Shown here in pieces: positions 1-64,000 of a DNA stretch of 64,000 nt; positions within the stretch are counted from its first letter, which is position 1; every line of letters starts with the position of its first letter. A model generated the notes under the pieces. The model was not told the origin of the DNA. It was given only the letters and a program-made list of their open reading frames with translations, and did no database searches. The DNA comes from Candidatus Bathyarchaeia archaeon. Its GTDB lineage: Archaea; Thermoproteota; Bathyarchaeia; 40CM-2-53-6. The DNA lies in assembly GCA_050013255.1 (NCBI GenBank), contig JBEKFP010000001.1, positions 160,001-224,000 on the forward strand, in the 5' to 3' direction. The position numbers were made by a program, and so were the translations under genes.

Positions 1-2832
1 CTGTCAAAAGCGATTCAGGAAGCCCTAGCTGAGTCCGGCATTAGGAAGCCTACGCCCCCACAACTGGTCGCTATTCCGAAGATCATGGGTGGTACGAATG
101 TTCTGCTGATTGCCCCGACCGGTTCGGGGAAGACTGAAGCAGTTCTACTCCCGATCCTAGACCAGCTCACGAAGCTGGAAAACCGACAAGGGATTTCGGT
201 AATATACATAACGCCATTGCGAGCATTGAACCGGGACCTCATGAAACGCCTCGATTTCTGGCGAACAAAACTTGAATTCACAGTTGAGGTGAGACACGGA
301 GATACGCCGCAGAAGGAGAGACGCAGACAGGCAATCAAACCGCCAGATTTCCTGGTTACAACACCTGAAACGTTGCAAGCAATCCTTCCCGGCAGACTGA
401 TGCGTTCCCACCTGCAGCACGTTCGGTGGGTTGTCATCGACGAAGTTCATGAACTTGCGGGCGACAGACGTGGCGTCCAGTTGATGATTGGGCTTGAGAG
501 ACTCAGAAAGTTAACGGGCCATGAATTCCAGAGGATCGGCCTATCAGCCACTGTTGGGAATCCGGAGCAAATCGGGGCATTCATAGCGGGAAACAGACCA
601 TATGAGGTAATCCAGGTTCTACCTCCGAAAGCGGCAAAGTACTTCGTTGAATTTCCGCACCCAACCGACGAAGACAACATAGTGGCACAGAGTCTGTACA
701 CCGCTCCTGAGGCAGCCGCCCGACTGAATAGGATATGGGAATTAGTCGAGGACCATGAATCGACCTTAATCTTCGTCAACAGCCGCACCAACGCGGAAAC
801 CTTGGGGTCGAAGTTCCATCAACTTAAACGAAACGTGGGCGTTCACCACGGCTCCCTGCCCAAGGAAGAAAGAGTGCGGGTTGAGGATGATTTCAAGAAC
901 GGCAGAATCAAAGCCTTAGTCTGCACTTCAACGCTTGAACTCGGAATAGATATTGGAAATGTGGATTTGACAATCCAATACATGTCACCTCGCCAGGTTT
1001 CAAGCCTTATCCAGCGTGTGGGACGATCAGGTCACAGACTGGATCGAGTGTCCCAAGGCTCAATTTTGGCTGTGTCAACGGAAGACATCTTAGAATCTGT
1101 TGCCGCGGTTCAAAAAGCACAGGAGAAATCAATTGAACCAGTGCAGATTCATGAGAAGACGCTCGATGTGCTCGCGCACCAAATCACTGGTACCGTCTTG
1201 GAATCGGAAAATGGGATCAAGGCTGACGAAGTATTCGGACTGATACGGCAAGCCTACGCGTATCGAGAGTTGTCTAGGGAAGAATTTGACAGAGTGGCCT
1301 CCTTCATGGAGACGATGCGTTACCTCAGAGAAGAAGGAGGCTTGCTATTTCGCGGGAGCAGAACCCGTCAATACTACTTCGAAAATCTCTCTATGATCCC
1401 CGACGAACGAAGGTACCAAGTCATCGATGTTTCAACTCAGCAGTCTGTGGGAATTCTAGGCGAGGAATTCATGATGACCAAGGCAAGGTTGGGCTTGCAT
1501 TTCATCATAAAAGGGAGGGTTTGGCAGATCGAGCAGATCTCTGATGATGCTCGTGTCTACGTGACTCCGGTTGAAGACCCAACTGCCGCCGTTCCAGGAT
1601 GGGACGGAGAGATGCTGCCTATCCATTTTGACCTAGCTCAGAGAGTCGGCCAACTACGATCAGAAGTCGCGCAATCACTTGAAACCAGTGCACCGACATC
1701 CGTGGTCACACTCCTCAGCGGTACATGGCCGACAGAGCGTTTCGCCATACGCAAGGTCGTCGAGGAGATTGACGGCCATAGAAAAATGGGTGCACCGGTT
1801 CCAACCGACAAACGGATTGTACTGGAAGCATTTGATAGGTTCCTGATAGTCCACGCCTCGTTCGGCGAAACCGTGAACAATACCCTTGGAGAAGTCTACG
1901 AGGAACTGCTCTCCAGAAAGGGCCTAGTAGGGCAGTGGTGGGCTGATGGCTACCGCATCCTACTAGAATTAACCAGCCCCACCGACGACCTTTCCTTGGA
2001 GGAAATGCGCGCAACCATCTTCGATCTTGATGCGGGCGTTCTGGAAGGCGTATTCAAAGGCGTATTGCACAGACACTTTCCGTTTGGTTACTACATGAAA
2101 TTCATCGCCGAACGTTTCGGGGCCATGCGGCGCGGGCTTATGTTCTCAGGTGACAACCTCAGGGAACTTGGCTTACGTTTCCGGATGACGCCAATCTATG
2201 ATGAAACAATTCGTGAAGCGCTGATGCTTCATGTAGATTACCCCCGCGTGCGAGAAATCTACCGAATGATAAGAGAAGGCGGGATGGAAGTTGCACTCTT
2301 CAGGGCGGGAGAAAAGCCGACCCCGTTAGGTTTTCACCTTCTCAACAAGCATGTCGACGTACCGGAATTAATCGCTCCAGAGACTGTGGAGAGGGATACG
2401 ATTGCGAGGCTCCGGTACAGCTTGGGGAATATGACTGTTGATTTGCTCTGCTTCGAATGTGGAGAATTGATGCAGGCCCAAGTTGTCAAGGCTCTCCCAA
2501 ACAAGCCTAAGTGCTCATCCTGCAGCTCCGGCCTGTTGGCTGTATCTACGTGGTCCACGGACTATCCCTCCCGTTTATTGGAGAAGAAACTTAAGGTTAA
2601 GACTCTGGAGGACGCGGAAAGAGATAAGCTCGCCCGAGCCAGGCGCTCAGCCGACCTCGTCCTTTCATACGGACAACGAGCCGTAATAGCGCAGTGCGTT
2701 TACGGCATCGGACCGCAAACAGCCGGCCGAATCCTCGCGAAGATGCATGACGACGAGAAGACGTTTTACAAGGATCTCTTGGAAGCGAAACTCAAGTTCA
2801 TAACGACAAGGCCGTTTTGGGATAAGCCTTAG
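1..2832 (+). CDS. lhr: Lhr-family ATP-dependent helicase with C-terminal Zn finger (5' end outside window)
   Basis: Motifs APTGSGKT, DEVH, SAT, HHGSL, QRVGRSGH; C-terminal CFEC..CSSC; frame is open back to base 1. Confidence 0.93.
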   Translation: MSKAIQEALAESGIRKPTPPQLVAIPKIMGGTNVLLIAPTGSGKTEAVLLPILDQLTKLENRQGISVIYITPLRALNRDLMKRLDFWRTKLEFTVEVRHGDTPQKERRRQAIKPPDFLVTTPETLQAILPGRLMRSHLQHVRWVVIDEVHELAGDRRGVQLMIGLERLRKLTGHEFQRIGLSATVGNPEQIGAFIAGNRPYEVIQVLPPKAAKYFVEFPHPTDEDNIVAQSLYTAPEAAARLNRIWELVEDHESTLIFVNSRTNAETLGSKFHQLKRNVGVHHGSLPKEERVRVEDDFKNGRIKALVCTSTLELGIDIGNVDLTIQYMSPRQVSSLIQRVGRSGHRLDRVSQGSILAVSTEDILESVAAVQKAQEKSIEPVQIHEKTLDVLAHQITGTVLESENGIKADEVFGLIRQAYAYRELSREEFDRVASFMETMRYLREEGGLLFRGSRTRQYYFENLSMIPDERRYQVIDVSTQQSVGILGEEFMMTKARLGLHFIIKGRVWQIEQISDDARVYVTPVEDPTAAVPGWDGEMLPIHFDLAQRVGQLRSEVAQSLETSAPTSVVTLLSGTWPTERFAIRKVVEEIDGHRKMGAPVPTDKRIVLEAFDRFLIVHASFGETVNNTLGEVYEELLSRKGLVGQWWADGYRILLELTSPTDDLSLEEMRATIFDLDAGVLEGVFKGVLHRHFPFGYYMKFIAERFGAMRRGLMFSGDNLRELGLRFRMTPIYDETIREALMLHVDYPRVREIYRMIREGGMEVALFRAGEKPTPLGFHLLNKHVDVPELIAPETVERDTIARLRYSLGNMTVDLLCFECGELMQAQVVKALPNKPKCSSCSSGLLAVSTWSTDYPSRLLEKKLKVKTLEDAERDKLARARRSADLVLSYGQRAVIAQCVYGIGPQTAGRILAKMHDDEKTFYKDLLEAKLKFITTRPFWDKP

Positions 2833-2917
2833 GTAGAAAAGTAGAACAAATTCCTTTTTCTAACGTAGCTCTAAGTGTTCCAAGCCACTTTAAATCGCCT
2901 AACGACCAAGGATTTCT

Positions 2918-2962
2918 TCAGTGATTGGGTTGTACCATTTACACCAACACGAATTTCATCAC
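2918..2962 (-). ncRNA. Possible C/D-box sRNA
   Basis: Minus strand GTGATGA (box C) ... CTGA (box D) spanning 45 nt in an intergenic gap; internal C'/D' poor. Confidence 0.25.
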
Positions 2963-3137
2963 GCTATGCCTTTGGGCATCATGAGTTGTGTCTACTGTGG
3001 ATTGCGAAAGGCCGTTTACAAGGAACGACTATCAGCCAGAATGTACTCTGCTGGACGCTGATGAGTTAGTAGGCGTGAAAACGCTCGATTTTTAAGCGCT
3101 AGGCTGCTCAGCCCCGACAAATTCGGGGCTATGCCTT

Positions 3138-3794
3138 GTGGTAGCAGAGCTTGAACGTAGACTGGTTGAGCTGAGGTTTATTGAAGGCATCGAGAAAGTT
3201 GAGCACGTACCCTACCCTACGGGTGACCAGTTCTGGGTCCGTTTCAACCGCCCGTTGGATTTCGCGCACCTCAAGGACTTGGTCAAGAAGCACGGTTACC
3301 TCATTGTCGAATTCGCGAAACTGCCGTCGAAGCTGCCCCGCGGCCTCTCCGAGATGCTATGGAATGGGGTCACTCATGTTATTGCTAGGAAGATGAGTGG
3401 ATGGTCAAAGTTCACTTCATCCCTAGGCCTTGAACCAGAAGGAATTGCAAAAATCGCATGCGACCTACACGGCCAATACCAGATCTTCATTGCTACGACT
3501 GAAGAAGGCGTCGAATTATTGTACGAGTATCTCGGAGTGAAATATGTCCCACCAGCCCCGCCTCCACCCGTTACCCCAGCCAAACCGCCCATGCCTGCTA
3601 CCGGAAAATCAGCGCCCGTTGTCGCTAGGCCGGCCACCCCCGCTGCCCCAGTTAAGCCACCAACCGCTGGCCAACCATCACAGCCGACACCTGCGCAACC
3701 TGCTCCCCCACAGCCACCCGGAGCCGCCGCTAAACCTACGACCGCTGCATTAATCCAACCTAAGAAAGACCCGACTACACAGCCCACGAGCTGA
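3138..3794 (+). CDS. Hypothetical protein with Pro/Ala-rich disordered C-terminal tail
   Basis: 218-aa ORF, globular N-terminal ~135 aa, TTTTTAAG TATA-like element upstream. Confidence 0.75.
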   Translation: MVAELERRLVELRFIEGIEKVEHVPYPTGDQFWVRFNRPLDFAHLKDLVKKHGYLIVEFAKLPSKLPRGLSEMLWNGVTHVIARKMSGWSKFTSSLGLEPEGIAKIACDLHGQYQIFIATTEEGVELLYEYLGVKYVPPAPPPPVTPAKPPMPATGKSAPVVARPATPAAPVKPPTAGQPSQPTPAQPAPPQPPGAAAKPTTAALIQPKKDPTTQPTS

Positions 3795-3798
3795 CCAT

Positions 3799-3906
3799 TT
3801 AGGTTGGTGGAAGCGAATCAACCTTCTTCGGTTCGACAGTGAAGGATACGTCTTCATCAACATCGAGAGAGTCTGAATAAAGGGCCTCACCTAGGACTGT
3901 CGGCAT
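3799..3906 (-). CDS. Possible acidic microprotein (35 aa, MPTVLGEALYSDSLDVDEDVSFTVEPKKVDSLPPT)
   Basis: Hand-translated ATG-TAA ORF in an intergenic gap; no motif. Confidence 0.3.
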   Translation of the reverse strand: MPTVLGEALYSDSLDVDEDVSFTVEPKKVDSLPPT

Positions 3907-4036
3907 ATATGTCTACACGAGAGCGTTTCTTCAAAGAAGCCGCCAGCCCAAGAGTCCCCCAGGCAGGCCTAGTAAGGTTTCCAACCGGAAAGGAATTCTT
4001 GCGAAGAACAAGATGACACCAGGCCGGTCTACGTTG

Positions 4037-4999
4037 TTAGCTTCCAAACGTTTCGATGCACGGTCGAACATTGGAATCAAGATCACCCGGCGTATAGGAA
4101 GGCTGAATCACGGGCAGCTTCACTCCCGCGCGCCTGTATTCGCTAACTCTCTTCAAGCAATCCTGCGAAGACCCGACGATGAGTAGGTCTCGCGCCATTC
4201 GTTCCGGTACCTGTAATAGAGCGTTTTCCATGCCGCCCTTCGCCCATGCTTCCTTGAGAAGGTCCGCTTCCTGCCTGTATCCCATCTTCCGGTATAGCCG
4301 CCTGTAATGTATTGACCGCCCATAACCAGCAACAGTCTGACGCGCCTCCTTCATCACCCTCTCACCGTCCTCCATGAGAAACGTTGGCAGGTAGCATGCG
4401 ACATCAACCTCACCGAATGGCCGATTTGCCTTCTCAGCCCCTTCTTGGACAGCTTTGACCAGTTCCCTTGCTCGATTTGGCGAAACGAGCACGAAAATAA
4501 CACCATCCGCAATCTCGCCAGCGACACTCGCCAGCCGCTCACTTACCGTGGCCACGTAAATCGGAATCCGGTGGCGTACGGGTTGAAGATTCAGTTTGAG
4601 GTTCCTTATCTGAATATGTTTGCCTTCATAGTTAACTTGACTTCCGCCTACAAGTTTTCGGAAGACGTCGATGTACTCTCGCATTCGGTTGATCGGGTCG
4701 CTGAAATCCATTGAGTGGTATGGGCTTATGACCCAGTGTCCCGTCCCAATCCCTAGAATCATTCGGGCCTTGGACATTTCATCCAGGGTAGCCATAGTTG
4801 AGGCGATCAACGTGACGGATCTAGAGAAGACGTTGATTATCCCTGTGGCTAGGCCAATGCGTTCTGTTGAAACAGAGAGCGCGCCTAGGTAGGAGATGGC
4901 ATCCTTTCCCGGAGTGAGACTGCTCTCGACTACCCAAGCAGATTCGAACCCTCGCTTTTCAGCCTCTTTCACGGAGGTTAACGTGTCACCGATTGTCAT
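4037..4999 (-). CDS. LLM-class (luciferase-like, likely F420-dependent) oxidoreductase
   Basis: GFESAWVVE, LATGIINVFSR, ATLDEMSKARMILGIGTG, AGEIADG motifs. Confidence 0.88.
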   Translation of the reverse strand: MTIGDTLTSVKEAEKRGFESAWVVESSLTPGKDAISYLGALSVSTERIGLATGIINVFSRSVTLIASTMATLDEMSKARMILGIGTGHWVISPYHSMDFSDPINRMREYIDVFRKLVGGSQVNYEGKHIQIRNLKLNLQPVRHRIPIYVATVSERLASVAGEIADGVIFVLVSPNRARELVKAVQEGAEKANRPFGEVDVACYLPTFLMEDGERVMKEARQTVAGYGRSIHYRRLYRKMGYRQEADLLKEAWAKGGMENALLQVPERMARDLLIVGSSQDCLKRVSEYRRAGVKLPVIQPSYTPGDLDSNVRPCIETFGS

Positions 5000-5306
5000 A
5001 CTGCTCCAAACGCCGAAGCCGATTCTATCCGTAGAAACTCACCGTACCTGAACTGAGATTTGCCAGCTAAATAAGACTGGGGAGGCCAGACCGAATTATT
5101 CACAGCCATCGCATAGATAACTCCAGTATGGCTGCGAAAGCGGCGGTCAGGGCCGGAGTCGCAAGCATCCTCATCGCTATTTTCTATTCAGAGGCTTTGA
5201 AGTTTCGGCGATACGAAGAGGCGAGCTACAAGAGTCCTATCGGGAGCATTCCGTTGCTTCCGACATGCTATTCTAGAAGTAGGCCACTGAGCATAGCGGC
5301 CGGTTT

Positions 5307-5415
5307 GCCGGGGTAGCCAAGAGACCGGTATCCGGTCGGGCAACCTGGTATGGCGTCGGATTGCTAATCCGATGATCGCAAGGTCTCGTGGGTTCAAATC
5401 CCACCCCCGGCGCCA
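5307..5415 (+). tRNA. tRNA-Ser(GCT) with ~22-nt D-loop intron (~5322-5343) and encoded CCA
   Basis: Acceptor GCCGGGG/CCCCGGC, anticodon arm TCGGA-TTGCTAA-TCCGA, long variable arm, GGTTCAAATCC; intron hairpin GACCGG-TAT-CCGGTC. Confidence 0.93.
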
Positions 5416-5530
5416 ACTCCTTCCGTCTATCCTAGACGTAGGAGAGAAGAGAGGGAGATTGTTACCACAGATATGCTTGATGTCTTGCTCTGAGACTTTT
5501 CTCCGCCGCTGTATTTTAAACGAGGACGGT

Positions 5531-6379
5531 TCACTTGTCATTCATGAAAATTGCACTCATCTCTCTCGGGTTCACGGCCTCAGCTGCGAAGGAAAAAGTA
5601 CCATGCTCCCTCATTTCGCGGGCAGCGCGAAGAAAGGCGCCAAGGGCGGTGCGACAGAGCGCGCTCCCAACGCTTACCCGTTTGACTCCGATCTCTGAGA
5701 GTTCAGCTAAGCTTAGTTGAACGCCTTGCAGCCCCATCACCACGTTCACGGGGCGGTTCACAGAGTTGACAACTGCTGCAATATCCGCCTTAGTAGCTAG
5801 GCCCGGGGCATACAGGACATCCGCCCCCGCCTCTTCATACGCTTGCAGCCGCTTGATAGTATCTGCAAGGTCTGACCGACCATGCCAATAGTTCTCCGCA
5901 CGAGCGGTCAAAGTGAAAGGAAACGGAAGGGCACGCGCCGCCGCTACCGCCGCCCGAACTCGCTCAATCGCAGGCTCTATTTCATAGATCGGATGGTCCG
6001 AGCGCCCGGTTGCATCTTCGATTGAACCCCCGACAACTCCTGCAGCGGCGGCAAGTCTGATTGTTTCGGCAACGACTTCAGGCGAATCTCCAAATCCATT
6101 CTCAAGATCGGCGCTTACAGGCAGCTGGGTGGCTGACGCAATTGCAGACGCGTACGCCAACGTCTCATCGCGGTCAAGGGTGTTATCTCGCCTCCCGAGA
6201 GAAAACGCGTAACCCATACTAGGAGTAGCAAGCGCCTCAAACCCCACGTGTGCCAGCAGGCGCGCGGTACCTACATCCCACGGATTGGGAATGATGAATG
6301 CGCCACTACGCTCATGAAGTGCCCGAAAAACCCGTCCCCTCTCCGCCTGCGTCGCCAAAGCTCCATCGCTCGAAGTCAT
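5531..6379 (-). CDS. Isocitrate lyase/PEP mutase family protein
   Basis: PNPWDVGTAR, PVSADLENGFG, GGSIEDA, ARAEN, GADVLYAPG. Confidence 0.9.
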   Translation of the reverse strand: MTSSDGALATQAERGRVFRALHERSGAFIIPNPWDVGTARLLAHVGFEALATPSMGYAFSLGRRDNTLDRDETLAYASAIASATQLPVSADLENGFGDSPEVVAETIRLAAAAGVVGGSIEDATGRSDHPIYEIEPAIERVRAAVAAARALPFPFTLTARAENYWHGRSDLADTIKRLQAYEEAGADVLYAPGLATKADIAAVVNSVNRPVNVVMGLQGVQLSLAELSEIGVKRVSVGSALCRTALGAFLRAAREMREHGTFSFAAEAVNPREMSAIFMNDK

Positions 6380-6716
6380 CGCAATCGCGCCTCCTTAGCT
6401 TCGGCAATGAGGAGAAAAACATTGTGGGTGTGCGGCGAGCCATTCGGGAATTCTATGGTGAAAATCGTCGGCGATTGGAGATTAGGACTGAGCGGATTTG
6501 GAACGTAGCCTTGAATATTCTTGTCATACTGCTCTCGGCCATTGTTGGATTCGTATTCGGTCGACTGGGTTCCAGATAGAATTGCAGAGTGTTCTGATTT
6601 GCGCGGTGCCGCAAGAGTTCTCTAGGTTCAGGTGCTTTTTCCTTTTTCTTGCGGGGGTGCGCACCACGACACATTTAATCATCGTTAGGCCCTGGAAGTA
6701 CAGAGAGGAGAGCAAG

Positions 6717-7061
6717 ATGAGCAACGAACAGGTGGCACCTGAGACGAAAGGCGTTACGGTGAAGTTACTTGCAACGGTTGACCTTGGCCCTGAGATCGAG
6801 GGCATGGCAGGGCGCCAGCTTCGAATGCGTATGGTGACCATCGAGCCTGGAGGCGTCATTGGCCCGCTTCACGACCATAAAGACAGACCAGGCACCGTCT
6901 ACATACTGCAAGGAACGATCACTGACCATCGAAATGGAGTCGCTACGGACTTTGGGCCGGGAGTGGGCTGGCCCGAGGATAGGAATACCATACACTGGCT
7001 TGAGAACAGAGGAACGATTCCGGCGGTGGAGATCTCGGTCGATATAGTCAGGCAAGAGTAA
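6717..7061 (+). CDS. Cupin-domain protein
   Basis: TIEPGG..HDHKDRPGTVYILQG, HWLENRG; ATG 6717 after GGAG. Confidence 0.88.
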   Translation: MSNEQVAPETKGVTVKLLATVDLGPEIEGMAGRQLRMRMVTIEPGGVIGPLHDHKDRPGTVYILQGTITDHRNGVATDFGPGVGWPEDRNTIHWLENRGTIPAVEISVDIVRQE

Positions 7062-7303
7062 GCTCAGGCTGAAAGACTGCGTGGGATACGCACCACGAGA
7101 CACACACACCTCCCCCCAAAAAAACGGATAAACCCAGAAAAAAGAATAAACTGCGAACACAGAGTCAAATTATGACGCTCACATCATTAGAGCCATGCAG
7201 GAAGAATCAGAGTTCTATTATGCTGTAAGCGCGCGCTAGAACCCAACCTTTGTGTTTTGTGCTCCTCTGGTTGCAGCAGCGATTTCGATAACAAAAGAGC
7301 GCA

Positions 7304-7507
7304 TCACGTCGATCCCTTCTCGAGTAGCCTGAGTCTTGCACGTCGTAGTTGTTGCTCGTCCAGTTTGTTGAAGTATTCTGTTAGCGCCTGCCTTATGGCT
7401 TCAGGCTTCGAGCCAACAACTCCTCTCTGGATTATTTCGTCCAATCTTCTTGCCAGTTCGCCTGTGAGGTCGAAATCTATTCTCGTGCTATAGCGGTCGT
7501 TCTGCAT
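7304..7507 (-). CDS. Ribbon-helix-helix (CopG-like) DNA-binding protein
   Basis: TRIDFDL-TGELARRLDEII-SKPEAIRQAL pattern. Confidence 0.7.
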   Translation of the reverse strand: MQNDRYSTRIDFDLTGELARRLDEIIQRGVVGSKPEAIRQALTEYFNKLDEQQLRRARLRLLEKGST

Positions 7508-7772
7508 CCTCCACTTTCCCCTCTTCCCTGTCGTGGGTTTCGATTTTATCGTCGTCTGCTTCAGAGAGCAGCTGGTCAAGGTCTATGGTGAGTTCGGGGG
7601 GGCTTATAGTAGTGCGGGCAGCTGAAATTGAACTCGACGTGATTGGATGTCGACCTAAGAGTTTAGTGTAAGGTAAGCATTATTCATGAACGATAGTCAG
7701 TTTGCCAGAATCGAAAAACTCAGCGAACGATAAACTTCCGGGGTTCATCCAGCCAAGCACAGAAAACCACGG

Positions 7773-7796
7773 GGGTTCAAATCCCACCCCCGGCGC
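7773..7796 (+). repeat. att-like copy 1 of tRNA-Ser 3' end
   Basis: GGGTTCAAATCCCACCCCCGGCGC identical to 5390-5413. Confidence 0.92.
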
Positions 7797-8006
7797 TTTC
7801 AGCTCCACCCCCTGCATCGAACCTTGAAATCGTAGGAGAAATGGGACAAATATGCCAGTGAGGCTGATCTGTATTTTGTTAGGGGCTGCCGTGCTGCCGA
7901 CGTAGTTCGTAGTTGATTGTGACCGGGTGGCCGCGTTTGTGTCTTATGTCGAACTTGTAGGGGAAATTGTATAAGGATTCCCGCAAATTATCATACAAAT
8001 TGTCGG

Positions 8007-8039
8007 GTGTATAACACCAAAAATTCATGTGTTATACAC
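8007..8039. promoter_or_regulatory. Perfect 11-bp inverted repeat with 11-bp spacer (putative protein-binding/recombination site)
   Basis: GTGTATAACAC-N11-GTGTTATACAC. Confidence 0.5.
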
Positions 8040-8170
8040 GCGCTCAGACCACCCAAGGATTTAGTGCGGACTTCGCATTATAGAAGTACGCGAATCTAAT
8101 TGTCCGACGAAGAAACTCCTCCAAATGAAAATCATCCGGTGTTCGCGGAGTCAAGCACGGGAACTGCGGG

Positions 8171-8194
8171 GGGTTCAAATCCCACCCCCGGCGC
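8171..8194 (+). repeat. att-like copy 2 of tRNA-Ser 3' end
   Basis: 24/24 identical to 5390-5413; the preceding ~40 bp are shared with 11805-11844. Confidence 0.92.
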
Positions 8195-8347
8195 TTTCAA
8201 CGTTACCCACCGTATCATAACTCTGGTTTTGTCGACCAGCCTCTACTGATTATACAAGCCGAATATTCGTGGTTGCTCCTCGGCGTCAAACATCATTACG
8301 TGAGCGCCTGGCGGGACGATGTTTGCAATCCAAGCGCTGATTGCTCC

Positions 8348-8564
8348 TCACTTCCTTATCATCCTTCGAACAATTCTGGAGAGTGGGGCCGTTGAGCAGT
8401 GCGGTCCCCCTACCATGTCCAGGTAGCTGTCATCCCATTTCTTAACGCGGATTCCGTTTTGTTTCAGCGCTTCAAGGGTTGGCTGTGGTTCGGGCGTAGG
8501 ATATGACTATGCCCGCTTTTATGGTCACTATATTGGTTGCACCTCGAGTTTGTTGTTTGATATC
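8348..8564 (-). pseudogene. Frameshifted C-terminal fragment of arginine deiminase/amidinotransferase family gene
   Basis: Hand translation: QQTRGATNIVTIKAGIVISYAR / frameshift / TLEALKQNGIRVKKWDDSYLDMVGGPHCSTAPLSR (GGxxCxTxPLxR motif). Confidence 0.7.
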
Positions 8565-8842
8565 TCAGGATTCTACTCATTTCGCGGAATATGTCCCCTT
8601 AGATCGAGAAATATGAGGCCTTAACGCGTGCTTGATTACTTAGGAAGCATCATTCGAACAGTTTTATCTTTGCGGGACTCTTGTCTCAAGCTGAGTCGAT
8701 ACATGATGGGCATGTTAGCTTTCACGCTCCTAGGGCATTGGTCGCACAAGTGCTTGCAACATACTTGACCTGGCGCGACTGGTCAGTAACTTAGTTCATG
8801 AGAGAAAATCGTTTTCTGATTTTCCAAATTGAGATGGGACGA

Positions 8843-9805
8843 ATGAAGAAGATAGCCGTGGTTACAACTGGTGGTGATGCGCCTGGCATGAATGCTGCCA
8901 TCAGAGGCGTTGTCCGTATCGCCTGTTCAAAGAAGTTCCAAGTTCTGGGTTTCAGGAGAGGGTGGGAAGGCTTGATTACAAATATGTTTACCCAGTTGAC
9001 GCCTCGATCCGTAGGCGGCATTCTACAATTAGGTGGAACAATTCTGCATACATCAAGATGCCCGGAGTTCGAGAAGAAAAAAGGAATCGGGAAAGCTGCG
9101 GAAACTCTCGCATCGAATCATATTGATGGACTCGTTGTCATCGGCGGTAACGGCTCTTTCAAGGGCGCTCTTGAGCTTAGCGAATACACAGATACAATGA
9201 TAGTTGGAATTCCTGCGTCAATCGACAACGATGTCTTTGGAACAGAGGAAACCATAGGTTTTGACACGGCTGCAAACACAGCAGTCGCCGAAATCGATAA
9301 GATCCGAGACACGGCAGTTTCCGAGGAGAGAGTTTTCATGATTGAAGTGATGGGGCGAGAGAGGGGTTTTCTCGCGTTGGAGATCGGCCTCACCGTTGGC
9401 GCGGAGATAATTCTAGTTCCAGAAGTGAAATATCAAAACGAGAACCTCTTCGAGACCGTAAGAGAAAACATGGCCAAAGGAAAGAAGTCAGGCCTGATCG
9501 TGGCGGCTGAAGGAATCGGAGACACTCGTCTTCTTGCAGGACAGATCCAGCGAAACACAAAGGCAGAGGTCAGATTGAGCATCATAGGCTACGCCCAAAG
9601 AGGCGGCAATCCCACGGTGAGGAGCAGGCTCTTGGCCAGCCTATTCGCAAACAAAGCGATCCAGCTATTGTCACACAAAGACGGTAGCAGAGTAGTCGGA
9701 TTGCAAGATGGCGAGATTGGAAGTGTGCAGCTTCAGAAATCATGTAATACGAAGAAAGTGTTGGATCCAAACCTACTTAGACTGGCTAATTTACTTGCAA
9801 CATAA
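8843..9805 (+). CDS. pfkA: ATP-dependent 6-phosphofructokinase, bacterial PfkA type
   Basis: TGGDAPGMNAAIR, GGTIL, GGNGS, PASIDND, IEVMGR, GYAQRGG. Confidence 0.93.
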   Translation: MKKIAVVTTGGDAPGMNAAIRGVVRIACSKKFQVLGFRRGWEGLITNMFTQLTPRSVGGILQLGGTILHTSRCPEFEKKKGIGKAAETLASNHIDGLVVIGGNGSFKGALELSEYTDTMIVGIPASIDNDVFGTEETIGFDTAANTAVAEIDKIRDTAVSEERVFMIEVMGRERGFLALEIGLTVGAEIILVPEVKYQNENLFETVRENMAKGKKSGLIVAAEGIGDTRLLAGQIQRNTKAEVRLSIIGYAQRGGNPTVRSRLLASLFANKAIQLLSHKDGSRVVGLQDGEIGSVQLQKSCNTKKVLDPNLLRLANLLAT

Positions 9806-9901
9806 AAACACAACAACATCTTCGCGTGGAGGTCTTGATACAATACCGAGCAAGGTTTGGGGGATTCGTAGCCCGATCTATTCGGTTGCGGCGTCCGGTT
9901 G

Positions 9902-10693
9902 TCATGTATCGGGGAAAGGTACAACTTTGACATTCTGAATTATCCTTCTTATCAGTTTCTTCGTTTCCTTCGGGCCCGAGACTGATATGCACTTAATACC
10001 CGTGCTCTTCATGATGTAGTCGTTCCCACCTCTGAACAAAGCATCCCCGACAAACAACATACCCTTTCGTTCCACACCGAGGTGTTCTTTCAGCTTCTTT
10101 ACGCATAATGTCTTGTCAACGCCTTTTCTCGTGACGTCGATGGAGGTGGTTCCGCCAATAGATATCTCGAAGTTGGGCAGCTGCGTTCTCAGGAGCTTTC
10201 TAATCCTGAGACGCTTCTGCTGATTGGGATCCCATTTACGCTTGAATCGCAGCGGAGCCTTTTGACCCAAGGCGGAGAAAGTGAGCTGACTGCCCCTGTT
10301 CTCGAAAACTGGTCCGTAAGTCTTTGTTGGGTCAACATATTCGGTTTCCGCGAAGACTCTCCGGAATGATCCGAGTATTTTCTTGACATCCTGCGCGGAC
10401 AGGGGATTAGTGTAAGCTTGAAAGAAACGAAGTCGTTTTCTGTCATAATAGTAACCGCTGGCCGAGCAGGTCGGAAACAGGAGCAAGTTGCGTAGGTTGC
10501 TGCTCTCTGGCAGTCCACTCAGGAATTGGCTCTCAAACTGTTGAAAAGAACAGCCTGAGGTCACTGCAACGTATCTTAGCCGAAGCAGTTCGCAAATCAG
10601 CGAAGCCATTTCATGATCGAGGTCTGACTTGCTCTTGGTTAGAGTACCGTCAAGATCGAAGATGATGATTTTCTTATGCGATATGGAATTCAC
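9902..10693 (-). CDS. HAD-IIB phosphomannomutase-like enzyme (eukaryotic PMM type)
   Basis: DLDGTL, GGTTSIDV..KGVDK, FVGDALFRGGND. Confidence 0.8.
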   Translation of the reverse strand: MNSISHKKIIIFDLDGTLTKSKSDLDHEMASLICELLRLRYVAVTSGCSFQQFESQFLSGLPESSNLRNLLLFPTCSASGYYYDRKRLRFFQAYTNPLSAQDVKKILGSFRRVFAETEYVDPTKTYGPVFENRGSQLTFSALGQKAPLRFKRKWDPNQQKRLRIRKLLRTQLPNFEISIGGTTSIDVTRKGVDKTLCVKKLKEHLGVERKGMLFVGDALFRGGNDYIMKSTGIKCISVSGPKETKKLIRRIIQNVKVVPFPDT

Positions 10694-10713
10694 AAGCTTT
10701 GATAGGACGAATT

Positions 10714-11643
10714 CTAGCTGTAGCTTTCTAAGGCTTCTATTAGCAATTTCATTGGGACACTCGCGACACAGCAGATTCTGTCTGCTCCGCCGTAGAAGAC
10801 TTTGAGGTCATCCTTTACCACGACTGCACCTTCCGGGAAAACAACATTAGGTACCACTCCGACCCTTTCGAAGTCTTCTTCCGGTTCTAGGATGGGTTCC
10901 GGAGTTCGAGCGATCACTCGGAATGGGTTTTCAAGATCAAGGAGGGCTGCCCCTGCACGGTATACAGTGTTAGAATCCACGCCGTGATAGATGACTATCC
11001 ATCCAGCGTTGGTTCGGATCGGCGGGGGGCCAATTCCAACCTTCTTCTCTTCCCACTTCCACTTTGGTTTCATGATAGTGTTTGCTTCGATGCGTTTGAG
11101 GTAGTTCTTCGAGTATGGGTTTTGCGAAACCCTCTCCATCTGCTTGATGCTATCATAGAAAGCCAATTCGATGTTGGGTTCTATTCTGTGTACAACGGCG
11201 AATTTTCCGCGGATGAGCTGAGGAAAGAGGGCGGCGTCCTTGTCGTCGTAGTCCGGACCTACCAATCCGTAGCGTTCGTAGCTCCTAAAGTCATTTGTCG
11301 AGGCCAAGGCAATTCGTGGGCCTCGTCGCGAATACGCCGTATAGAAAACGTAGAATCCTCCATCGAAGGCTGTTATGCGCGGGTCTTCACAGCCCAGTTC
11401 TTCCCAAGTGTCAACCGGGGCGAGGGCAGGTTCCAGAGATCGGTCAACGATCGTTTCGCCGTCTGTCGTTGTTGCATGGCCAAGGGACGAGATGTTGTGT
11501 TCGTTGACCGCCCTATACAGTATGTGAATAACCTCACCGTTTTTTGCAGCTCCGGGATTGAAGGTGGCCATGATTTCCCATGCTATGTCGGCTCTTGGTT
11601 CAATGATGGGATTCTTGGGGCTTCGGACGAGCTTGACTCTCAT
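10714..11643 (-). CDS. GH130-family beta-mannoside phosphorylase/glycosidase
   Basis: FNPGA, GCEDPRI, KDAALFP, IYHGV, VPNVVFP, YGGAD. Confidence 0.88.
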   Translation of the reverse strand: MRVKLVRSPKNPIIEPRADIAWEIMATFNPGAAKNGEVIHILYRAVNEHNISSLGHATTTDGETIVDRSLEPALAPVDTWEELGCEDPRITAFDGGFYVFYTAYSRRGPRIALASTNDFRSYERYGLVGPDYDDKDAALFPQLIRGKFAVVHRIEPNIELAFYDSIKQMERVSQNPYSKNYLKRIEANTIMKPKWKWEEKKVGIGPPPIRTNAGWIVIYHGVDSNTVYRAGAALLDLENPFRVIARTPEPILEPEEDFERVGVVPNVVFPEGAVVVKDDLKVFYGGADRICCVASVPMKLLIEALESYS

Positions 11644-11844
11644 ATCATCACTTCATTGAACAGTCGTTTTGTCTGTGTGGGTACTGGTGCGAGCAGAGCA
11701 ATTTGAACTCAACATTGTCCGACGCTGACCCAAACATTTTCTGTAAGATATGCTCTATGCAGAGCGTGAGTTTAGTGTCTTACGAGAAAGGTTCCCCTCC
11801 TGGCAATCATCCGGTGTTCGCGGCGTCAAGCACAGGAACTGCGG

Positions 11845-11870
11845 GGGTTCAAATCCCACCCCCGGCGTCA
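11845..11870 (+). repeat. att-like copy 3 of tRNA-Ser 3' end (distal boundary)
   Basis: 23-bp identity to 5390-5412 followed by TCA in place of CCA. Confidence 0.9.
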
Positions 11871-12042
11871 TTGGATTTTCGTAGTTGGTGCTAGAGGAGT
11901 TTGCTTCGTTCCAGGAGAAGTTCTGAGTCCGCATAGTCTAAACCGTACATTTTTCTGATCACCAGAAATCGCTTCAGTCTCCACGCTAGCGGCACGGGAA
12001 ACAAGAAAAGAACAAGGGTTGTCGAGTAGAGAAGTCTACGGA

Positions 12043-12225
12043 TTACATCGACTTGTCTACTATCTCTGCGGAGGCGGCGTTTGTCTTAACGGATTGAATT
12101 CCGTTCATGCATGCTTCCTTCGATTCGTAAGCCTCGCTTGACGCAATTACTTCACCGTTTGCAGCTACCAGATTGAATCTGAATTTTCCCGCCTTGTCTT
12201 TCTTGATCTCAAACTTTCCTGCCAT
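12043..12225 (-). CDS. YegP/DUF1508 family protein
   Basis: GKFEIKKDKAGKFRFNLVAANGEVIASSEAYESK..C.NGI.SVK; GGAGGTGAGG SD. Confidence 0.9.
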   Translation of the reverse strand: MAGKFEIKKDKAGKFRFNLVAANGEVIASSEAYESKEACMNGIQSVKTNAASAEIVDKSM

Positions 12226-12664
12226 AACACCTCACCTCCAAACGCGATCATCATCTTGTTTGTTCTGGTTGTTGCGGTCCTATTTCTACTAACCCATCAG
12301 CGATTTCATGTTACTCTGGGCAATAAGACCTCCTGAAGCTCCACCCGGCGTTGCTGCTTGGAGTGGATTTCCGCCCATCATAGCTCGCATCGCAGCTTGC
12401 ATAGCAGCGGATTACGTGTCTGAACCCGACGCCTTAGCGCGCATGAATCCCATCGCACTTAGCTTATCGAAAACCATGAGAATCAAACCAAGAGCGCCAA
12501 TTAGAAGCAAGTATCTCCAAAGTAAATTCAATGGCCCGCAAACAACTCCTAGAAATCTAAGGACTTGTCGCGACTCCCGTTGCCCTCAGGAACTTCGTAA
12601 AGTTGAGGTTTGGGCGCAAGATTCGGAGTCAAACTACTTATTTTGTTGCGAACAAAATTCCCAC

Positions 12665-13795
12665 ATGTTTACCATCGATCCGAGCAGCACCGAGTTGCAA
12701 AGAAAGAAGGGAGAGTCTACGAAGAATTTGCGGACAGAGGATGAAAAATGGAACGCGGTGCTAGCTAGAGATGGGAAGTTTGATGGTGCGTTTGTGTTTG
12801 CCGTGCGGTCAACGGGAATCTATTGTAAGCCATCGTGTGCTGCTAGACGCCCCCGCAGAGAGCAAGTAGTCTTCTTTGCTGGGCCCGATAGGGCTGAACT
12901 TTCTGGTTTTCGACCATGCCTACGTTGTCAACCTCGGGATGTTGGACCCTCACCTAAAACGGAATTGATTGCGCGCGTCTGCAAATACATTGAATCCAAC
13001 CTGGACAGAAAACTCAGTCTTTCAAACCTTAGCGCTCAAGCAGGAATTAGTCCATATCATCTTCAAAGAACCTTCAAGCGAATCGTCGGTATCTCCCCAC
13101 GCGAGTATGTCAAAGCCCGTAGATTATCAAAGATGAAAAGTTCGCTAAGGAATGGGCAAACGGTAGCGAAGGCACTCTACGGAGCTGGATTCAGCTCAAG
13201 AAGCCGAATCTATGAAAAGGCCCCCACTCAATTTGGCGTGAATCCGGGAACGCTTCGCCGAGGCGGACTTGGACTCAGAATTGAATACGCAATAGTGGAT
13301 TGCCCTCTAGGTCGTTTACTCGTGGGGACCACGGAGCGTGGGATATGTGCTGTTTGCATGGGCGATTCGGATGCAGTGGTTGAGGCCGCGCTCACCAACG
13401 ACTACCCTTCAGCAGATATCCACAGAAACGATGAGGCAATGCGGGGCTGGGTTGGTGCACTTACAAAATATTTCAGTAGTGAAGAATTCGATCTCAACCT
13501 GCCTCTAGACGTTCGGGCCACCGCATTTCAATGGAAGGTCTGGAAGGAAATTCAATCTGTCCCATATGGCAAAACCACGACCTACAGCAAGATTGCAAAC
13601 GCCTTGGGCGAACCTGACTCAGCCCGTGCTGTGGCTAGGGCATGCGCGACGAACCCAGTGTCGCTTGTGATCCCATGCCACCGAGTCATTGGTGAAGATG
13701 GTGAGCTGCATGGATATCGCTGGGGCAAGAAGAGAAAACACGCTCTACTTGCCCTCGAACAGAGAGCTCACCGCGAAGCTGTCAAAGTTGTCTAG
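12665..13795 (+). CDS. ada: Bifunctional Ada (Zn-binding/AraC regulator plus O6-methylguanine methyltransferase)
   Basis: STGIYCKPSC, GFRPCLRC, AraC HTH, IPCHRV; true start is probably 12665 or later, not 12308. Confidence 0.92.
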   Translation: MFTIDPSSTELQRKKGESTKNLRTEDEKWNAVLARDGKFDGAFVFAVRSTGIYCKPSCAARRPRREQVVFFAGPDRAELSGFRPCLRCQPRDVGPSPKTELIARVCKYIESNLDRKLSLSNLSAQAGISPYHLQRTFKRIVGISPREYVKARRLSKMKSSLRNGQTVAKALYGAGFSSRSRIYEKAPTQFGVNPGTLRRGGLGLRIEYAIVDCPLGRLLVGTTERGICAVCMGDSDAVVEAALTNDYPSADIHRNDEAMRGWVGALTKYFSSEEFDLNLPLDVRATAFQWKVWKEIQSVPYGKTTTYSKIANALGEPDSARAVARACATNPVSLVIPCHRVIGEDGELHGYRWGKKRKHALLALEQRAHREAVKVV

Positions 13796-13815
13796 CGCAG
13801 GCATTTGTGGCTTTC

Positions 13816-14739
13816 ATGAAAACGAAATTCCCTACTAAGGTGACACTGCAGAATCTAACCACAGCCAATGGCGGAGCACGGATTTTCAATTACAGCCTTG
13901 TAATAACTCTCAGCGTAATCTGGGGGTTGGCTTTTGTCGCAATTAGAAGAGCGGAGTTCGAGCTAAGCCCGGCCAACTTGACCATACTCAGATGGTTGAT
14001 CGCGTCTGGGGGCTTCTTGGTCTTGGCTCCCCTTTTTGGTAGGCCCAAGAAACCCATTAAGAGACGGCACATTCCGAGGATACTTTTGGTTTCATTTGCG
14101 AGTGTAGTCGGATACCATTTTTCGCTGAACTACGCTGAGACCATTGTGTCGTCCGGCCTTGCAGGACTTCTAATTTCCTTTGGCCCCATATTCGTCGTAT
14201 TGCTTTCGGCTCTCTTCTTGAAGGAGAAGATTGGAAGCAGGTTGATGCTCGCGTTGGCGTTAGCAGTAGCTGGCGCGGTGGTACTCTCGATTAATACGGA
14301 TCTAAGCTTTCTACAGATTACGGGCCCGTTCGCGGTCGTATTAGCGGCATTCATGTACAGCATATTCTCGGTGGGTTCCAAGCCGCTTGTGAAGGAGTAC
14401 GGTGCTTTGCCCACTGCAATATGGGTTGCAGCAATCGGTACGGTTTTCACTTTGCCCTTGGTATCTTGGAGCTTCCTCGCTCAGGTTTTCACTCTCTCAG
14501 TTGTTGGATGGCTCTCTGTGCTCTATCTCGCGGTTCTGAGCACAGTGGTTGCCAACATGATACTCTACACGCTCATCAGCAATCGTGCTGTCTCTAGACT
14601 TTCAGTGCAACTCTACTTGGTTCCCTTGGTAAGCCTAACAGGCGGAGTATTATTGCTCGGTGAGAACTTCTCCGCCTTCACAGTCTTAGGGGCATGTTTT
14701 CTGTTCGCAGGAACAGCACTCGCCACGCATAAACACTGA
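13816..14739 (+). CDS. EamA/DMT family transporter
   Basis: IWGLAF start, ~10 TM segments in two repeats. Confidence 0.88.
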   Translation: MKTKFPTKVTLQNLTTANGGARIFNYSLVITLSVIWGLAFVAIRRAEFELSPANLTILRWLIASGGFLVLAPLFGRPKKPIKRRHIPRILLVSFASVVGYHFSLNYAETIVSSGLAGLLISFGPIFVVLLSALFLKEKIGSRLMLALALAVAGAVVLSINTDLSFLQITGPFAVVLAAFMYSIFSVGSKPLVKEYGALPTAIWVAAIGTVFTLPLVSWSFLAQVFTLSVVGWLSVLYLAVLSTVVANMILYTLISNRAVSRLSVQLYLVPLVSLTGGVLLLGENFSAFTVLGACFLFAGTALATHKH

Positions 14740-14827
14740 ATCATCCCACATGGGTTACTATTGAGGCTGATGCCTTCGCTGGCGCCATCAGGGATTACAT
14801 AGAGAAACGACCCGACAGTTGCCAAGC

Positions 14828-15046
14828 CTAACCAAAGATCAACAAGACGGTTCCTACCACGTAATAGAATACGAGGACTGAGCTGAACCCTATCTTGACG
14901 CCCCTATGCCTTGCTGGTAACTCCCTTCCGAAGAAGTCGAAGACCCCCTCTCCCTTGGTTAATGCGTACCAGTAGACTTTGGTATCGTATGCACCGAAAA
15001 CCAATAGTGACACGCCCACAAGTTTCAAGAAAATGCTCGGCAGCAC
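14828..15046 (-). CDS. Small 2-TM membrane protein
   Basis: 72 aa, two hydrophobic segments. Confidence 0.55.
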   Translation of the reverse strand: MLPSIFLKLVGVSLLVFGAYDTKVYWYALTKGEGVFDFFGRELPARHRGVKIGFSSVLVFYYVVGTVLLIFG

Positions 15047-15178
15047 TAAACTTCATTCCTGCAACGTCGGGAAAGAAGAGAGAAGAGAACGCCTGCACAA
15101 TCACGGCACACAGTTTGCACTGAATCCGTGCTATGCTTCCGCCCGCACCGGGTGCACTCCAAGTGGGACAGGAACATG

Positions 15179-16153
15179 CTAGAAGTAGTGGTGAAGGACC
15201 TCATTTACATTGGCTTCATAGTCCCCGAAGGGCGACGGCGAAACGAAAACATCATCCACACCATTCTCGTGATATTCCTTCACCCTTTCTCTTAGTTCAC
15301 GGACGGTGCCAAGAACCGCTAGCTTGTCAATCATCTGACGGCTCACGCTTCGTTTAACAGCGTCTCGATCTTTCGCTTTCCAAGCAGCCATCATTGCATT
15401 TGCCTCGGTAACGAACCCTAGGCTTGAGAAGAGCGCAGAGTAGGCCGGTGCGCTAGCATAGAAACTAATCAAATCCTTAGCAGCCTCCAAGCCTTTGCTG
15501 TCGTCCCCTAGAACGTAGGAGTAGAGCATCACTGACAATGTCGGACACTCTTTTCCACCCACCTCTCGGCATCCTTCATTCATGAGTGAAAGCGCGTGTT
15601 TGATTCGGTCTGTTGGGTATAGATTCAATATCACCCTGTCTGCGAGCTTGGCCGCCCTCTTGATCATCTGGTCATTCAAGGCGGCTAGGGCGACCTTGGG
15701 CGGTGGCCTAGTTCTCAATCTCGCGTTAACGGGTGAGTAATATGGGCCCTGGTGACTGAATTTTTCCCCGGAGAAATATTGGTCAACTAGTTTTACGGTT
15801 TCCTCCAGCCTCTGCATTGGGTTCCTGAAGCGTTGGCCGTGCCAGTTCTCCACGATTGCCGCTGTGCTCACACCCAGACCGAGTGTGAACCTTCCTCCGC
15901 TGAACTCATTTAGAGTGGTCCCGAAGAGAGCCAACTGACTCGCCGACCTAGTGAAAACGTTCACAATGGATGTCCCAAGCGGGATCTTTTTGGTTGAACA
16001 TGCCGCAATCGTGGCGAGCACTGAGGCATCGCGCAAGGTTGTCTCACCAAACCATATCCCGCCGAAGCCCTTCCCTTCAGCTTCTCTACTAATCTCGGGT
16101 ATCCGCAAGGACGAAAGTTCTCCGTTGCCGCTTAACATAATACTCGTTGACAA
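15179..16153 (-). CDS. LLM-class oxidoreductase (second paralog)
   Basis: GFGGIWFGE, LGTSIVNVFTR, SGGRFTLGLG. Confidence 0.88.
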   Translation of the reverse strand: MSTSIMLSGNGELSSLRIPEISREAEGKGFGGIWFGETTLRDASVLATIAACSTKKIPLGTSIVNVFTRSASQLALFGTTLNEFSGGRFTLGLGVSTAAIVENWHGQRFRNPMQRLEETVKLVDQYFSGEKFSHQGPYYSPVNARLRTRPPPKVALAALNDQMIKRAAKLADRVILNLYPTDRIKHALSLMNEGCREVGGKECPTLSVMLYSYVLGDDSKGLEAAKDLISFYASAPAYSALFSSLGFVTEANAMMAAWKAKDRDAVKRSVSRQMIDKLAVLGTVRELRERVKEYHENGVDDVFVSPSPFGDYEANVNEVLHHYF

Positions 16154-16234
16154 TGCAATTTGCCCTGCTATCCGAGTCTGGTTAAAAGGCTAATGAAATA
16201 GGTGAGTTAAGAAAGCATCTGGGTCTGAAGATAG

Positions 16235-17857
16235 TTGCACGAGGTCGAAATCAATAACCTGTCATTCACCTACGAGAATCGTACTGACCCAGCCCTAGAC
16301 AAAGTCGACCTCGCAATTGATAATCACGACTTTGTTCTCCTTGCAGGCGCCAGTGGCTCTGGGAAATCCACCCTGCTAAAGTGCATCAATGGTCTGATTC
16401 CCCACAGGTACCTCGGCCAATACTCGGGCGAAGTGAAAGTAAGAGACCAGCCCGTACCGAAATCCCCCTTCCTCAAACTTTCCTTGACGGTGGGTACGGT
16501 ATTGCAAGAGGCCGACAAGCAACTCGTATCATCAATTGTCGAAGATGACGTGGCTTTTGGGCCTGGGAATTTGGCGCTACCAAGGGTGGAGGTTGAGCGC
16601 CGCGTTATGCACAGCCTCGAATCGATGGACATTCTTCAGCTACAGAGAAGGTCTATCTTTGAAATCTCAGGCGGCCAGAAGCAAAGGCTAGCTATCGCTG
16701 ATGTTCTGGCAATGGAGCCAGATATTTTGTTGTTCGACGAGCCATTGGCCAACCTCGATTCGAATGGCGTTAAGCTCATGCAAGGCATCTTCCGAGATTT
16801 TCACAACTCGGGCAAAACCATAATCGTAGCTGAACATCGAACAGAAGAAGTTCTACGCGCCAACCCAACTCGGATTGTGGTAATCAACAAAGGCCGCGTT
16901 GTGGCCGACAAGAAAGACCCCGAAGCCCTAATCGAATTCGGCGACGTCATCAAGATTCCTGCTGAGTATGTTCTGCGTGGAAATCTTAAGACCGAGAACG
17001 AACTCGCAGCCCCCACGACGGAAGCCACTCCCCCAAAGAATCAACAGTTAGGCCAGGAGCTGGTTCGAGTTGAGAACCTCAACTTCGAGTATCCCGGGGG
17101 AATTCTGGCGCTTAAGGACCTAAACCTGACCATTCGCGAGGGCGAAAGAATAGCACTGCTTGGTAACAACGGCGCGGGAAAGTCGACACTTGCCCTAAGC
17201 CTTGTTGGGTTACTGAAACCAACATCAGGCCGGGTTCTCGTAATGGGTCAAGATACACGCAACCAAACGACTGCCGAGATCGCACGTGCAATATGCCTCG
17301 TCTTTCAAAGCCCCTTCTCGATGCTCTTCGCAAAAACCGTCCGCGATGAACTCAGTTTTGGCCCAAAGAACATAGGCGTTCCACCCGATGCAATTTCAAA
17401 GATCGTCCCTGAAACTGCAAAACAATGCTCGATAAGCCACTTGCTTGAAAACTCTCCATTCGCCTCGAGTTTCGGGGAAAAGAAGCGAATCTGCGTAGGT
17501 TCTGTACTAACCATGGAGCCGAAGTGCATTATATTAGACGAACCAACCGCAGGTCAAGATTTCAAGAGTTATTCCAATTTCATGAACTTTATCTGCTCGC
17601 TAAGCGAGCGGGTCAAGTCCTTCGTAGTAATCACTCATGACCCGGACCTGGCGATTGAGTATACGGACCGTTCGATTGTCCTGAACGCTGGCTGCGTCAT
17701 AGCAGACGGGCCAACTCACAATATTCTAGCTGACCCGTCCATCCTCGCGGCAGGGGCTATTCGGGAAACTTCCTTAATCGAAATCTCCCGCAAAATCACG
17801 GGCGGCAAATCGGTGTTGACTTTGGCCGAGCTCGCACAGGCCGCTCGGAAGAGCTAG
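16235..17857 (+). CDS. ECF transporter fused double ATPase (A-A')
   Basis: Two Walker A (GASGSGKS, GNNGAGKS), SGGQ/SFGE signatures, two DEP motifs. Confidence 0.9.
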   Translation: MHEVEINNLSFTYENRTDPALDKVDLAIDNHDFVLLAGASGSGKSTLLKCINGLIPHRYLGQYSGEVKVRDQPVPKSPFLKLSLTVGTVLQEADKQLVSSIVEDDVAFGPGNLALPRVEVERRVMHSLESMDILQLQRRSIFEISGGQKQRLAIADVLAMEPDILLFDEPLANLDSNGVKLMQGIFRDFHNSGKTIIVAEHRTEEVLRANPTRIVVINKGRVVADKKDPEALIEFGDVIKIPAEYVLRGNLKTENELAAPTTEATPPKNQQLGQELVRVENLNFEYPGGILALKDLNLTIREGERIALLGNNGAGKSTLALSLVGLLKPTSGRVLVMGQDTRNQTTAEIARAICLVFQSPFSMLFAKTVRDELSFGPKNIGVPPDAISKIVPETAKQCSISHLLENSPFASSFGEKKRICVGSVLTMEPKCIILDEPTAGQDFKSYSNFMNFICSLSERVKSFVVITHDPDLAIEYTDRSIVLNAGCVIADGPTHNILADPSILAAGAIRETSLIEISRKITGGKSVLTLAELAQAARKS

Positions 17858-17906
17858 CTCTTAAATAGATAGAGCACAGAATCGTCGCCTGTGAAGAAAA
17901 TTGGGT

Positions 17907-18470
17907 ATGAAAGAAATGAAAGAATCGATGTTCTCAGCTAAACAAATCGTCGCGATGGCAGTTGGCACAGCGCTCTACGCAGCACTAACAATTCCCTTCA
18001 ACACGCTGCAAATTCCGGGTGTTGGCTTGGTGGCCATTAGGCCCACAGTTGCAATTCCAATGCTCTTCGGGTTTGTCTTCGGACCCTTAGCAGGGTTCGT
18101 TTCAGGATTTCTTGGCAACATACTGTCCGACGCAGTCTCCTTCGGTGGATTCTTCTGGAACTGGGACATCGGCAACGGCTTACTCGGCGCTATCCCTGGA
18201 ATCGGGTACTTCATAGTCAAACGCACTAACTGGACCAAGGCACGAGCTCTAGCCAGCGCCTCAGTGCTCGCAATTATCGGAGCGGTAGTAGGAATCGCAT
18301 TTGCTGCGATGACAGATTTCGCCTTTCAAATTGGCCTTAGCACAATGGACGCTGCGCTCACCGAATTCTACACTGCTGCTGCAACCGACGCAGTGAACGG
18401 AGCCATCCTGACGCCGATTCTCCTGTACGCCTACGCAACGGCTACAGCTGGGCGTGCGCGACGGGTCTAG
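17907..18470 (+). CDS. ECF transporter S component
   Basis: Hydrophobic; AVGTALYA, FGPLAGFVSGFLGN..SD; lies between ATPase and EcfT. Confidence 0.85.
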   Translation: MKEMKESMFSAKQIVAMAVGTALYAALTIPFNTLQIPGVGLVAIRPTVAIPMLFGFVFGPLAGFVSGFLGNILSDAVSFGGFFWNWDIGNGLLGAIPGIGYFIVKRTNWTKARALASASVLAIIGAVVGIAFAAMTDFAFQIGLSTMDAALTEFYTAAATDAVNGAILTPILLYAYATATAGRARRV

Positions 18471-18480
18471 CAGAAACTAA

Positions 18481-19290
18481 ATGATTCGGATCAAGTACTT
18501 TCCCGGGACAACATTTCTGCACAGGTTGGACCCGAGAACCAAATTCCTACTTGTTATTTTATTCATCTTCTCAGAAGTCGCCTTCCTCGACATCAGAATC
18601 TTGCTGTTCCCCTTCACCGCCTCCATCCTTCTCTACCTATCAGCAAGAATTCCTTTCAAAGAAGTGAAAGGAACATGGAGGTTTCTACTTACCATCATTG
18701 TCATCATTTCCTCGGTAAACGCCTTCTTCACATTCTTGGGAGTCTCAGTCCAACACCCCCACATCATCGCGGCGTTCTGGATCTTTAAGTTCACAGTTGA
18801 GGGCATTTTCTTCGCCCTAGCGTCAATCATGCGTTTTCTCTCCTTGGCCATAATTTCGCTTTGTGTGATCATGACGACGGATCCAGGCCTTTACGCTCCA
18901 GCTCTGTCGAAACTTAAGATGCCGTACAAAGGTGCATTCGTCGTGGACCTGGCCTTACGATACTTGCCAGTTTACGTTGATGAATTGGAAACTACGATGA
19001 ACGCTCAGATGGCACGAGGCTTCAAAGTGAAAGCGAGAGGAGGGCTATTCGCCCGTATCCTCAATACAGTTCCGCTGCTCGTCCCGGTTGCAATCAACGC
19101 AATGCTCTCTATTTACGATGTGGCCGACGCCATGGAGCTTCGGGCCTTCGGAGCCGAAAAGAGCCGCACATGGTACCGAACCGTCTCTTTCAAGCCAAGA
19201 GACTATGTATCCACGATCACCCTGTTCTCACTACTCATCCTTGCCATCGTTCTCAGAACAAGAATCACGACATACTGGATCCCCGCCTAG
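18481..19290 (+). CDS. ecfT: ECF transporter T component
   Basis: HRLDPRTK, AQMARG, AMELRAF. Confidence 0.9.
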   Translation: MIRIKYFPGTTFLHRLDPRTKFLLVILFIFSEVAFLDIRILLFPFTASILLYLSARIPFKEVKGTWRFLLTIIVIISSVNAFFTFLGVSVQHPHIIAAFWIFKFTVEGIFFALASIMRFLSLAIISLCVIMTTDPGLYAPALSKLKMPYKGAFVVDLALRYLPVYVDELETTMNAQMARGFKVKARGGLFARILNTVPLLVPVAINAMLSIYDVADAMELRAFGAEKSRTWYRTVSFKPRDYVSTITLFSLLILAIVLRTRITTYWIPA

Positions 19291-19393
19291 GCAGACCGGA
19301 ATGTGCCTGCTCCGTTGGAAGCAAAGGATTTTTATTAGCCAAGCCTGCACGTTCCCCATTAGTTAATCCATATGGCATAAACGGGTCCGAAAA

Positions 19394-19774
19394 ATGGAAA
19401 CAGTTTCGCAACCACAGCTCAATTTCACGGAGAAGGCATTGGGTAGGGCGAAGGCAGTGCTGCAGAAGCCTGAGAACGTTGGGAAAGCCCTGAGGGTTTT
19501 TGTTTTCGGGGGCGGTTGCGCGGGCCTCAACTATGGTATGGCTATTGGTTTCGTTAAGGCTGACGATTACGTACTCGAGAGCGATAGCTGCAAGATCGTT
19601 GTCGACCCGAAGAGCATGGAACTATTGAAGGGAATGCAGGTCGACTATTACGAAAGCATTCAATCGTCCGGGTTCAAGTTCAACAACCCGAATGCTATTG
19701 CAAGTTGCGGTTGCGGCCTATCATTCAAAACAGCGCAGAAGACCGAAATGGCGCAAACTAAACCGTGCCACTGA
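19394..19774 (+). CDS. HesB/IscA/ErpA Fe-S cluster carrier
   Basis: GGGCAGLNY, NPNA..SCGCG.SF. Confidence 0.92.
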   Translation: METVSQPQLNFTEKALGRAKAVLQKPENVGKALRVFVFGGGCAGLNYGMAIGFVKADDYVLESDSCKIVVDPKSMELLKGMQVDYYESIQSSGFKFNNPNAIASCGCGLSFKTAQKTEMAQTKPCH

Positions 19775-19843
19775 ACGTAGAGGACGCCTTACCGTGTATA
19801 ACATAGGCTAGACAGCTTTTCAAGACTGCCTTATGCCCTTCGG

Positions 19844-20074
19844 CTAAGGGCCCTGTGGCGAGGACACTCGCTTGACGGCCAGTTGTATGTCCTGAGCTTT
19901 CACAGTCTTCCTTCCCGCATGGCGAGCTAGGCCAGTTGCTTCTGTCCCAACCTTGACGGCATAATCCTCCAACATCTTACCCAGCTCCTCGACGGCATCA
20001 TCTCCGACCCTATCAGCTCCGGCCATTTCTATGAGGCGGCGGACTGCAGCCGTGGAAAGCTCTTCAGGAGGCAT
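19844..20074 (-). CDS. Archaeal histone
   Basis: EL..AAVRRLI..AGADRV, ARHAGRKTVKAQDI. Confidence 0.92.
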   Translation of the reverse strand: MPPEELSTAAVRRLIEMAGADRVGDDAVEELGKMLEDYAVKVGTEATGLARHAGRKTVKAQDIQLAVKRVSSPQGP

Positions 20075-20274
20075 GAAAGAAACACGATTCTTCACGCGTG
20101 CGGTTCGGAGCTATTAAAACTTGCCCCGTGGGCCTAACACGGCTTGATAGATGCACGTTTTGGATTCTCTGGCTTACATTGAGCGAAACTAACCCTTTTA
20201 TTGTAAAAAACGCCTCGCTTCAACATGCGAAACTCACACATTACAAGTATGAAACCGGAGGGCAGAGAGCCGCC

Positions 20275-21045
20275 TTGAGCTACGCAGACGCCCACCTACA
20301 TTTGGCGGACCCTGGCTTTGCCGGCCGCACAGAACAGGCCATTGATGATGCGACCAAGAACAAGGTGATGCGCCTTCTCTCAAACTCGGTGGATTATGAG
20401 ACGTCAACCCAAACCATAGCCTTAGCGAAACGATACTCCCCGAGGGTTCTCGCGGCCATAGGAGTTCACCCTTCGACGGTCATGAACACAAAAGACCAAC
20501 GTCTGGACGAGTTTCAGAAGCTAGTTGAGGAAAATGCAGGGTACGTTGCCGCAATCGGAGAGGTAGGTCTTGACGGAAAGTATACGCAAGACGAGCAGGT
20601 TAGAAAACGCCAGTTGGAAGTTTTCAGGTTCTTCCTTGGCCTGGCCGAGCGTAGAGGGCTACCAGTCGTAGTCCACTCGAGGATGGCAGTTGATGAAGTG
20701 CTACGAACCTTGCAAGACTTCCGTCTCCCCAAAGTCTTGTTACATTGGTATGATGGGCCGTTAGACAAACTTGAGGTGATTAGAGATAGAGGTTACCTGA
20801 TCTCGATCGGGCCAGCAGTATTCTACTCTCGGGCAATAAGCCAAGTTGCAGCTAACGTAGCATTGGACATGATATCGAGCGAAACCGATGGCCCCGTAAA
20901 ATACCACGGACCTTTCGAAGGCCGGCTCACGCAACCTTCTTTCGTAATAGAAGTGGTACAGAAATTAGCTGAGATTAAGGGCCTCCACATTGACGCAGTG
21001 CGAGAAGCGGTCTGGAGCAATTTCCAAAAACTCATTCCGCAATAG
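20275..21045 (+). CDS. tatD: TatD-family DNase
   Basis: DAHLH, GVHP, IGEVGLD, VHSR, HWY, ETDGP; TTG start at 20275. Confidence 0.9.
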   Translation: MSYADAHLHLADPGFAGRTEQAIDDATKNKVMRLLSNSVDYETSTQTIALAKRYSPRVLAAIGVHPSTVMNTKDQRLDEFQKLVEENAGYVAAIGEVGLDGKYTQDEQVRKRQLEVFRFFLGLAERRGLPVVVHSRMAVDEVLRTLQDFRLPKVLLHWYDGPLDKLEVIRDRGYLISIGPAVFYSRAISQVAANVALDMISSETDGPVKYHGPFEGRLTQPSFVIEVVQKLAEIKGLHIDAVREAVWSNFQKLIPQ

Positions 21046-21067
21046 GACTGTACAGTTCCCGCATTAG

Positions 21068-21105
21068 GGATCTGCCAAACTATCTCTCGTATTCTTGGCA
21101 GAATC
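21068..21105. mobile_element. 38-bp mini-element (ends only)
   Basis: GGATCTGCCAA...TTGGCAGAATC inverted ends between identical CGCATTAG copies. Confidence 0.7.
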
Positions 21106-21151
21106 CGCATTAGGGCTCTGTAAAGTCTGCATCGGTTATTGCACTTTGAAT

Positions 21152-21292
21152 ATGGCTATGAAGAAAATGATGATATCCGTATCCGACGACATGCTCAAAG
21201 CACTAGAAGCAGAACGCAAGGCACGAAAGTTAGAGACAGTACCAGAAGCCGTAAGAGCCGTGCTTGGAGAATACTTCAAGACGAAGCAATAA
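21152..21292 (+). CDS. Ribbon-helix-helix (CopG-like) protein, 46 aa
   Basis: MKKMMISVSDDMLKALE...VPEAVRAVL. Confidence 0.75.
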   Translation: MAMKKMMISVSDDMLKALEAERKARKLETVPEAVRAVLGEYFKTKQ

Positions 21293-21298
21293 GAGGGG

Positions 21299-22090
21299 TT
21301 AAGGACGGTCAGAAGAAGCCGATTCTTAGCACTTGCCATTATCTTTTGGCTAGCGTCAATAGGCTCCTTAGTAGTGGGAGCAGGGACGAACCCTGACCTC
21401 ATCTCTGGAGTCTCTTCGTTCTTGGTACGTGTGGGTTGGAGCAAACCTCCACTCATACCACTTGTTGAGTACTCTTCATCGATACAATTCACGCTTCCTC
21501 CATCGGTTCCCACTACTCCCATAGAGCCAGTAACCATGAAAGTTACACTGAGAGGAGAGGCTATTGTGGACAACGCGCCATTGACGATGATTGTAGACGC
21601 TCCAATCTCGGTCTTTGCAAAAGGAAATTGGACAATTGGCCCGACGATGGTAACTCCTGATAATGCACGCCCAGTTTCGTCTGGTATGCCTTCAACGCAA
21701 TTGAACTTGCGCTGGTGGACCACTGATGAATATGGTACCGAAATGTGGAATGGAACTGAGACATTCGAACTCACAACCTTTGGGGTCTTTGGTGTCACTA
21801 TTGGGATGTACATTGACCCTAGTCCACCAATGCGAGACTTTGAGAGTAGGACGGGTAAGTATGTAGGGTATGGTGGATACCTAACCATACACAACTCAAC
21901 AAAAATTATCGTTAATTCATCGGAAGTTAATGCCGCCGAACTAAGTGCGGAAAGAGCGATAGCGACAGGAAATAGTTTAGCATGGTTCATCATTTTCTTT
22001 GCCTCGCTTGATATTGGGTTTAGATTTTACGATTACAGTTCTGATGAAAAGGAGAATCATAGATGCGAACGCGAACCCGAAGAACCCTAA
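21299..22090 (+). CDS. Secreted/membrane-anchored hypothetical protein, start codon apparently lost
   Basis: Signal-peptide-like LRTVRRSRFLALAIIFWLASIGSLVVG lies in frame upstream of the called GTG (21374) but begins with TTA; C-terminal TM. Confidence 0.55.
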   Translation, partial: LRTVRRSRFLALAIIFWLASIGSLVVGAGTNPDLISGVSSFLVRVGWSKPPLIPLVEYSSSIQFTLPPSVPTTPIEPVTMKVTLRGEAIVDNAPLTMIVDAPISVFAKGNWTIGPTMVTPDNARPVSSGMPSTQLNLRWWTTDEYGTEMWNGTETFELTTFGVFGVTIGMYIDPSPPMRDFESRTGKYVGYGGYLTIHNSTKIIVNSSEVNAAELSAERAIATGNSLAWFIIFFASLDIGFRFYDYSSDEKENHRCEREPEEP

Positions 22091-22276
22091 GAATAAGCCA
22101 CCGCATGCCAGTTCGAGCCAAACATGAGACTGAAGGAATTCCTCGTTCATACTAAGGAATCCCATTATGATAAGAGTCCAGATAATACCGCTTAAGGGCA
22201 CGAAAAACCCGAATATCACCCAGTCTTCGTCACTTATGCTCACTATACGCGCCCTGATTTGAGAGAGGCGAACCAT
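21977..22276 (-). CDS. Small membrane hypothetical protein
   Basis: Two hydrophobic segments; overlaps the 3' end of the opposite ORF. Confidence 0.45.
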   Translation of the reverse strand: MVRLSQIRARIVSISDEDWVIFGFFVPLSGIIWTLIIMGFLSMNEEFLQSHVWLELACGGLFLGFFGFAFASMILLFIRTVIVKSKPNIKRGKENDEPC

Positions 22277-22423
22277 CTCTCAGTTCGCCACGTAACCGAC
22301 GGTTCTTGACAACGGTAAAAATTGGAAGCGTCGGAACCAACCGCCGCCAACTTGACAGCGTCCGCATCAGGGTTCTGTCAAAAGTACGGGAGATAAATTC
22401 GCCTGTAAAGTCGCGGGAGATGC

Positions 22424-22744
22424 CTAACTTGATTTCCGCAATTTTTCAGTGATTATTCTAACGATTTCTCCCTTATCGAGTTGAACTTCCGTTCTTTCCA
22501 CGGTGATTTTAGCTCGATTATCTGTTTTCAATTTGTCGTACAACCAATTGGTGAATAGACCAATCGCCACTTGGCTGGATATAGTCAAGATGACTTGCGT
22601 TATCAGTAGTGCTTCTTCACTGTCCGCCCCTGAACTTAGCCCAAATCGGGCACTAACTGTTCCGCTAAAGATTTTCTTGTCATTAATTTCGCTGTAGATT
22701 TCTGAGGCTAATTTGAAGTCATGCGTTACCAAAACGATTTCCAT
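22424..22744 (-). CDS. Cargo hypothetical protein (resembles effector-associated EACC1-like small domain)
   Basis: 106 aa with hydrophobic helix VAIGLFTNWLYDKLK then KITV; family resemblance is from memory only. Confidence 0.6.
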   Translation of the reverse strand: MEIVLVTHDFKLASEIYSEINDKKIFSGTVSARFGLSSGADSEEALLITQVILTISSQVAIGLFTNWLYDKLKTDNRAKITVERTEVQLDKGEIVRIITEKLRKSS

Positions 22745-22850
22745 AAAAGGAGAACTCTAACCTATCCTCTTATGACTTGCGTTCTGGGGTAACGCGTCGT
22801 TGTTGTTTGGTATGGGAAGGCGCGGCAAAGCGTTTGGTGGGGTTTTGAGG

Positions 22851-23297
22851 CTACTTTTCGAGAGTTGGTTTGTATCCCAGAATGTCAGGTTTGAACAAGC
22901 CTGATAGAAGGTTCCAGAAGGATAGGTATTGATGGCGAATCTTGTCATAGTCAGCTCTTATGATTCTTACGAAGTCATCCTGCCGATTTCCCACGAAGGC
23001 ATCCTCTGATGGTTTGGTCGCCAAAATATATCCGACATAGAAGTGGTGAAGGTTACGACTCATGAGATAATTCTTCTGATGAAGTAATTCGAGTAAGTCA
23101 TGATAATCCTGTTCCCCATGTTTCGGAAAGTGCTCTCTATCACTAAACCACGCATAGCGAAGAAGCGGAGAATACAGGCCGTCTAGCCGTTTCTCAATCG
23201 TCCTATGTCTTTGATTTAACGCTCCGACAAGGAGCGCGAACACGGCCACTATTAGAGCGGTAAGAATAGGGATTACTGTGCTAACGTTTTGGTCCAT
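22851..23297 (-). CDS. Cargo protein with N-terminal TM helix
   Basis: VIPILTALIVAVFALLVGAL followed by a soluble domain. Confidence 0.65.
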   Translation of the reverse strand: MDQNVSTVIPILTALIVAVFALLVGALNQRHRTIEKRLDGLYSPLLRYAWFSDREHFPKHGEQDYHDLLELLHQKNYLMSRNLHHFYVGYILATKPSEDAFVGNRQDDFVRIIRADYDKIRHQYLSFWNLLSGLFKPDILGYKPTLEK

Positions 23298-24429
23298 TTT
23301 GCTTCGAGGCATTCTGTATGATGGTCAGCCATTTGTCTTGCCCTTTGACCTCGATTCCCGCAACTTCTGAGGGTGTTTTCCCGTCTAGGGCTTCGTGTGG
23401 ACGAATGTAGTTATGGTAGATTTGTAGCCCTGTTAGGATTGGGCCGTCTGGTTTCTTGAGGTTTCTAGTTACTCTCTCGCGGTCGCGGATTTCTCCGTTC
23501 ATGCGTTCCATCTTGTTATTGTTGTGCTGTCCTGCCAAAGTGATTTGTCGAATGTGTACGGTGCTGTCGGATAGCTTGTTGGTTCGGAACTCTTTGAGCC
23601 ATGCATCGTGGTAAGAGCGTAGTCCGTCTGTGATTAGGATTTGCGGTTTCTTTCCTGCTCTATCCTTTGCCATTTGGAACAAGTGCCGTGCGTCATGTGT
23701 ATCTTTCGTGTCTGCTACTTCTTGTGCTATCCAGAATCTTGTCTCGTCGTCCATCATAGCGAAAACGTACTTCATGTTCCCGTGAAACTTCATGTAGAGC
23801 TCATCAGCCCGCCAAGTATCCGAAACTTGTGGCGTTATCTTGTCTAGGTACTTCTCCATCAGAGCCGTGTATCGCTTAATCCAGTTGTAGATTGTCTGGT
23901 GAGATACTTCCACGCCTTGAAGTCGCAAGAACTTCTTCGTGTTCCGTAGGCTCTCACCTGTGAAGTAGAGTTGAAGTGCGCTTGTCACGATTTGTGGTGT
24001 GGCTTTCAATCGCTCGAAACCTAGGTTCCTCACGAAGCGTTTTCCACAATTTTTGCATGTGAAGCGTTGAATGTCTCCGTTCTTGTTGTGTCGTAACCCA
24101 TCTCGAACTAATGTTTGCGAATCGCAGTAGAGGCATTTTGTTATGTCGAGAGGTCTGATTACTACTTGGTTGCTGACTTCGGCTCGTAATGCTTGCGAGA
24201 ATTCGACAGCCCAAATATGCTTACACTTAACCTCACGATAGATATGGTCGGGGCAACTGCAACGCCAAGCACGAAGATGATTATCCTTAACGACGGTGTA
24301 GAGGCCGTGTCCCGCTTGAGATTTGACCTGATAGGTTCCGTCGTCTAGCCGTGCGATTTGGCCTTCTAGCTTACAAATTTGTTGACCTCGCATTACTCGG
24401 CCTTCATCTATTTCACGTCTGAACGGCAT
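23281..24429 (-). CDS. IS6/IS240-type DDE transposase with N-terminal SWIM Zn finger and IS1-like Zn ribbon
   Basis: SWIM CSCPD..CKH; CLYC..CKNC; HTH VSHQTIYNW; WRADE, ITDG, NNKMERMN; likely start ATG 24429. Confidence 0.92.
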   Translation of the reverse strand: MPFRREIDEGRVMRGQQICKLEGQIARLDDGTYQVKSQAGHGLYTVVKDNHLRAWRCSCPDHIYREVKCKHIWAVEFSQALRAEVSNQVVIRPLDITKCLYCDSQTLVRDGLRHNKNGDIQRFTCKNCGKRFVRNLGFERLKATPQIVTSALQLYFTGESLRNTKKFLRLQGVEVSHQTIYNWIKRYTALMEKYLDKITPQVSDTWRADELYMKFHGNMKYVFAMMDDETRFWIAQEVADTKDTHDARHLFQMAKDRAGKKPQILITDGLRSYHDAWLKEFRTNKLSDSTVHIRQITLAGQHNNNKMERMNGEIRDRERVTRNLKKPDGPILTGLQIYHNYIRPHEALDGKTPSEVAGIEVKGQDKWLTIIQNASKQNGPKR

Positions 24430-24439
24430 CTCAATCCCT

Positions 24440-24493
24440 GCCACAATATTGTGGCGTAACCCAAATATAAGCCTTGCCACTATATTGTGGCAA
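24440..24493. promoter_or_regulatory. Twin palindromic operators flanking a TATA-like element
   Basis: GCCACAATATTGTGGC (24440-55, perfect) and TTGCCACTATATTGTGGCAA (24474-93) around AAATATAA. Confidence 0.75.
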
Positions 24494-24690
24494 TGGTGAT
24501 AAGAACGGTAAGAAAAGAAATTCTCGGTCAATCCGAACGTAGGATACTCGAAGCTTACCTGAAAGGCGAACGACTCAAAGGGTACAATACACTTCTATGG
24601 CGAATCCGTACTATCGGTCTTAGAGCAATCATAGAAGGTTGTGAGAAAGACATAGCACTGCTAAGGAAACTCGCACAAAAACTATCCTAA
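24493..24690 (+). CDS. Small basic protein divergent from the transposase (candidate regulator)
   Basis: 65 aa, helical and basic; start overlaps the second operator. Confidence 0.65.
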   Translation: MVIRTVRKEILGQSERRILEAYLKGERLKGYNTLLWRIRTIGLRAIIEGCEKDIALLRKLAQKLS

Positions 24691-24960
24691 ATGCAAAACG
24701 ACGACTAAGATTAGTAACCCCAAGTAAAGCAAGGGAAGGATAAGCAAAACCGCTACAAGTGCTACCTGCTTCCAACTCTCTCCTTCCCCTAGAATGAACC
24801 ACGCACCAGCAATAAATGGGGGGATTGTCAGAACAACAAGAATTGTCTCTTCTACAGACAATCGAAAGAACCCTACGTCGAAGGTGAAGAACCAGAACAG
24901 GTATGCATAGAGAGCGAGCAACACCATTACTGGTATAGATTGAAGTACGCCTTTGGCCAC
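24682..24960 (-). CDS. Cargo 3-TM membrane protein
   Basis: Highly hydrophobic 92 aa. Confidence 0.6.
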   Translation of the reverse strand: MAKGVLQSIPVMVLLALYAYLFWFFTFDVGFFRLSVEETILVVLTIPPFIAGAWFILGEGESWKQVALVAVLLILPLLYLGLLILVVVLHLG

Positions 24961-25446
24961 CTAGTTCCCCTCACGGTCAACTAATAGAATTAGCTGGGCA
25001 TTGTAGCCTACTGCAATCAGAAAACCGAACAATGCCACGGCGAATAATATCCCTTCCCAACCCGAAGTATTTTGCGGAGATATGATGCCGTTGTCTATGC
25101 TTAGTCTAATGAGGATGGAACCTAGAAAGACCAAGCCTGCGAAGAGGTAGAATTGAAATGCTAAATCTAGCCGTTTGGCGGGTTCTAAAGCGGTTACGCG
25201 ATAGTCGGACATGCTGAAGATTTGGTTCTCTATTGTACGAATTTGTCTTGAACTGGCTCGTTTTAGCAGTTTTCTAACTTTCGCTCTACCTGTTCTGATT
25301 CGTTTTTCCTTAATCTTCCTAAGATTTGCTGAATACCTATGATGGACATCAAAACCGAGTCCCAAACTTAATGCCATCAGTGTAAGCGATACCCACCATA
25401 GCTCAGCGGCCATCGAGAAATCAGGAAAAGGAATCATCGATTGCAT
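24961..25446 (-). CDS. Cargo 3-TM membrane protein with basic loop
   Basis: 161 aa; abuts the downstream ORF. Confidence 0.65.
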   Translation of the reverse strand: MQSMIPFPDFSMAAELWWVSLTLMALSLGLGFDVHHRYSANLRKIKEKRIRTGRAKVRKLLKRASSRQIRTIENQIFSMSDYRVTALEPAKRLDLAFQFYLFAGLVFLGSILIRLSIDNGIISPQNTSGWEGILFAVALFGFLIAVGYNAQLILLVDREGN

Positions 25447-25570
25447 ATTTGTTGTTTGCTATCTCCCGAACTTGACACAAGAAAAATCTCCCGCTCGTTT
25501 GACAGAACCCGCATCAGCAAAGTTTATGTTGAGTGCGCTTTGCTCTTGGTTCGATTCAGAGCTGTTAGGT

Positions 25571-25822
25571 TTGGGGAAAGTTCGCACTGATACAGTGAAG
25601 CGAGTTTCTAGGGAGGTACTTAGAAGATTCCCCGAACGTTTCGCTGGAGACTGGGAATCCGACAAGCAGGCCGTTAGTGACTTGGTGTCTACGCAGTCTA
25701 AACGCTTGCGTAACAGGATAGCAGGGTACGTGACAAGGCTGAAGGTTGTCGAAGCGGAACGCGCGGCCGCCACTGAGGTTGCCGCTGAGGCTCCCGAAGC
25801 AACGGAACCAGACGAAGAATGA
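25571..25822 (+). CDS. rps17e: 30S ribosomal protein S17e
   Basis: MGKVRT..VKR, SKRLRNRIAGYVTR; TTG start. Confidence 0.95.
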   Translation: MGKVRTDTVKRVSREVLRRFPERFAGDWESDKQAVSDLVSTQSKRLRNRIAGYVTRLKVVEAERAAATEVAAEAPEATEPDEE

Positions 25823-25957
25823 GGCAATAGCCTCATCCCCAATTCTATTTCCTTGCGGGAAACACTAAAAGGGCAGTCTATGCTCTCCCGAACGAAAATT
25901 CGAATTACCCCGCAATGGGCGCAGGAAACAAATTCCGCTGGATAAGGTTGAGACGTA

Positions 25958-27865
25958 TTGCACATCGTTGTCTGTGTTAAGCATGTTCCCGATGCCACGG
26001 ACATTCGTTTTGACCCAATTACGCTCAATCTGATCCGTGAAGGCGTCCCCTCGATAGTCAACCCCTTCTGCCTCAACGCCCTCGAAGAAGCGATTCGGCT
26101 GAAGGAGAAGTTTAGCGGCAAAATCACTGCGGTAGCAATGGGTCCGCTGCAAGCTCAGGAGGGCTTGCGAGAAGCCCTCGCCATGGGCGCCGATCGGGCG
26201 GTGATGGTCTCGGATCGGGAAATGGCGGGAGCAGATACCCTAGCGACGTCCTACACGCTTTGGAGGAGTATTGCAACGATAGCGCAGGCCGACCCGTTTG
26301 ACCTGATCCTAACTGGAAAGGTTGCAATCGATGGTGAAACAGGCCAAGTTCCACCCGGCCTCGCTGTGAGATTTAGCATTCCCATCATTTCGAACGTCAC
26401 GAAGATAGAGGAAGTCGACCTGAAATCACGAACCATAGTAGCAAAGCATAGGTTCGACGATGGCATTGAGATGGTCAAGGCGAGCCTCCCAGCTGTTCTG
26501 ACTATTACTGAAGAAGCAAACAAGCCGAGAAAATTCACGGTCGAAGGCATGCTAAACGCAAAGAGAACAAACATCGAAGTCTGGGACAAGAAAGCGATAA
26601 ACGCCGACTCAAATCTTCTAGGCCTCAAGGGTTCCCCGACAATCGTCAAGAAAGTATTTCCTCCCCCCGGAAGGAAACAGGGGGAAGTATTCGACGGGAA
26701 CACGGACCCGAAAGCCGCCGCAAAATGGCTGGTCCAAAACTTCATCCGAGTTCACGCACTCGGACCCCCACCACCAAAACCCGCCGAAACCGTGCCCGAG
26801 CTTCCAAAAGAGAGGGGAAAGGTTGAGAATTCCGGGAAGTACGGCGAGGTTTGGGTCTACGTTGAACACCTTCATGGAAAACCCTCCCAAGTTTCATGGG
26901 AACTTCTAGGCGAAGGAAAACGGCTCGCAGAGATCTACGGAACCAAACTCGGGGCAATAATCATCGGCCACAATGTTGGACACCTTGCGAAGGAGTCGTT
27001 TGTTCACGGCGCGGACAAGGCATATTTGGTCGAGGATGAGCGCCTCGAGAATTACCGGACGCAGCCTTACGCCGTTGCCATGGAGGAGGCCGTTAGGAAA
27101 TTCAAACCCGAAGCTCTCTTGGTCGGTGGAACGATTAGGGGCCGGGACCTAGCGGGCTCAGCAGCCACCTTCTTGGAGACCGGGCTTATTGCGGATTGCA
27201 CTGGGTTGGATGTGGATATGGAGACTGGCACTTTCATGGGCACGAGGCCCGATTACGGCGGCAACCTCATGTCCACTATAATCTGCCCCAAGGACAGGCC
27301 GACTATGGCCAGCGTCCGCCCCCGCGTTATGAAGAGCCTGCCCCCAGAGGAGGGAAGAGACGGGGAGATAATCAACGTGGACTTCTCGCTCAAACCTACC
27401 GACCTAAACACTGAATTGGTGGATTTCGTCCCGATCGAGAAGGTAGACGTTCGCCTGGAAGATGCTCAGGTTATCGTTTCCGGAGGAAGAGGGCTAGGAG
27501 TAGCCAAGAACTTCCAACTAATCGAGGAACTCGCGAAAACTCTCCAAGCACAAGTAGGTGCTTCTAGGGCGGCAGTGCGAGCCGGATGGATAAGCCCCGA
27601 ACACCAAGTTGGCCAAACAGGGTTTACGGTCAGGCCGCGCCTCTACGTCGCCGTTGGCATTTCCGGAGCGATTCAACACATTGTCGGTATCATGAACGTT
27701 GACTATATTGTTGCGATAAACCGAGATCCCGAGGCGCCCATCTTCAAGATGGCCGACTTCGGCATCGTTGGCGACCTCTTCAAAGTCGTCCCAGCCCTAA
27801 TTGATGAGCTCAAGAATGTTCACACAGCTGAGTTGGCGTCATGGCAGAGAAGTTCGACTCAGTAG
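25958..27865 (+). CDS. fixAB: Fused electron transfer flavoprotein beta-alpha (FixA-FixB)
   Basis: VCVKHVPD, GADTLATS, AIDGETGQV; Pro linker; RPDYGGN, SGGRG, QVGQTG, GISGAIQH. Confidence 0.93.
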   Translation: MHIVVCVKHVPDATDIRFDPITLNLIREGVPSIVNPFCLNALEEAIRLKEKFSGKITAVAMGPLQAQEGLREALAMGADRAVMVSDREMAGADTLATSYTLWRSIATIAQADPFDLILTGKVAIDGETGQVPPGLAVRFSIPIISNVTKIEEVDLKSRTIVAKHRFDDGIEMVKASLPAVLTITEEANKPRKFTVEGMLNAKRTNIEVWDKKAINADSNLLGLKGSPTIVKKVFPPPGRKQGEVFDGNTDPKAAAKWLVQNFIRVHALGPPPPKPAETVPELPKERGKVENSGKYGEVWVYVEHLHGKPSQVSWELLGEGKRLAEIYGTKLGAIIIGHNVGHLAKESFVHGADKAYLVEDERLENYRTQPYAVAMEEAVRKFKPEALLVGGTIRGRDLAGSAATFLETGLIADCTGLDVDMETGTFMGTRPDYGGNLMSTIICPKDRPTMASVRPRVMKSLPPEEGRDGEIINVDFSLKPTDLNTELVDFVPIEKVDVRLEDAQVIVSGGRGLGVAKNFQLIEELAKTLQAQVGASRAAVRAGWISPEHQVGQTGFTVRPRLYVAVGISGAIQHIVGIMNVDYIVAINRDPEAPIFKMADFGIVGDLFKVVPALIDELKNVHTAELASWQRSSTQ

Positions 27866-29118
27866 TCGTGGGCGCGGGCCCTGCTGGAATCGCAGCGGCC
27901 TATACGATGGCTAAAGCTGGGCTGAAGGTTCTCGTTCTCGAAAAAGGGGAGAAACCTGGCGCCAAGAACATGTTTGGCGGAATCATCTTCAGGCATCACA
28001 CTGAGAAACTTGCGCCCGAGTTCTGGAAAACAGCACCGGTCGAGCGGCACGTGATCGAATATCAATATTGGTTTCTCTCAAAAGACTCACACCTACTGTT
28101 AAGTCATAGAAATCAAAAGTTCAACGGCCAGTACAACGCCTTCACAGTCCACCGTGCAAAGTTTGACCCCTGGTTCGCTAAACTGGCGGAGGATGCGGGA
28201 GCAGTTATCATCAACAGAACCACTGTGGATGATGTTCTGGTTCAGGATGGAAGAATTGTCGGCGTCAAGACTGAACGCGGCGACATTCTGGCGGATGTTG
28301 TAATAGCAGCTGACGGCGTAAACTCAATGCTTGCCAAACAAGCGGGAATAAGGGAAGAGCTACCACAAGACGCCGTCGTATTAGCCGTGAAAGAGGTCAT
28401 TGCAATTCCAAAACAAAGGATTGAAGAGCGCTTCAACCTCGGCACGGATGAGGGGGTAGCCGCGTTACTGGTTGGTTGGGGACCTGGAATGCACGCTGGG
28501 TTCATGTACACTAACCGAGACACGATCTCCATTGGTATAGCCGTCAGCATGCGTGACCTAGACAAGAGCAAGCAACGCCCGAACGTTTTGTTTGAACAAT
28601 TCAAGAACCACCCGTCAATAGCCCCGCTAATCAAGGATGGGGAACTCAAAGAATATTCTGCCCACTTAATCCCTGAAGGCGGGTACGATTACGTAGCCAA
28701 CATCTACACGGATGGGATGCTCGTCGTTGGGGATGCTGCGATGTTGGTCAACGCTGTGAACTGGGAGGGCACAAACTTGGCTATGACTTCAGGAATTATC
28801 GCAGGAGAAACCGTCATCGAGGCCAAGAAGAAGAATGACTTCTCATCTAGAACCCTAAAGAAGTACAGGGAGAGATTGGAAGAAAGCTTTGTTCTGAAAG
28901 ATTTGAAGAAGTATAGGGGCATCCCGGAGTTCTTCTCATCAAACCCAGACTTCTTCACAGTTTACCCTGAAGCTCTTAACGAGCTCTTTTACATGTGGCA
29001 TGTCGTGGACGATGAATTCAAGGGGGACAGGATTAAGCGCATGAAGGCCACGCTTTTCAAACGGCGCTCAAGAATTAGCCTAATGCGAGATTTCTACCAT
29101 CTCTGGAGGCTATTCTGA
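27841..29118 (+). CDS. fixC: ETF:quinone oxidoreductase FixC
   Basis: GAGPAG, GAKNMFGG, EYSAHLIPEGG, VGDAA. Confidence 0.92.
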   Translation: MAEKFDSVVVGAGPAGIAAAYTMAKAGLKVLVLEKGEKPGAKNMFGGIIFRHHTEKLAPEFWKTAPVERHVIEYQYWFLSKDSHLLLSHRNQKFNGQYNAFTVHRAKFDPWFAKLAEDAGAVIINRTTVDDVLVQDGRIVGVKTERGDILADVVIAADGVNSMLAKQAGIREELPQDAVVLAVKEVIAIPKQRIEERFNLGTDEGVAALLVGWGPGMHAGFMYTNRDTISIGIAVSMRDLDKSKQRPNVLFEQFKNHPSIAPLIKDGELKEYSAHLIPEGGYDYVANIYTDGMLVVGDAAMLVNAVNWEGTNLAMTSGIIAGETVIEAKKKNDFSSRTLKKYRERLEESFVLKDLKKYRGIPEFFSSNPDFFTVYPEALNELFYMWHVVDDEFKGDRIKRMKATLFKRRSRISLMRDFYHLWRLF

Positions 29119-29402
29119 TGACTCAGCGTGTTCTGTCTATCGAGGACAAGCTGTACCGGAACCGCTACAAGGTCGACGAAGAATCACACCTGTGGATCAA
29201 AGATCCCAAAATGTGCCTGCGATGCCCTTTCGACTTTGCGTGCATCAGGGTCTGCCCCACGGACGTATACAAATGGGAAGAAAGCAAGATCACGATTACC
29301 TACGATGCTTGCGTAGAATGCGGGGCCTGCAGGATTGCTTGCTATGATGTCGGTTGGAAGAACCCGAAGGGCGGGTTTGGAATTTCTTACAAGTACGGGT
29401 GA
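29118..29402 (+). CDS. fixX: Ferredoxin-like FixX
   Basis: CLRC...CIRVCP, CVECGACRIAC, PKGGFG. Confidence 0.92.
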   Translation: MTQRVLSIEDKLYRNRYKVDEESHLWIKDPKMCLRCPFDFACIRVCPTDVYKWEESKITITYDACVECGACRIACYDVGWKNPKGGFGISYKYG

Positions 29403-29413
29403 AATCAGTCCCG

Positions 29414-30475
29414 CTATAGCTTGACCGATTCGTAAGTTACCTGTAGCATCTCGGTTTGGTTGCTCCAGTGAAACCTCGGCACGTGCCGCCTGAATCTCTT
29501 AAACCGTTGACTAAGCGCGTGGGTAACTATTGGGAGAGCAATCGTCGCGTCGGTGAAACACTGAACCATCCGAGAATGACGGTTGTACTTACCCCAGCTT
29601 TGCGCCTCTTCGAAGGTCGATCCGCTCAACCCGCCCCATTGGGGGACATCAGTCGTAAACTGAATCGCAAAGTCGTGCGTTCGGTCGTGACGGGTTTGGT
29701 AGCTTGCTATCACGGCCGTTTGTTGTATGAAATTCTTCGGAACACCCCCACCGACAATAATCACGGCCGTGTGGCTTGACTTCTCTGTAATCTTAGAACT
29801 CTCGTCAACATCCCGCATGTGGTCGACTATGATGCGGCGTCTCCTCCTCCTGTTTGCGAACATGAGCGAGAAACCTAACCCGCTGTCGCAAAATGCCGGG
29901 ACGAATATGGGGACGCCCATTTCGTATGCTGCTACACAGATTCCGTCCCTGCCTTTTGCCATTCGTGAAATCCATTTGCCAAACTCATGCATAATCTCAC
30001 GCGAGGAATACGGCCGTCCGGATTGGAGGTGTGAAGAGAATTCTTTCTCTATCATTACGTCTAGGTGGTAGAATTTTCGCTCGTCGGCATAGACATCGTA
30101 CATCCGGTCGATTCTGTTTCGCCTGAGCATTACGTTGTCTATTTGATCTGTTCCCTGGAAGTGTTTGCCACCGATAGTTTCGTAAGCATCATGATAGAGT
30201 GTTGCACCTGTCGTTACCAGCACGTCGACCATTCGCCGCCGTACTAGGTAGGTGATTAGTTCACGCATTCCTGCGGGAACCATGGCACCAGCAAGGCCTA
30301 ACCATATCACGATCTCGCGTTTCTTGAGCACCGCCGTCCAAGCGTCCGCGGCTTCACCAAGTTTCCGACCTTGAAACCCTGTGAGCGCCATATCGCCAAG
30401 TAATTCACTGATTGTTTTCTCCGGTTGAACTTCGATAGGTCGGGTAGGATGCCTTAGAACTTGTTCTCGCTGCAA
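29414..30475 (-). CDS. dys: Deoxyhypusine synthase family protein
   Basis: GAMVPAGMR, GGGVPKNF, GGLSG..EAQSWGK, DATIALP. Confidence 0.88.
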   Translation of the reverse strand: MQREQVLRHPTRPIEVQPEKTISELLGDMALTGFQGRKLGEAADAWTAVLKKREIVIWLGLAGAMVPAGMRELITYLVRRRMVDVLVTTGATLYHDAYETIGGKHFQGTDQIDNVMLRRNRIDRMYDVYADERKFYHLDVMIEKEFSSHLQSGRPYSSREIMHEFGKWISRMAKGRDGICVAAYEMGVPIFVPAFCDSGLGFSLMFANRRRRRRIIVDHMRDVDESSKITEKSSHTAVIIVGGGVPKNFIQQTAVIASYQTRHDRTHDFAIQFTTDVPQWGGLSGSTFEEAQSWGKYNRHSRMVQCFTDATIALPIVTHALSQRFKRFRRHVPRFHWSNQTEMLQVTYESVKL

Positions 30476-30542
30476 TGTTTCCGCCCAACTAATCCATATT
30501 TAGTTCAATTAAAGCCTACGAATTAGGAAATTCGCGTGCGAT

Positions 30543-30752
30543 TTATGATTCTCCTATAATTTCAGTAATCAGTTTTGCCTCGCTCGCACCTTTCTTGCTA
30601 TCTCCGTATTTCTTCCAATGCTTCTCGAACCGGTTTATTATTGCGAGCACGTCGGGTAAGGGCACCCAATCAGAAGTTATCGGGTAAATCTTCTCAGCTA
30701 TCGGAGATTTCCCAAGCGCCTTGACTTCACGCTTCACTTGTTCCAAGTTCAT
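30543..30752 (-). CDS. Hypothetical protein
   Basis: 69-aa ORF with SD-like GGAG upstream. Confidence 0.6.
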   Translation of the reverse strand: MNLEQVKREVKALGKSPIAEKIYPITSDWVPLPDVLAIINRFEKHWKKYGDSKKGASEAKLITEIIGES

Positions 30753-30823
30753 AGGTTCTCCATCCGAACCTCCTTATGCTTCGCGATTTGCATTTTAGCT
30801 TATTCTAATAGTGGAAAGATTCG

Positions 30824-32410
30824 TTATTTCAGCGCTTTCGTGGCTTTCGAAAACAGTTGTTTGTCGTAGCTCTTCGCTTCGATGATTGTAACTTTCATTT
30901 TTCTCCTAAACTTGGTCCTTATTGCTCGCGCAATTCTGCCTTGCCATGGTTCCTCTACGAAGATTAAGCAGCGTGCGTATGCTGCCGCTTTCAGGTATTC
31001 CGTGATCCGTCTCAGGGCGTTGTTTATCGCCATGTTGGTTGGTGAGAGGGCGCTCTCTGTTTGGGAAAGAGGGTAAACGTCGAGTAGTTCTTGAGGGACT
31101 ATTGCGAATGTGAGGCCGTACGCGCAAAGGTGAACGTCGCTTCGCCTCTCGAACCTTCGTAGCGGGGTTTGGAGGTTAGAATCCTCTCGGAATGGCTCCA
31201 GTTGGGATTCGGGGAGAAGAATCAGTTTCGTGGCGCGGGTCGGTGGACGGTATCTCTCGAGTAACCGCTTTTGGTAGCGAAGAACTTCTGGGCGGCGTAG
31301 GGAGGTCTCAGTGAAGATGAATGGACCCTTCTTCTTTCTTACGGGCGTTCCTTCCTCCAGATTCTCAGCGTAAGTTAGCAGTCTCTTGAATGCGGTGTGG
31401 AGGGCGGGGTGAGCTCGCGACCTTGTTTCAACAAGTTCCCAGAGCCTTCCATCAACTATGGCCTGCTTGATGGTTTGCAGCTCGCCCATGCACGTGTGTA
31501 GGTTATGGGATGCCAGGAAACGGTCCCGATCCATCAGGAGAAACTTCTTGACGTCATCAGGAGTTTTCTTGTGGCAGGCGGGGCAGCTGCAGGGGAAATA
31601 TTCCAAATCCTCAATCTTTGCTGTACCTTGAGTGGTCATGTAACGCCCGTTTCGAGCGAAGAGCGCATAGGCGGCGGAATCGAAGATGTCGCAACCTAAC
31701 GCCACCGCCAATGAGAACATCATGGGATGGCCCGCCCCGAACAAGTGCAGGGGTCTGTCTGGGGGCAAATTCAGTTTTGCGGCCATTATCATATCGACCA
31801 AGACGTCGTACCGATATTGTTGCATGACGGGAGTTGGGCTTCCGAGGGCGTAGATCTGGAAATCCCGTTTCGCCATTTCCTTGGCGGAGTAGGCTACAAG
31901 GTCCGGAAAAACGCCTCCCTGGATGGGCCCTACCCAGAGTATGTCCCGACGCTCGACAACCTTCAATGATTGGTCTGCCCTGCGCAAGGTCTCCTCAACA
32001 GTCCACTTAGCTCGGTCCTTGGACGCCTCCTGCCCTGTTGGCACGTCGAGTATGACCGCAATATCACTGTCCAAACGTTCCTGAAAGTGGATGATCTCGT
32101 TCGGTTGAACTTCCACATCGCCGTACTGAAGAATCTGGTAGGCACCAGAATCTGTCTCGACCACACCTTCGAAGTTCAGGAGTTGATGTATCTTCGGAAC
32201 GTCCTTTTCTCCACGAAATTTACGCCACACAAGGTAGGAGTTTGTGATTAGGGCGTCATATCCGAAGGTGTCGTGCAAGGCTTTTGCTGGAATTATCTGA
32301 GAATTTGGATTTACAACAGGCAGAAGTAACGGTGTCTGCAGCGTACCTCTTTTCGTTCGCAGTAGCCCGATTCGGCCTAGAAGGTCCTTGCTACGAATCT
32401 CGAAGGCCAT
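30824..32410 (-). CDS. tgtA: Archaeosine tRNA-guanine(15) transglycosylase
   Basis: TDSGAYQ, GPIQGG, HLFGAGHP, FDSAAY, CSCPAC..H. Confidence 0.95.
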   Translation of the reverse strand: MAFEIRSKDLLGRIGLLRTKRGTLQTPLLLPVVNPNSQIIPAKALHDTFGYDALITNSYLVWRKFRGEKDVPKIHQLLNFEGVVETDSGAYQILQYGDVEVQPNEIIHFQERLDSDIAVILDVPTGQEASKDRAKWTVEETLRRADQSLKVVERRDILWVGPIQGGVFPDLVAYSAKEMAKRDFQIYALGSPTPVMQQYRYDVLVDMIMAAKLNLPPDRPLHLFGAGHPMMFSLAVALGCDIFDSAAYALFARNGRYMTTQGTAKIEDLEYFPCSCPACHKKTPDDVKKFLLMDRDRFLASHNLHTCMGELQTIKQAIVDGRLWELVETRSRAHPALHTAFKRLLTYAENLEEGTPVRKKKGPFIFTETSLRRPEVLRYQKRLLERYRPPTRATKLILLPESQLEPFREDSNLQTPLRRFERRSDVHLCAYGLTFAIVPQELLDVYPLSQTESALSPTNMAINNALRRITEYLKAAAYARCLIFVEEPWQGRIARAIRTKFRRKMKVTIIEAKSYDKQLFSKATKALK

Positions 32411-32466
32411 TCAGAGTCGAGCTTCGCTCATTCAGTTGACTATCTATTTTCTTGGGGTTCGGCTGC

Positions 32467-32895
32467 TTAGGGTTGGGTTTGGGCTTTGACGAACTCATCG
32501 TAGACCTTTTGGACCCTTTCGGCTGCGGGTCCAGTGCCCTCAACTATTCCTTTTTCGGAGACTCGGATTCGATCCATTACGACTATTATTCCAGCCCCTT
32601 CGTTCACTCTTACCATTCTGGGAAAGACTCGTTCTAATCTATCCGCCAAGGCTGGTAGGTTGAACGGCTTCTCGGTGCTGAAAATCTGCATCACAGAATT
32701 GCCGTTGACGAAGAGTTTATTGAGAATTCGCCCCGAGTCATCTCTGGCACCACTTAGGCAGATGTTGAGGGAGTGGGGGTCAACTCCTGAAAGAACACCT
32801 GTGTAGTTCTTTCCGTCCGACATTACGACGGTAATCATCTTTTGGAGCTGGGCTGTAATTTCTTCCATAAACCTGCGATCTGGTAAAGATGACAT
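32467..32895 (-). CDS. Sm/Lsm protein with C-terminal extension (SmAP3 type)
   Basis: Sm1 V.MSDGKNYTGVLSGVD..LN plus ~65-aa C-terminal domain; next to tgtA. Confidence 0.85.
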   Translation of the reverse strand: MSSLPDRRFMEEITAQLQKMITVVMSDGKNYTGVLSGVDPHSLNICLSGARDDSGRILNKLFVNGNSVMQIFSTEKPFNLPALADRLERVFPRMVRVNEGAGIIVVMDRIRVSEKGIVEGTGPAAERVQKVYDEFVKAQTQP

Positions 32896-32935
32896 TGAAT
32901 TTCGCCACAACTGATAGCGCGTCAGGTTAGTAACG

Positions 32936-33172
32936 TTATCGGCGTTCGGCGTTAGTGTTAGCCTTCGGGTGTTGCTCCTGTGTCTTCATTTCCTGTAGGA
33001 CTTGTCTTGCTTCCTTGGGGTTTTTGGAGTGAGCGATGACTCTCGCGTCCTTTAGATTGACTCGTCGCCCACAGTATGGACAGGAGCGAGTTTTCTTATC
33101 TGAAACCGCGAGCAGAAGGCGGCCGCAGTGCGTACAGACGACTACGAGGTAATCTTTCTTCGGCTTGGACAC
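32936..33172 (-). CDS. DUF1922-like Zn-ribbon protein
   Basis: CTHCG...KTRSCPYCG; GTG start at 33172. Confidence 0.8.
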   Translation of the reverse strand: MSKPKKDYLVVVCTHCGRLLLAVSDKKTRSCPYCGRRVNLKDARVIAHSKNPKEARQVLQEMKTQEQHPKANTNAERR

Positions 33173-33176
33173 AGGC

Positions 33177-33776
33177 CTACCACTCCAAGTATCTAGCCAA
33201 CGAGTGTTCTTTGTCCAAGGTCGCAATCCAATCAATCTTTACCCTTCTTCGCGCCGGCTGAATGAGAATTCGCTTTGCAGTAGCCACGCACTTGTTAACA
33301 CTAATGTGAGACGTATCCACCTGAACTACTCGACTCAACCCAAACCACTTCACTGCATTGATAAGGCACACGTCCAGCATTTCTGCCAACACGTTTTCTC
33401 GAATTTTACTCTGCTTCCACTTCTTCTTACTTAGACGCCCCTCGAGAATTCTCGGGTGACAACGAAGCACGAAGACGAGTTTCACTAAATCCTTCGGGAT
33501 GATTCCTTCAGGTATGTGCGTATCGACGATTGTCGGGCGCCTTGTCTGCAATAAGAGGCGGTTCAGGCTTGCGTGTACACGAGCCAAGTTGACAACTCTG
33601 GATTCTCTCTCCCGATCAAAGCCTGTGTACAGTTTGCGTTCTGAGACGAATTGTGTGAGTGCGACGTAGTCTGCGCCAATTTCTTTTGCGAGCTTCTTAG
33701 CGAAGGTTGTTTTGCCTGTTCCTGGAGTTCCAGTGACCATGATTGCTAGGCGTGCTGTCTTTCTAGGCACTTTCAT
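33177..33776 (-). CDS. AK6/Fap7-type adenylate kinase
   Basis: GTPGTGKTT, VDTH, VLRCHP, KIRENVLAE. Confidence 0.9.
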   Translation of the reverse strand: MKVPRKTARLAIMVTGTPGTGKTTFAKKLAKEIGADYVALTQFVSERKLYTGFDRERESRVVNLARVHASLNRLLLQTRRPTIVDTHIPEGIIPKDLVKLVFVLRCHPRILEGRLSKKKWKQSKIRENVLAEMLDVCLINAVKWFGLSRVVQVDTSHISVNKCVATAKRILIQPARRRVKIDWIATLDKEHSLARYLEW

Positions 33777-33964
33777 TTTTCTGACCGTGGCCTCGGCTCC
33801 TGTTTACGTAAATATTCCCGAATTCCTTCCTTGATGACCTTGTAAAGCTCGGAGTATGGAAGAACCTGTATGTCCTTTACGCCTTTTTCGATCATGTAAT
33901 TTGAAAGGAAGGCCTGGAACCGCTCCTCTTCCGGGTTGATATTACGAATGTACCTTTCAAACAT
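33773..33964 (-). CDS. Hypothetical protein (63 aa)
   Basis: ATG at 33964; stop overlaps the AK6 start. Confidence 0.6.
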   Translation of the reverse strand: MFERYIRNINPEEERFQAFLSNYMIEKGVKDIQVLPYSELYKVIKEGIREYLRKQEPRPRSEK

Positions 33965-34053
33965 TCGCACTATTCGTGAGCTTACTCGGGCAAGGTATTC
34001 GGAATTAGTTACGGACAATCGGGCGCACATCTTAGGTTGCGCGGAACACTGGC

Positions 34054-34899
34054 TCATGCGAACGAGGAATCGAGCGTAACCTGATCCTTTTGGTTTAGTT
34101 TCCACCCCGCAGCTCCAGCGTTCTCTTTGACGTGATCCAATCGACCCGCCTTAGGTATGGCTACGACAGGGTCTTTCATTATGAGCCAGTTCAATGCCAC
34201 CTGTGACCTCGTCTTCCCATATTTTGCTGCAATCCTCTCGAGCACCTGCCAGCGTTCACCACGTCCTCCTCTTGAAATTTCCCCGCGTCCGACTGGGGAG
34301 TAGGCGATTATGGTAATGCGCTCTTTTGCGGCGAAGGGAAGCAAATCTTCCTCGATCGACCTATCCAGCAAACTGTATTCGACTTGATTGGAAGCTAGCT
34401 CTGTTTTCGAAAGTGCTGCTTCGGCTTCACGGGTTTGTTGCACAGAGAAGTTGCTGACCCCAACGTGGCGCACTTTGCCCTCTGCAACGAGGCGCTCCAT
34501 CCCCCTCATGGTTTCCGCTATAGGGACGCTGGGATTGGGCCAATGCACTTGGTACAGGTCTATGTAACTTGTCTGGAGGCGTTTTAGGCTGGACTCGCAT
34601 GAACGTAGCACATGCTCATACGAGAGGTTCTCCGCTGAAACTTTAGTCGCAATGAAAACGCTCTCTCGTTCACCCGTAGTGGCTTGGGCTACAACCTCTT
34701 CAGAATGCCCCGCGGCATACACCTCTGCGGTATCAATGAATCGCATTTCCAGTTCCAAACCCAGACGCAATGCCCGCACCGCCTCCTCTTCCCCTCCGAG
34801 GTGTTTGCTGCTGAGACCCCCCATACCCCATGTTCCCAAGCCTAACACTGGGATCTTGACGCTGCTCTTCCCGAGTTGCTTGAAATCCACACCTGCCAC
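34054..34899 (-). CDS. Aldo/keto reductase
   Basis: LGLGTW, IDTAEVY, ATKV, YIDLYQVHWP, GVSNF, AYSP. Confidence 0.93.
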   Translation of the reverse strand: MAGVDFKQLGKSSVKIPVLGLGTWGMGGLSSKHLGGEEEAVRALRLGLELEMRFIDTAEVYAAGHSEEVVAQATTGERESVFIATKVSAENLSYEHVLRSCESSLKRLQTSYIDLYQVHWPNPSVPIAETMRGMERLVAEGKVRHVGVSNFSVQQTREAEAALSKTELASNQVEYSLLDRSIEEDLLPFAAKERITIIAYSPVGRGEISRGGRGERWQVLERIAAKYGKTRSQVALNWLIMKDPVVAIPKAGRLDHVKENAGAAGWKLNQKDQVTLDSSFA

Positions 34900-34950
34900 C
34901 CCTGCTTAATTCTAATAACAACCTCCTTGATAATGGGGGGCTGATTTAGA

Positions 34951-35223
34951 TTGCGAATCGGAAGTGTGGATGACGCAAAAAGCGTCGTGAGGAAGTACAT
35001 AATTGGAACTAGGTCGCGGCACGGGAAAATTGCTTCCATAACTATTGAAGAGGAACCTAAAGGCCCAGATGACAAAGGTGTATGGGTTGTGAAGGGAACT
35101 TTCGTTACGGAAGAGGGCGAGAAAGAAGATTTTACTGCTGCTGTTACGTCCCGGGGCGAAGTAACGATGACACTACCACCCACTCCTAAGAGTGGGAAAG
35201 TCCCCTCAAAATTCGGCAGGTAA
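34951..35223 (+). CDS. Hypothetical protein (PepSY-like beta pattern)
   Basis: 90-aa ORF divergent from the AKR gene. Confidence 0.65.
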   Translation: MRIGSVDDAKSVVRKYIIGTRSRHGKIASITIEEEPKGPDDKGVWVVKGTFVTEEGEKEDFTAAVTSRGEVTMTLPPTPKSGKVPSKFGR

Positions 35224-35482
35224 ACGTGGGCTCTTTCCTTAAGAGGGACCAAGCCCCTTAGCTATGATGGAGCTTTATCAATTGCCATACATGCGATCGA
35301 AACCTAAACCAAAACCGCCAGCCTATTGGACCAAGGGCACAGTCACATGGTACAGCCGTTACAACAGTGACGGCAGGCAGGAAACCTAGATTCCTCGAGT
35401 TTTCGTCGACTGCCGGAAACATTGCACACATGCTCCTTGACGATTAGAAGAACCGCGGCATACGCCGAAGTTTTCTTTGCGC

Positions 35483-35923
35483 TCAGTGTTTCTTGCTTCT
35501 TCTGTCGGACCTATAGATGATTATGAACAACACGAACAATATCAGGCCAAGTAGATGGGCTAATTCACAGTCTGAACATATGGCGTGTATTATGGCAAGT
35601 TGAATGTAGTCCAAATAGATGATCGCGGGCACGCACAACGCTCCCACGGCGAAGCCGATCGTTGACGCCCTTCGAAAGCCGTATGCCCTCATGCCAGCGA
35701 GCAAGGTTAACAACGAAAACCATCCAACCGCAAGCAGGTGAATCGGGACGCTGTAGAAATAGGAGAAGGACGTTTGAAATACAGCTGGACACTGGGAACC
35801 TAGGATGCATGCTGTTAGAGCATTAGCGGATATGTACCATTGAAGCAGGTACAAACTGACACCTGCACCGATTATCCCTACAACAATGGCTCCAATCACA
35901 GCGTGTTTCAACATTTTTCTCAC
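35483..35923 (-). CDS. Vitamin K epoxide reductase (VKOR) family protein
   Basis: Loop C..C pair, VFQTSFS, C-terminal AICSDC..AH, 4 TM. Confidence 0.85.
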   Translation of the reverse strand: MRKMLKHAVIGAIVVGIIGAGVSLYLLQWYISANALTACILGSQCPAVFQTSFSYFYSVPIHLLAVGWFSLLTLLAGMRAYGFRRASTIGFAVGALCVPAIIYLDYIQLAIIHAICSDCELAHLLGLILFVLFIIIYRSDRRSKKH

Positions 35924-35972
35924 TAGAATAACTGCAGGTTTGCCAACTGAGACTCTTGTCGTATTAAGTGGC

Positions 35973-36608
35973 TCAGCTGGCGTTGGTAGCGTTGGTGATG
36001 GCGGCCGCTATTGTGTCTTCGGCCTGTTCGCCCTGAAAGGTTGTGAAAACTACACCGCTCTTGCCGATGATGAAGAAAGTTGGGGTCGAATTAACTCCAT
36101 ACTCAGTATTCATAACAGTGCCCGAGGAATCGTAGACATAAGTCCACCCCGTCCCATAGGTGCTAATGAATTTTGCAGCATCATTGGCCGACGCAGGGTT
36201 CCCATCCGGGCCGTTCCATGGTCCGGCAACGGAGATGAAAACAACATTTGGGTTGTTTTGATACTTGGTGTATAAATCCTGCAGGGCCGGAGCCATATGT
36301 TGGCAGTGGGTGCACCAAGGTTCCATGAACTCGAGGAATACAACTTTGCCCCGGAATGATGATAGGCTGATACTCTGCCCGGTTAGGCCGTTCGGTCCAA
36401 CTACGGGTAGGGTGAAATCTGGGGCTAAACTAGTTGACGAGGCAGTGGCAGAAGTCACAGTGGGCTGAGGAGCCGGGACGGAGGGTTGTACGACAGAATA
36501 GACTACCCAAACGGCGACAATTAGTATGATGGGTATGGCTACTTTCTCAGCCTTACTCAAGTGCACACGGTCACTCTTTCGGTTTTCCTTTTCTGGGCGA
36601 CGGCTCAA
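35973..36608 (-). CDS. Membrane-anchored TlpA/ResA thioredoxin-like protein
   Basis: TM, APDFTL, WCTHC, YGVNSTPT. Confidence 0.88.
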   Translation of the reverse strand: MSRRPEKENRKSDRVHLSKAEKVAIPIILIVAVWVVYSVVQPSVPAPQPTVTSATASSTSLAPDFTLPVVGPNGLTGQSISLSSFRGKVVFLEFMEPWCTHCQHMAPALQDLYTKYQNNPNVVFISVAGPWNGPDGNPASANDAAKFISTYGTGWTYVYDSSGTVMNTEYGVNSTPTFFIIGKSGVVFTTFQGEQAEDTIAAAITNATNAS

Positions 36609-36712
36609 GTTCTCTTCCCCTATGTGAGAGTACGCATTTCGCGGAGTATGATTAAGGTTTTCTCTCGAAAGCGTAGAGAGGATACTTTCACTTTGTAGAA
36701 CCACTAATAATA

Positions 36713-37051
36713 ATGGCTTCGCTCATTCACGACACGTCTGTCGTGACAGGATTTGGAATGATGCACATGAAACTTGAACGTTTCTCAAAGCGGGCAAGGT
36801 TCCTGACAGCCTGGAGCATAGCGTTGGGCTCCGCTCTAGCTGTAGGCAGCGTAATCTACCAGCAGTTGCAAGTACCGTTGGACACGTCCCAACAAACCAT
36901 CATAACCAGCTCGACGAAGGTTGTCGTAGTACTGATACCGGGGTTTCCGTTTGAATCAATTCTCCTCGGCTTTTTCCTTGGCATGTTGGCCCTTCTCGTG
37001 ATCAGACGAAGAGTTGGCCATAAGTTAGGATCGCACAACCGACAGAACTAG
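36713..37051 (+). CDS. Small membrane protein with IPGFPFESI-TM-RRR C-terminal anchor-like motif
   Basis: N-terminal TM; C-terminal P-G-F + TM + basic cluster resembling archaeal sorting signals. Confidence 0.55.
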   Translation: MASLIHDTSVVTGFGMMHMKLERFSKRARFLTAWSIALGSALAVGSVIYQQLQVPLDTSQQTIITSSTKVVVVLIPGFPFESILLGFFLGMLALLVIRRRVGHKLGSHNRQN

Positions 37052-37461
37052 GTCCTCTGGGCGCATCTTTGCGCGACCTGTGAAAAGATGGCCTAGCCTG
37101 ACTTGAATATAGCGCACGAAGATTGTGATCCCACAAAGAAGAAGCAAGAGAGGGTACGGCAGGACCTACTCGGTTGCTTGTTAAGCTATTGAGGATGCAA
37201 TGATGTAGCTGCTTGGACAAGCGCCGCCGTTGGGTGCCGCGTGATAGCCTTGCGAAAGTTGACCGGTTACTGTGACTTGTGATCCAATGGGTGGATGGGA
37301 TGACGGCATATTCGCCAGGTAGTAGTATTGTTGATTCATCCGGGTAAAGGGTACGAGCCATTGGTTGACTGGGTGCGGTTCGAGCCGAATGGGCCGGGAG
37401 GAACCGCACTAGGAGAACCGATAAAGCATTGATCGTTGATCACTGATGGCGTTGTTTAGCC

Positions 37462-37575
37462 ATGATGTCTAGGTTCGAGAAGGAAGGACAACGATTTGTG
37501 TGCGATAAGTGTGGTTTCGAAACGAACAGTTCAGAAATCTTCCCTTTACACAAGAAGAATTGTCCCAGAGTTTAG
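37462..37575 (+). CDS. C2HC zinc-finger microprotein (37 aa)
   Basis: MMSRFEKEGQRFVCDKCGFETNSSEIFPLHKKNCPRV: CxxC-x12-H-x3-C. Confidence 0.6.
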   Translation: MMSRFEKEGQRFVCDKCGFETNSSEIFPLHKKNCPRV

Positions 37576-37949
37576 CTTCCTCCGCCTGGGCCATGCGAAC
37601 TACACACAAAAACCCCGGTTCAATTTCAGGTGCGCGCACCATTAGACTCACACCTATGAAAAGTCTGGTTCTGCATGTGATTCTCGGGTGGCTCTTCTGC
37701 GTGGCGTTCAGGCCGTGCTAACCATTCTGTCCAGGAGCTTATGCTTTTCCTTGATCTTTTCCTCCATTCTCTTTTGGTTGGCCTGAACGCGGCAATCACC
37801 TATTCGCGCGCAGAGGCGCATTCAAGGGGCCGCTCCGAAGACTGCCCATTCACACACCCGACCGATATCGGTCATGTGGTTCTCGGGCTTACCAACCAAG
37901 AGAAATACTCACACCCTGGAACTTAGGACTTTTCATCCTTTCACACACG

Positions 37950-38053
37950 AAAAACCCTGGCCGAATTCCCTGTATCCTTCACGTTTCATCAAATAAGCAT
38001 GTTCAGCTATCTTCGCTGCGATTGCTGGCGGAATAGTTCTGGGAGCTTCAAAA
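37950..38053 (-). pseudogene. Remnant of split (SSV-type) tyrosine integrase
   Basis: Reads out of the tRNA-Leu att copy into AKIAEHAYLMKREGYRE, resembling the start of an integrase core-binding domain, then truncates. Confidence 0.55.
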
Positions 38054-38080
38054 TGGTGCGGGGGAGGGGATTCGGACCCC
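38054..38080 (-). repeat. att-like copy of tRNA-Leu 3' end
   Basis: 26/27 identical to 51590-51616. Confidence 0.92.
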
Positions 38081-38140
38081 AGTTTATTGGTACATATAAG
38101 CAGGCTATGTGCCTGCATGTTTCAAGGGTGATGACACTCG

Positions 38141-38779
38141 TTGATGGCTTCAACACACATGGCCTTCGGATTTGTGTTTAGCTTCCTTCTCGCTGTCTTC
38201 TTCGCCACACACGTTGCGAGTTACGCCTACCCGATCATAATGCCAATTACCGCTATCTTTGCCCTAGTGGGTCTTTTTGGCGGATTGTTTCCAGATTTCG
38301 ACCAACTTGAGTTTCTAGGCTTCACGCACAAGAAGACCTCCCATTTCTTGTTCGGCTATTTCATCGCTACTGTCCTCCTTATTGTTCTGGCTGCCTTTGA
38401 ATCTCAATATGTTGTGTGGCTTCTGGGACTTGCTTGCGCCAGCCTTGGAGCTGGAATTCATTCTGCTATGGACCCTTTCGATGGCTTCAGGGATTCCGAT
38501 CAGAATCAAGGTATCTATGAACATGTTTTCTTAAGACGTTGGATTCGATCCCTCAATGTTGTAAGGTTCGCCCATATGTGGGAATGGGTCATCCAAGCGT
38601 TCGCAACGATATTGTTCATCGCAATCTCAGCGAACCTATCACAGTCCATAGTGTTAGGTTGGCAGATCGCAACGTTCACTTACTTCATGATTTGGGCTGT
38701 CTCAGCAATTTTCGACGTCCATATTCGAGCCAAAAACCGTCAAACGAAAGAACTTGCCGTTTCCAATATCGCGCATTGA
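38141..38779 (+). CDS. Membrane metal-dependent hydrolase (YdjM/DUF457-like)
   Basis: STH..FG, PDFD, THKKTSH, HSAMD. Confidence 0.8.
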   Translation: MMASTHMAFGFVFSFLLAVFFATHVASYAYPIIMPITAIFALVGLFGGLFPDFDQLEFLGFTHKKTSHFLFGYFIATVLLIVLAAFESQYVVWLLGLACASLGAGIHSAMDPFDGFRDSDQNQGIYEHVFLRRWIRSLNVVRFAHMWEWVIQAFATILFIAISANLSQSIVLGWQIATFTYFMIWAVSAIFDVHIRAKNRQTKELAVSNIAH

Positions 38780-39244
38780 GGAATCGGCACCCGCCACGGT
38801 GCAATGAGGGATTTGAACCTATTTGGATGCGGGTCGTCCCGTTGAGTTCTTCTGGAACTTGTACAATCCCAGCATTAGGGCTATGGATTTTCGTCGAGCC
38901 CCCCAAGACACTAGCCGAGTATGCTTTCTGCTATCGTGAGTTCTATCGAGTGCCCGGAGGCTCGATTGGAGGAGCAGAAGAACGACATCTGATGATCTCC
39001 TACGCAAGGCCGATGAAAAAACCTGAGAGAAGGTCTTGACAGACTTGAGCATATTGTAAACGAGCTGGATCTGAAGGATCGTGGTGCATCACAAAAATAC
39101 TACGCGCCACGCAAGTCAACAGAAGAATAGGTGTCACGTTGCGTTAACACCGTTCAGGCCTAGGAATAACCTACGCAATAACAGATAAGAAACTGAAGTA
39201 ATAAGTATTGAGAACGCCGCAAGGCTCATGCGAGGTGGAATTCG

Positions 39245-40540
39245 TTGATTCGTGGTCCAAGTAGAGCCACTCTGACTTATAATCGACGACTAAAGCGCAG
39301 TATCGCACCTGGCTTTGTCCTTTCACACTCGGATGCAGTATTTGTGAAGGCAAGAGGAAGCTATCTTACCGATATTGAGAGACGCGTCTTCATTGACGCA
39401 ACAAGTGGTGGATATACAGCTAATGTTGGGCATTCTCATCCCAGAATAGCCGCTGCGATAAGGTCTCAGATTTCCAAAATGTGGGGACCACATCCTCGCC
39501 CTCAGGAAGTCCACCTTGCCTTGGCTGAGAGACTCAAACAAATCGCGCCGGGAAGACTTTCTGCTGGCCTCGTGGGTTTCTGCAATTCAGGGTCTGCTTC
39601 CATAGAATTCTCCATGCAGACAGTCCGAGCGTATTCTGGGCGTCCCTTTTTCATAGCTTTCACAGGAGCATTCCATGGAACATCAGCTGCTGCTCTCTCC
39701 TTGACTACAGTTTCATCCCGTATGAGGAAGAATCTGCCACCCCACGTTTCAAATGTGGTGTTCGCTCCTTATCCAAAGAGTCTAGCTTCAGTTTCAACTC
39801 ACAATTCTGATGATGGTGGATTGGATTCCCTTGACCAGCTGAGGATGATCCTTTCCACTACCGTTGATCCCCGCCAAGTGGCTGCAATCTACACGGAGCC
39901 TATCCAAGTCCATGGAGGAGTAATAGTACCACCGGACGAGTACTTCAAGAAGTTGGCGCGACTATGTCATGAGTATGAAATCCTGTTGGTGGATGATGAA
40001 GCAATCACAGGTTTTGGAAGGACAGGTAAGATGTTTGCCTCAGAGCATTGGGGAGTAACTCCCGACGTAATGTGCCTTGCTAAACCCCTTGCGGCTGGAC
40101 TTCCACTGGGTGCTGTGCTGGGACGAAAGCACATTATGCGGTGCTATCCTGGAGGAGGAACATTTTCCGGAAGTGCAATCGCATTTGCCTGTGCAATCAC
40201 AAATATCGACATAATCTGCCAGGAACATCTCGTTGTGAACGCGGATCGAGTAGGCACATACTTCATGAATCGGCTTCGCGAACTCTCTGGAAAACATGAG
40301 AGAATTGAAGAGGTACGAGGGCGAGGTCTGTTAATCGGAGTGCAATTTAGGAGACACCACGGAAAACCAGCTGCGAAACTGGCACGTAAAGTAGCGCGCG
40401 GATGTTTCAGGAGAGGCCTTCTACTCTCAACGACCGGCATCAATGAAGATGTGCTTCGGATTACTCCACCCCTAACTTTCACCACAGCATTAGTGGACAG
40501 GAGTATTGACGTTATAGACGATTCAATGCGCCACTCTTAG
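39245..40540 (+). CDS. Class III PLP aminotransferase (GabT-like; could be a racemase/epimerase)
   Basis: VGHSHP, AFHGT, EPIQ..GG, DEAITGFGRTG, AKPLAAG. Confidence 0.9.
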   Translation: MIRGPSRATLTYNRRLKRSIAPGFVLSHSDAVFVKARGSYLTDIERRVFIDATSGGYTANVGHSHPRIAAAIRSQISKMWGPHPRPQEVHLALAERLKQIAPGRLSAGLVGFCNSGSASIEFSMQTVRAYSGRPFFIAFTGAFHGTSAAALSLTTVSSRMRKNLPPHVSNVVFAPYPKSLASVSTHNSDDGGLDSLDQLRMILSTTVDPRQVAAIYTEPIQVHGGVIVPPDEYFKKLARLCHEYEILLVDDEAITGFGRTGKMFASEHWGVTPDVMCLAKPLAAGLPLGAVLGRKHIMRCYPGGGTFSGSAIAFACAITNIDIICQEHLVVNADRVGTYFMNRLRELSGKHERIEEVRGRGLLIGVQFRRHHGKPAAKLARKVARGCFRRGLLLSTTGINEDVLRITPPLTFTTALVDRSIDVIDDSMRHS

Positions 40541-40896
40541 CGAGTCCTGGTGTATTAGGTCCCGCCAGCCAAATCTCTATTGTCGCCTCGCTTTTTTTCG
40601 TAGGATTGACAAAACTTGGGCTTACGTGGTTCCTATCATGTGGGCGGGTCGACCAGAGCGAGATTGTGCGGCGGTTGAAAACGAAACCATTTATCCTTTG
40701 AGTTGCCTGTCGTCTGCGCCAAACGCGGCTATCGGAACGTGGGGGCATTAAACCAATAGTGCGGTGGGCTTAGCTGCCAAATCAAACCTCTTAGGCATCC
40801 GTTGGCGTGCTTTTGGGACTATAGATCATCTGCGGTGCATGCGTGACTTGGCCGAGCGCCCTTTTAGTTGCCTGATTGAATCAAAAGGTGTGGGAC

Positions 40897-41865
40897 TCAA
40901 TCTATTATTCTGCGTATTCCCAAAATTCTTTCTCCTGGGTTCTTGATATGCTTGGGGAACATATAATGTATGATTCCGTCGATCGGAGCGACCACTTCTT
41001 GCAGTGTCTGTCCCTTGAGGTTTTTCACGTCGCCAAGCTTTTGCCCTTTACGTGCCATCTCGCCGCATCTGCAATTCAGATAGAGAAGCCCGCCGCGTTC
41101 GGCCCTTACTATGTGTATCTTGTATTCTTCCCTCCTCTGTTTCGCAGGTAGAGTCGGCTTTCCGTCGACCATTCGCAAATGCTTGAGAATGTTTTGAATT
41201 CCGGTTACGTTGAATTGTATGTCTTCTTCATCATATGTCGCGAGGCCCTTCGAGGCTTCGAGTATTATTGAACACACACCGATCCTACTTGCTTCGCTTA
41301 TCAAGGTGCCCTTCTGCTCGGGCATGCCTAGGTAATATTCTGTCCCTAGCGCCCTTGCAAGCTCCTCTGCTCTGGAATCAAGTTCTGTGTTTCCCATCTG
41401 GCAAGATATCGCGAATGTGATCAACTGTTCCCAAAGATCGCCTCCGCGTAGGTCAAGGTGATATTGCGACTTACGAATAACCTCGTCGAAGATGAGGTGA
41501 GCTATACGATGCGTTATCGTGCCATCGGGATCCCCCGGGAATATTCGGTTCGGGTTCAGATTATCTATGGGAGATTCATCCATGCACTTCTGGAAGCCCG
41601 TCATTTCGATGACCGGGACTGTTACCACAGTTCCTCTGAGCTTATTCGGGTCGAGTTGATCGTAGATTCTGATGCAGGCATCTATCCCCGTATAGATGGT
41701 ACCAAACATACCTCCGGTCACGCATAACACGGGACCGAATTCGGAACCCTTCACTATCCCTACGAGCAGCTTGACTATAGCAGAATCATCATCTTCTGCG
41801 ACCAGAAAACCGTATGCCTTTTCCCCCTTCTGAACTTCGATATTTCCAACTCGGAGCGAATCCAT
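40897..41865 (-). CDS. Succinylglutamate desuccinylase/aspartoacylase (M14-like) family protein with degenerate Zn site
   Basis: NPNRIFPG retained; HGxE replaced by FGTI and DxH by DLR. Confidence 0.85.
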   Translation of the reverse strand: MDSLRVGNIEVQKGEKAYGFLVAEDDDSAIVKLLVGIVKGSEFGPVLCVTGGMFGTIYTGIDACIRIYDQLDPNKLRGTVVTVPVIEMTGFQKCMDESPIDNLNPNRIFPGDPDGTITHRIAHLIFDEVIRKSQYHLDLRGGDLWEQLITFAISCQMGNTELDSRAEELARALGTEYYLGMPEQKGTLISEASRIGVCSIILEASKGLATYDEEDIQFNVTGIQNILKHLRMVDGKPTLPAKQRREEYKIHIVRAERGGLLYLNCRCGEMARKGQKLGDVKNLKGQTLQEVVAPIDGIIHYMFPKHIKNPGERILGIRRIID

Positions 41866-42010
41866 GAAAATTATCTACTTGACCGTTTGTTTTGCAACCG
41901 CTCATTTAAGACGACTGCAGCGGTATTAAGAACGAAAACGAGATCCAATCCAACACTTTAGCCTACAGTTTGCTGGTACCTCCCGACTTGGAACGCAGAG
42001 AATTGCCATG

Positions 42011-43027
42011 TTAGGGGTAAGGACGTGGCTTCGGTGGAGCAATATCTTCGTCAGGTATTATGCCAACTACTCTGTCGTTTGTTGATATTGGAAGCGGGCT
42101 TCTTCTGAAGCATACGTATCCATCGACGGGTGATTCTAAGGTCTCCAGGACATCCCCGAACAGACTTCGGATTTCTGCGACTTTGTCTCCCTTCTTTATC
42201 TTCGTCCCTAGCGGAGGAACATAGCAGATGCCCCCTCGTGTCGCGTAGAGAAGCCATCTTCGCCGTGTCCTCGGTTTCCTGGTGGGTAACGGTGGACCTT
42301 CAATCATATTCAGTTTCTTCATGATGTTGATGATGCCATTATTGATGAACATCACCGCTTCTTCACTCACTCTGCCAAAACCACCAGCCTCGACAGCAAT
42401 AGATGGTATCCCTATCTTGGCGGCTGCGTCGATGCTTCCGCCTCCATTTGACGTTGCATGCACATACTGGAAGTCACAATCGAAGGATGCCGCTAGCAAC
42501 TCTTGAGCGAGTTTGTCGTTTCTAACATCACCAGATTGCGCCACTACAACATGAGACGTGAGTTCTTCATTGAGATCTCCGCCGTGACAATCAACATAGT
42601 AGTCTGCTTTCGACACGATGTTCGTGAAGGCTGCCGCGATCTGGTAACTCATCGTGCCCTCTGGGTTTCCTGGAAATATGCGGTTGAGGTTTATGCAATC
42701 TATTGGGTTTTGGAATGGTGTGCTGTGGCCGCCTTGGGGACCGCGCGTTTCGAAACCAGCCATGTTCAACACAGGAATAACAATCAACTTTCCGGCTAGC
42801 CTAGACGGATCTGTCTGACTGATTACTCGAATCACAGCCTCGATACTCGAATACTCGGAACCATGCACCCCGCCACTAATGCATAGAACTGGGCCAAGCT
42901 TCGCGCCATTGATTATGGCCACTGGGATTTGCACGATCCCAACCGCCGTCTCGCCCACATTCAGATATCCGGTCTTCTTCTCGCCCATTTGCGCTTCAAG
43001 ATTACCAATCTTGACAACATCAACCAT
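42011..43027 (-). CDS. Succinylglutamate desuccinylase/aspartoacylase family protein
   Basis: GVHGSE, NLNRIFPG, DCHGG, EAGG. Confidence 0.9.
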   Translation of the reverse strand: MVDVVKIGNLEAQMGEKKTGYLNVGETAVGIVQIPVAIINGAKLGPVLCISGGVHGSEYSSIEAVIRVISQTDPSRLAGKLIVIPVLNMAGFETRGPQGGHSTPFQNPIDCINLNRIFPGNPEGTMSYQIAAAFTNIVSKADYYVDCHGGDLNEELTSHVVVAQSGDVRNDKLAQELLAASFDCDFQYVHATSNGGGSIDAAAKIGIPSIAVEAGGFGRVSEEAVMFINNGIINIMKKLNMIEGPPLPTRKPRTRRRWLLYATRGGICYVPPLGTKIKKGDKVAEIRSLFGDVLETLESPVDGYVCFRRSPLPISTNDRVVGIIPDEDIAPPKPRPYP

Positions 43028-43218
43028 TTTGTGACAACTCTGGAATTACAGAATTATCCTTCGGAACTCGAAGGATCCTCAGTGCGTAAATGGTTGTTGT
43101 CCTTACTATTGAGAATTCTGTTTCAACCGATTGGGACGTATGTTCTCAAGAGTATATGTGGTATATATACAAATCTCAAATATCTAGTCAGTCAACTGAA
43201 CGAAAACGAAGATTAGCT

Positions 43219-45006
43219 ATGTCTTACCTTAAAAATAAAAGAAATATCGCGCTTGCAGTGCTAGTGCTAGCAATACTAGCGGGCTCATACCTGTACATAG
43301 CGTCAGGACCAGCACCATCAACGACAGGAGGAATGTCTACAGAGAATAGTCAACAACTCGAGTTCCAGAAGACTCTCACCTATGTCCAGTTTAGGGACCC
43401 GAACGTCTTGGGCTTTGCTTTGGCGCCGCTACCTGCCAATAGGATGGTCATCAAAGAAACATACGAGACCCTGGTAAGATACGAGGGTGATAGTCTTGAT
43501 TTCAAACCCGACTTGGCAACATCATGGGAGATGTCACCAGATGGCAGAGTGTACACGTTCCACCTACGGCAAGGCGTCAAGTTCTACCCGAGCGGTGACC
43601 CTTTCAATGCACAAGCAGTGAAGGCCAGCCTTGACTACGGCTTCACGGGTCCTGTTACATCGGTCTATAATTTCGGAGGCAAGAATTTGGTACAATACAA
43701 TAGAACTGAGATTATGGACGATTATACCGTCAGAGTATACATGAACCAACCGCTCGCGTGGTTCATGCGAATAATGGCATACGCCTCAGTCAGCGCAATT
43801 CAAAACCCGAATTTCATCGCGGCGCATGGCGGATGGCCGACCTCGGTAACCACTATCGATTCATATCTGATAGACCATCAAGACACAACGGCTGCGTACA
43901 TTGTTGACGAGTTTAAGCCAGGTGATCATGTGACATTGAAGCGAAACCCCACCTACTGGATGGGATGGAATGGGACCCTTGCTAACCGCCCGGAAAGAGT
44001 TGTAATACGGGTTATTCAGGAGCCGGCCACAAGAATGTTGCTGTTAGGACGAATGGATGCTGATATGGCCTTCATCGATACTCAATATCTGCCCGAATTG
44101 AAGAATCGCATACAGAGTGAGAACCTCCCGTTAGTCATCGATGAGTCTCCCGGTCTTACGCAAGTCAACATAGTCTTCGACCAAAAGAACGCTCCTACAA
44201 ACGATGTGCACATCAGGAAGATGCTTGACTATTCCTTCGACTACGACTCGTACATAGCGAATGTACTACACGGCTTCGGCAATCGTCTCTACAGCTTCGT
44301 GCCACAAGGAACATGGGGCTATCAACCAAATGTCCCTCACTATGACTTTGACTTAACAAAGGCTAAAGCAGAACTTGACTTGGCCGCGCCCGAAAACCAA
44401 GCCATGGTGAAGAACCAGATCAAAGTAACCTACACGCCAGGATATGGGGTTGGCAAGGAAGGCTATCTCATGTGGAAGACGGACTTGGCGAAAATAGGTG
44501 TAAACCTGGTTCTCGACGAAATATCGTACCCCGCGTATGACACCGTCGTACAGCGAGGCGGAGTGCCCATTCTTGATCGAAAATGGTCTCCGGACTTCCC
44601 CGACCCTGCAACATACTACGTCATCTTGGGATACGACTTTTATGTCGCTCCAGCTTTCGGAACTACTCCCCAATCAATCGTCGATCTGCTGTACAAAGCA
44701 GCACTGGAAACCAATCAGGATCAACGCCTTCAGATGTATGCACAAGTGGAACAATGGGCCTACGACACAGCCCCATACGTCAAGGTAGCCTCCTTAGTTG
44801 GCGGAGACGATTACAATGTTAGAGGCAGTTGGGTAAAAGGCTACACGCACTTCCCGATGTACGACCACAAGCCCTACTTCTACGAGCTATGGAAGGAACT
44901 ACCAACAACGAGCGCGACATCAAGTATCGTGAGAGAAGGACTCCTGCAAATTCCTTCAGTCAACAAGACGCCGCGGCGTCTTGTTTTCCCCTTTTTTTCG
45001 CCCTGA
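43219..45006 (+). CDS. Peptide ABC transporter substrate-binding protein (family 5)
   Basis: N-terminal TM, YETLV, PDLATSWE.S.DG..YTFHLRQGVKF. Confidence 0.9.
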   Translation: MSYLKNKRNIALAVLVLAILAGSYLYIASGPAPSTTGGMSTENSQQLEFQKTLTYVQFRDPNVLGFALAPLPANRMVIKETYETLVRYEGDSLDFKPDLATSWEMSPDGRVYTFHLRQGVKFYPSGDPFNAQAVKASLDYGFTGPVTSVYNFGGKNLVQYNRTEIMDDYTVRVYMNQPLAWFMRIMAYASVSAIQNPNFIAAHGGWPTSVTTIDSYLIDHQDTTAAYIVDEFKPGDHVTLKRNPTYWMGWNGTLANRPERVVIRVIQEPATRMLLLGRMDADMAFIDTQYLPELKNRIQSENLPLVIDESPGLTQVNIVFDQKNAPTNDVHIRKMLDYSFDYDSYIANVLHGFGNRLYSFVPQGTWGYQPNVPHYDFDLTKAKAELDLAAPENQAMVKNQIKVTYTPGYGVGKEGYLMWKTDLAKIGVNLVLDEISYPAYDTVVQRGGVPILDRKWSPDFPDPATYYVILGYDFYVAPAFGTTPQSIVDLLYKAALETNQDQRLQMYAQVEQWAYDTAPYVKVASLVGGDDYNVRGSWVKGYTHFPMYDHKPYFYELWKELPTTSATSSIVREGLLQIPSVNKTPRRLVFPFFSP

Positions 45007-45215
45007 TAACTCTCACGTTGCTCTCGCTACGATGTTGAATAAAGATGGACTTACTTCATTGAGCGTCTTGGTCTCAGCTTCTAACACAGTACTGATTATG
45101 TAGATAATGTCTTGAGCGTATCAAGTCCACGTCATTGATAATGCCGACTGACTTGCCGCCGCAGGTAATTATTTACCACAAATCACCTGCTCGTCGATAA
45201 GCGGGCCAGCACACC

Positions 45216-46172
45216 TTACTCATACATTATGCAATCTACGAAATGATCTGGGTTGGTCTCTATGAAGTTTGGTTCTCGCTTGGGGCACTCCGGACGGACG
45301 ACCGGGCATCTGGTACGGAATCTGCATCCCGACGGTGGGTTAATTGGGCTTGGGACATCGGTTCCTTTGATGGCGGCAGCCTGCTGGCGTATATCAGGAT
45401 CAGGAAGCAAGATCGAGGACAATAATGCTTGTGTGTATGGATGAAGAGGCTTGTTGAATACTTCACTTGTTGGACCATGCTCTACAATTCTGCCCAAGTA
45501 CATTACACCGATTCTGTCGCTCATGTGCCTGACTACGCTCAAGTCATGTGAGATGAACAAATACGTAAGGTTCATGTCAGTCTGCAAAGCTTTGAGCAGT
45601 TCAAGGATCTGAGCCTGAACTGAGACGTCCAGTGCAGATGTGGGTTCGTCGAGCACAATAAAGTGTGGTTGCAATGCGAGGGCGCGGGCAATTCCGATCC
45701 TTTGTCGTTGTCCTCCACTGAACTCGTGGGGGAGCCTATACAGGTGTTGCTTGCTGAGGCCAACTCTCTCGATAAGCTCTGATACCCTCTTGGTCACATC
45801 GTCTCCTTTCGCGACTTTGTAGATTTCGAGAGGTTCACCGACTATCCCAAGCACATTTTGGTGAGGATCAAGCGAGCCAAAAGGGTCTTGAAACACAATT
45901 TGCATTTTTGACCGAGCATTCTGCATCTGTTTTTCGTCCAGTGCAAGTAGATTCAATCCGTCAAAGATTATTTCACCGCTCGTTGGTTCAATCAGTCGGA
46001 TAAGCGCTTTTCCAAGCGTCGTTTTGCCACAACCAGATTCTCCAACGAGGCCAAAAGTTTCTCCCTTCTTTATGGCGAGGTCAACTCTGTCGACCGCTTT
46101 GTTAAATGCAATGGTCTTCGGAATGAACCCTGCTCTGACAGGGAAGTACTTAACGAGGTTCTTGCATTCCAC
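45216..46172 (-). CDS. oppF: Oligopeptide ABC ATPase (OppF/DppF type)
   Basis: [24 protein letters not shown]-terminal Cys cluster. Confidence 0.9.
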
Positions 46173-46180
46173 TAGAGTTT

Positions 46181-47176
46181 CTATGTGTCATCACTCACAT
46201 TTGGCTGATCCCATTTCATTGCGAAGCATTTTACTTGGTGATTAGGTTCAATTTCCTCGAGTCCGGGTTCCTTTTGGCTACACTCAGGTCTAGCGATTGG
46301 GCATCTGGGGTGAAATCTACATCCTGACGGAGGATCAATCAGGTTTGGAACCGATCCGAAAATCGGAGTAAGTTTGCCATCTTGCTTTCTGGCTTTAGGT
46401 ATTGCATTTATCAGAGCTATAGTGTACGGATGCATTGGTTTCTTGAACAAGGTACGTACGCCTGCGACTTCAACGATTTGACCCGCATACATTACGGCGA
46501 CCGTATCGCATGTGTGCGCCACCACCCCAAGATTGTGTGTTATCATCAACATGGATGCACCTAGGTTCTGCTGGAGTTCTTTGATCAACCTTAGTATCTC
46601 GGCCTGAACGGTCGCATCAAGGTACGTCGTGGGCTCGTCACAAATCAGCAGGTCCGGCTTAAGGGATAGAGCCATCGCTATCAGTACACGTTGTGCCATG
46701 CCTCCGCTGAGTTGGTGCGGGTATTGACTGATGATCTTTTGTGGATCGGGGATCCTTACCTTACGGAAGCATTCCACGGTTTGCGAAGCAGCGTCTTCCT
46801 GAGATACCTTCTGATGCTGGATTAGCACAAGTTCGAGTTGTTCCCCGACCGTAAAGGTGGGATTTAGCGCGGCCATGGGCTCTTGGAAGATCATCGATAT
46901 CTTGGCACCCCTAATGCGTCTCATTTCTGCCTCGCTCTTATCAAGTAGGTTTTCTCCTTCGAAAATCACCTCTCCTTTGTCAATCTTCCCCGGGGGCTGA
47001 ATCAACCTCAGAATTGAGTACGCAGTTACAGATTTGCCGCATCCAGTTTCCCCAACCAGTGCCATTGATTCCCTCTTTTCTATGTCGAAGCTAACGTTGT
47101 CCACCGCGTGTACCACTCCGTCATACGTGTAGAAGTTAGTATGTAGGTTGCGGACGCTGAGGAGTTGGTCTATCAA
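46181..47176 (-). CDS. oppD: Oligopeptide ABC ATPase (OppD/DppD type)
   Basis: [21 protein letters not shown]. Confidence 0.9.
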
Positions 47177-47503
47177 CTTTCTTTAAACTCGCTCTGGCTC
47201 GATAACATGAATCTCAAAGCAATCGAGTATCTCGTTCCGCAAAATTGCGCTATTTCCTGCTGGAACATCTTCCTCTGAATTCTCCCTGTCTGAATTTCGC
47301 TCTAGAAGAGATTCTAGAGCTATCCACCGTTGTTTCCTCGAGAGTGAAAAGCTCTGGGCCAATCTTCCCCTGGCCCATAAAAAACCATTCTCACAACATT
47401 CAGTGGCGAAAAGAATTGGCTGGTTTTATGGGCGTAAGAGCAACAAAAGCTCTTGTTTGGGATGCTGCCAACGCGCCGGAAAAAAGACTCGAGAGTGAAC
47501 TAG

Positions 47504-48532
47504 GTGGAGTTCAGGACCTACGTCCTACGACGAGTTATACTGCTTTTCTTCATACTTCTTGGAGTCTCGATACTTGTCTTCGTACTTGCGGTCATGGTTC
47601 CAAGTGATCCTGCATATCTCTGGTCAGGCTCGCAGGTGCCTAATGAGCAGGAACTAGAACAGATTAGAGAGCAGTATCATCTCAGAGACCCATGGTATGT
47701 TCAGTATTTGTGGTATCTTTGGAGAATTCTGCATGGAGATCTCGGAACATCTCCGGTAAGGAGAGTTCCGGTTGCAACAGAGTTAATGACGTACCTTCCC
47801 CCTTCGGTAGAGTTGGGAACCTTCGCACTTCTCCTGAGCATTGCTATAGGACTTCCAATAGGCATCATTTCCGCTACTCGAAAGGATACCGCCTGGGATC
47901 ATGCGGGTAGGCTACTCGCTTTGGGGCAGGTGTCATTACCTGCCTTCTGGATTGGTCTGATATTCCAGCTTGTCTTCTACTACAATCTTCGGCTGGTTGC
48001 CGATCCTGGCGGATTTGTCAGTGATGCGGTTCTGTCCGCTCATCCCTTAACTAGAATAACCGGTTTCATGACGATCGACAGCCTTCTGACTGGTAACTGG
48101 GCCGTGCTGGCTAGTGCACTGCAACACCTGGTGCTGCCTGGCCTCGTAATGTCCTTCTATTCTACAGCCTTGATAGCACGAATATCGAGAGCAAGCATGA
48201 TGGAAGCAATGAATCAGGACTATATCCGGACTGCTAGAGCATTTGGCCTTTCCGAAAGAGTAGTCATCTACAAGCTGGCACTAAAGAATGCCCTGATTCC
48301 AACAACGACAGCTATCGGACTGGCGGTGGGGTGGCTTTTGACGGGTTCTGTGGTTGTCGAAACGATTTTCTACTGGCCTGGAATTGGCAGATTTGCAGTT
48401 GACTCGATTCAGAATTTCGATTTTCCTGGGCTCATTGGTTTCGTGCTGTTGGCTGGATTAATTTATGGAGTTGCCAACGTGATTGTGGATGTTGTCTACG
48501 GCTTTCTAGATCCGAGGATAAGACAAGGGTGA
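47504..48532 (+). CDS. oppB: Oligopeptide ABC permease (OppB/DppB type)
   Basis: DYIRTARAFG, VETIF.WPGIG, DPRI. Confidence 0.9.
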   Translation: MEFRTYVLRRVILLFFILLGVSILVFVLAVMVPSDPAYLWSGSQVPNEQELEQIREQYHLRDPWYVQYLWYLWRILHGDLGTSPVRRVPVATELMTYLPPSVELGTFALLLSIAIGLPIGIISATRKDTAWDHAGRLLALGQVSLPAFWIGLIFQLVFYYNLRLVADPGGFVSDAVLSAHPLTRITGFMTIDSLLTGNWAVLASALQHLVLPGLVMSFYSTALIARISRASMMEAMNQDYIRTARAFGLSERVVIYKLALKNALIPTTTAIGLAVGWLLTGSVVVETIFYWPGIGRFAVDSIQNFDFPGLIGFVLLAGLIYGVANVIVDVVYGFLDPRIRQG

Positions 48533-48535
48533 CCA

Positions 48536-49450
48536 GTGACGACGCAGCAAAAGAGGAGTGAGATCAGAAGTTGGAACAGAAAGCATGAATCGCAAGTAAG
48601 GGAAATCAAATACAGCTTCCACTTGATTAAGCGAAGCCCTCTGTCCTTGCTAGGTCTTGCAATGATTGTCGCGATTGTCTTTATCTCGGTGTTTGCGCCA
48701 GTGCTGGCTCCTTACGATCCTTTGCAAGTTGACTTTAGTCAGGCTTTTCGACCACCGAGTTGGCAACATCCGTTTGGAACTGACGATCTTGGGTTGGACG
48801 TCTATAGCAGAGTACTCTATGCCGGATTATATGACCTGTCCATTGGCGTCATCGTTTTTGCAGTCGCAGCAACGGTCGGGTCAATGGTCGGCGTGCTAGC
48901 CGGATACAAAGGAGGTAAGACAGATGAACTTATGATGCGGGTCGCCGACATTTTTCTTTCAATCCCAGGGCTAGTTCTCGCGATGGCTGCTTCTGCGGCT
49001 TTTGGCACAAGGTCACTGCAGGTTCTCGTATTTGCGATCGCACTCAATCGTTGGCCATCGTATTCCAGGTTCGTTAGAGGTCAGACGCTCTCAATTAGGG
49101 AATCTCAATTCATTGAAGCTGCCCGATCGGTAGGGGCAAAAGGAAGAAGAATAATGCTCCGCCACATCCTGCCCAACGTAATATCGCCCATAATTGTAAA
49201 CGGCACGCTAGACATCGGAAACATCATATTGACCGTCGCAACCTTGAGTTTTGTCGGGTTAGGAGCACCACCAGGCAGCCCTGAATGGGGTCGAATGGTG
49301 ACCGACGGACGTATCTATATGCAGGCAGCTCCGTGGATTATGATTTTTCCGGGGCTTACTATATTCATTGCTGTCATGGGTTACAATCTTTTAGGCGACG
49401 GCCTCAGAGACATTCTTGATCCAAGGGTCCGCGCACGAATGGGAGCGTAG
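48536..49450 (+). CDS. oppC: Oligopeptide ABC permease (OppC/DppC type)
   Basis: HPFGTD, EAARSVGA, LSFVGLG, GDGLRD. Confidence 0.9.
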   Translation: MTTQQKRSEIRSWNRKHESQVREIKYSFHLIKRSPLSLLGLAMIVAIVFISVFAPVLAPYDPLQVDFSQAFRPPSWQHPFGTDDLGLDVYSRVLYAGLYDLSIGVIVFAVAATVGSMVGVLAGYKGGKTDELMMRVADIFLSIPGLVLAMAASAAFGTRSLQVLVFAIALNRWPSYSRFVRGQTLSIRESQFIEAARSVGAKGRRIMLRHILPNVISPIIVNGTLDIGNIILTVATLSFVGLGAPPGSPEWGRMVTDGRIYMQAAPWIMIFPGLTIFIAVMGYNLLGDGLRDILDPRVRARMGA

Positions 49451-49552
49451 TTAGCAAATGATTTCCGTCTTTTCAAGATGAACCATAATTTGATATATCA
49501 TCCGAGGAAAGCCTCAGAATTGAGTGAATTTCCAAATTACTGAGGGTTCAGT

Positions 49553-50341
49553 ATGAGAGACAATGTCAAGATAGGCCTGATTCAAGATCAAGCAGGAATA
49601 GGCGAAACCGAAGTCAACTTGCAAAAGATTGCCAAGGCCGCAGATGATGCACGCAAGGAGGATGTGGACATAATTAGCTTCGGCGAAGGCTTTGTTCAGG
49701 GCTTCGTCTGCACGGATCAAACCAAACGTCTAGCTCAACCCATCCCAGGGCATGCAACCGAAAGACTCACGACCATCAGCAAGGATACTGGTTGCAGTAT
49801 CGTTACTGGTCTGTTGGAGAACGCGGATGGGATACTACATATCTCTACCGTATTCGTCGAGAGAAATGGAGCTTTACACGTTTATCGCAAGAGCTTTCTC
49901 GACAAACTTGAGAAGCCATTTTTCCAAAGAGGCACAAAAAGAATCGTTGTTGATACGGATTTTGGGAAGATTGGCTTAATGACATGCTATGACGCGTTCT
50001 TCCCAGAAGTCTCTAGGGAACTTGGAGAAAAGGGTGCCGAAATAGTGTTCTGCAATGCCGCAACCGCCATAAGCGAAAAAGAGTTCTCAATTTTCCTTCC
50101 TGCACGAGCAGCTGAGAACCAATTCTATGTTGCCTTCACAAATCTCGTCGGTTGGAGAGAGCAAATACGTGCACCATACTTCGGGGGAAGCCGAATTATC
50201 GGCCCTGATGGCACAACCATAATAACTGCGGAGAGGTTCATCGCGGATGCGGTCTATGCGACGATCTCCGACAAATTCTTACGTGATGCCCGCGAACGCA
50301 AACCACTACTAACTGAAGTTCGCGAGCAATATAAATCGTGA
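49553..50341 (+). CDS. Carbon-nitrogen hydrolase (nitrilase/amidase family)
   Basis: E-K-C triad (FGEG, YRK, TCYD), ARAAEN. Confidence 0.88.
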   Translation: MRDNVKIGLIQDQAGIGETEVNLQKIAKAADDARKEDVDIISFGEGFVQGFVCTDQTKRLAQPIPGHATERLTTISKDTGCSIVTGLLENADGILHISTVFVERNGALHVYRKSFLDKLEKPFFQRGTKRIVVDTDFGKIGLMTCYDAFFPEVSRELGEKGAEIVFCNAATAISEKEFSIFLPARAAENQFYVAFTNLVGWREQIRAPYFGGSRIIGPDGTTIITAERFIADAVYATISDKFLRDARERKPLLTEVREQYKS

Positions 50342-50514
50342 TAGGTACAGGGATCGTAGACTTCGTCATTGCTGAAAGTAGTGCGGTGAGTTTCACCGAA
50401 GTAACAAGTGCAGGAATCCTCGATAATCAATAACGTTTCAAGTTGCCTTACCCAACCTTCTAATGAATTCCAGTAGTTCTATGTCTTCTTAGGCGGCACT
50501 TTCTCTGCCGGACG

Positions 50515-51450
50515 CTAAATCACTTTTCCAAAACCTAACGACACCTGTCCCTCTGTTGAGTCGCTGATGAAAGCATGTGGCGTGGCACAAGTGTTTCTGG
50601 CCATGCCGACGTTCCCTTGCCGGTCTAACACGATACCTGCTAAAAGTACATCTTCCCTCGACTCGAGACTGTTGAGGACATCTCCGATAGCACGCTCAAT
50701 CGCGACTTGAGGATGCTCGCCTCTTTCAACACGGTCGTGGATTCTTCTCGCTAGCACATGTTTCACGATTACTTCTCCATGACCCGTCAAAGATACTCCA
50801 CAGACTTTATTGTTGGCATAGGTAGAACAGTTGAGGATTGGGACATCTCCCACTCTACCTGGAAGTTTCATAGGGAATCCGCCGCTTGATGTGGCAGCAG
50901 CAATGTCTCCGTTCTCGCTTAGAGCAACAGCGCCGACAGTGTCCGCCAGCGCATACTTGGAAATTTTCGACCAGTACTTCGTCAAGCTGACATGCTCGTT
51001 GTTCCTCAGTTTGTCTCTAAGCCCAGTCCATTCCTCGCGTCTTTCTCTCGTTAAAGGTTCATAATCTGGGAATCCGAAAGACCGTGCAAACTTCGTGGCG
51101 CCTTGTCCAGCCAACAAGATATGGTCCGTCTCCTCCATCACTTTCCTAGCCACTAATACAGGATTCTTTACCCTCGATATGCAAGCTACTGCTCCAACCG
51201 AAACTTCCCTTCCATCAACTATTATTGCATCCATTTCGATCTCGCCGGCAAGATTCGGACAAGATCCCGTGCCTGCATTGAAGATAGGATTATCCTCCAT
51301 TACCCTGATTGCTTCAATCACTCCATCTAAAGCCGACCCACCCATTTTCAAAATCCCGAATCCCGTCAGAGCTGCCTCCTTTACACCATCGTTGAACTGC
51401 GAATTTAACGGATTGATGGCGCCACCGTGAACAACAATCGCGATTGTCAT
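50515..51450 (-). CDS. Isoaspartyl peptidase/L-asparaginase (Ntn hydrolase)
   Basis: VHGGA, FNAG.G, DTVGAVA, ATSSGG, GRVGD, TGHGE. Confidence 0.9.
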   Translation of the reverse strand: MTIAIVVHGGAINPLNSQFNDGVKEAALTGFGILKMGGSALDGVIEAIRVMEDNPIFNAGTGSCPNLAGEIEMDAIIVDGREVSVGAVACISRVKNPVLVARKVMEETDHILLAGQGATKFARSFGFPDYEPLTRERREEWTGLRDKLRNNEHVSLTKYWSKISKYALADTVGAVALSENGDIAAATSSGGFPMKLPGRVGDVPILNCSTYANNKVCGVSLTGHGEVIVKHVLARRIHDRVERGEHPQVAIERAIGDVLNSLESREDVLLAGIVLDRQGNVGMARNTCATPHAFISDSTEGQVSLGFGKVI

Positions 51451-51589
51451 CTTCGCCTCACATGCGAATAAGCTCTAGCCGTAAACCGAAGAGAAATCTA
51501 TTATGGCTTGTGGCTTTTCTGGTTTTCCTTCTGGGCAGTGTTCCGAATCTAGTGGTATGGCTGGCAGAGAAGGGGGGAGGTTGCATGTT

Positions 51590-51724
<135 letters not shown>

Positions 51725-51808
51725 GAGGCAAGCATCAATACGGAAGCAAATAGATTAGAGTATCTTAACCTCAGGACGTTTGAACTATGAGTCGGGGCAA
51801 CCCAAAGT

Positions 51809-52258
51809 TCACCTGTGCCTTCTGTAGTCCCTTTCAAGTGCGGTAGCGTACTTGTCCCAAATTCTGTGGATGTCACTGAGGTATTCTGATTTTCCCGGGT
51901 AATTTCGAATCTTCCAATACTCCACAAACGCCATGTCCAACCTGGTTTTCCGAGTCCCTAGGCTTGTTAGGCGATACTCACCGATCGTGTCGTCTTCGGC
52001 TCCTCTCGAGTCAAGGTACCAAGCCTTCGGCGGTTTCATGGTGACAATGTTCACCGCGTTCATCGTCTTGCCACCGCTCTTGTAACGAATAGTGTAAATC
52101 ACCCTCTCCTTGGTTTTCTCTAAGATCGACCTCTTGTTCTTCGAACCAGTGATTCTAGGATCGTTCTCACGGTAGTCCGTGCACCATTTGAACGCAAAAG
52201 AAAGGGGCGCATTGAGCACCTTGGAAACATGATACGTTCGAACAGTAGGCTTGGTCAC
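51809..52258 (-). CDS. Hypothetical protein, probable SRPBCC/START fold
   Basis: NAPLSFAFKWCTDY N-terminus and C-terminal amphipathic helix. Confidence 0.65.
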   Translation of the reverse strand: MTKPTVRTYHVSKVLNAPLSFAFKWCTDYRENDPRITGSKNKRSILEKTKERVIYTIRYKSGGKTMNAVNIVTMKPPKAWYLDSRGAEDDTIGEYRLTSLGTRKTRLDMAFVEYWKIRNYPGKSEYLSDIHRIWDKYATALERDYRRHR

Positions 52259-52340
52259 AGTCAGATTCTACTCCGCTGGCCCGCGTCATGCGAATCGCCT
52301 TCATATAGGTTAGTAATCCTCGCGGACAAGTTCTGGTCGC

Positions 52341-53108
52341 CTATGCGATCACGAGGAAGAAAAACAATAGCACTATGATAATTCTGTAGATTCCAAACGG
52401 CGTGAAGCTGTGTTTCCTTATGAAATTTAGGAACAGCTTAATCACGACTAGGGCAACAAGGAAGGAGGTCACAAATCCGACCACGAGTAGATTGACTTCT
52501 CCTGGCGAGAAGGCGTTGTATGAGTTTAGGAGGTCGAATCCTGAAGCTGCAATCATCGTCGGAACAGCAAGCAAGAAGGAGAAGAGAGCAATCGTCTGCC
52601 GCTTCATGCCCAAGACCAGCCCTCCAGTAATCGTTGCTGTTGACCTCGAGACACCGGGAATCACTGAAACCGTCTGAAAGAGCCCAATCAGTAGGCAATG
52701 CCTGTAGGGCATCCTCGCAATCTCATCAATATGCGTCCTCTCTTTGTAACGCCATTCGAACAAGATGATGAATATTCCCCCAAAAAGTAGAGCCCACAAA
52801 ACAATCTGCACATTTCCGAACAACACGTCCTTGAAGAATCGGTAGATGAGGAGCCCAACGATCCCCGTCGGAATGAAAGCCACTACTAGACGTTTGAGAA
52901 TCTCTATGTTCAGGAATAATCTCCAGTACAACGCGACAACCGCTAGAATTGAACCGAACTCCAGTACCAACTCGAAACTCTTCACAAACGGCGTCTGCGC
53001 TACGTGGAGAAGTACGGCCGCCATGATCGTGTGACCCGTTGAGGAAACTGGCAGGAACTCTGTAATCCCTTCAACAACAGCCAATATGATAGCGGTCAGG
53101 TAATCCAT
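52341..53108 (-). CDS. uppP: Undecaprenyl-diphosphate phosphatase (BacA type)
   Basis: EGITEFLPVSSTGH, PGVSRS, FSFLLAVP. Confidence 0.93.
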   Translation of the reverse strand: MDYLTAIILAVVEGITEFLPVSSTGHTIMAAVLLHVAQTPFVKSFELVLEFGSILAVVALYWRLFLNIEILKRLVVAFIPTGIVGLLIYRFFKDVLFGNVQIVLWALLFGGIFIILFEWRYKERTHIDEIARMPYRHCLLIGLFQTVSVIPGVSRSTATITGGLVLGMKRQTIALFSFLLAVPTMIAASGFDLLNSYNAFSPGEVNLLVVGFVTSFLVALVVIKLFLNFIRKHSFTPFGIYRIIIVLLFFFLVIA

Positions 53109-53304
53109 TCCCAGTGCACCTCAGCAAAACGGTATTACCAATTCCCAATTCTTCGGGTTCGGGCGGTTTCTCGTCTAACAGTAGATTAGGATTCCGGTTA
53201 CAGCATTTAGTTGACAAAATCAGAGCCGAGCTTGGAATTCGATGAGAAAACTTCGAAGGAACCCTTAATTTCAACGGCCTTTTCCACAAACTCCGATCGA
53301 AACA

Positions 53305-53916
53305 TTGGAAGTAGAAATCGACAAGCAAACCGCGCTGGTCGTTGTGGATATTCAAAATGACTTCTGCCCAGGCGGAGCCTTGCCCGTAAAGGATGGCGAT
53401 AAGGTGGTCCCGGTCTTGAACAAGTACATTGAGAGGTTTAGGAAGGCTGGTGCACCGATACTTTTCACTAGGGACTGGCACCCGCCAGACCACAGCTCCT
53501 TCAAGGCTCAGGGAGGGCCATGGCCTCCGCATTGCGTCCAAAACAGCGAGGGCGCAAAATTTCACCCCGACCTCCACATCCCGCCTGAGGGTGAGGTTCT
53601 TTCGAAAGCGGACAAGAAGGATGAGGCGTACTCGTTCTTCAAAGGTACCGACTTGGCCCAGAAGCTTAAGGAACGCGGAATCAAGCGGCTACTCGTAGGT
53701 GGCCTAGCCACCGACTACTGCGTGAAAGAAACCGTGTCGGATGGACTGAAGTACGGTTTCGAAGTCTTCCACCTCGACGACGCCTCAAAAGGTGTGAACG
53801 TGAACCCTGACGACTCGGAACGCGCCTTGCAGGAAATGGTTGCTAAGGGAGCGAAAAGAATTAGACTCCAAGACCTGACTCCAAACGAAGTTACCGCGCC
53901 GCGAACTCCAAAGTAA
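53305..53916 (+). CDS. pncA: Nicotinamidase
   Basis: VVDIQNDFCPGG, DWHP..H, WPPHC, GLATDYCV. Confidence 0.92.
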   Translation: MEVEIDKQTALVVVDIQNDFCPGGALPVKDGDKVVPVLNKYIERFRKAGAPILFTRDWHPPDHSSFKAQGGPWPPHCVQNSEGAKFHPDLHIPPEGEVLSKADKKDEAYSFFKGTDLAQKLKERGIKRLLVGGLATDYCVKETVSDGLKYGFEVFHLDDASKGVNVNPDDSERALQEMVAKGAKRIRLQDLTPNEVTAPRTPK

Positions 53917-53940
53917 TTAATGGCCGACCGCTGTCTCATT

Positions 53941-54267
53941 CTAGCCAGGGAAAAAGTACGGCAAGCTCTGTGCTGGCGCCGGTGCATTCCCTTCTCTTTC
54001 TGCATGCCTAGTCCTCTCTTCCACTCTAACGATTCTGATCTTCTGGTGCTCCGCCAAGACTCTGTAATCGTCGGAGAGGTGCATGTGGTGAAGTACATGC
54101 TTTACTTGCAATTTGAGGTCTTTCATTCCGATCTGCTTTCCATTGACGGCCTCGGGTACGAGCAGCGTCTTGCCTTTCACGGTAACCTCTGCTCTTAATC
54201 TCTGGCCTAGTAAATCGGCGACATCTTTTCCGACCTTCTTGAGGTCTCCCAACTCGACCTCTATCAA
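53941..54267 (-). CDS. Ribosomal protein eL22-like protein
   Basis: LKLQVKHVLHHMHLSDDYRV resembles the eL22 LK..KK.L....L.D..RV signature. Confidence 0.55.
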   Translation of the reverse strand: MIEVELGDLKKVGKDVADLLGQRLRAEVTVKGKTLLVPEAVNGKQIGMKDLKLQVKHVLHHMHLSDDYRVLAEHQKIRIVRVEERTRHAEREGNAPAPAQSLPYFFPG

Positions 54268-54336
54268 CTTTGACAGCCGAAAGAAAGTCTAGAGTGATCG
54301 GCTAATACGCCTTACCCTGACCGAGCAAGGCGACGG

Positions 54337-54474
54337 TTAGAGGGGTAAGCGGACGATTCGTCCGCAGCCCTCACACCTGAGGAATTCGAATTGGTCATCC
54401 CTGAAAAGAAAACGAACTTTCCTCAAGTGCCCACATACCTTGGCAACGTTGAATTCCTTCAAAGTATTCGCCAA
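54337..54474 (-). CDS. Zn-ribbon microprotein (45 aa)
   Basis: MANTLKEFNVAKVCGHLRKVRFLFRDDQFEFLRCEGCGRIVRLPL; GGTGG upstream of TTG. Confidence 0.6.
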   Translation of the reverse strand: MANTLKEFNVAKVCGHLRKVRFLFRDDQFEFLRCEGCGRIVRLPL

Positions 54475-54744
54475 ACCCACCTATTCTTCCCAGTTAGCGA
54501 TATTCAGGAGACATGCGTGAAAGTGCTAAACACTAGAGCAGAACCAGCCCACTTCGTTGCGCAGCCATTGAAACCCCTCTCAACCCTACAACTGGCTGCC
54601 GGTACAGTCATAACGCAACGCACCCTTGGACTGCCGTGGTCCTGTCAATGGATAACCGTGCGGCCGTAGGGCGCAATTTCTAGTCTAGAAGGCCTTTTCC
54701 ACAGTGAAAGTACTAGGGAACTATTCGAATAAAGCAACAAGGTC

Positions 54745-55656
54745 TTAGTCCGATTCCGCCCTGACCGGATTGCTCAGGGTACCAATCCGGTCGATTGACC
54801 CTTCAACGATGTCGCCATCTTTCAGGAAAGGCCCACCAGTGGCGGCTGCGACGCCCTCCGGTGTCCCGGTCGATATTACGTCCCCGGGTTGCAGAGTAAT
54901 TCCAGCTGAAATGTACTCGATGAGGGATTCGATTTTGAAAATCATATCGCTAGTGTTGGATCGCTGTTTCTTCCTGCCATTCACTGAAAGTGAAATCTCA
55001 AGCTCGTGAGGGTTAGGGATTTCATCCTTTGTCACCAGCCAAGGACCAAGCGGAAAAGATGAGTCGAGCCCCTTTCCTTTCATCCAGTTTAGTCCCAAGG
55101 TGGTCTTGCCGTCTGGCAGCTTCGTCGAGTACTGAAAATCTCTGAAGCTGACATCATTGGATATGGCGTAGCCTGCGACGTGGTTCATCGAATCCCCCCT
55201 TGCGATATACTTTCCAGCCTTGCCGATTATTACTGCAAGCTCCACCTCCCAGTCAACGTTCTTGGACACTTTGGGAATCAAAATTGGGTCGCCCGGCCCG
55301 ATGAGGGCGTTCCTGAACTTTGCGAAAACATAGGGCTCGGTCGGTGGTTCCACGTTCCGCTCCCTACTGTGGGAACGGTAGTTGAGGGCTATGAGCAGAA
55401 TTTTCTCTGGGTTCTGAATTGGGCTAAGGAGTTTCACGCTTTCAACCGGAACGCCAGACGAGGCCCCAGTAATCTTCTCTTCGACCTGTTGGAGCGAACC
55501 AATCGCCCCGACTGAAAGCAGCCGATCTATTGTAAGTAGGTCCTTGCGAATCGGTAACGCTAGTCTCTCGCTAGCTTCTCGAACATCGAAAAGTAAACCA
55601 TTTTTAGCGATACCGACTTTGGTTTCCCCATTCTTGATGTAGTGTGCAAGTTTCAA
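54745..55656 (-). CDS. Fumarylacetoacetate hydrolase family protein
   Basis: LNYRSH, DWEVEL, NDVSFRD, KG.D, GDVISTGTPEGV. Confidence 0.92.
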   Translation of the reverse strand: MKLAHYIKNGETKVGIAKNGLLFDVREASERLALPIRKDLLTIDRLLSVGAIGSLQQVEEKITGASSGVPVESVKLLSPIQNPEKILLIALNYRSHSRERNVEPPTEPYVFAKFRNALIGPGDPILIPKVSKNVDWEVELAVIIGKAGKYIARGDSMNHVAGYAISNDVSFRDFQYSTKLPDGKTTLGLNWMKGKGLDSSFPLGPWLVTKDEIPNPHELEISLSVNGRKKQRSNTSDMIFKIESLIEYISAGITLQPGDVISTGTPEGVAAATGGPFLKDGDIVEGSIDRIGTLSNPVRAESD

Positions 55657-55704
55657 TGTACTTGCCCCCTAACCCCCGATTCGTGGTGTTTCGAAGACGC
55701 GCGT

Positions 55705-57096
55705 CTATTCCACAGCCACTTTCTCGGCGCGTCGCTCGTACAGCCTAATCGTCTTGACGTTGGTGAATTCGAGAAGGCCGTACCTACCTAATTCCCTCCC
55801 AATTCCGCTCTTCTTCACTCCGCCAAATGGAACGCGTGGGTCAGATGCAACAACATTGTTTACCGTGACCACGCCGCTTTGGATCTCCCTGCACAGTTTC
55901 TCGCCCTTTGAAAGATCCTGCGTCCAGACGGAGGCGCCTAAGCCGAATTCGGTGGAATTCGCCACTTCAACTGCTTCCGCGGCATCTTTCACGACAATGA
56001 CAGGGGCCACGGGTCCGAAGACTTCCTCGCGCATCACCGGCATGTCGCGAGTTATGTTGGTCATGACGGTTGGGGCGTAGAAGAAGCCTTTACGGTCTGG
56101 GCGTTGGCCACCCACCATCACGCGTCCGCCCATCTTCACGGAATCCCTTACCTGCCTTTCTATTTCCTTGACACCACTTTCGTTAACCATGGGCCCTATG
56201 TCTGTTTCAGGGCTTAATGGGTCACCTATCTTGAGCTTCTCAACTTTCGACACAAATTGATCGATAAATTTCTCGGCGATCGGTTTTTCAACGATAAAGC
56301 GTTTCGCGGCGATACAGCTCTGGCCGCAGTTGATGAAGCGCCCTGTGATGGCGCCGCTGGATGTCAGATCCAGGTCTGCGTCTTCAAGTACGATGAATGG
56401 GTCGCTTCCCCCGAGTTCGAGCACGAATTTCTTCAGGTTCCTGCCGGCCCGTTCCCCTACCTTGCTTCCAACGCTGACGCTTCCGGTGAAAGTTATTGCG
56501 TCTGTATCGCCATCAATCATCTGGTCGGCGATTCGCGAATCACCTAAAACCGTTTTGAAGCATCCCGTTGGCAAACCAGTGTCGTTGAAAGCCGCCTCCA
56601 GGTTTACTCCGCTCTGCGGGGTTGCGCTTGCCGGTTTGAAGATCGTGGTGTTTCCTGCGGCGAGCGCAGGCGCGGCAAACCTTGCCAGCTGCCACATGGG
56701 AAAGTTCCATGGCATGATGGCGGCAACAACACCCAGGGGCTCGAAGGCCACGTAACTCTTCGCCGCATCAGTCTGTGCAGGCTCGGGAGTAAGAAAGCGC
56801 TCTGCGTTCTCAGCGTAGTAATCAAATGCCAAAGCGCATTTAGCAACCTCCGCGGTGGACTCACGAATTATTTTCCCCATCTCGTTCGTCATATCACGGG
56901 CGAATTCTTCCTTTCGCTCCTTTAGAATTGCAGCAGCTTTCGAAACATACTTGCCCCGTTCAGCGGGTGTAAGCCGCCGCCATTCATGGAAAGCTTTCCT
57001 GGCCCGCTCGATTGCACTCTTCACCTGATCGGGCGTGGCCATCTCATGCTCAGCAAGTTTCTCGCCAGTCGCAGGATTGACGGTTGCAAATTTCAT
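55705..57096 (-). CDS. NAD(P)-dependent succinate-semialdehyde dehydrogenase-like ALDH
   Basis: PWNFP, FTGS, LELGG, GQSC, EEVFGP. Confidence 0.92.
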   Translation of the reverse strand: MKFATVNPATGEKLAEHEMATPDQVKSAIERARKAFHEWRRLTPAERGKYVSKAAAILKERKEEFARDMTNEMGKIIRESTAEVAKCALAFDYYAENAERFLTPEPAQTDAAKSYVAFEPLGVVAAIMPWNFPMWQLARFAAPALAAGNTTIFKPASATPQSGVNLEAAFNDTGLPTGCFKTVLGDSRIADQMIDGDTDAITFTGSVSVGSKVGERAGRNLKKFVLELGGSDPFIVLEDADLDLTSSGAITGRFINCGQSCIAAKRFIVEKPIAEKFIDQFVSKVEKLKIGDPLSPETDIGPMVNESGVKEIERQVRDSVKMGGRVMVGGQRPDRKGFFYAPTVMTNITRDMPVMREEVFGPVAPVIVVKDAAEAVEVANSTEFGLGASVWTQDLSKGEKLCREIQSGVVTVNNVVASDPRVPFGGVKKSGIGRELGRYGLLEFTNVKTIRLYERRAEKVAVE

Positions 57097-57109
57097 TTTA
57101 GGATCAACT

Positions 57110-57541
57110 CTAAGCTCTCGGTACCTGAAGTCGGGCTATTTGGGTTGAGATACGGTCAATATAGTCCTTCAAACTCGCCAGCATAGTTCTCGCCGTTATC
57201 GTCCCCAAAATCTTCCCATCCTGAATTACCAAGACCCTGCGTATTCCCTTCTCCGCCATTAACTGTGCCACTTCATCCAAACCTTGGTCCGCTTTAACGG
57301 TGACAAGGTTCACGCTCATAATTTCCTCTAACTTCACTCGCGCCGGATCCTTCTCCGTCGCTACGAGTTTTGATAAGTAATCCCATTCGGTTACAATACC
57401 CTCAGGTTTTCCGTCGGCTGTGGTCACGACAACGAAGCCGTGACGGTTGGATTGCATTTGTTTTGCGGCTTCGAGGGCTGTTGTGCCCCGTTGCATTGAG
57501 AGGAAGCCCTTCTCCACTATGTCCTTCGCAACAAGTACCAT
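57110..57541 (-). CDS. CBS-pair domain protein
   Basis: GIVTEWD and GTIT repeats. Confidence 0.88.
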   Translation of the reverse strand: MVLVAKDIVEKGFLSMQRGTTALEAAKQMQSNRHGFVVVTTADGKPEGIVTEWDYLSKLVATEKDPARVKLEEIMSVNLVTVKADQGLDEVAQLMAEKGIRRVLVIQDGKILGTITARTMLASLKDYIDRISTQIARLQVPRA

Positions 57542-57575
57542 AGTAAATGCATCTCAGGATGGATAATTAATGATT

Positions 57576-58994
57576 TCAGGCTTTGATGTGTTTCCTACCC
57601 CTCAATGAGGATGGTATGGCAGCGAATAGGCTCATTCCTGCCATGAGAAGAAACGTCTTGTGCATAGCATCCATGAACAAGCTGACGTTGAGTTCGTTCG
57701 CTGCGACAGGGAGGCCAGCGAAGATGGCCTGGAGCGTACTAAGAGGCATGCTCGTGGCCATAATCACAAATGCGACGCCCATGCTGAGAAGGAAGCCCGT
57801 TGTAATCATCGTTGCTGAGATTCCTGCTGCTATCCCCCGTCGGGCTACAGGCGAAGAATTCATAATTGAACTGATGTTTGGCGCAACGAACATTCCTCCA
57901 CCGATGCCGGCGAGAATCATGGGGAGCACGAGAATAGTATAGGGGACCGTGGCAGGCAGCAATGCGAACCACAAAAGTGCTGCAGCCGAAACAATTAGGC
58001 CTCCCGTGCTGAAACCTCTGGCTCCATACTTGTCGGAGAGAAAACCGCTCAACGGCCCGATACTTACGAACGCAACTGAAAACGGTATTAGCAGGATGCC
58101 GGCCGTGAGTGCGTCTAGGAGAAGGGCGCCCTGAAAGTAGAAGACGAGAAGTAGCAGTACCGCGCCCCTAGAGATTGACGCGAGCAGATTACTCGTCATC
58201 CCCGCCGCGAATGCTCTGATTTTGAACAGGCTCAAATCCATCATTGGGCTCAGGACCTTCGTCTCGGTGTAAACAAAGGCCACAACCATGATCACTCCGA
58301 GAAGCATCATGGCATTGTCGATTACTGTGAAACCCGATATTGCCCCGAGCGTCATACCAACAAGGAACATTGACAGGCCGACTGCGAACAACGCATTGCC
58401 AAGGGGGTCTAGTCGGTCGCGTTGGAGCGAGGCTAATTCTTTCAACCGAGCGTAAGCCCACGAAGTGGCGAAGATTCCGACTGGTATGTTGATCCAGAAT
58501 ATCGACCTCCAACCCAAGGTTGCAGTCAGGACTCCGCCAGCCACGAGCCCAATGATTGATCCGCTTACGCCGAATACAAGGTTGATTCCGATGGCCTTTC
58601 CTCGTTCGGTTGGCGGGAAAGCATCAGTCAAGATAGCTGCGTTATTGGAAAAGATGAGTGCACCACCAACTCCCTGAACAAGCCGAAAGAGGACGAGGCT
58701 AAGGCCATTTGTAGCGAGGCTGCAGAGCGCGGAGCCTATTGTGAATACGCCGAAGCCTAGGTTGTATAGTCTAACTCGTCCGTAGATGTCTGCGAGGCGC
58801 CCGAAAGTCAGCAATAGGGTTGCCGTGACGAGTATGTAGCCCATGAGCACCCAGAGCGCGTCGAAGGTCGTTGTGCCCGGTAATTCTCGGATTATTGTGG
58901 GGAGGGAGATGAGCACAATGTTGGAGTCCAGTTGGGACATGAAAGAACCGATGGTGGTGTTGGTTAACACCACGTATTTGTAATTCATTGGCAC
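57576..58994 (-). CDS. MFS (DHA2/EmrB-like) transporter
   Basis: LDSNIV, GRLADIYGR, WRSIFWINIP. Confidence 0.9.
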   Translation of the reverse strand: MPMNYKYVVLTNTTIGSFMSQLDSNIVLISLPTIIRELPGTTTFDALWVLMGYILVTATLLLTFGRLADIYGRVRLYNLGFGVFTIGSALCSLATNGLSLVLFRLVQGVGGALIFSNNAAILTDAFPPTERGKAIGINLVFGVSGSIIGLVAGGVLTATLGWRSIFWINIPVGIFATSWAYARLKELASLQRDRLDPLGNALFAVGLSMFLVGMTLGAISGFTVIDNAMMLLGVIMVVAFVYTETKVLSPMMDLSLFKIRAFAAGMTSNLLASISRGAVLLLLVFYFQGALLLDALTAGILLIPFSVAFVSIGPLSGFLSDKYGARGFSTGGLIVSAAALLWFALLPATVPYTILVLPMILAGIGGGMFVAPNISSIMNSSPVARRGIAAGISATMITTGFLLSMGVAFVIMATSMPLSTLQAIFAGLPVAANELNVSLFMDAMHKTFLLMAGMSLFAAIPSSLRGRKHIKA

Positions 58995-59100
58995 TCAGTT
59001 GGCAGGCCGAGGTCAGGGGCTCCGCGTCATAAGCATTCGTTCGTTAGTGTTAATTTGTCGGCGAAACTTGAGAGAAAACGGGTTAGAGAAATCTTCCCTA

Positions 59101-59292
59101 TCATTTCATCGCCCATTTAACCCAGAAAACTGCGATTATGCCGCTCGCTATTGCTCCTGAGGCCAAGAACACGGCAGCCTTCTGCCAAAGGTTGAGGCCC
59201 CCAGCAAAGAACGCGAGGTAAAGCACGATGAAAGCAAACCAAAATACGCTGACGAATATGGTTACAGCGACTTTGGTTCCGACCGATTTCAT
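59101..59292 (-). CDS. Small 2-TM membrane protein
   Basis: MKSVGTKV... two hydrophobic helices. Confidence 0.6.
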   Translation of the reverse strand: MKSVGTKVAVTIFVSVFWFAFIVLYLAFFAGGLNLWQKAAVFLASGAIASGIIAVFWVKWAMK

Positions 59293-59387
59293 GGCCACAG
59301 GTCTCACACTTCCGCGAAGTGAATATGACTCCGCAAATATAACGAGTTGGCTGATTGCCAGAGCTGAAACGGATGACGCCGTTTCGA

Positions 59388-60356
59388 TCATCGTGCTTTG
59401 AGGACGCTCGGGAGAGTCAGAGGCGGTAAGGCCTCCTCGATCTCTGACCGGTGTGGTTCCAGCCAGGGTGGTAGCATGAGGCGTCCGCCCAAATCTTGAA
59501 CAGGCTCATCGACTGCGAAGCCAGGCGGGTCGGTGGCAATTTCGAACAGTACACCCCCAGGTTCACGGTAATATATTGAATGGAAATATTTTCTGTCGAT
59601 GATAGGTGTCACATTCATGCCGGCTTCGATCAGATGTTCCCGCCAAGCTTTCTGCTGCTCATCCTCCGGCGTGCGCCATGCAACATGGTGTACGCTTCCT
59701 ACGCTGACAATCCCGCGGGGAGCGCCGAGCTCTGTGAGGACATCAACGATGGCACCTGCTCCACCTTCCCCAACCTCAAACCGATACCGGTTCCCAATCT
59801 GCCCAACTCGCCGAAAACCCATCGTTTCAGTTAGGAGGGACGACGTTCGTTCAGGGCCTGCCTCCAAAAGCGCAACGCTATGAAAGCCTCTCAAGCCATA
59901 CTCGGGTGGGACTGGACCATCCTTCCATACCCTATCCAACTGGCCGTCTTGAGCGGCTACAAGCTCCAGCTGGAGGCCATCAGGATCAGAGAATGATAGT
60001 ACCTGCTCATTGAAGCGTGCAACCGGGCCCTGGAATGGGACATCATAATTCTTGAAACGGTCCATCCAGAAGCTAATCGCCGTCTCTGGGATGGAGAAGG
60101 AAGTTGCCGTTAACTGGCCAGTTCCTATTCGACCGTTTGGGCCGCCCGGCCATGCGAAGAAAGTTAGGATTGTGCCTGGGTGGCCTAGCTCGTCCCCATA
60201 ATATAGGTGGTAGGTGGTAGGCTCATCGAAGTTCACTGTTACCTTTACCAATCGCAGGCCTAGAACGCCAACGTAGAAGTCCATGTTCCGTTGCGGGTCA
60301 CCTGCTATGGCGGTAACATGGTGAACCCCAAGAATCTCTTTCTCCATTTCCGGCAT
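59388..60356 (-). CDS. Ring-cleaving dioxygenase (MhqO-like glyoxalase family)
   Basis: GVHHVT, TVNFD, YHLYYGD, HHVAWR, IDRKYF.SIY.REPGG.LFEIATD. Confidence 0.92.
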   Translation of the reverse strand: MPEMEKEILGVHHVTAIAGDPQRNMDFYVGVLGLRLVKVTVNFDEPTTYHLYYGDELGHPGTILTFFAWPGGPNGRIGTGQLTATSFSIPETAISFWMDRFKNYDVPFQGPVARFNEQVLSFSDPDGLQLELVAAQDGQLDRVWKDGPVPPEYGLRGFHSVALLEAGPERTSSLLTETMGFRRVGQIGNRYRFEVGEGGAGAIVDVLTELGAPRGIVSVGSVHHVAWRTPEDEQQKAWREHLIEAGMNVTPIIDRKYFHSIYYREPGGVLFEIATDPPGFAVDEPVQDLGGRLMLPPWLEPHRSEIEEALPPLTLPSVLKAR

Positions 60357-60611
60357 CCTAGCCTCATGCGTGCGCTTCCTCTGATGGCACGACAATTAAG
60401 GCATGCCCTTTCTAATCGGTGGAAATTGGCCTAGGACTCTCCCCGCGACCTTTTCTCCACGCAGAGTTAAGTAGGTAGCAATGTGAACATCTTACATCCA
60501 AATAGGAAGCGATTCATTTGGTTAGAAAACGCAAACCGACTAAGCTGCGAGCGAGAGAAAGTGTTCCGCCTGTTGTCCCAACTCCAGAGCAAGTAGCTTG
60601 AACGCGAAATC

Positions 60612-60683
60612 TCAGGCTGGCGGCTTCCAGAACTTAGAACCCAAGAGACTCTTCAGGGTCTTCAGCACTCGCGGTGCTGCCAT
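60612..60683 (-). CDS. Possible 23-aa basic peptide (MAAPRVLKTLKSLLGSKFWKPPA)
   Basis: GGTGG SD and TTAAA TATA-like element ~30 nt upstream of ATG. Confidence 0.35.
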   Translation of the reverse strand: MAAPRVLKTLKSLLGSKFWKPPA

Positions 60684-60753
60684 CTTCCACCGCCTGAGAA
60701 GCAAGTGCAAGTCTTTAAGCTCAATCCGCCCTCGTGGATAAGGTGAGCAGGAA

Positions 60754-61323
60754 TTGTTGATGGAGCAGACCTTGATACTTGTTGATAACAATGATAAGAT
60801 TCTGGGTTACGCGCCGAGAAGCATATGCCACACCGGCAAGGGAAAACGCCACAGGGCTTTCGTGATCGCACTCTACAACAGCAAGGGAGAGATTCTGCTC
60901 CAACGAAGGAAGCATGCGCTCTTCAGCAACCTGTGGGACCTTGCCGGAGCCAGCCACCCCTTGCGGTCGCGGGGAAAAAATGAGTCATATGGAGAAGCCG
61001 CGGCCCGGTGCATGAAAGACGAGTTCGGGCTCAGAGGAATCTCGCTTAGAAAGATAGGGGCCTTCAACTATTTCGCCCCACAAGGAAAGAAATGCGAGAA
61101 TGAACACTGCGCGCTAATAGTCGGGAAATATGATGGCAAAGTGAAGGCGAACCCGAAGGTCGCCTACGGTTTCAAATGGGCATCCCTTAAGGAAACCCTA
61201 GCAGAGATCCGAAGAAGACCAGCCTCTTTCGTGATGTGGGCCAGACTAGGAGCAAAGTTGCTCAGAAAGCACTCACTTGGAAAAAAGCTCTTGAAAACAA
61301 AATCTAAGGAGAAGAGAACTTAG
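60754..61323 (+). CDS. Type-1 IPP isomerase-like NUDIX protein
   Basis: HRAF, LLQRR, SHP, ENE; catalytic Cys position altered (LAGASHP). Confidence 0.75.
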   Translation: MLMEQTLILVDNNDKILGYAPRSICHTGKGKRHRAFVIALYNSKGEILLQRRKHALFSNLWDLAGASHPLRSRGKNESYGEAAARCMKDEFGLRGISLRKIGAFNYFAPQGKKCENEHCALIVGKYDGKVKANPKVAYGFKWASLKETLAEIRRRPASFVMWARLGAKLLRKHSLGKKLLKTKSKEKRT

Positions 61324-61630
61324 GCGCCGGCTTCTAGCGGTGTCGCGTTCAAGTTCGCCGCATCATTTCACGTAGGACACCCAGCGCCCAGCCGTGATGA
61401 GAAGCTTTAGTTTACATTTCAGCCGACGGCCGTACAAGTTCAGGAGCTTCGGCCGTAAATCCACGTTAACAACCCTGAGCCTTCCCCGTGCAATCTGCGA
61501 CTTGGTCGCCACTTATGCCGGGGAGATGAAAACTTCACGCAACGAAGCTTACTCCAAATGCTTGCAGCAAGGCCTACTCATCTATCTGAAAACACAAACA
61601 ACCACCCTGCAAGCTTCGCGGAAGTAGGTT

Positions 61631-61763
61631 TGGTGCTCCGGGCGGGATTCGAACCCGCGATCAGTGACTAAGGGGAACGATTTCCCCGGCACCGAGCCTC
61701 GAAAGGCCACTATGCTCACGGTCCAGCTTTATTCGCCGGTTAACCGGGCTACACCACCGGAGC
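61631..61763 (-). tRNA. tRNA-Glu(TTC) with D-loop intron (~61717-61740) and canonical 37/38 intron (61670-61699)
   Basis: Acceptor GCTCCGG/CCGGAGC, anticodon arm GTGGC-CTTTCGA-GTCAC after splicing, GGTTCGAATCC, encoded CCA. Confidence 0.92.
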
Positions 61764-61805
61764 GCCGCAGCAAAACAAGTACTCGAGTCTTTAAGTTCTT
61801 TCGCG

Positions 61806-62096
61806 TTAGTGGACTACTCGGAACTCTTTGAACTCTCCTCTCCACTCCTCCCATTTGACATCAAAGTCTTGAACGTGGGCACCAGGTGGACCGCGTTGAC
61901 TGAAGGCAACCGCTTCCTCGACCTTGTCTCTATCTCCTTCAAAGAGTGCTTCGACCCGCCCATCGGGCAAGTTGCGTACCCATCCCGCGAGGCCGAGGCG
62001 ATGCGCGAAGTTCGCCGTCTCGGCGCGAAAGAATACGCCTTGGACCCTACCGCCTACGTAAACATGTGCCCTTGCCTTCACAGTCCACCCGTCCAT
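61806..62096 (-). CDS. acyP: Acylphosphatase
   Basis: GRVQGVFFR, GWVRNLPDGRVE, GPP. Confidence 0.95.
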   Translation of the reverse strand: MDGWTVKARAHVYVGGRVQGVFFRAETANFAHRLGLAGWVRNLPDGRVEALFEGDRDKVEEAVAFSQRGPPGAHVQDFDVKWEEWRGEFKEFRVVH

Positions 62097-62165
62097 GCAT
62101 GTCTAAATAATCGCAGCTTGAAATGTGGGTCGTAGAAGAAAAGTTTCCCGGTGTATTAAGAGGGT

Positions 62166-63299
62166 TTGCGAGCAGTAATTGTCGAGCTGAAGCTTCCAGC
62201 CTTTCCGCCTTTAGCGGAAGAAACCAGGACCATGGCTGAGAATATCGGCTACGAGGTCGGAGGGACGCTCATTCAAAGGAGAAAGAGCGTCCACCACTCA
62301 TACACAATCGGGCCGGGTAGGCTGAACGACCTTAAGCGGCTCGTAGAGGAAACGGAAGCGGACACGGTCATCTTCGCAAACCCCCTCAAAAGCAGCCACG
62401 TCTTTAAGCTAACCCAATACCTAGGCGGAGAAGTGCGCGTCATAGACCGGAACCTACTCATACTCGAGGTATTCGACAAAAGAGCATTCACGAATGAGGC
62501 GAAGCTCCAGATTCGCCTAGCCAAGCTCAAGTACACGCTATCCTGGGGCAGAGAATTCATCAAACTCCGTGGCATTATGGGCGAACAGTTAGGTTGGATG
62601 GGGCCAGGGGACTACCCATACCAAGAATACTACCGCGCGGCCAGGAACAGAATCAGCAGAATCGAAAGCGAGCTTGACGACATCTACAAGAAGAAGATGC
62701 TCAAACGGGACCGAAGGCGAGAACTTGGGTTCCCAATCGTCGCGCTCGCCGGCTACACTCAAGCCGGCAAGACAAGTTTCTTCAATTTGGTAACACACGA
62801 AGATAAGACCGTTGGCTTGGGGCCGTTCACAACACTCGGCACGTTTGCACGCAGGGTCGACATGAAAAGGGACTCTGACTCGCCGGAGTTCATTCTCATT
62901 GACTCAATCGGGTTCATAGAAGATATGCATCCCATAATTTTGAAGGCATTTCACGCTACACTTGGGGAACTAGCGACTGCAGACCTCGTCTTATTGTTCG
63001 TTGACGCGAGCGACACGGAATTCCCCTTGGAAAGAAAAATTCGGGCGTGCAGCCAAATCCTTCGTGAAATCGAAATTACTTTACCAATAATAATTTGCGC
63101 GAACAAAATGGATCTAGTTTCTAGCGAGCAACTTGAAAAATCTATTTCGATAATTCGAAGGTATTTCATTACCGAAGATATCGTCCCGGCGAGCATCAAG
63201 ACTGGCCAGAACTTGGATGAGGTCTTAAGCCTCGTTAGTTCCAAGTTACGCGCGCAGAATCTCATAGTGAATCCAGGAAAGCCTCAACCGCAGCATTGA
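62166..63299 (+). CDS. hflX: GTPase HflX
   Basis: DR..LILEVF, EAKLQI.LA, GYTQAGKT, DSIGFI, NKMD. Confidence 0.92.
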   Translation: MRAVIVELKLPAFPPLAEETRTMAENIGYEVGGTLIQRRKSVHHSYTIGPGRLNDLKRLVEETEADTVIFANPLKSSHVFKLTQYLGGEVRVIDRNLLILEVFDKRAFTNEAKLQIRLAKLKYTLSWGREFIKLRGIMGEQLGWMGPGDYPYQEYYRAARNRISRIESELDDIYKKKMLKRDRRRELGFPIVALAGYTQAGKTSFFNLVTHEDKTVGLGPFTTLGTFARRVDMKRDSDSPEFILIDSIGFIEDMHPIILKAFHATLGELATADLVLLFVDASDTEFPLERKIRACSQILREIEITLPIIICANKMDLVSSEQLEKSISIIRRYFITEDIVPASIKTGQNLDEVLSLVSSKLRAQNLIVNPGKPQPQH

Positions 63300-63942
63300 A
63301 CTCGCGATGTTTCTCGAGCATGACGTTATGCCCGGCATCTGGGATTACAACGAGGCTTGAGTTAACTATTTTTTCATGAAGATACTGCGAATATTTTACC
63401 GGTGTCATCCGATCATCTGCCCCCACCACGATTAGAGTTTTGCAAGTTATCTTCTGCACGTCGTTCATTCGGTCAAACCTGTCACATGCAATGAAATCAC
63501 CGTAAGCGACCTCAGGTTTCACCTTAAGCAAATCTTCCGCAATCCTTTCTGCAATTATGGGGTCCGAGCTTGGTGACACAGACCATTTCCCTACCAGTTT
63601 GCTGACATCCTCGTAGTTTTCCTTAATTCCAGTTAGAATATTGGGATCAACTCTAAGCCGCGCTCCAGTGCCAACCAAAACGAGCCCCGCCAAATCGGAG
63701 TTTTTCAGGGCGATTGTGATTGCGATTGCTCCACCCATCGAATGCCCGACAAGAACGGGGTACTTTAACGCCTTCTCCCTGATATGTGCCTCAACTGAGG
63801 AGGCATAGTCCTCGATCGTGTTGCACCCTGGGCCCAATGGATGTCCAGGCAGTTCCACCGCCAGGCCCCCTTTGAAATGCAGTAGCTGGAGCCGCCAAAC
63901 CATAGGGCTTGCTCCGGCACCGTGAATGAAGAGAGGCGTCAA
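63262..63942 (-). CDS. Alpha/beta hydrolase
   Basis: IHGAG, GHSMGG, D..TP, AGH. Confidence 0.9.
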   Translation of the reverse strand: MTPLFIHGAGASPMVWRLQLLHFKGGLAVELPGHPLGPGCNTIEDYASSVEAHIREKALKYPVLVGHSMGGAIAITIALKNSDLAGLVLVGTGARLRVDPNILTGIKENYEDVSKLVGKWSVSPSSDPIIAERIAEDLLKVKPEVAYGDFIACDRFDRMNDVQKITCKTLIVVGADDRMTPVKYSQYLHEKIVNSSLVVIPDAGHNVMLEKHREFNAAVEAFLDSL

Positions 63943-64000
63943 CCCGACCTGCTCCGGTACTCATGGTTGAGGCTGGAAACAATATAGAATAAGCGCAGAT

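What the first reader, a model, noticed from the sequence alone, without database searches (positions are those of the whole stretch)
21038..25517. Polarised, site-specific tandem array of IS6-type cargo transposons at one 8-bp target (integron/CRISPR-like stacking)
Seen: five copies of one 8-mer (CGCAATAG 21038, CGCATTAG 21060, CGCATTAG 21106, CGCATCAG 22363, CGCATCAG 25510) separate four units with related inverted ends. The units are a 14-bp near-palindromic stub (GACTGTACAGTTCC), a 38-bp ends-only unit (GGATCTGCCAA..TTGGCAGAATC), a 1249-bp transposase-less cargo unit (GGCTCTGTAAAGT..ACTTGACAGCGTC) and an intact 3139-bp element (GGTTCTGTCAAA..TTTGACAGAACC). Size and integrity rise monotonically toward rps17e. 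Established: IS6-family elements have GG..CTGT-type ends and 8-bp TSDs and are usually regarded as poorly target-specific. Inference: related elements inserted repeatedly at the same point, each pushing older units away, so the locus is a chronological cargo array built by a DDE transposase at a safe site. I do not know of this architecture being described.
Basis: partly seen in the sequence, partly recalled or inferred. Interest (0 to 1): 0.92.

Follow-up and report, generated by a model that had tools for sequence, protein, structure and literature searches.

The report
Promoter-anchored stacks of archaeal transposons
Four related jumping genes have landed one after another at one exact spot just upstream of a ribosomal-protein gene's promoter in an uncultured archaeon, and their relatives do the same at many other archaeal promoters, which suggests they home in on the cell's transcription-start machinery rather than on a fixed target sequence.

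Summary
The array is real: five copies of an 8-bp target duplication separate four IS6-like units (14, 38, 1249, 3139 bp) between tatD and rps17e of a Bathyarchaeia genome. The 8-mer varies freely. What stays fixed is the distance to an archaeal promoter: the TATA box starts 5 nt beyond the duplication. That holds at 21/36 independent sites (background 0.013 per offset) and 11/33 held-out sites, and at 0/6 sites of an unrelated control element. Target genes include rps17e, rpl7ae, rpl38e, radA, sufB, hsp20 and thermosome. At rps17e, 14 of 18 congeneric genomes have an element end there; one has a clean empty site. New units enter between the older ones and the promoter, which explains the polarity. 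Tethering to TBP/TFB is my preferred mechanism but is inferred, not shown. Published analogues: bacterial TnGBS/ISLre2 (promoter targeting), ISAba32 (tandem stacks at xrs sites) and yeast Ty3. I found no paper on an archaeal case, but this scan noted promoter targeting by this family on other DNA (e1-5215781 and others). Verdict: new variant of a known kind, interest 0.66.

The parts
21038..21045 (+). TSD copy 1 (most distal); contains the tatD stop codon TAG at 21043-21045, so insertion leaves tatD intact
   Evidence: G014 tatD ends in the same 8-mer CGCATTAG
21046..21059 (.). Unit 1: 14-bp fused TIR-tip relic
   Evidence: right end scores 11.6 on the TIR matrix (genome fraction 3e-5); left end needs a 1-nt loss
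21060..21067 (+). TSD copy 2
21068..21105 (.). Unit 2: 38-bp deletion relic, about 12 nt of one tip joined to about 25 nt of an end of the unit-4 type
   Evidence: (family D2)
21106..21113 (+). TSD copy 3
21114..22362 (.). Unit 3: 1249-bp transposase-less deletion derivative with RHH regulator and cargo
21152..21292 (+). 46-aa ribbon-helix-helix gene; in autonomous relatives it is the divergent gene 79-128 bp from the transposase start
   Evidence: Pfam RHH_1 E=5.5e-4, just under cut-off; 27 of 46 homologue hits are divergent from a transposase
21374..22090 (+). 238-aa cargo ORF of no known family; weak relative (24%) in the G013 rps17e array
22363..22370 (+). TSD copy 4; carries the derived T>C change shared with copy 5
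   Evidence: G014, G018 and G021 have CGCATTAG next to the promoter
22371..25509 (.). Unit 4: intact 3139-bp cargo transposon, 13/14 TIR match, bipartite ends (second GGGAGAT-type box about 28 nt inside each end)
22424..22744 (-). 106-aa cargo ORF, orphan in the loci searched
22788..22840 (+). Relic end of a second subfamily (GGTAACG type) nested inside unit 4; a TATA-like hexamer at offset 5 faces the 106-aa cargo ORF
22851..23312 (-). 153-aa cargo ORF with an N-terminal hydrophobic segment, orphan
23281..24429 (-). 382-aa transposase: SWIM zinc finger (C57, C59, C69, H71), Zn ribbon (C99, C102, C125, C128), helical/HTH region, RNase-H DDE core (D209, D268, E308)
   Evidence: Pfam, NCBIfam, invariant columns in 78 homologues, AF2 pLDDT 87.7, fold matches to DDE transposases/integrases
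24437..24492 (.). Two GCCAC-N-GTGGC palindromes between the divergent transposase and small gene: probable operators
   Evidence: D3, D14, I21; function inferred
24493..24690 (+). 65-aa conserved divergent gene (probable regulator), found beside many homologous transposases
   Evidence: 41 tblastn hits; no Pfam family
24682..25446 (-). Two membrane-type cargo ORFs (92 and 161 aa), orphans
25510..25517 (+). TSD copy 5 (promoter-proximal); its last base is the purine at -6 relative to the TATA box
25518..25530 (+). rps17e promoter core: BRE-like CAAAG followed by TATA-like TTTATGTT; CAAAGTTTATGT is present in all 18 congeneric loci examined. This is the actual landmark for insertion
   Evidence: promoter function inferred from position and consensus
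25571..25822 (+). rps17e (host gene), transcribed away from the array
   Evidence: Pfam Ribosomal_S17e; start position

Best explanation
The locus is a landing pad of a family of archaeal IS6-like cargo transposons (SWIM + Zn-ribbon + DDE transposase) that integrate at a fixed position relative to a BRE/TATA promoter: the 8-bp duplication covers positions -13 to -6 upstream of the TATA box. SHOWN: the fixed offset, free TSD sequence, either orientation of the element, many host genes, and an empty site in a relative. Because the landmark lies on one side only and survives insertion (the promoter keeps one TSD copy plus BRE/TATA), the next element again lands 5 nt from the TATA box, between the promoter and the previous element. 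Older units are pushed away and decay by internal deletion to transposase-less units and TIR stubs. The order of arrival is supported by TSD mutations and by the position of intact copies. INFERRED: the landmark is read by tethering of the transposase to the promoter-bound TBP/TFB complex, possibly through the N-terminal SWIM domain (about 55% of my belief), or by direct reading of BRE/TATA DNA through an accessory domain (about 35%). The confidence figure is for promoter-anchored targeting producing the polarised array, not for the tether.
For: rps17e: 14 of 18 congeneric genomes have a TIR ending exactly 8 nt before CAAAGTTTATGT, with 11 different 8-mers; G010 has tatD directly against the promoter with no TIR. 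Elements were delimited by TIR+TSD only, without any promoter criterion. A TATA-like hexamer lies at offset 5 in 21/36 independent sites, 0 at offsets 4 and 6, background 0.013 (nominal p 7e-31). Held-out metagenome set with the same pattern: 11/33 (p 1e-14). A matrix trained on the first set scores best at the exact offset in 12/26 held-out sites against 1/43 by chance. In G000 itself, TIR hits show a peak at offset 5 (6 vs 1.6 and 7 vs 1.1). Flank consensus has purine at -6 (18/21) and A at -3 (15/21), matching the archaeal BRE (my knowledge), while the rest of the TSD is unconserved. Downstream genes face away and are rps17e, rpl38e, rpl7ae, rps24e, a 60S acidic r-protein, radA, sufB, sufS, hsp20, htpX and thermosome. 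Control: six copies of a distant Methanolobus element show no peak. Polarity: TSD copies 4 and 5 share a derived base absent from copies 1-3 and from three relatives. In 25 of 27 resolved arrays the intact perfect-TSD unit abuts the promoter, and in the other two the proximal unit is also full length. Proximal units have 0 TSD mismatches in 11/11 multi-unit arrays, the most distal unit 1-2 mismatches in 6/11.
Against: About 40-55% of sites do not show the motif at the exact offset (some are shifted by 2 nt, some have no TATA-like motif), so targeting is a strong preference, not absolute. Sites come from related genomes; orthologous sites were collapsed by flank identity, but the p-values are still nominal. 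The 27 arrays include orthologous hsp20 and thermosome loci and exclude three whose promoter end was not reached. Promoter function and transposition are inferred from sequence; no transcript start or excision product was observed. The TATA pattern was defined after seeing the first set, which is why the held-out test matters.
Confidence: 0.85

Rival explanations
1. Direct DNA readout: the transposase itself recognises a CAA-N2-TTTATA-like sequence or its bendability through an accessory domain, with no host protein needed. The array forms in the same way.
For: The flank consensus is specific. The transposase has two extra zinc modules that could bind DNA. Nothing here shows a protein contact.
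Against: The motif is asymmetric, lies outside the TSD and is degenerate in the way promoters are. Targets are biased to strongly expressed housekeeping and heat-shock genes. A divergent subfamily (32-41% identity) has TATA about 15 nt away, one helical turn further (2 sites), as expected for a tether on one face of the helix.
Confidence: 0.33
2. End-targeting: new copies insert next to a resident TIR (as known for IS911/IS30-type reactions, from my knowledge), so arrays grow wherever a first copy happens to sit.
For: Head-to-tail junctions with a spacer equal to the TSD length are what end-targeting produces.
Against: Solitary elements with no neighbour also sit at offset 5 (L079, L081, L084, L109, L128, L145, L149). 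Growth is one-sided, towards the promoter.
Confidence: 0.07
3. Sequence-specific 8-bp target: the element recognises CGCATTAG.
For: The five copies here are nearly identical.
Against: They are identical because each insertion duplicates the previous copy. All 11 oriented held-out TSDs differ, TSD columns are unconserved, rps17e relatives have 11 different 8-mers, and CGCAWYAG occurs 324 times in G000 while end-to-end junctions of this kind occur only here.
Confidence: 0.02
4. Random insertion filtered by selection: only insertions that spare promoters survive.
For: The position is harmless: it keeps BRE/TATA and here even the tatD stop codon.
Against: Selection would accept any position further upstream; the data show a single-base peak (0, 21, 0 at offsets 4, 5, 6) and repeated use of the same phosphodiester bonds. 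The Methanolobus control element shows no peak.
Confidence: 0.04

Closest known systems
IS6/IS26 family, especially the long zinc-finger members (clades VII/VIII or h/i) and the tIS ISDsp3 (PMC6807381, PMC7986276)
   Same: GG..cTGT..caa TIR motif, 8-bp target duplication, DDE core matching DDE_Tnp_IS240, N-terminal Zn ribbon as in the long members
   Different: Extra SWIM domain; 2-6 kb with cargo on both sides and a divergent regulator; bipartite ends; NCBIfam IS6 score below cut-off; strong promoter targeting and tandem stacks, which my term searches of the two reviews did not find
TnGBS / ISLre2 (p-MULT 3) and some ISKra4 elements (PMC3942029)
   Same: DDE transposases inserting at a fixed distance upstream of promoters (15-17 nt from the sigmaA -35 box); an N-terminal signature linked to targeting; a tether to the initiation complex proposed
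   Different: Bacterial sigmaA promoters, Mutator-type transposase, mostly oriented. Here the landmark is an archaeal BRE/TATA, the transposase is IS6-like, and both orientations occur (19 vs 12, plus 4 between divergent promoters)
ISAba32 subgroup of IS1202 at XerCD (xrs/dif) sites (bioRxiv 10.1101/2022.12.17.520857)
   Same: Fixed-distance insertion beside a host protein-binding site; tandem stacks of the same or different IS separated by one DR, with the proximal copy inferred to be last; one member carries a passenger gene
   Different: Target is a recombination site, DR 5-6 bp, always oriented, few sites per genome. Here promoters of many genes are used and the stacks decay into cargo MITEs and stubs
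Yeast Ty3 (TFIIIB-directed), Ty1 and Tf1 (PMC5371812)
   Same: Integration positioned by transcription machinery at safe intergenic sites; TBP and a TFIIB-family factor are the tether for Ty3
   Different: LTR retrotransposons with integrase at Pol III or Pol II genes; Ty3 inserts near the start site (my knowledge), whereas this DNA transposon inserts upstream of the BRE
Integrons and CRISPR arrays
   Same: Polarised, chronological array with the newest unit at one end
   Different: No attC/attI sites, no tyrosine integrase or Cas1, no shared promoter reading into the array (the promoter faces away); every unit is or was an independent transposon

Membership tests
IS6/IS26 family | TIR with terminal GG and internal cTGTt / caaa motifs | tested here: met
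   Consensus GGTTCTGTTAAGT from 38 ends; definition in PMC7986276. A subclade has GGTAACG ends, which do not fit.
IS6/IS26 family | 8-bp target site duplication | tested here: met
   Perfect 8-bp duplications at more than 100 element calls; only 8-bp duplications were searched for
IS6/IS26 family | DDE transposase of the IS240/IS6 type preceded by helix-HTH | tested here: met
   PF13610 60.1 bits vs cut-off 27; D209/D268/E308 invariant; helices 145-195 before the core
IS6/IS26 family | NCBIfam equivalog score for an IS6 transposase | tested here: not met
   NF033587 115.1 bits vs cut-off 125; best-scoring family but below threshold
IS6/IS26 family (strict sense of Harmer and Hall) | Short IS of about 0.8-0.9 kb with a short transposase and no extra N-terminal domains | tested here: not met
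   382-aa enzyme with SWIM + Zn ribbon; elements 2-7 kb with cargo; PMC6807381 excludes long and archaeal members
IS6/IS26 family | Transposition by cointegrate formation, including the targeted conservative route | not testable with these tools
   Matched TSDs on both sides fit simple insertion or a resolved cointegrate; each junction has a new TSD copy, unlike the conservative route
p-MULT 3 (ISLre2/TnGBS) | Mutator-type transposase with a long helical insert between D2 and E | tested here: not met
   D268-E308 are 40 residues apart; no ISLre2 model hit at E<=0.01, IS256 model 31 bits vs cut-off 150
p-MULT 3 (ISLre2/TnGBS) | Insertion at a fixed distance upstream of promoters (works-like criterion) | tested here: met
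Integron | Tyrosine integrase with attI/attC cassettes read from a common promoter | tested here: not met
   No such gene among the ORFs in or next to the array; units are bounded by TIR+TSD; the adjacent promoter faces away
Transcription-factor-tethered elements (Ty3-like) | Physical interaction of the transposase with TBP/TFB that directs integration | not testable with these tools
   Needs biochemistry

The most novel reading that the evidence does not exclude
The SWIM-containing transposase docks directly on the archaeal TBP-TFB promoter complex, making this an archaeal counterpart of Ty3 targeting. Strong housekeeping and heat-shock promoters then act as genus-wide, repeatedly reused landing pads that keep an ordered record of cargo. 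At hsp20 the GGTAAC-type transposon end completes an upstream GTTAC-N5-GTAAC operator, which would be co-option of an element end into host regulation.
Probability: 0.4. Interest if true: 0.85.

Novelty: new variant of a known kind. Interest (0 to 1): 0.66.

Why it matters
It would give archaea a transposon family that finds safe sites through the basal transcription signal, linking bacterial (TnGBS) and eukaryotic (Ty3) promoter targeting and making the tethering question testable with purified archaeal TBP and TFB. It explains why accessory genes accumulate directly upstream of core genes in Bathyarchaeia and Nitrososphaerota. The insertions mark promoter positions at single-base resolution in uncultured archaea, the stacks give a relative clock for cargo acquisition, and a promoter-sparing integrase could be a useful genetic tool for archaea.

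Tried and rejected
Complex prediction of transposase with host TFB core and TBP: no answer (score 0.00, mark 0.32); not used as evidence either way. Fold search of the SWIM domain: best match ZSWIM8 (Z 6.5, rmsd 6.5 A, 81 aligned) and Shu2 (Z 4.3); nothing pointing to a TBP/TFB-binding fold, uninformative; no PDB sequence match; Atlas hits under 0.9, leads only. Sequencing runs: no RNA holder listed. Contigs of four runs showed no joint that removes exactly one unit and no end-to-end circle junction; contigs drop rare variants, so this is no evidence of absence. My first references for the unit-3 RHH gene were out of frame; repeated correctly. The transposase tree was a quick tree only; it groups the GGTAACG-end, offset-15 and control sets but was not used for dating. 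Cargo ORFs have no Pfam or NCBIfam family above cut-off. Literature searches for archaeal TATA/TFB-targeted transposons returned nothing relevant; a 2026 survey of archaeal IS has no occurrence of promoter, TATA, target or SWIM. The library lacks most subscription papers and ISfinder was not available. Rejected: 8-mer as target, general monotonic size gradient, integron/CRISPR membership.
Full report
1. Observation. The five 8-mers and four units are exactly as stated. The window is G000:C1:160001-224000. Its closest named transposase relatives lie in Bathyarchaeia MAGs, and identical DNA occurs in peat and wetland metagenomes. Only 0.32 such 8-mers are expected in 4.5 kb, and five are present, all on one strand and all at unit borders. 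A genome-wide scan for right end + 8 bp + left end finds only the three internal junctions here. With a TIR matrix built from other genomes, the ends of units 3 and 4 score at genome fractions of 2e-6 to 7e-5, the 38-bp unit at 3e-4 and 1e-3, and the stub's right end at 3e-5; the stub's left end fits only with one G lost. Independent contigs bridge the junctions.

2. Anatomy. Unit 4 is a complete cargo transposon with bipartite ends. Its 382-aa transposase has a SWIM finger, an IS1-like Zn ribbon, a helical region and a DDE core; the SWIM and Zn-ribbon ligands and D209/D268/E308 are invariant in 78 homologues. The fold matches DDE transposases and integrases. A conserved 65-aa gene is divergent from it across twin palindromes. 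Unit 3 keeps an RHH gene that in autonomous relatives is the divergent partner of the transposase (27 of 46 hits), so it is a deletion derivative. Unit 2 is one tip fused to an end of the unit-4 type. The cargo ORFs are orphans, some hydrophobic.

3. The same locus in relatives. rps17e was found in 18 congeneric genomes. In 14 a TIR ends exactly 8 nt before the conserved CAAAGTTTATGT, with 11 different 8-mers and different contents: full elements, fragments, RHH-led units, or a lone end. G010 is a clean empty site with tatD abutting the promoter; G005 and G022 have other DNA there but no TIR; G020 has a doubtful relic. G018, G021 and G016 carry their own multi-unit stacks.

4. Other loci. I delimited elements around full-length homologues by TIR plus perfect 8-bp TSD only, walked to the outer ends of arrays and collapsed orthologous sites. 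A TATA-like hexamer begins 5 nt beyond the TSD in 21 of 36 independent sites, with 0 at offsets 4 and 6 and a background of 0.013; a stricter pattern gives 14 of 36. The oriented consensus is R | C A A W N T T T A T A: purine at -6 and A at -3 from the TATA box, which is the archaeal BRE pattern (my knowledge); the rest of the TSD is unconserved. Open frames begin 26-70 nt downstream at most sites and encode ribosomal proteins, RadA, SufB/SufS, Hsp20, HtpX and thermosome. The pattern extends to Nitrosopumilus, Nitrosotalea, Nitrosocosmicus and a Thermoplasmata MAG. A held-out metagenome set replicates it: 11 of 33 new sites with the pre-set pattern and 12 of 26 with a trained matrix against 1/43 by chance. 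G000 has further occupied promoters at hsp20 (C1:106344) and thermosome (C2:559197), and an unoccupied htpX promoter whose orthologue is filled in G021. At hsp20, 11 of 11 congeneric genomes have an element end at the same position. Six copies of a distant Methanolobus element (27% over the Zn-ribbon/HTH region only) show no peak. Element orientation is free. About 40-55% of sites lack the exact motif, so this is a strong preference.

5. Polarity. A one-sided landmark that survives insertion forces new units between the promoter and older units. Here TSD copies 4 and 5 share a T>C change that copies 1-3 and three relatives lack, which places unit 4 last. Across arrays the intact perfect-TSD unit abuts the promoter in 25 of 27 cases, and TSD mismatches fall distally; these arrays are not all independent, and three unresolved ones are left out. 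Size is not monotonic in general (L062).

6. Mechanism. Shown: fixed offset, free TSD, polarity, decay. Inferred: how the landmark is read. The cut positions (-13/-14 and -5/-6) abut the BRE, where TFB binds (established knowledge). The asymmetric, degenerate motif outside the TSD, the bias to strong promoters and a divergent subfamily with TATA about 10 nt further away (2 sites) favour a tether to TBP/TFB (about 55%) over direct DNA reading (about 35%). End-targeting and selection alone are disfavoured by solitary insertions at offset 5 and by the single-base peak. The SWIM domain is the obvious candidate module because classical IS6 enzymes lack it, but this is untested.

7. Comparison. It works like TnGBS/ISLre2, which insert 15-17 nt upstream of sigmaA promoters (PMC3942029), and like Ty3 with TFIIIB (PMC5371812). 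Its stacks resemble ISAba32-group tandems at xrs sites, where the proximal copy was inferred to be last. It is IS6-like by TIR, TSD and catalytic domain, but fails the NCBIfam cut-off and the strict size and domain definition, so I do not file it as an IS6/IS26 member. It is not an integron or CRISPR array.

8. Novelty. I recorded the promoter reading before consulting the scan's notes. The scan has since proved to hold the same idea for this family and for others on other DNA (e1-5215781, e1-1366554, e1-1499214), and promoter-anchored stacks in bacteria (e1-986603, e1-2479012); these are unchecked notes, not support. The remark in e1-5215781 that no prokaryotic precedent exists is contradicted by PMC3942029. 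No paper on an archaeal case was found. What this locus adds is the genus-wide filled/empty comparison, a held-out replication, a control, and direct evidence for the order of arrival. Verdict: new variant of a known kind; interest 0.66; if TBP/TFB tethering is shown, 0.85.

Noticed in passing
L339-L349 (hsp20 promoters of 11 congeneric genomes; G000:C1:106300-106360): All 11 have a GGTAACG-type element end whose terminal CGTTACC, with the conserved GTAA-C at the end of the TSD, forms a GTTAC-N5-GTAAC palindrome upstream of the TATA box, mirroring the one downstream. The element end may supply half of a host operator.
   Followed up: partly
G000 C1:106304, C1:1104012-1104044, C1:1383130, C2:559156, C3:26291; L083, L089, L092, L101: A (G)TTAC-N5-GTAA(C) palindrome follows the TATA box of hsp20, thermosome and htpX: a probable heat-shock operator of this genus, resembling CTAAC-N5-GTTAG bound by Archaeoglobus HSR1 (PMC2396416). 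The regulator was not identified.
   Followed up: partly
window 22788-22840: A lone GGTAACG-type end nested inside unit 4, with a TATA-like hexamer at offset 5 facing a cargo ORF; similar ends lie inside units of G018 and G021. Cargo-gene promoters may themselves be targets, which would shuffle cargo.
   Followed up: partly
L081, L143, L149/L153, L158: Insertions between divergent promoters have a TATA-like motif at or near offset 5 on both sides of the TSD.
   Followed up: no
L107:8114-12994, L108:7067-11669, L111, L113: A divergent subfamily (32-41% identity) has TATA about 15 nt from the TSD at two sites, and G-rich palindromic flanks (CCCCC..GGGGG) at two others.
   Followed up: partly
L092, L095, L096, L323, G000:C2:559197: Thermosome-promoter insertions often sit 2 nt closer to the TATA box, and in L096 two successive insertions are shifted by 2 nt, matching the alternative registers of a TATATA run.
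   Followed up: no
window 25958-27865: EtfB and EtfA appear fused in one 635-aa ORF ahead of fixC/fixX-like genes (family assignment by eye and from note e1-2483764).
   Followed up: no
window 25741-26200: A second allele or strain with about 12 differences covers the rps17e 3' end and downstream DNA at similar depth in four runs.
   Followed up: no
G000 C3:103254, C2:743985, C2:185389, C2:326217: The genome has two TBP and two TFB paralogues, which could underlie promoter-class preferences of element subclades.
   Followed up: no
L185-L190 (Methanolobus sp. WCC5): A 1310-bp IS in six copies with GGGGCTGTCAAAAA ends and 8-bp TSDs, unassigned by NCBIfam cut-offs, with no promoter offset; used as control.
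   Followed up: partly

Follow-up and report, generated by a model that had tools for sequence, protein, structure and literature searches.

Promoter-read target choice is already known from the yeast Ty elements and from the bacterial TnGBS/ISLre2 elements. Ty3, as well as Ty1 and the Dictyostelium element TRE5-A, inserts at a fixed position at a TBP-containing initiation complex, where it finds an upstream safe haven and reuses its sites, and the tether of Ty3 to the initiation complex has been shown experimentally. All of these are eukaryotic LTR or non-LTR retroelements using Pol III factors. TnGBS ICEs and the insertion sequences ISLre2 and ISKra4 insert 15 to 17 bp upstream of sigma-A promoters, and a contact with the initiation complex was proposed for them by analogy with Ty3; the only archaeal remark in that work is that ISH6 duplicates an AT-rich motif (PMC3942029). 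Tn7, which depends on TnsABC+D, reads the glmS coding sequence and enters attTn7 in a fixed orientation with a 5-bp duplication, adjoining an essential gene harmlessly, and one site can be occupied in tandem. IS6/IS26 elements are compact (about 0.7 to 0.9 kb), with the transposase as their only gene, and transpose through cointegrates. The review that describes the ends and the 8-bp duplication of the IS6 family lists a single cargo-bearing member, ISDsp3, and such target specificity is unreported there (PMC7986276).

The locus studied here resembles IS6/IS26 in the DDE_Tnp_IS240 core of its transposase, in its GG..CTGT..CAA ends (a GG tip with CTGT and CAAA motifs), and in the 8-bp target duplication, but it differs in a 3139-bp intact unit with passenger ORFs, about 135 extra N-terminal residues in the transposase, a promoter-anchored target, and stacked arrays. 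TnGBS, ISLre2, and ISKra4 are the nearest functional prokaryotic precedent, being likewise DDE elements at a fixed distance upstream of promoters. Those elements (p-MULT 3 and 4), however, have a Mutator-like transposase, use -35/-10 promoters, and lie mostly in one orientation with IRr beside the promoter, whereas here the promoter is of the archaeal BRE/TATA type and the window transposase gave no match to the Mutator-superfamily profile PF00872, matching IS240/rve instead. The resemblance to Tn7 is limited to site-specific, harmless, and repeated occupancy beside an essential gene, since Pfam searches found no TnsA/B/C or target-selector domains in the ORFs of the intact unit, the duplication is 8 bp, and both orientations occur. 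One mark of a Ty3-like mode, insertion at a constant distance from an element of the core promoter in front of many unrelated genes, holds here at 29 of 34 sites; the other, physical contact of the integrase or transposase with TBP or a TFIIB-like factor, is a hypothesis in the present case. We very likely see successive insertions of one IS6 clade, with an 8-bp cut whose position depends on the host core promoter rather than on the 8-mer. Insertion at a fixed step upstream of the BRE/TATA of highly expressed genes would be new to archaea and to the IS6 family; we found no account of TATA-anchored insertion for either in the literature searched.

Array of IS6-type units between tatD and rps17e

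The window, that is, the whole stretch of DNA analyzed, is a 64,000-nt part of a 2.46-Mb Bathyarchaeia MAG (G000:C1:160001-224000). Four IS6-type units are stacked in the gap between tatD and rps17e, with five copies of one 8-mer target duplication between them. The features are as follows (no strand is assigned to units and 8-mers).

20098..21045, plus strand: tatD gene (ORF; Pfam TatD_DNase, 5.5e-60)
21038..21045: 8-mer copy A, CGCAATAG, farthest from the promoter and inferred to be the oldest
21043-45, plus strand: TAG stop of tatD, inside copy A
21046..21059: unit E1, a 14-bp near-palindromic stub of two IS6-type ends (GACTGTACAGTTCC)
21060..21067: 8-mer copy B, CGCATTAG
21068..21105: unit E2, a 38-bp ends-only relic (GGATCTGCCAAA ... 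TTGGCAGAATC)
21106..21113: 8-mer copy C, CGCATTAG
21114..22362: unit E3, 1249 bp, without transposase and with decayed inverted ends
21152-21292, plus strand: small RHH-like ORF in unit E3
22363..22370: 8-mer copy D, CGCATCAG
22371..25509: unit E4, intact transposon of 3139 bp
23281..24429, minus strand: transposase of E4 (SWIM, C4 zinc ribbon, HTH, and IS240/IS6-type DDE core)
24487..24690, plus strand: divergent 67-aa ORF of E4, adjoining the transposase gene
25510..25517: 8-mer copy E, CGCATCAG, inferred to be the youngest duplication, adjoining the promoter
25518..25522, plus strand: CAAAG, a BRE-like purine-rich stretch at +1 to +5 after the duplication, conserved in the genus
25523..25530, plus strand: TTTATGTT, TATA box of rps17e at +6 to +13 after the duplication, conserved throughout the genus
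25571..25822, plus strand: rps17e, with a TTG start at 25571 (Pfam Ribosomal_S17e, 6e-16)

Copy E is directly followed by CAAAGTTTATG (25518-28), and no better TATA match than TTTATGTT lies in the 40 nt flanking the array on each side. The first-pass annotation had pointed to a BRE/TATA-like stretch directly behind the newest duplication, which the sequence bears out, and had placed it about 45 nt before rps17e; its position holds, and the exact distance from the TTG start, which is kept in every same-genus orthologue found, is 48 nt. Two further remarks, that the oldest 8-mer copy holds the tatD stop and that the 8-mer changes stepwise along the array (CAAT>CATT>CATC), can be read directly from the letters. 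A role of the stop in targeting, in contrast, has to be dropped: the overlap is incidental, because the intergenic spacer is very short (in G010, the tatD TAA lies 5 nt before the target).

The junction pattern TTGACAGNNNCCGCATYAG occurs four times in the array, against 0.9 chance matches expected in the whole window. Decay of the units rises with distance from the rps17e promoter, from the intact 3139 bp through 1249 and 38 bp down to 14 bp. Since CGCATTAG is the 8-mer that adjoins the promoter in the outgroups G018, G021, and G014 and in a metagenome locus (L141), CGCATCAG is the derived state, which makes the 3.1-kb unit beside the promoter the youngest. We thus infer an order of events running from the oldest unit near tatD to the youngest near rps17e.

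The neighborhood of tatD and rps17e is conserved in all 19 same-genus genomes in which rps17e was found, with a gap ranging from 78 bp to 7.2 kb. The block TTAGCAAAGTTTATG is kept upstream of every same-genus rps17e orthologue shown, CAAAG being present in each, and the majority of these genomes have an IS6-type end (cTTGACAGnnCC) exactly 8 bp before CAAAG. The 8-mers at this site vary by species (CGCATTAG, ACCATTAG, TCAATTAG, GCATTTAG, CCTATTAG, CTGATTAG, TAAGGTAG, and GCAGGTAG), differing at the first four to five positions. Across more than 10 species, the elements at the site differ in end subfamily (at least two, judged from the subterminal sequences), length, and orientation. G010 has an empty site, in which the tatD TAA and CGAAGGTAGCAG are followed by CAAAGTTTATG; a pattern search of related genomes for empty sites at two other targets found none, so that only this one is documented. 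The differences in 8-mer, end subfamily, length, and orientation, together with the empty site, imply that the rps17e site was hit many times independently in the same promoter register.

A separate observation concerns tatD itself in G020 (L097, G020:C23, about 9100-9185), where the last eight tatD codons, including TAG, consist of an IS6-type end relic and an 8-mer (..AATGACAGAGGTCTCATTTAG|CAAAG). Here, a transposon remnant has turned into coding sequence.

Offset of insertion sites from TATA boxes

A genome scan for end-like 14-mers was too noisy, and we therefore defined a site by paired IS6-type ends (no more than 4 mismatches in 16 nt) together with a flanking 8-bp direct repeat (no more than 1 mismatch). 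Transposase-homology loci in related genomes, GTDB genomes, and JGI metagenomes yielded a discovery set of 19 distinct validated sites or arrays from Bathyarchaeia and Thaumarchaeota, the latter represented by Nitrosocosmicus and Nitrosotalea, and 8-bp duplications were present at all validated relatives. For each site, we took the best match to an a priori archaeal TATA consensus (TTTAWAWW) in the 40 nt to either side. At +4 to +6, a score of 6/8 or more is reached by 7% of random positions in our genome and by 13% of positions in the same loci, and these values served as backgrounds.

The first-pass annotation had proposed that position is set by a flanking promoter feature rather than by the 8-mer, and that a TATA box should then recur at a fixed offset across homologous insertions. 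This prediction was met. The best TATA match lay at +4 to +6 beyond the duplication in 15 of the 19 discovery sites (P = 1e-14 with the 7% and 1e-10 with the 13% background). With the criterion fixed beforehand, we then searched 300 further Bathyarchaeia genomes as a hold-out; this added 31 new loci in 18 other genomes, among which 15 arrays had outer flanks that could be read, and a box of at least 6/8 was found at +4 to +6 in 14 of them, the remaining one being borderline (gaacagATATAT; P = 9e-16 and 5e-12 with the respective backgrounds). Both sets together comprise 29 conforming sites out of 34, with a combined P below 1e-20 (about 1e-21 or lower). These P values are somewhat optimistic, as the sites are partly orthologous promoters, but they remain far below 1e-8 when orthologues are collapsed. 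No clear box at the offset was found at the other five sites (L144, L149, L179, L195 [weak], and L293 [borderline]).

For the conforming discovery sites, 17 flank sequences were tabulated, and they give the consensus N8|mAAnnYTTAWA. Positions +7 to +10 are A or T throughout, with A at +9 in 17/17 and T at +7 and at +8 in 14/17; A stands at +2 in 14/17 and at +3 in 11/17, and +13 to +16 are G+C rich. The eight duplicated positions show no consensus between sites. The offset has a slack of 1 to 2 nt, as at a thermosome promoter that was hit at two registers. The two orientations relative to the promoter are about equally frequent (7 to 7 in the hold-out), and both occur at the rps17e site, at the S8e site, which holds seven different elements, and at one Nitrosotalea site, where two MAGs carry elements in opposite directions. 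The fixed offset in both sets, the lack of an 8-mer consensus, and the use of both orientations make promoter-guided targeting well supported.

Where the flanks are long enough, a gene directed away from the element begins 21 to 60 nt past the box. These genes, identified by Pfam or, at two sites, by N-terminal sequence, encode ribosomal proteins (S17e, S8e, S6e, and L38e), the thermosome (six sites, including that of the second element copy in our genome, at C2:559197), aEF-2, a proteasome subunit, Gar1, an SSB-like OB protein, SufB, SufS, and an ArsR-type regulator. The genes downstream thus include some of the most heavily transcribed ones. The boxes are real promoters, with no transcription start mapped as yet. 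The only other IS240-type copy of our genome is a pseudogene (C2:560136-561359), and it ends 8 bp plus 5 nt before the TATA box of a thermosome gene.

Two minor observations were made at these promoters. Thermosome and other targeted genes (G000:C2:559185 [minus strand], C1:1104041, L054, L060, L110, and L206) carry a palindrome, TTACC-N4-5-GTAAC, downstream of the TATA box and ahead of the start codon; it looks like a heat-shock-type operator that the genus has conserved. At L301 (G160:C24), an element at 5392-8292 has a TATA-like box at the canonical offset on both flanks (aaaaaCTTAAAAG and caaggTTTAAATA), and may have inserted between two divergent promoters.

Intact element and its transposase

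Unit E4 has terminal inverted repeats of 25 nt that are 88% complementary (GGTTCTGTCAAAAG and GGTTCTGTCAAACG, with the IS6-type motif start GGTTCTGTCAA...), and the identical 8-bp duplication CGCATCAG on both sides. Besides the transposase it carries five further ORFs, and related elements range from 2.0 to 5.3 kb. The transposase frame is open up to 24531, the probable start being the Met codon at 24429, and relatives align from about residue 35. Its Pfam matches are DDE_Tnp_IS240 (PF13610; 4.1e-16, above the cutoff), rve, and SWIM.

The IS240 core is preceded by a module of about 135 residues made up of a SWIM domain and a C4 ribbon. In 311 relatives of this module (protein clusters), PF13610 or rve was present in all, and the module was always fused to the IS240 core. 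An AF2 model of the N-terminal 135 residues reached a pLDDT of 87 and gave middling VIA matches, namely, the SWIM region of ZSWIM8 (Z 6.7), the NrdR ribbon (Z 6.2), and Dof (Z 4.1); these confirm a SWIM domain and a ribbon and show no function. Foldseek of the model against PDB gave no match at an E value of 0.001 or lower, and a profile search of the N terminus against PDB sequences returned generic zinc fingers only (E > 0.004). A Pfam match to the TFIIB zinc ribbon in the N terminus was subthreshold (E, 0.028) and was treated as chance. A predicted complex of TBP (residues 12 to 198) and the TFB core (100 to 310) from the same genome with the transposase (1 to 135) scored 0.00, which is not evidence either way.

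The 67-aa ORF beside the transposase gene recurs in that place in 39 related loci at 72 to 85% identity, being more conserved than the transposase, and is probably a transposon regulator. Between the two genes (24433-24492) are two copies of the palindrome GCCAC-N6-GTGGC (17 nt, 94% complementary). We also considered a universal accessory targeting protein and rejected it: the 67-aa ORF and the RHH ORF alternate in close relatives, and neither can be detected in distant members, which follow the rule nonetheless. The sole component common to all members is the transposase, and the promoter reader is therefore likely to be its N-terminal SWIM and zinc-ribbon module.

Readings of the target choice

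Our proposal is as follows. The transposase would make an 8-bp staggered cut at the upstream edge of the BRE, leaving 5 nt between the duplication and the TATA box downstream of it. Of the two copies of the duplication, the left one would remain with the upstream gene, and the right one, together with BRE and TATA, with the downstream gene. As the target, BRE, and TATA would thus be rebuilt on the promoter side, both genes are left unharmed, and the promoter keeps its function and remains a target. The element may insert in either orientation. A later element would enter the promoter-proximal copy and displace the older units, leaving a time-ordered array. At the tatD-rps17e locus, neither host gene is disrupted, as the first-pass annotation had stated.

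Which molecule is read remains an inference. Docking on the TFB/TBP-DNA complex is favored over direct reading of BRE/TATA DNA, at about even confidence, because of the bias to heavily used promoters, the neutrality of orientation, and the protein-binding relatives of the SWIM domain; binding has not been shown. That the SWIM/zinc-ribbon module is what tethers the transposase to DNA-bound TFB/TBP is a tentative inference, just short of even confidence, and there are no binding data for it.

As far as sequences alone can tell, direct reading fits equally well. The zinc domains of the transposase would then recognize BRE/TATA DNA (mAAnnYTTAWA) without any host factor, as an ordinary sequence-specific choice made at a distance. 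We regard this as possible but rather doubtful. The consensus is strong enough for direct recognition, and the C4 ribbon resembles the DNA-binding ribbons of NrdR and Dof. Moreover, the CAA at flank positions +1 to +3 mimics positions 9 to 11 of the element end (GGTTCTGT|CAA), so that an end-binding domain could sit there. Yet TATA-like strings are common, especially in the AT-rich Nitrosocosmicus, and the insertions are strongly biased to the most used promoters; both orientations of the element are used; and the SWIM domains nearest in fold (ZSWIM8 and Shu2) mediate protein contacts. None of these points is decisive.

The frequency of arrays with abutted ends might instead suggest that a first insertion was random and that later ones were drawn to the ends of the resident copy, as in the targeted-conservative route of IS26 or in IS30/IS911, the promoter being irrelevant. 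IS26 indeed favors sites beside another IS26 (PMC7986276). We consider this quite improbable, however, given that single elements lie at the same TATA offset at more than 20 unrelated promoters, that a TATA box bounds the arrays on one side (29/34 sites conform), and that the conservative route of IS26 yields no new duplication, whereas each unit here is bounded by one.

Survival after random insertion is less probable still. Under this explanation, only copies just upstream of a core promoter would be harmless and persist, and insertions within genes, or past the TATA box but short of the start site, would be lost to selection, which may account for the absence of copies on the downstream side of the box. 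Selection, though, cannot yield a precision of 1 to 2 nt; many intergenic positions are neutral, and other IS6-ended elements of the genome sit elsewhere.

Finally, the five near-identical 8-mers in the window could make the 8-mer (CGCAWYAG) look like a recognition site, or the array like one ancient insertion duplicated locally, but this is hardly tenable and is already refuted by comparison of the sequences: the 8-mers of other sites are unrelated, those of the rps17e site vary by species, and the units are unlike one another in what they carry, in end subfamily, and in orientation.

Promoter-guided insertion, if confirmed, would mean that settling in a safe haven ahead of the core promoter has evolved convergently in all three domains, and it would account for stacked, time-ordered transposon arrays. 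Such elements would be a natural probe of BRE/TATA promoters in uncultured Bathyarchaeia and Thaumarchaeota, as an insertion would mark a promoter to within 1 to 2 nt, as well as a candidate position-specific insertion tool for archaeal genetics. The use of TBP/TFB as a landing pad by a prokaryotic transposase also becomes testable. If the tether to TFB/TBP is true, this would be the first case, in archaea and in the IS6 family alike, of a transposon that the basal transcription machinery directs to its target, an independent Ty3-like strategy, and arrays would be chronological records of insertion at the most occupied promoters.

Among the IS6-ended elements of the genome that sit elsewhere are two of 1.26 kb (G000:C1:854024-855281 and G000:C2:62149-63427) with IS6-type ends (GGYWCTGTTAACTTGT) and 8-bp duplications, neither adjacent to a TATA box. 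Their only long ORF is TnpB/IS1341-like (383 and 404 aa, with RuvC and a zinc ribbon). The lack of a TATA box implies that another enzyme moves them or that an untargeted mode exists, and they may be TnpB cargo mobilized in trans by an IS6 enzyme. A lone IS6-type end at G000:C1:421831 (cgTTAACAGAACC) is followed by CACATTAG-CAA, which resembles the rps17e 8-mer, without a TATA box. In two other genomes (G014:C6:73266-76329 and G015:C22:22571-24620), a distant IS6-like transposase gene (34 to 41% identity) lies 0.3 to 1.3 kb upstream of the TBP gene, and the insertion may have occurred at the promoter of TBP itself.
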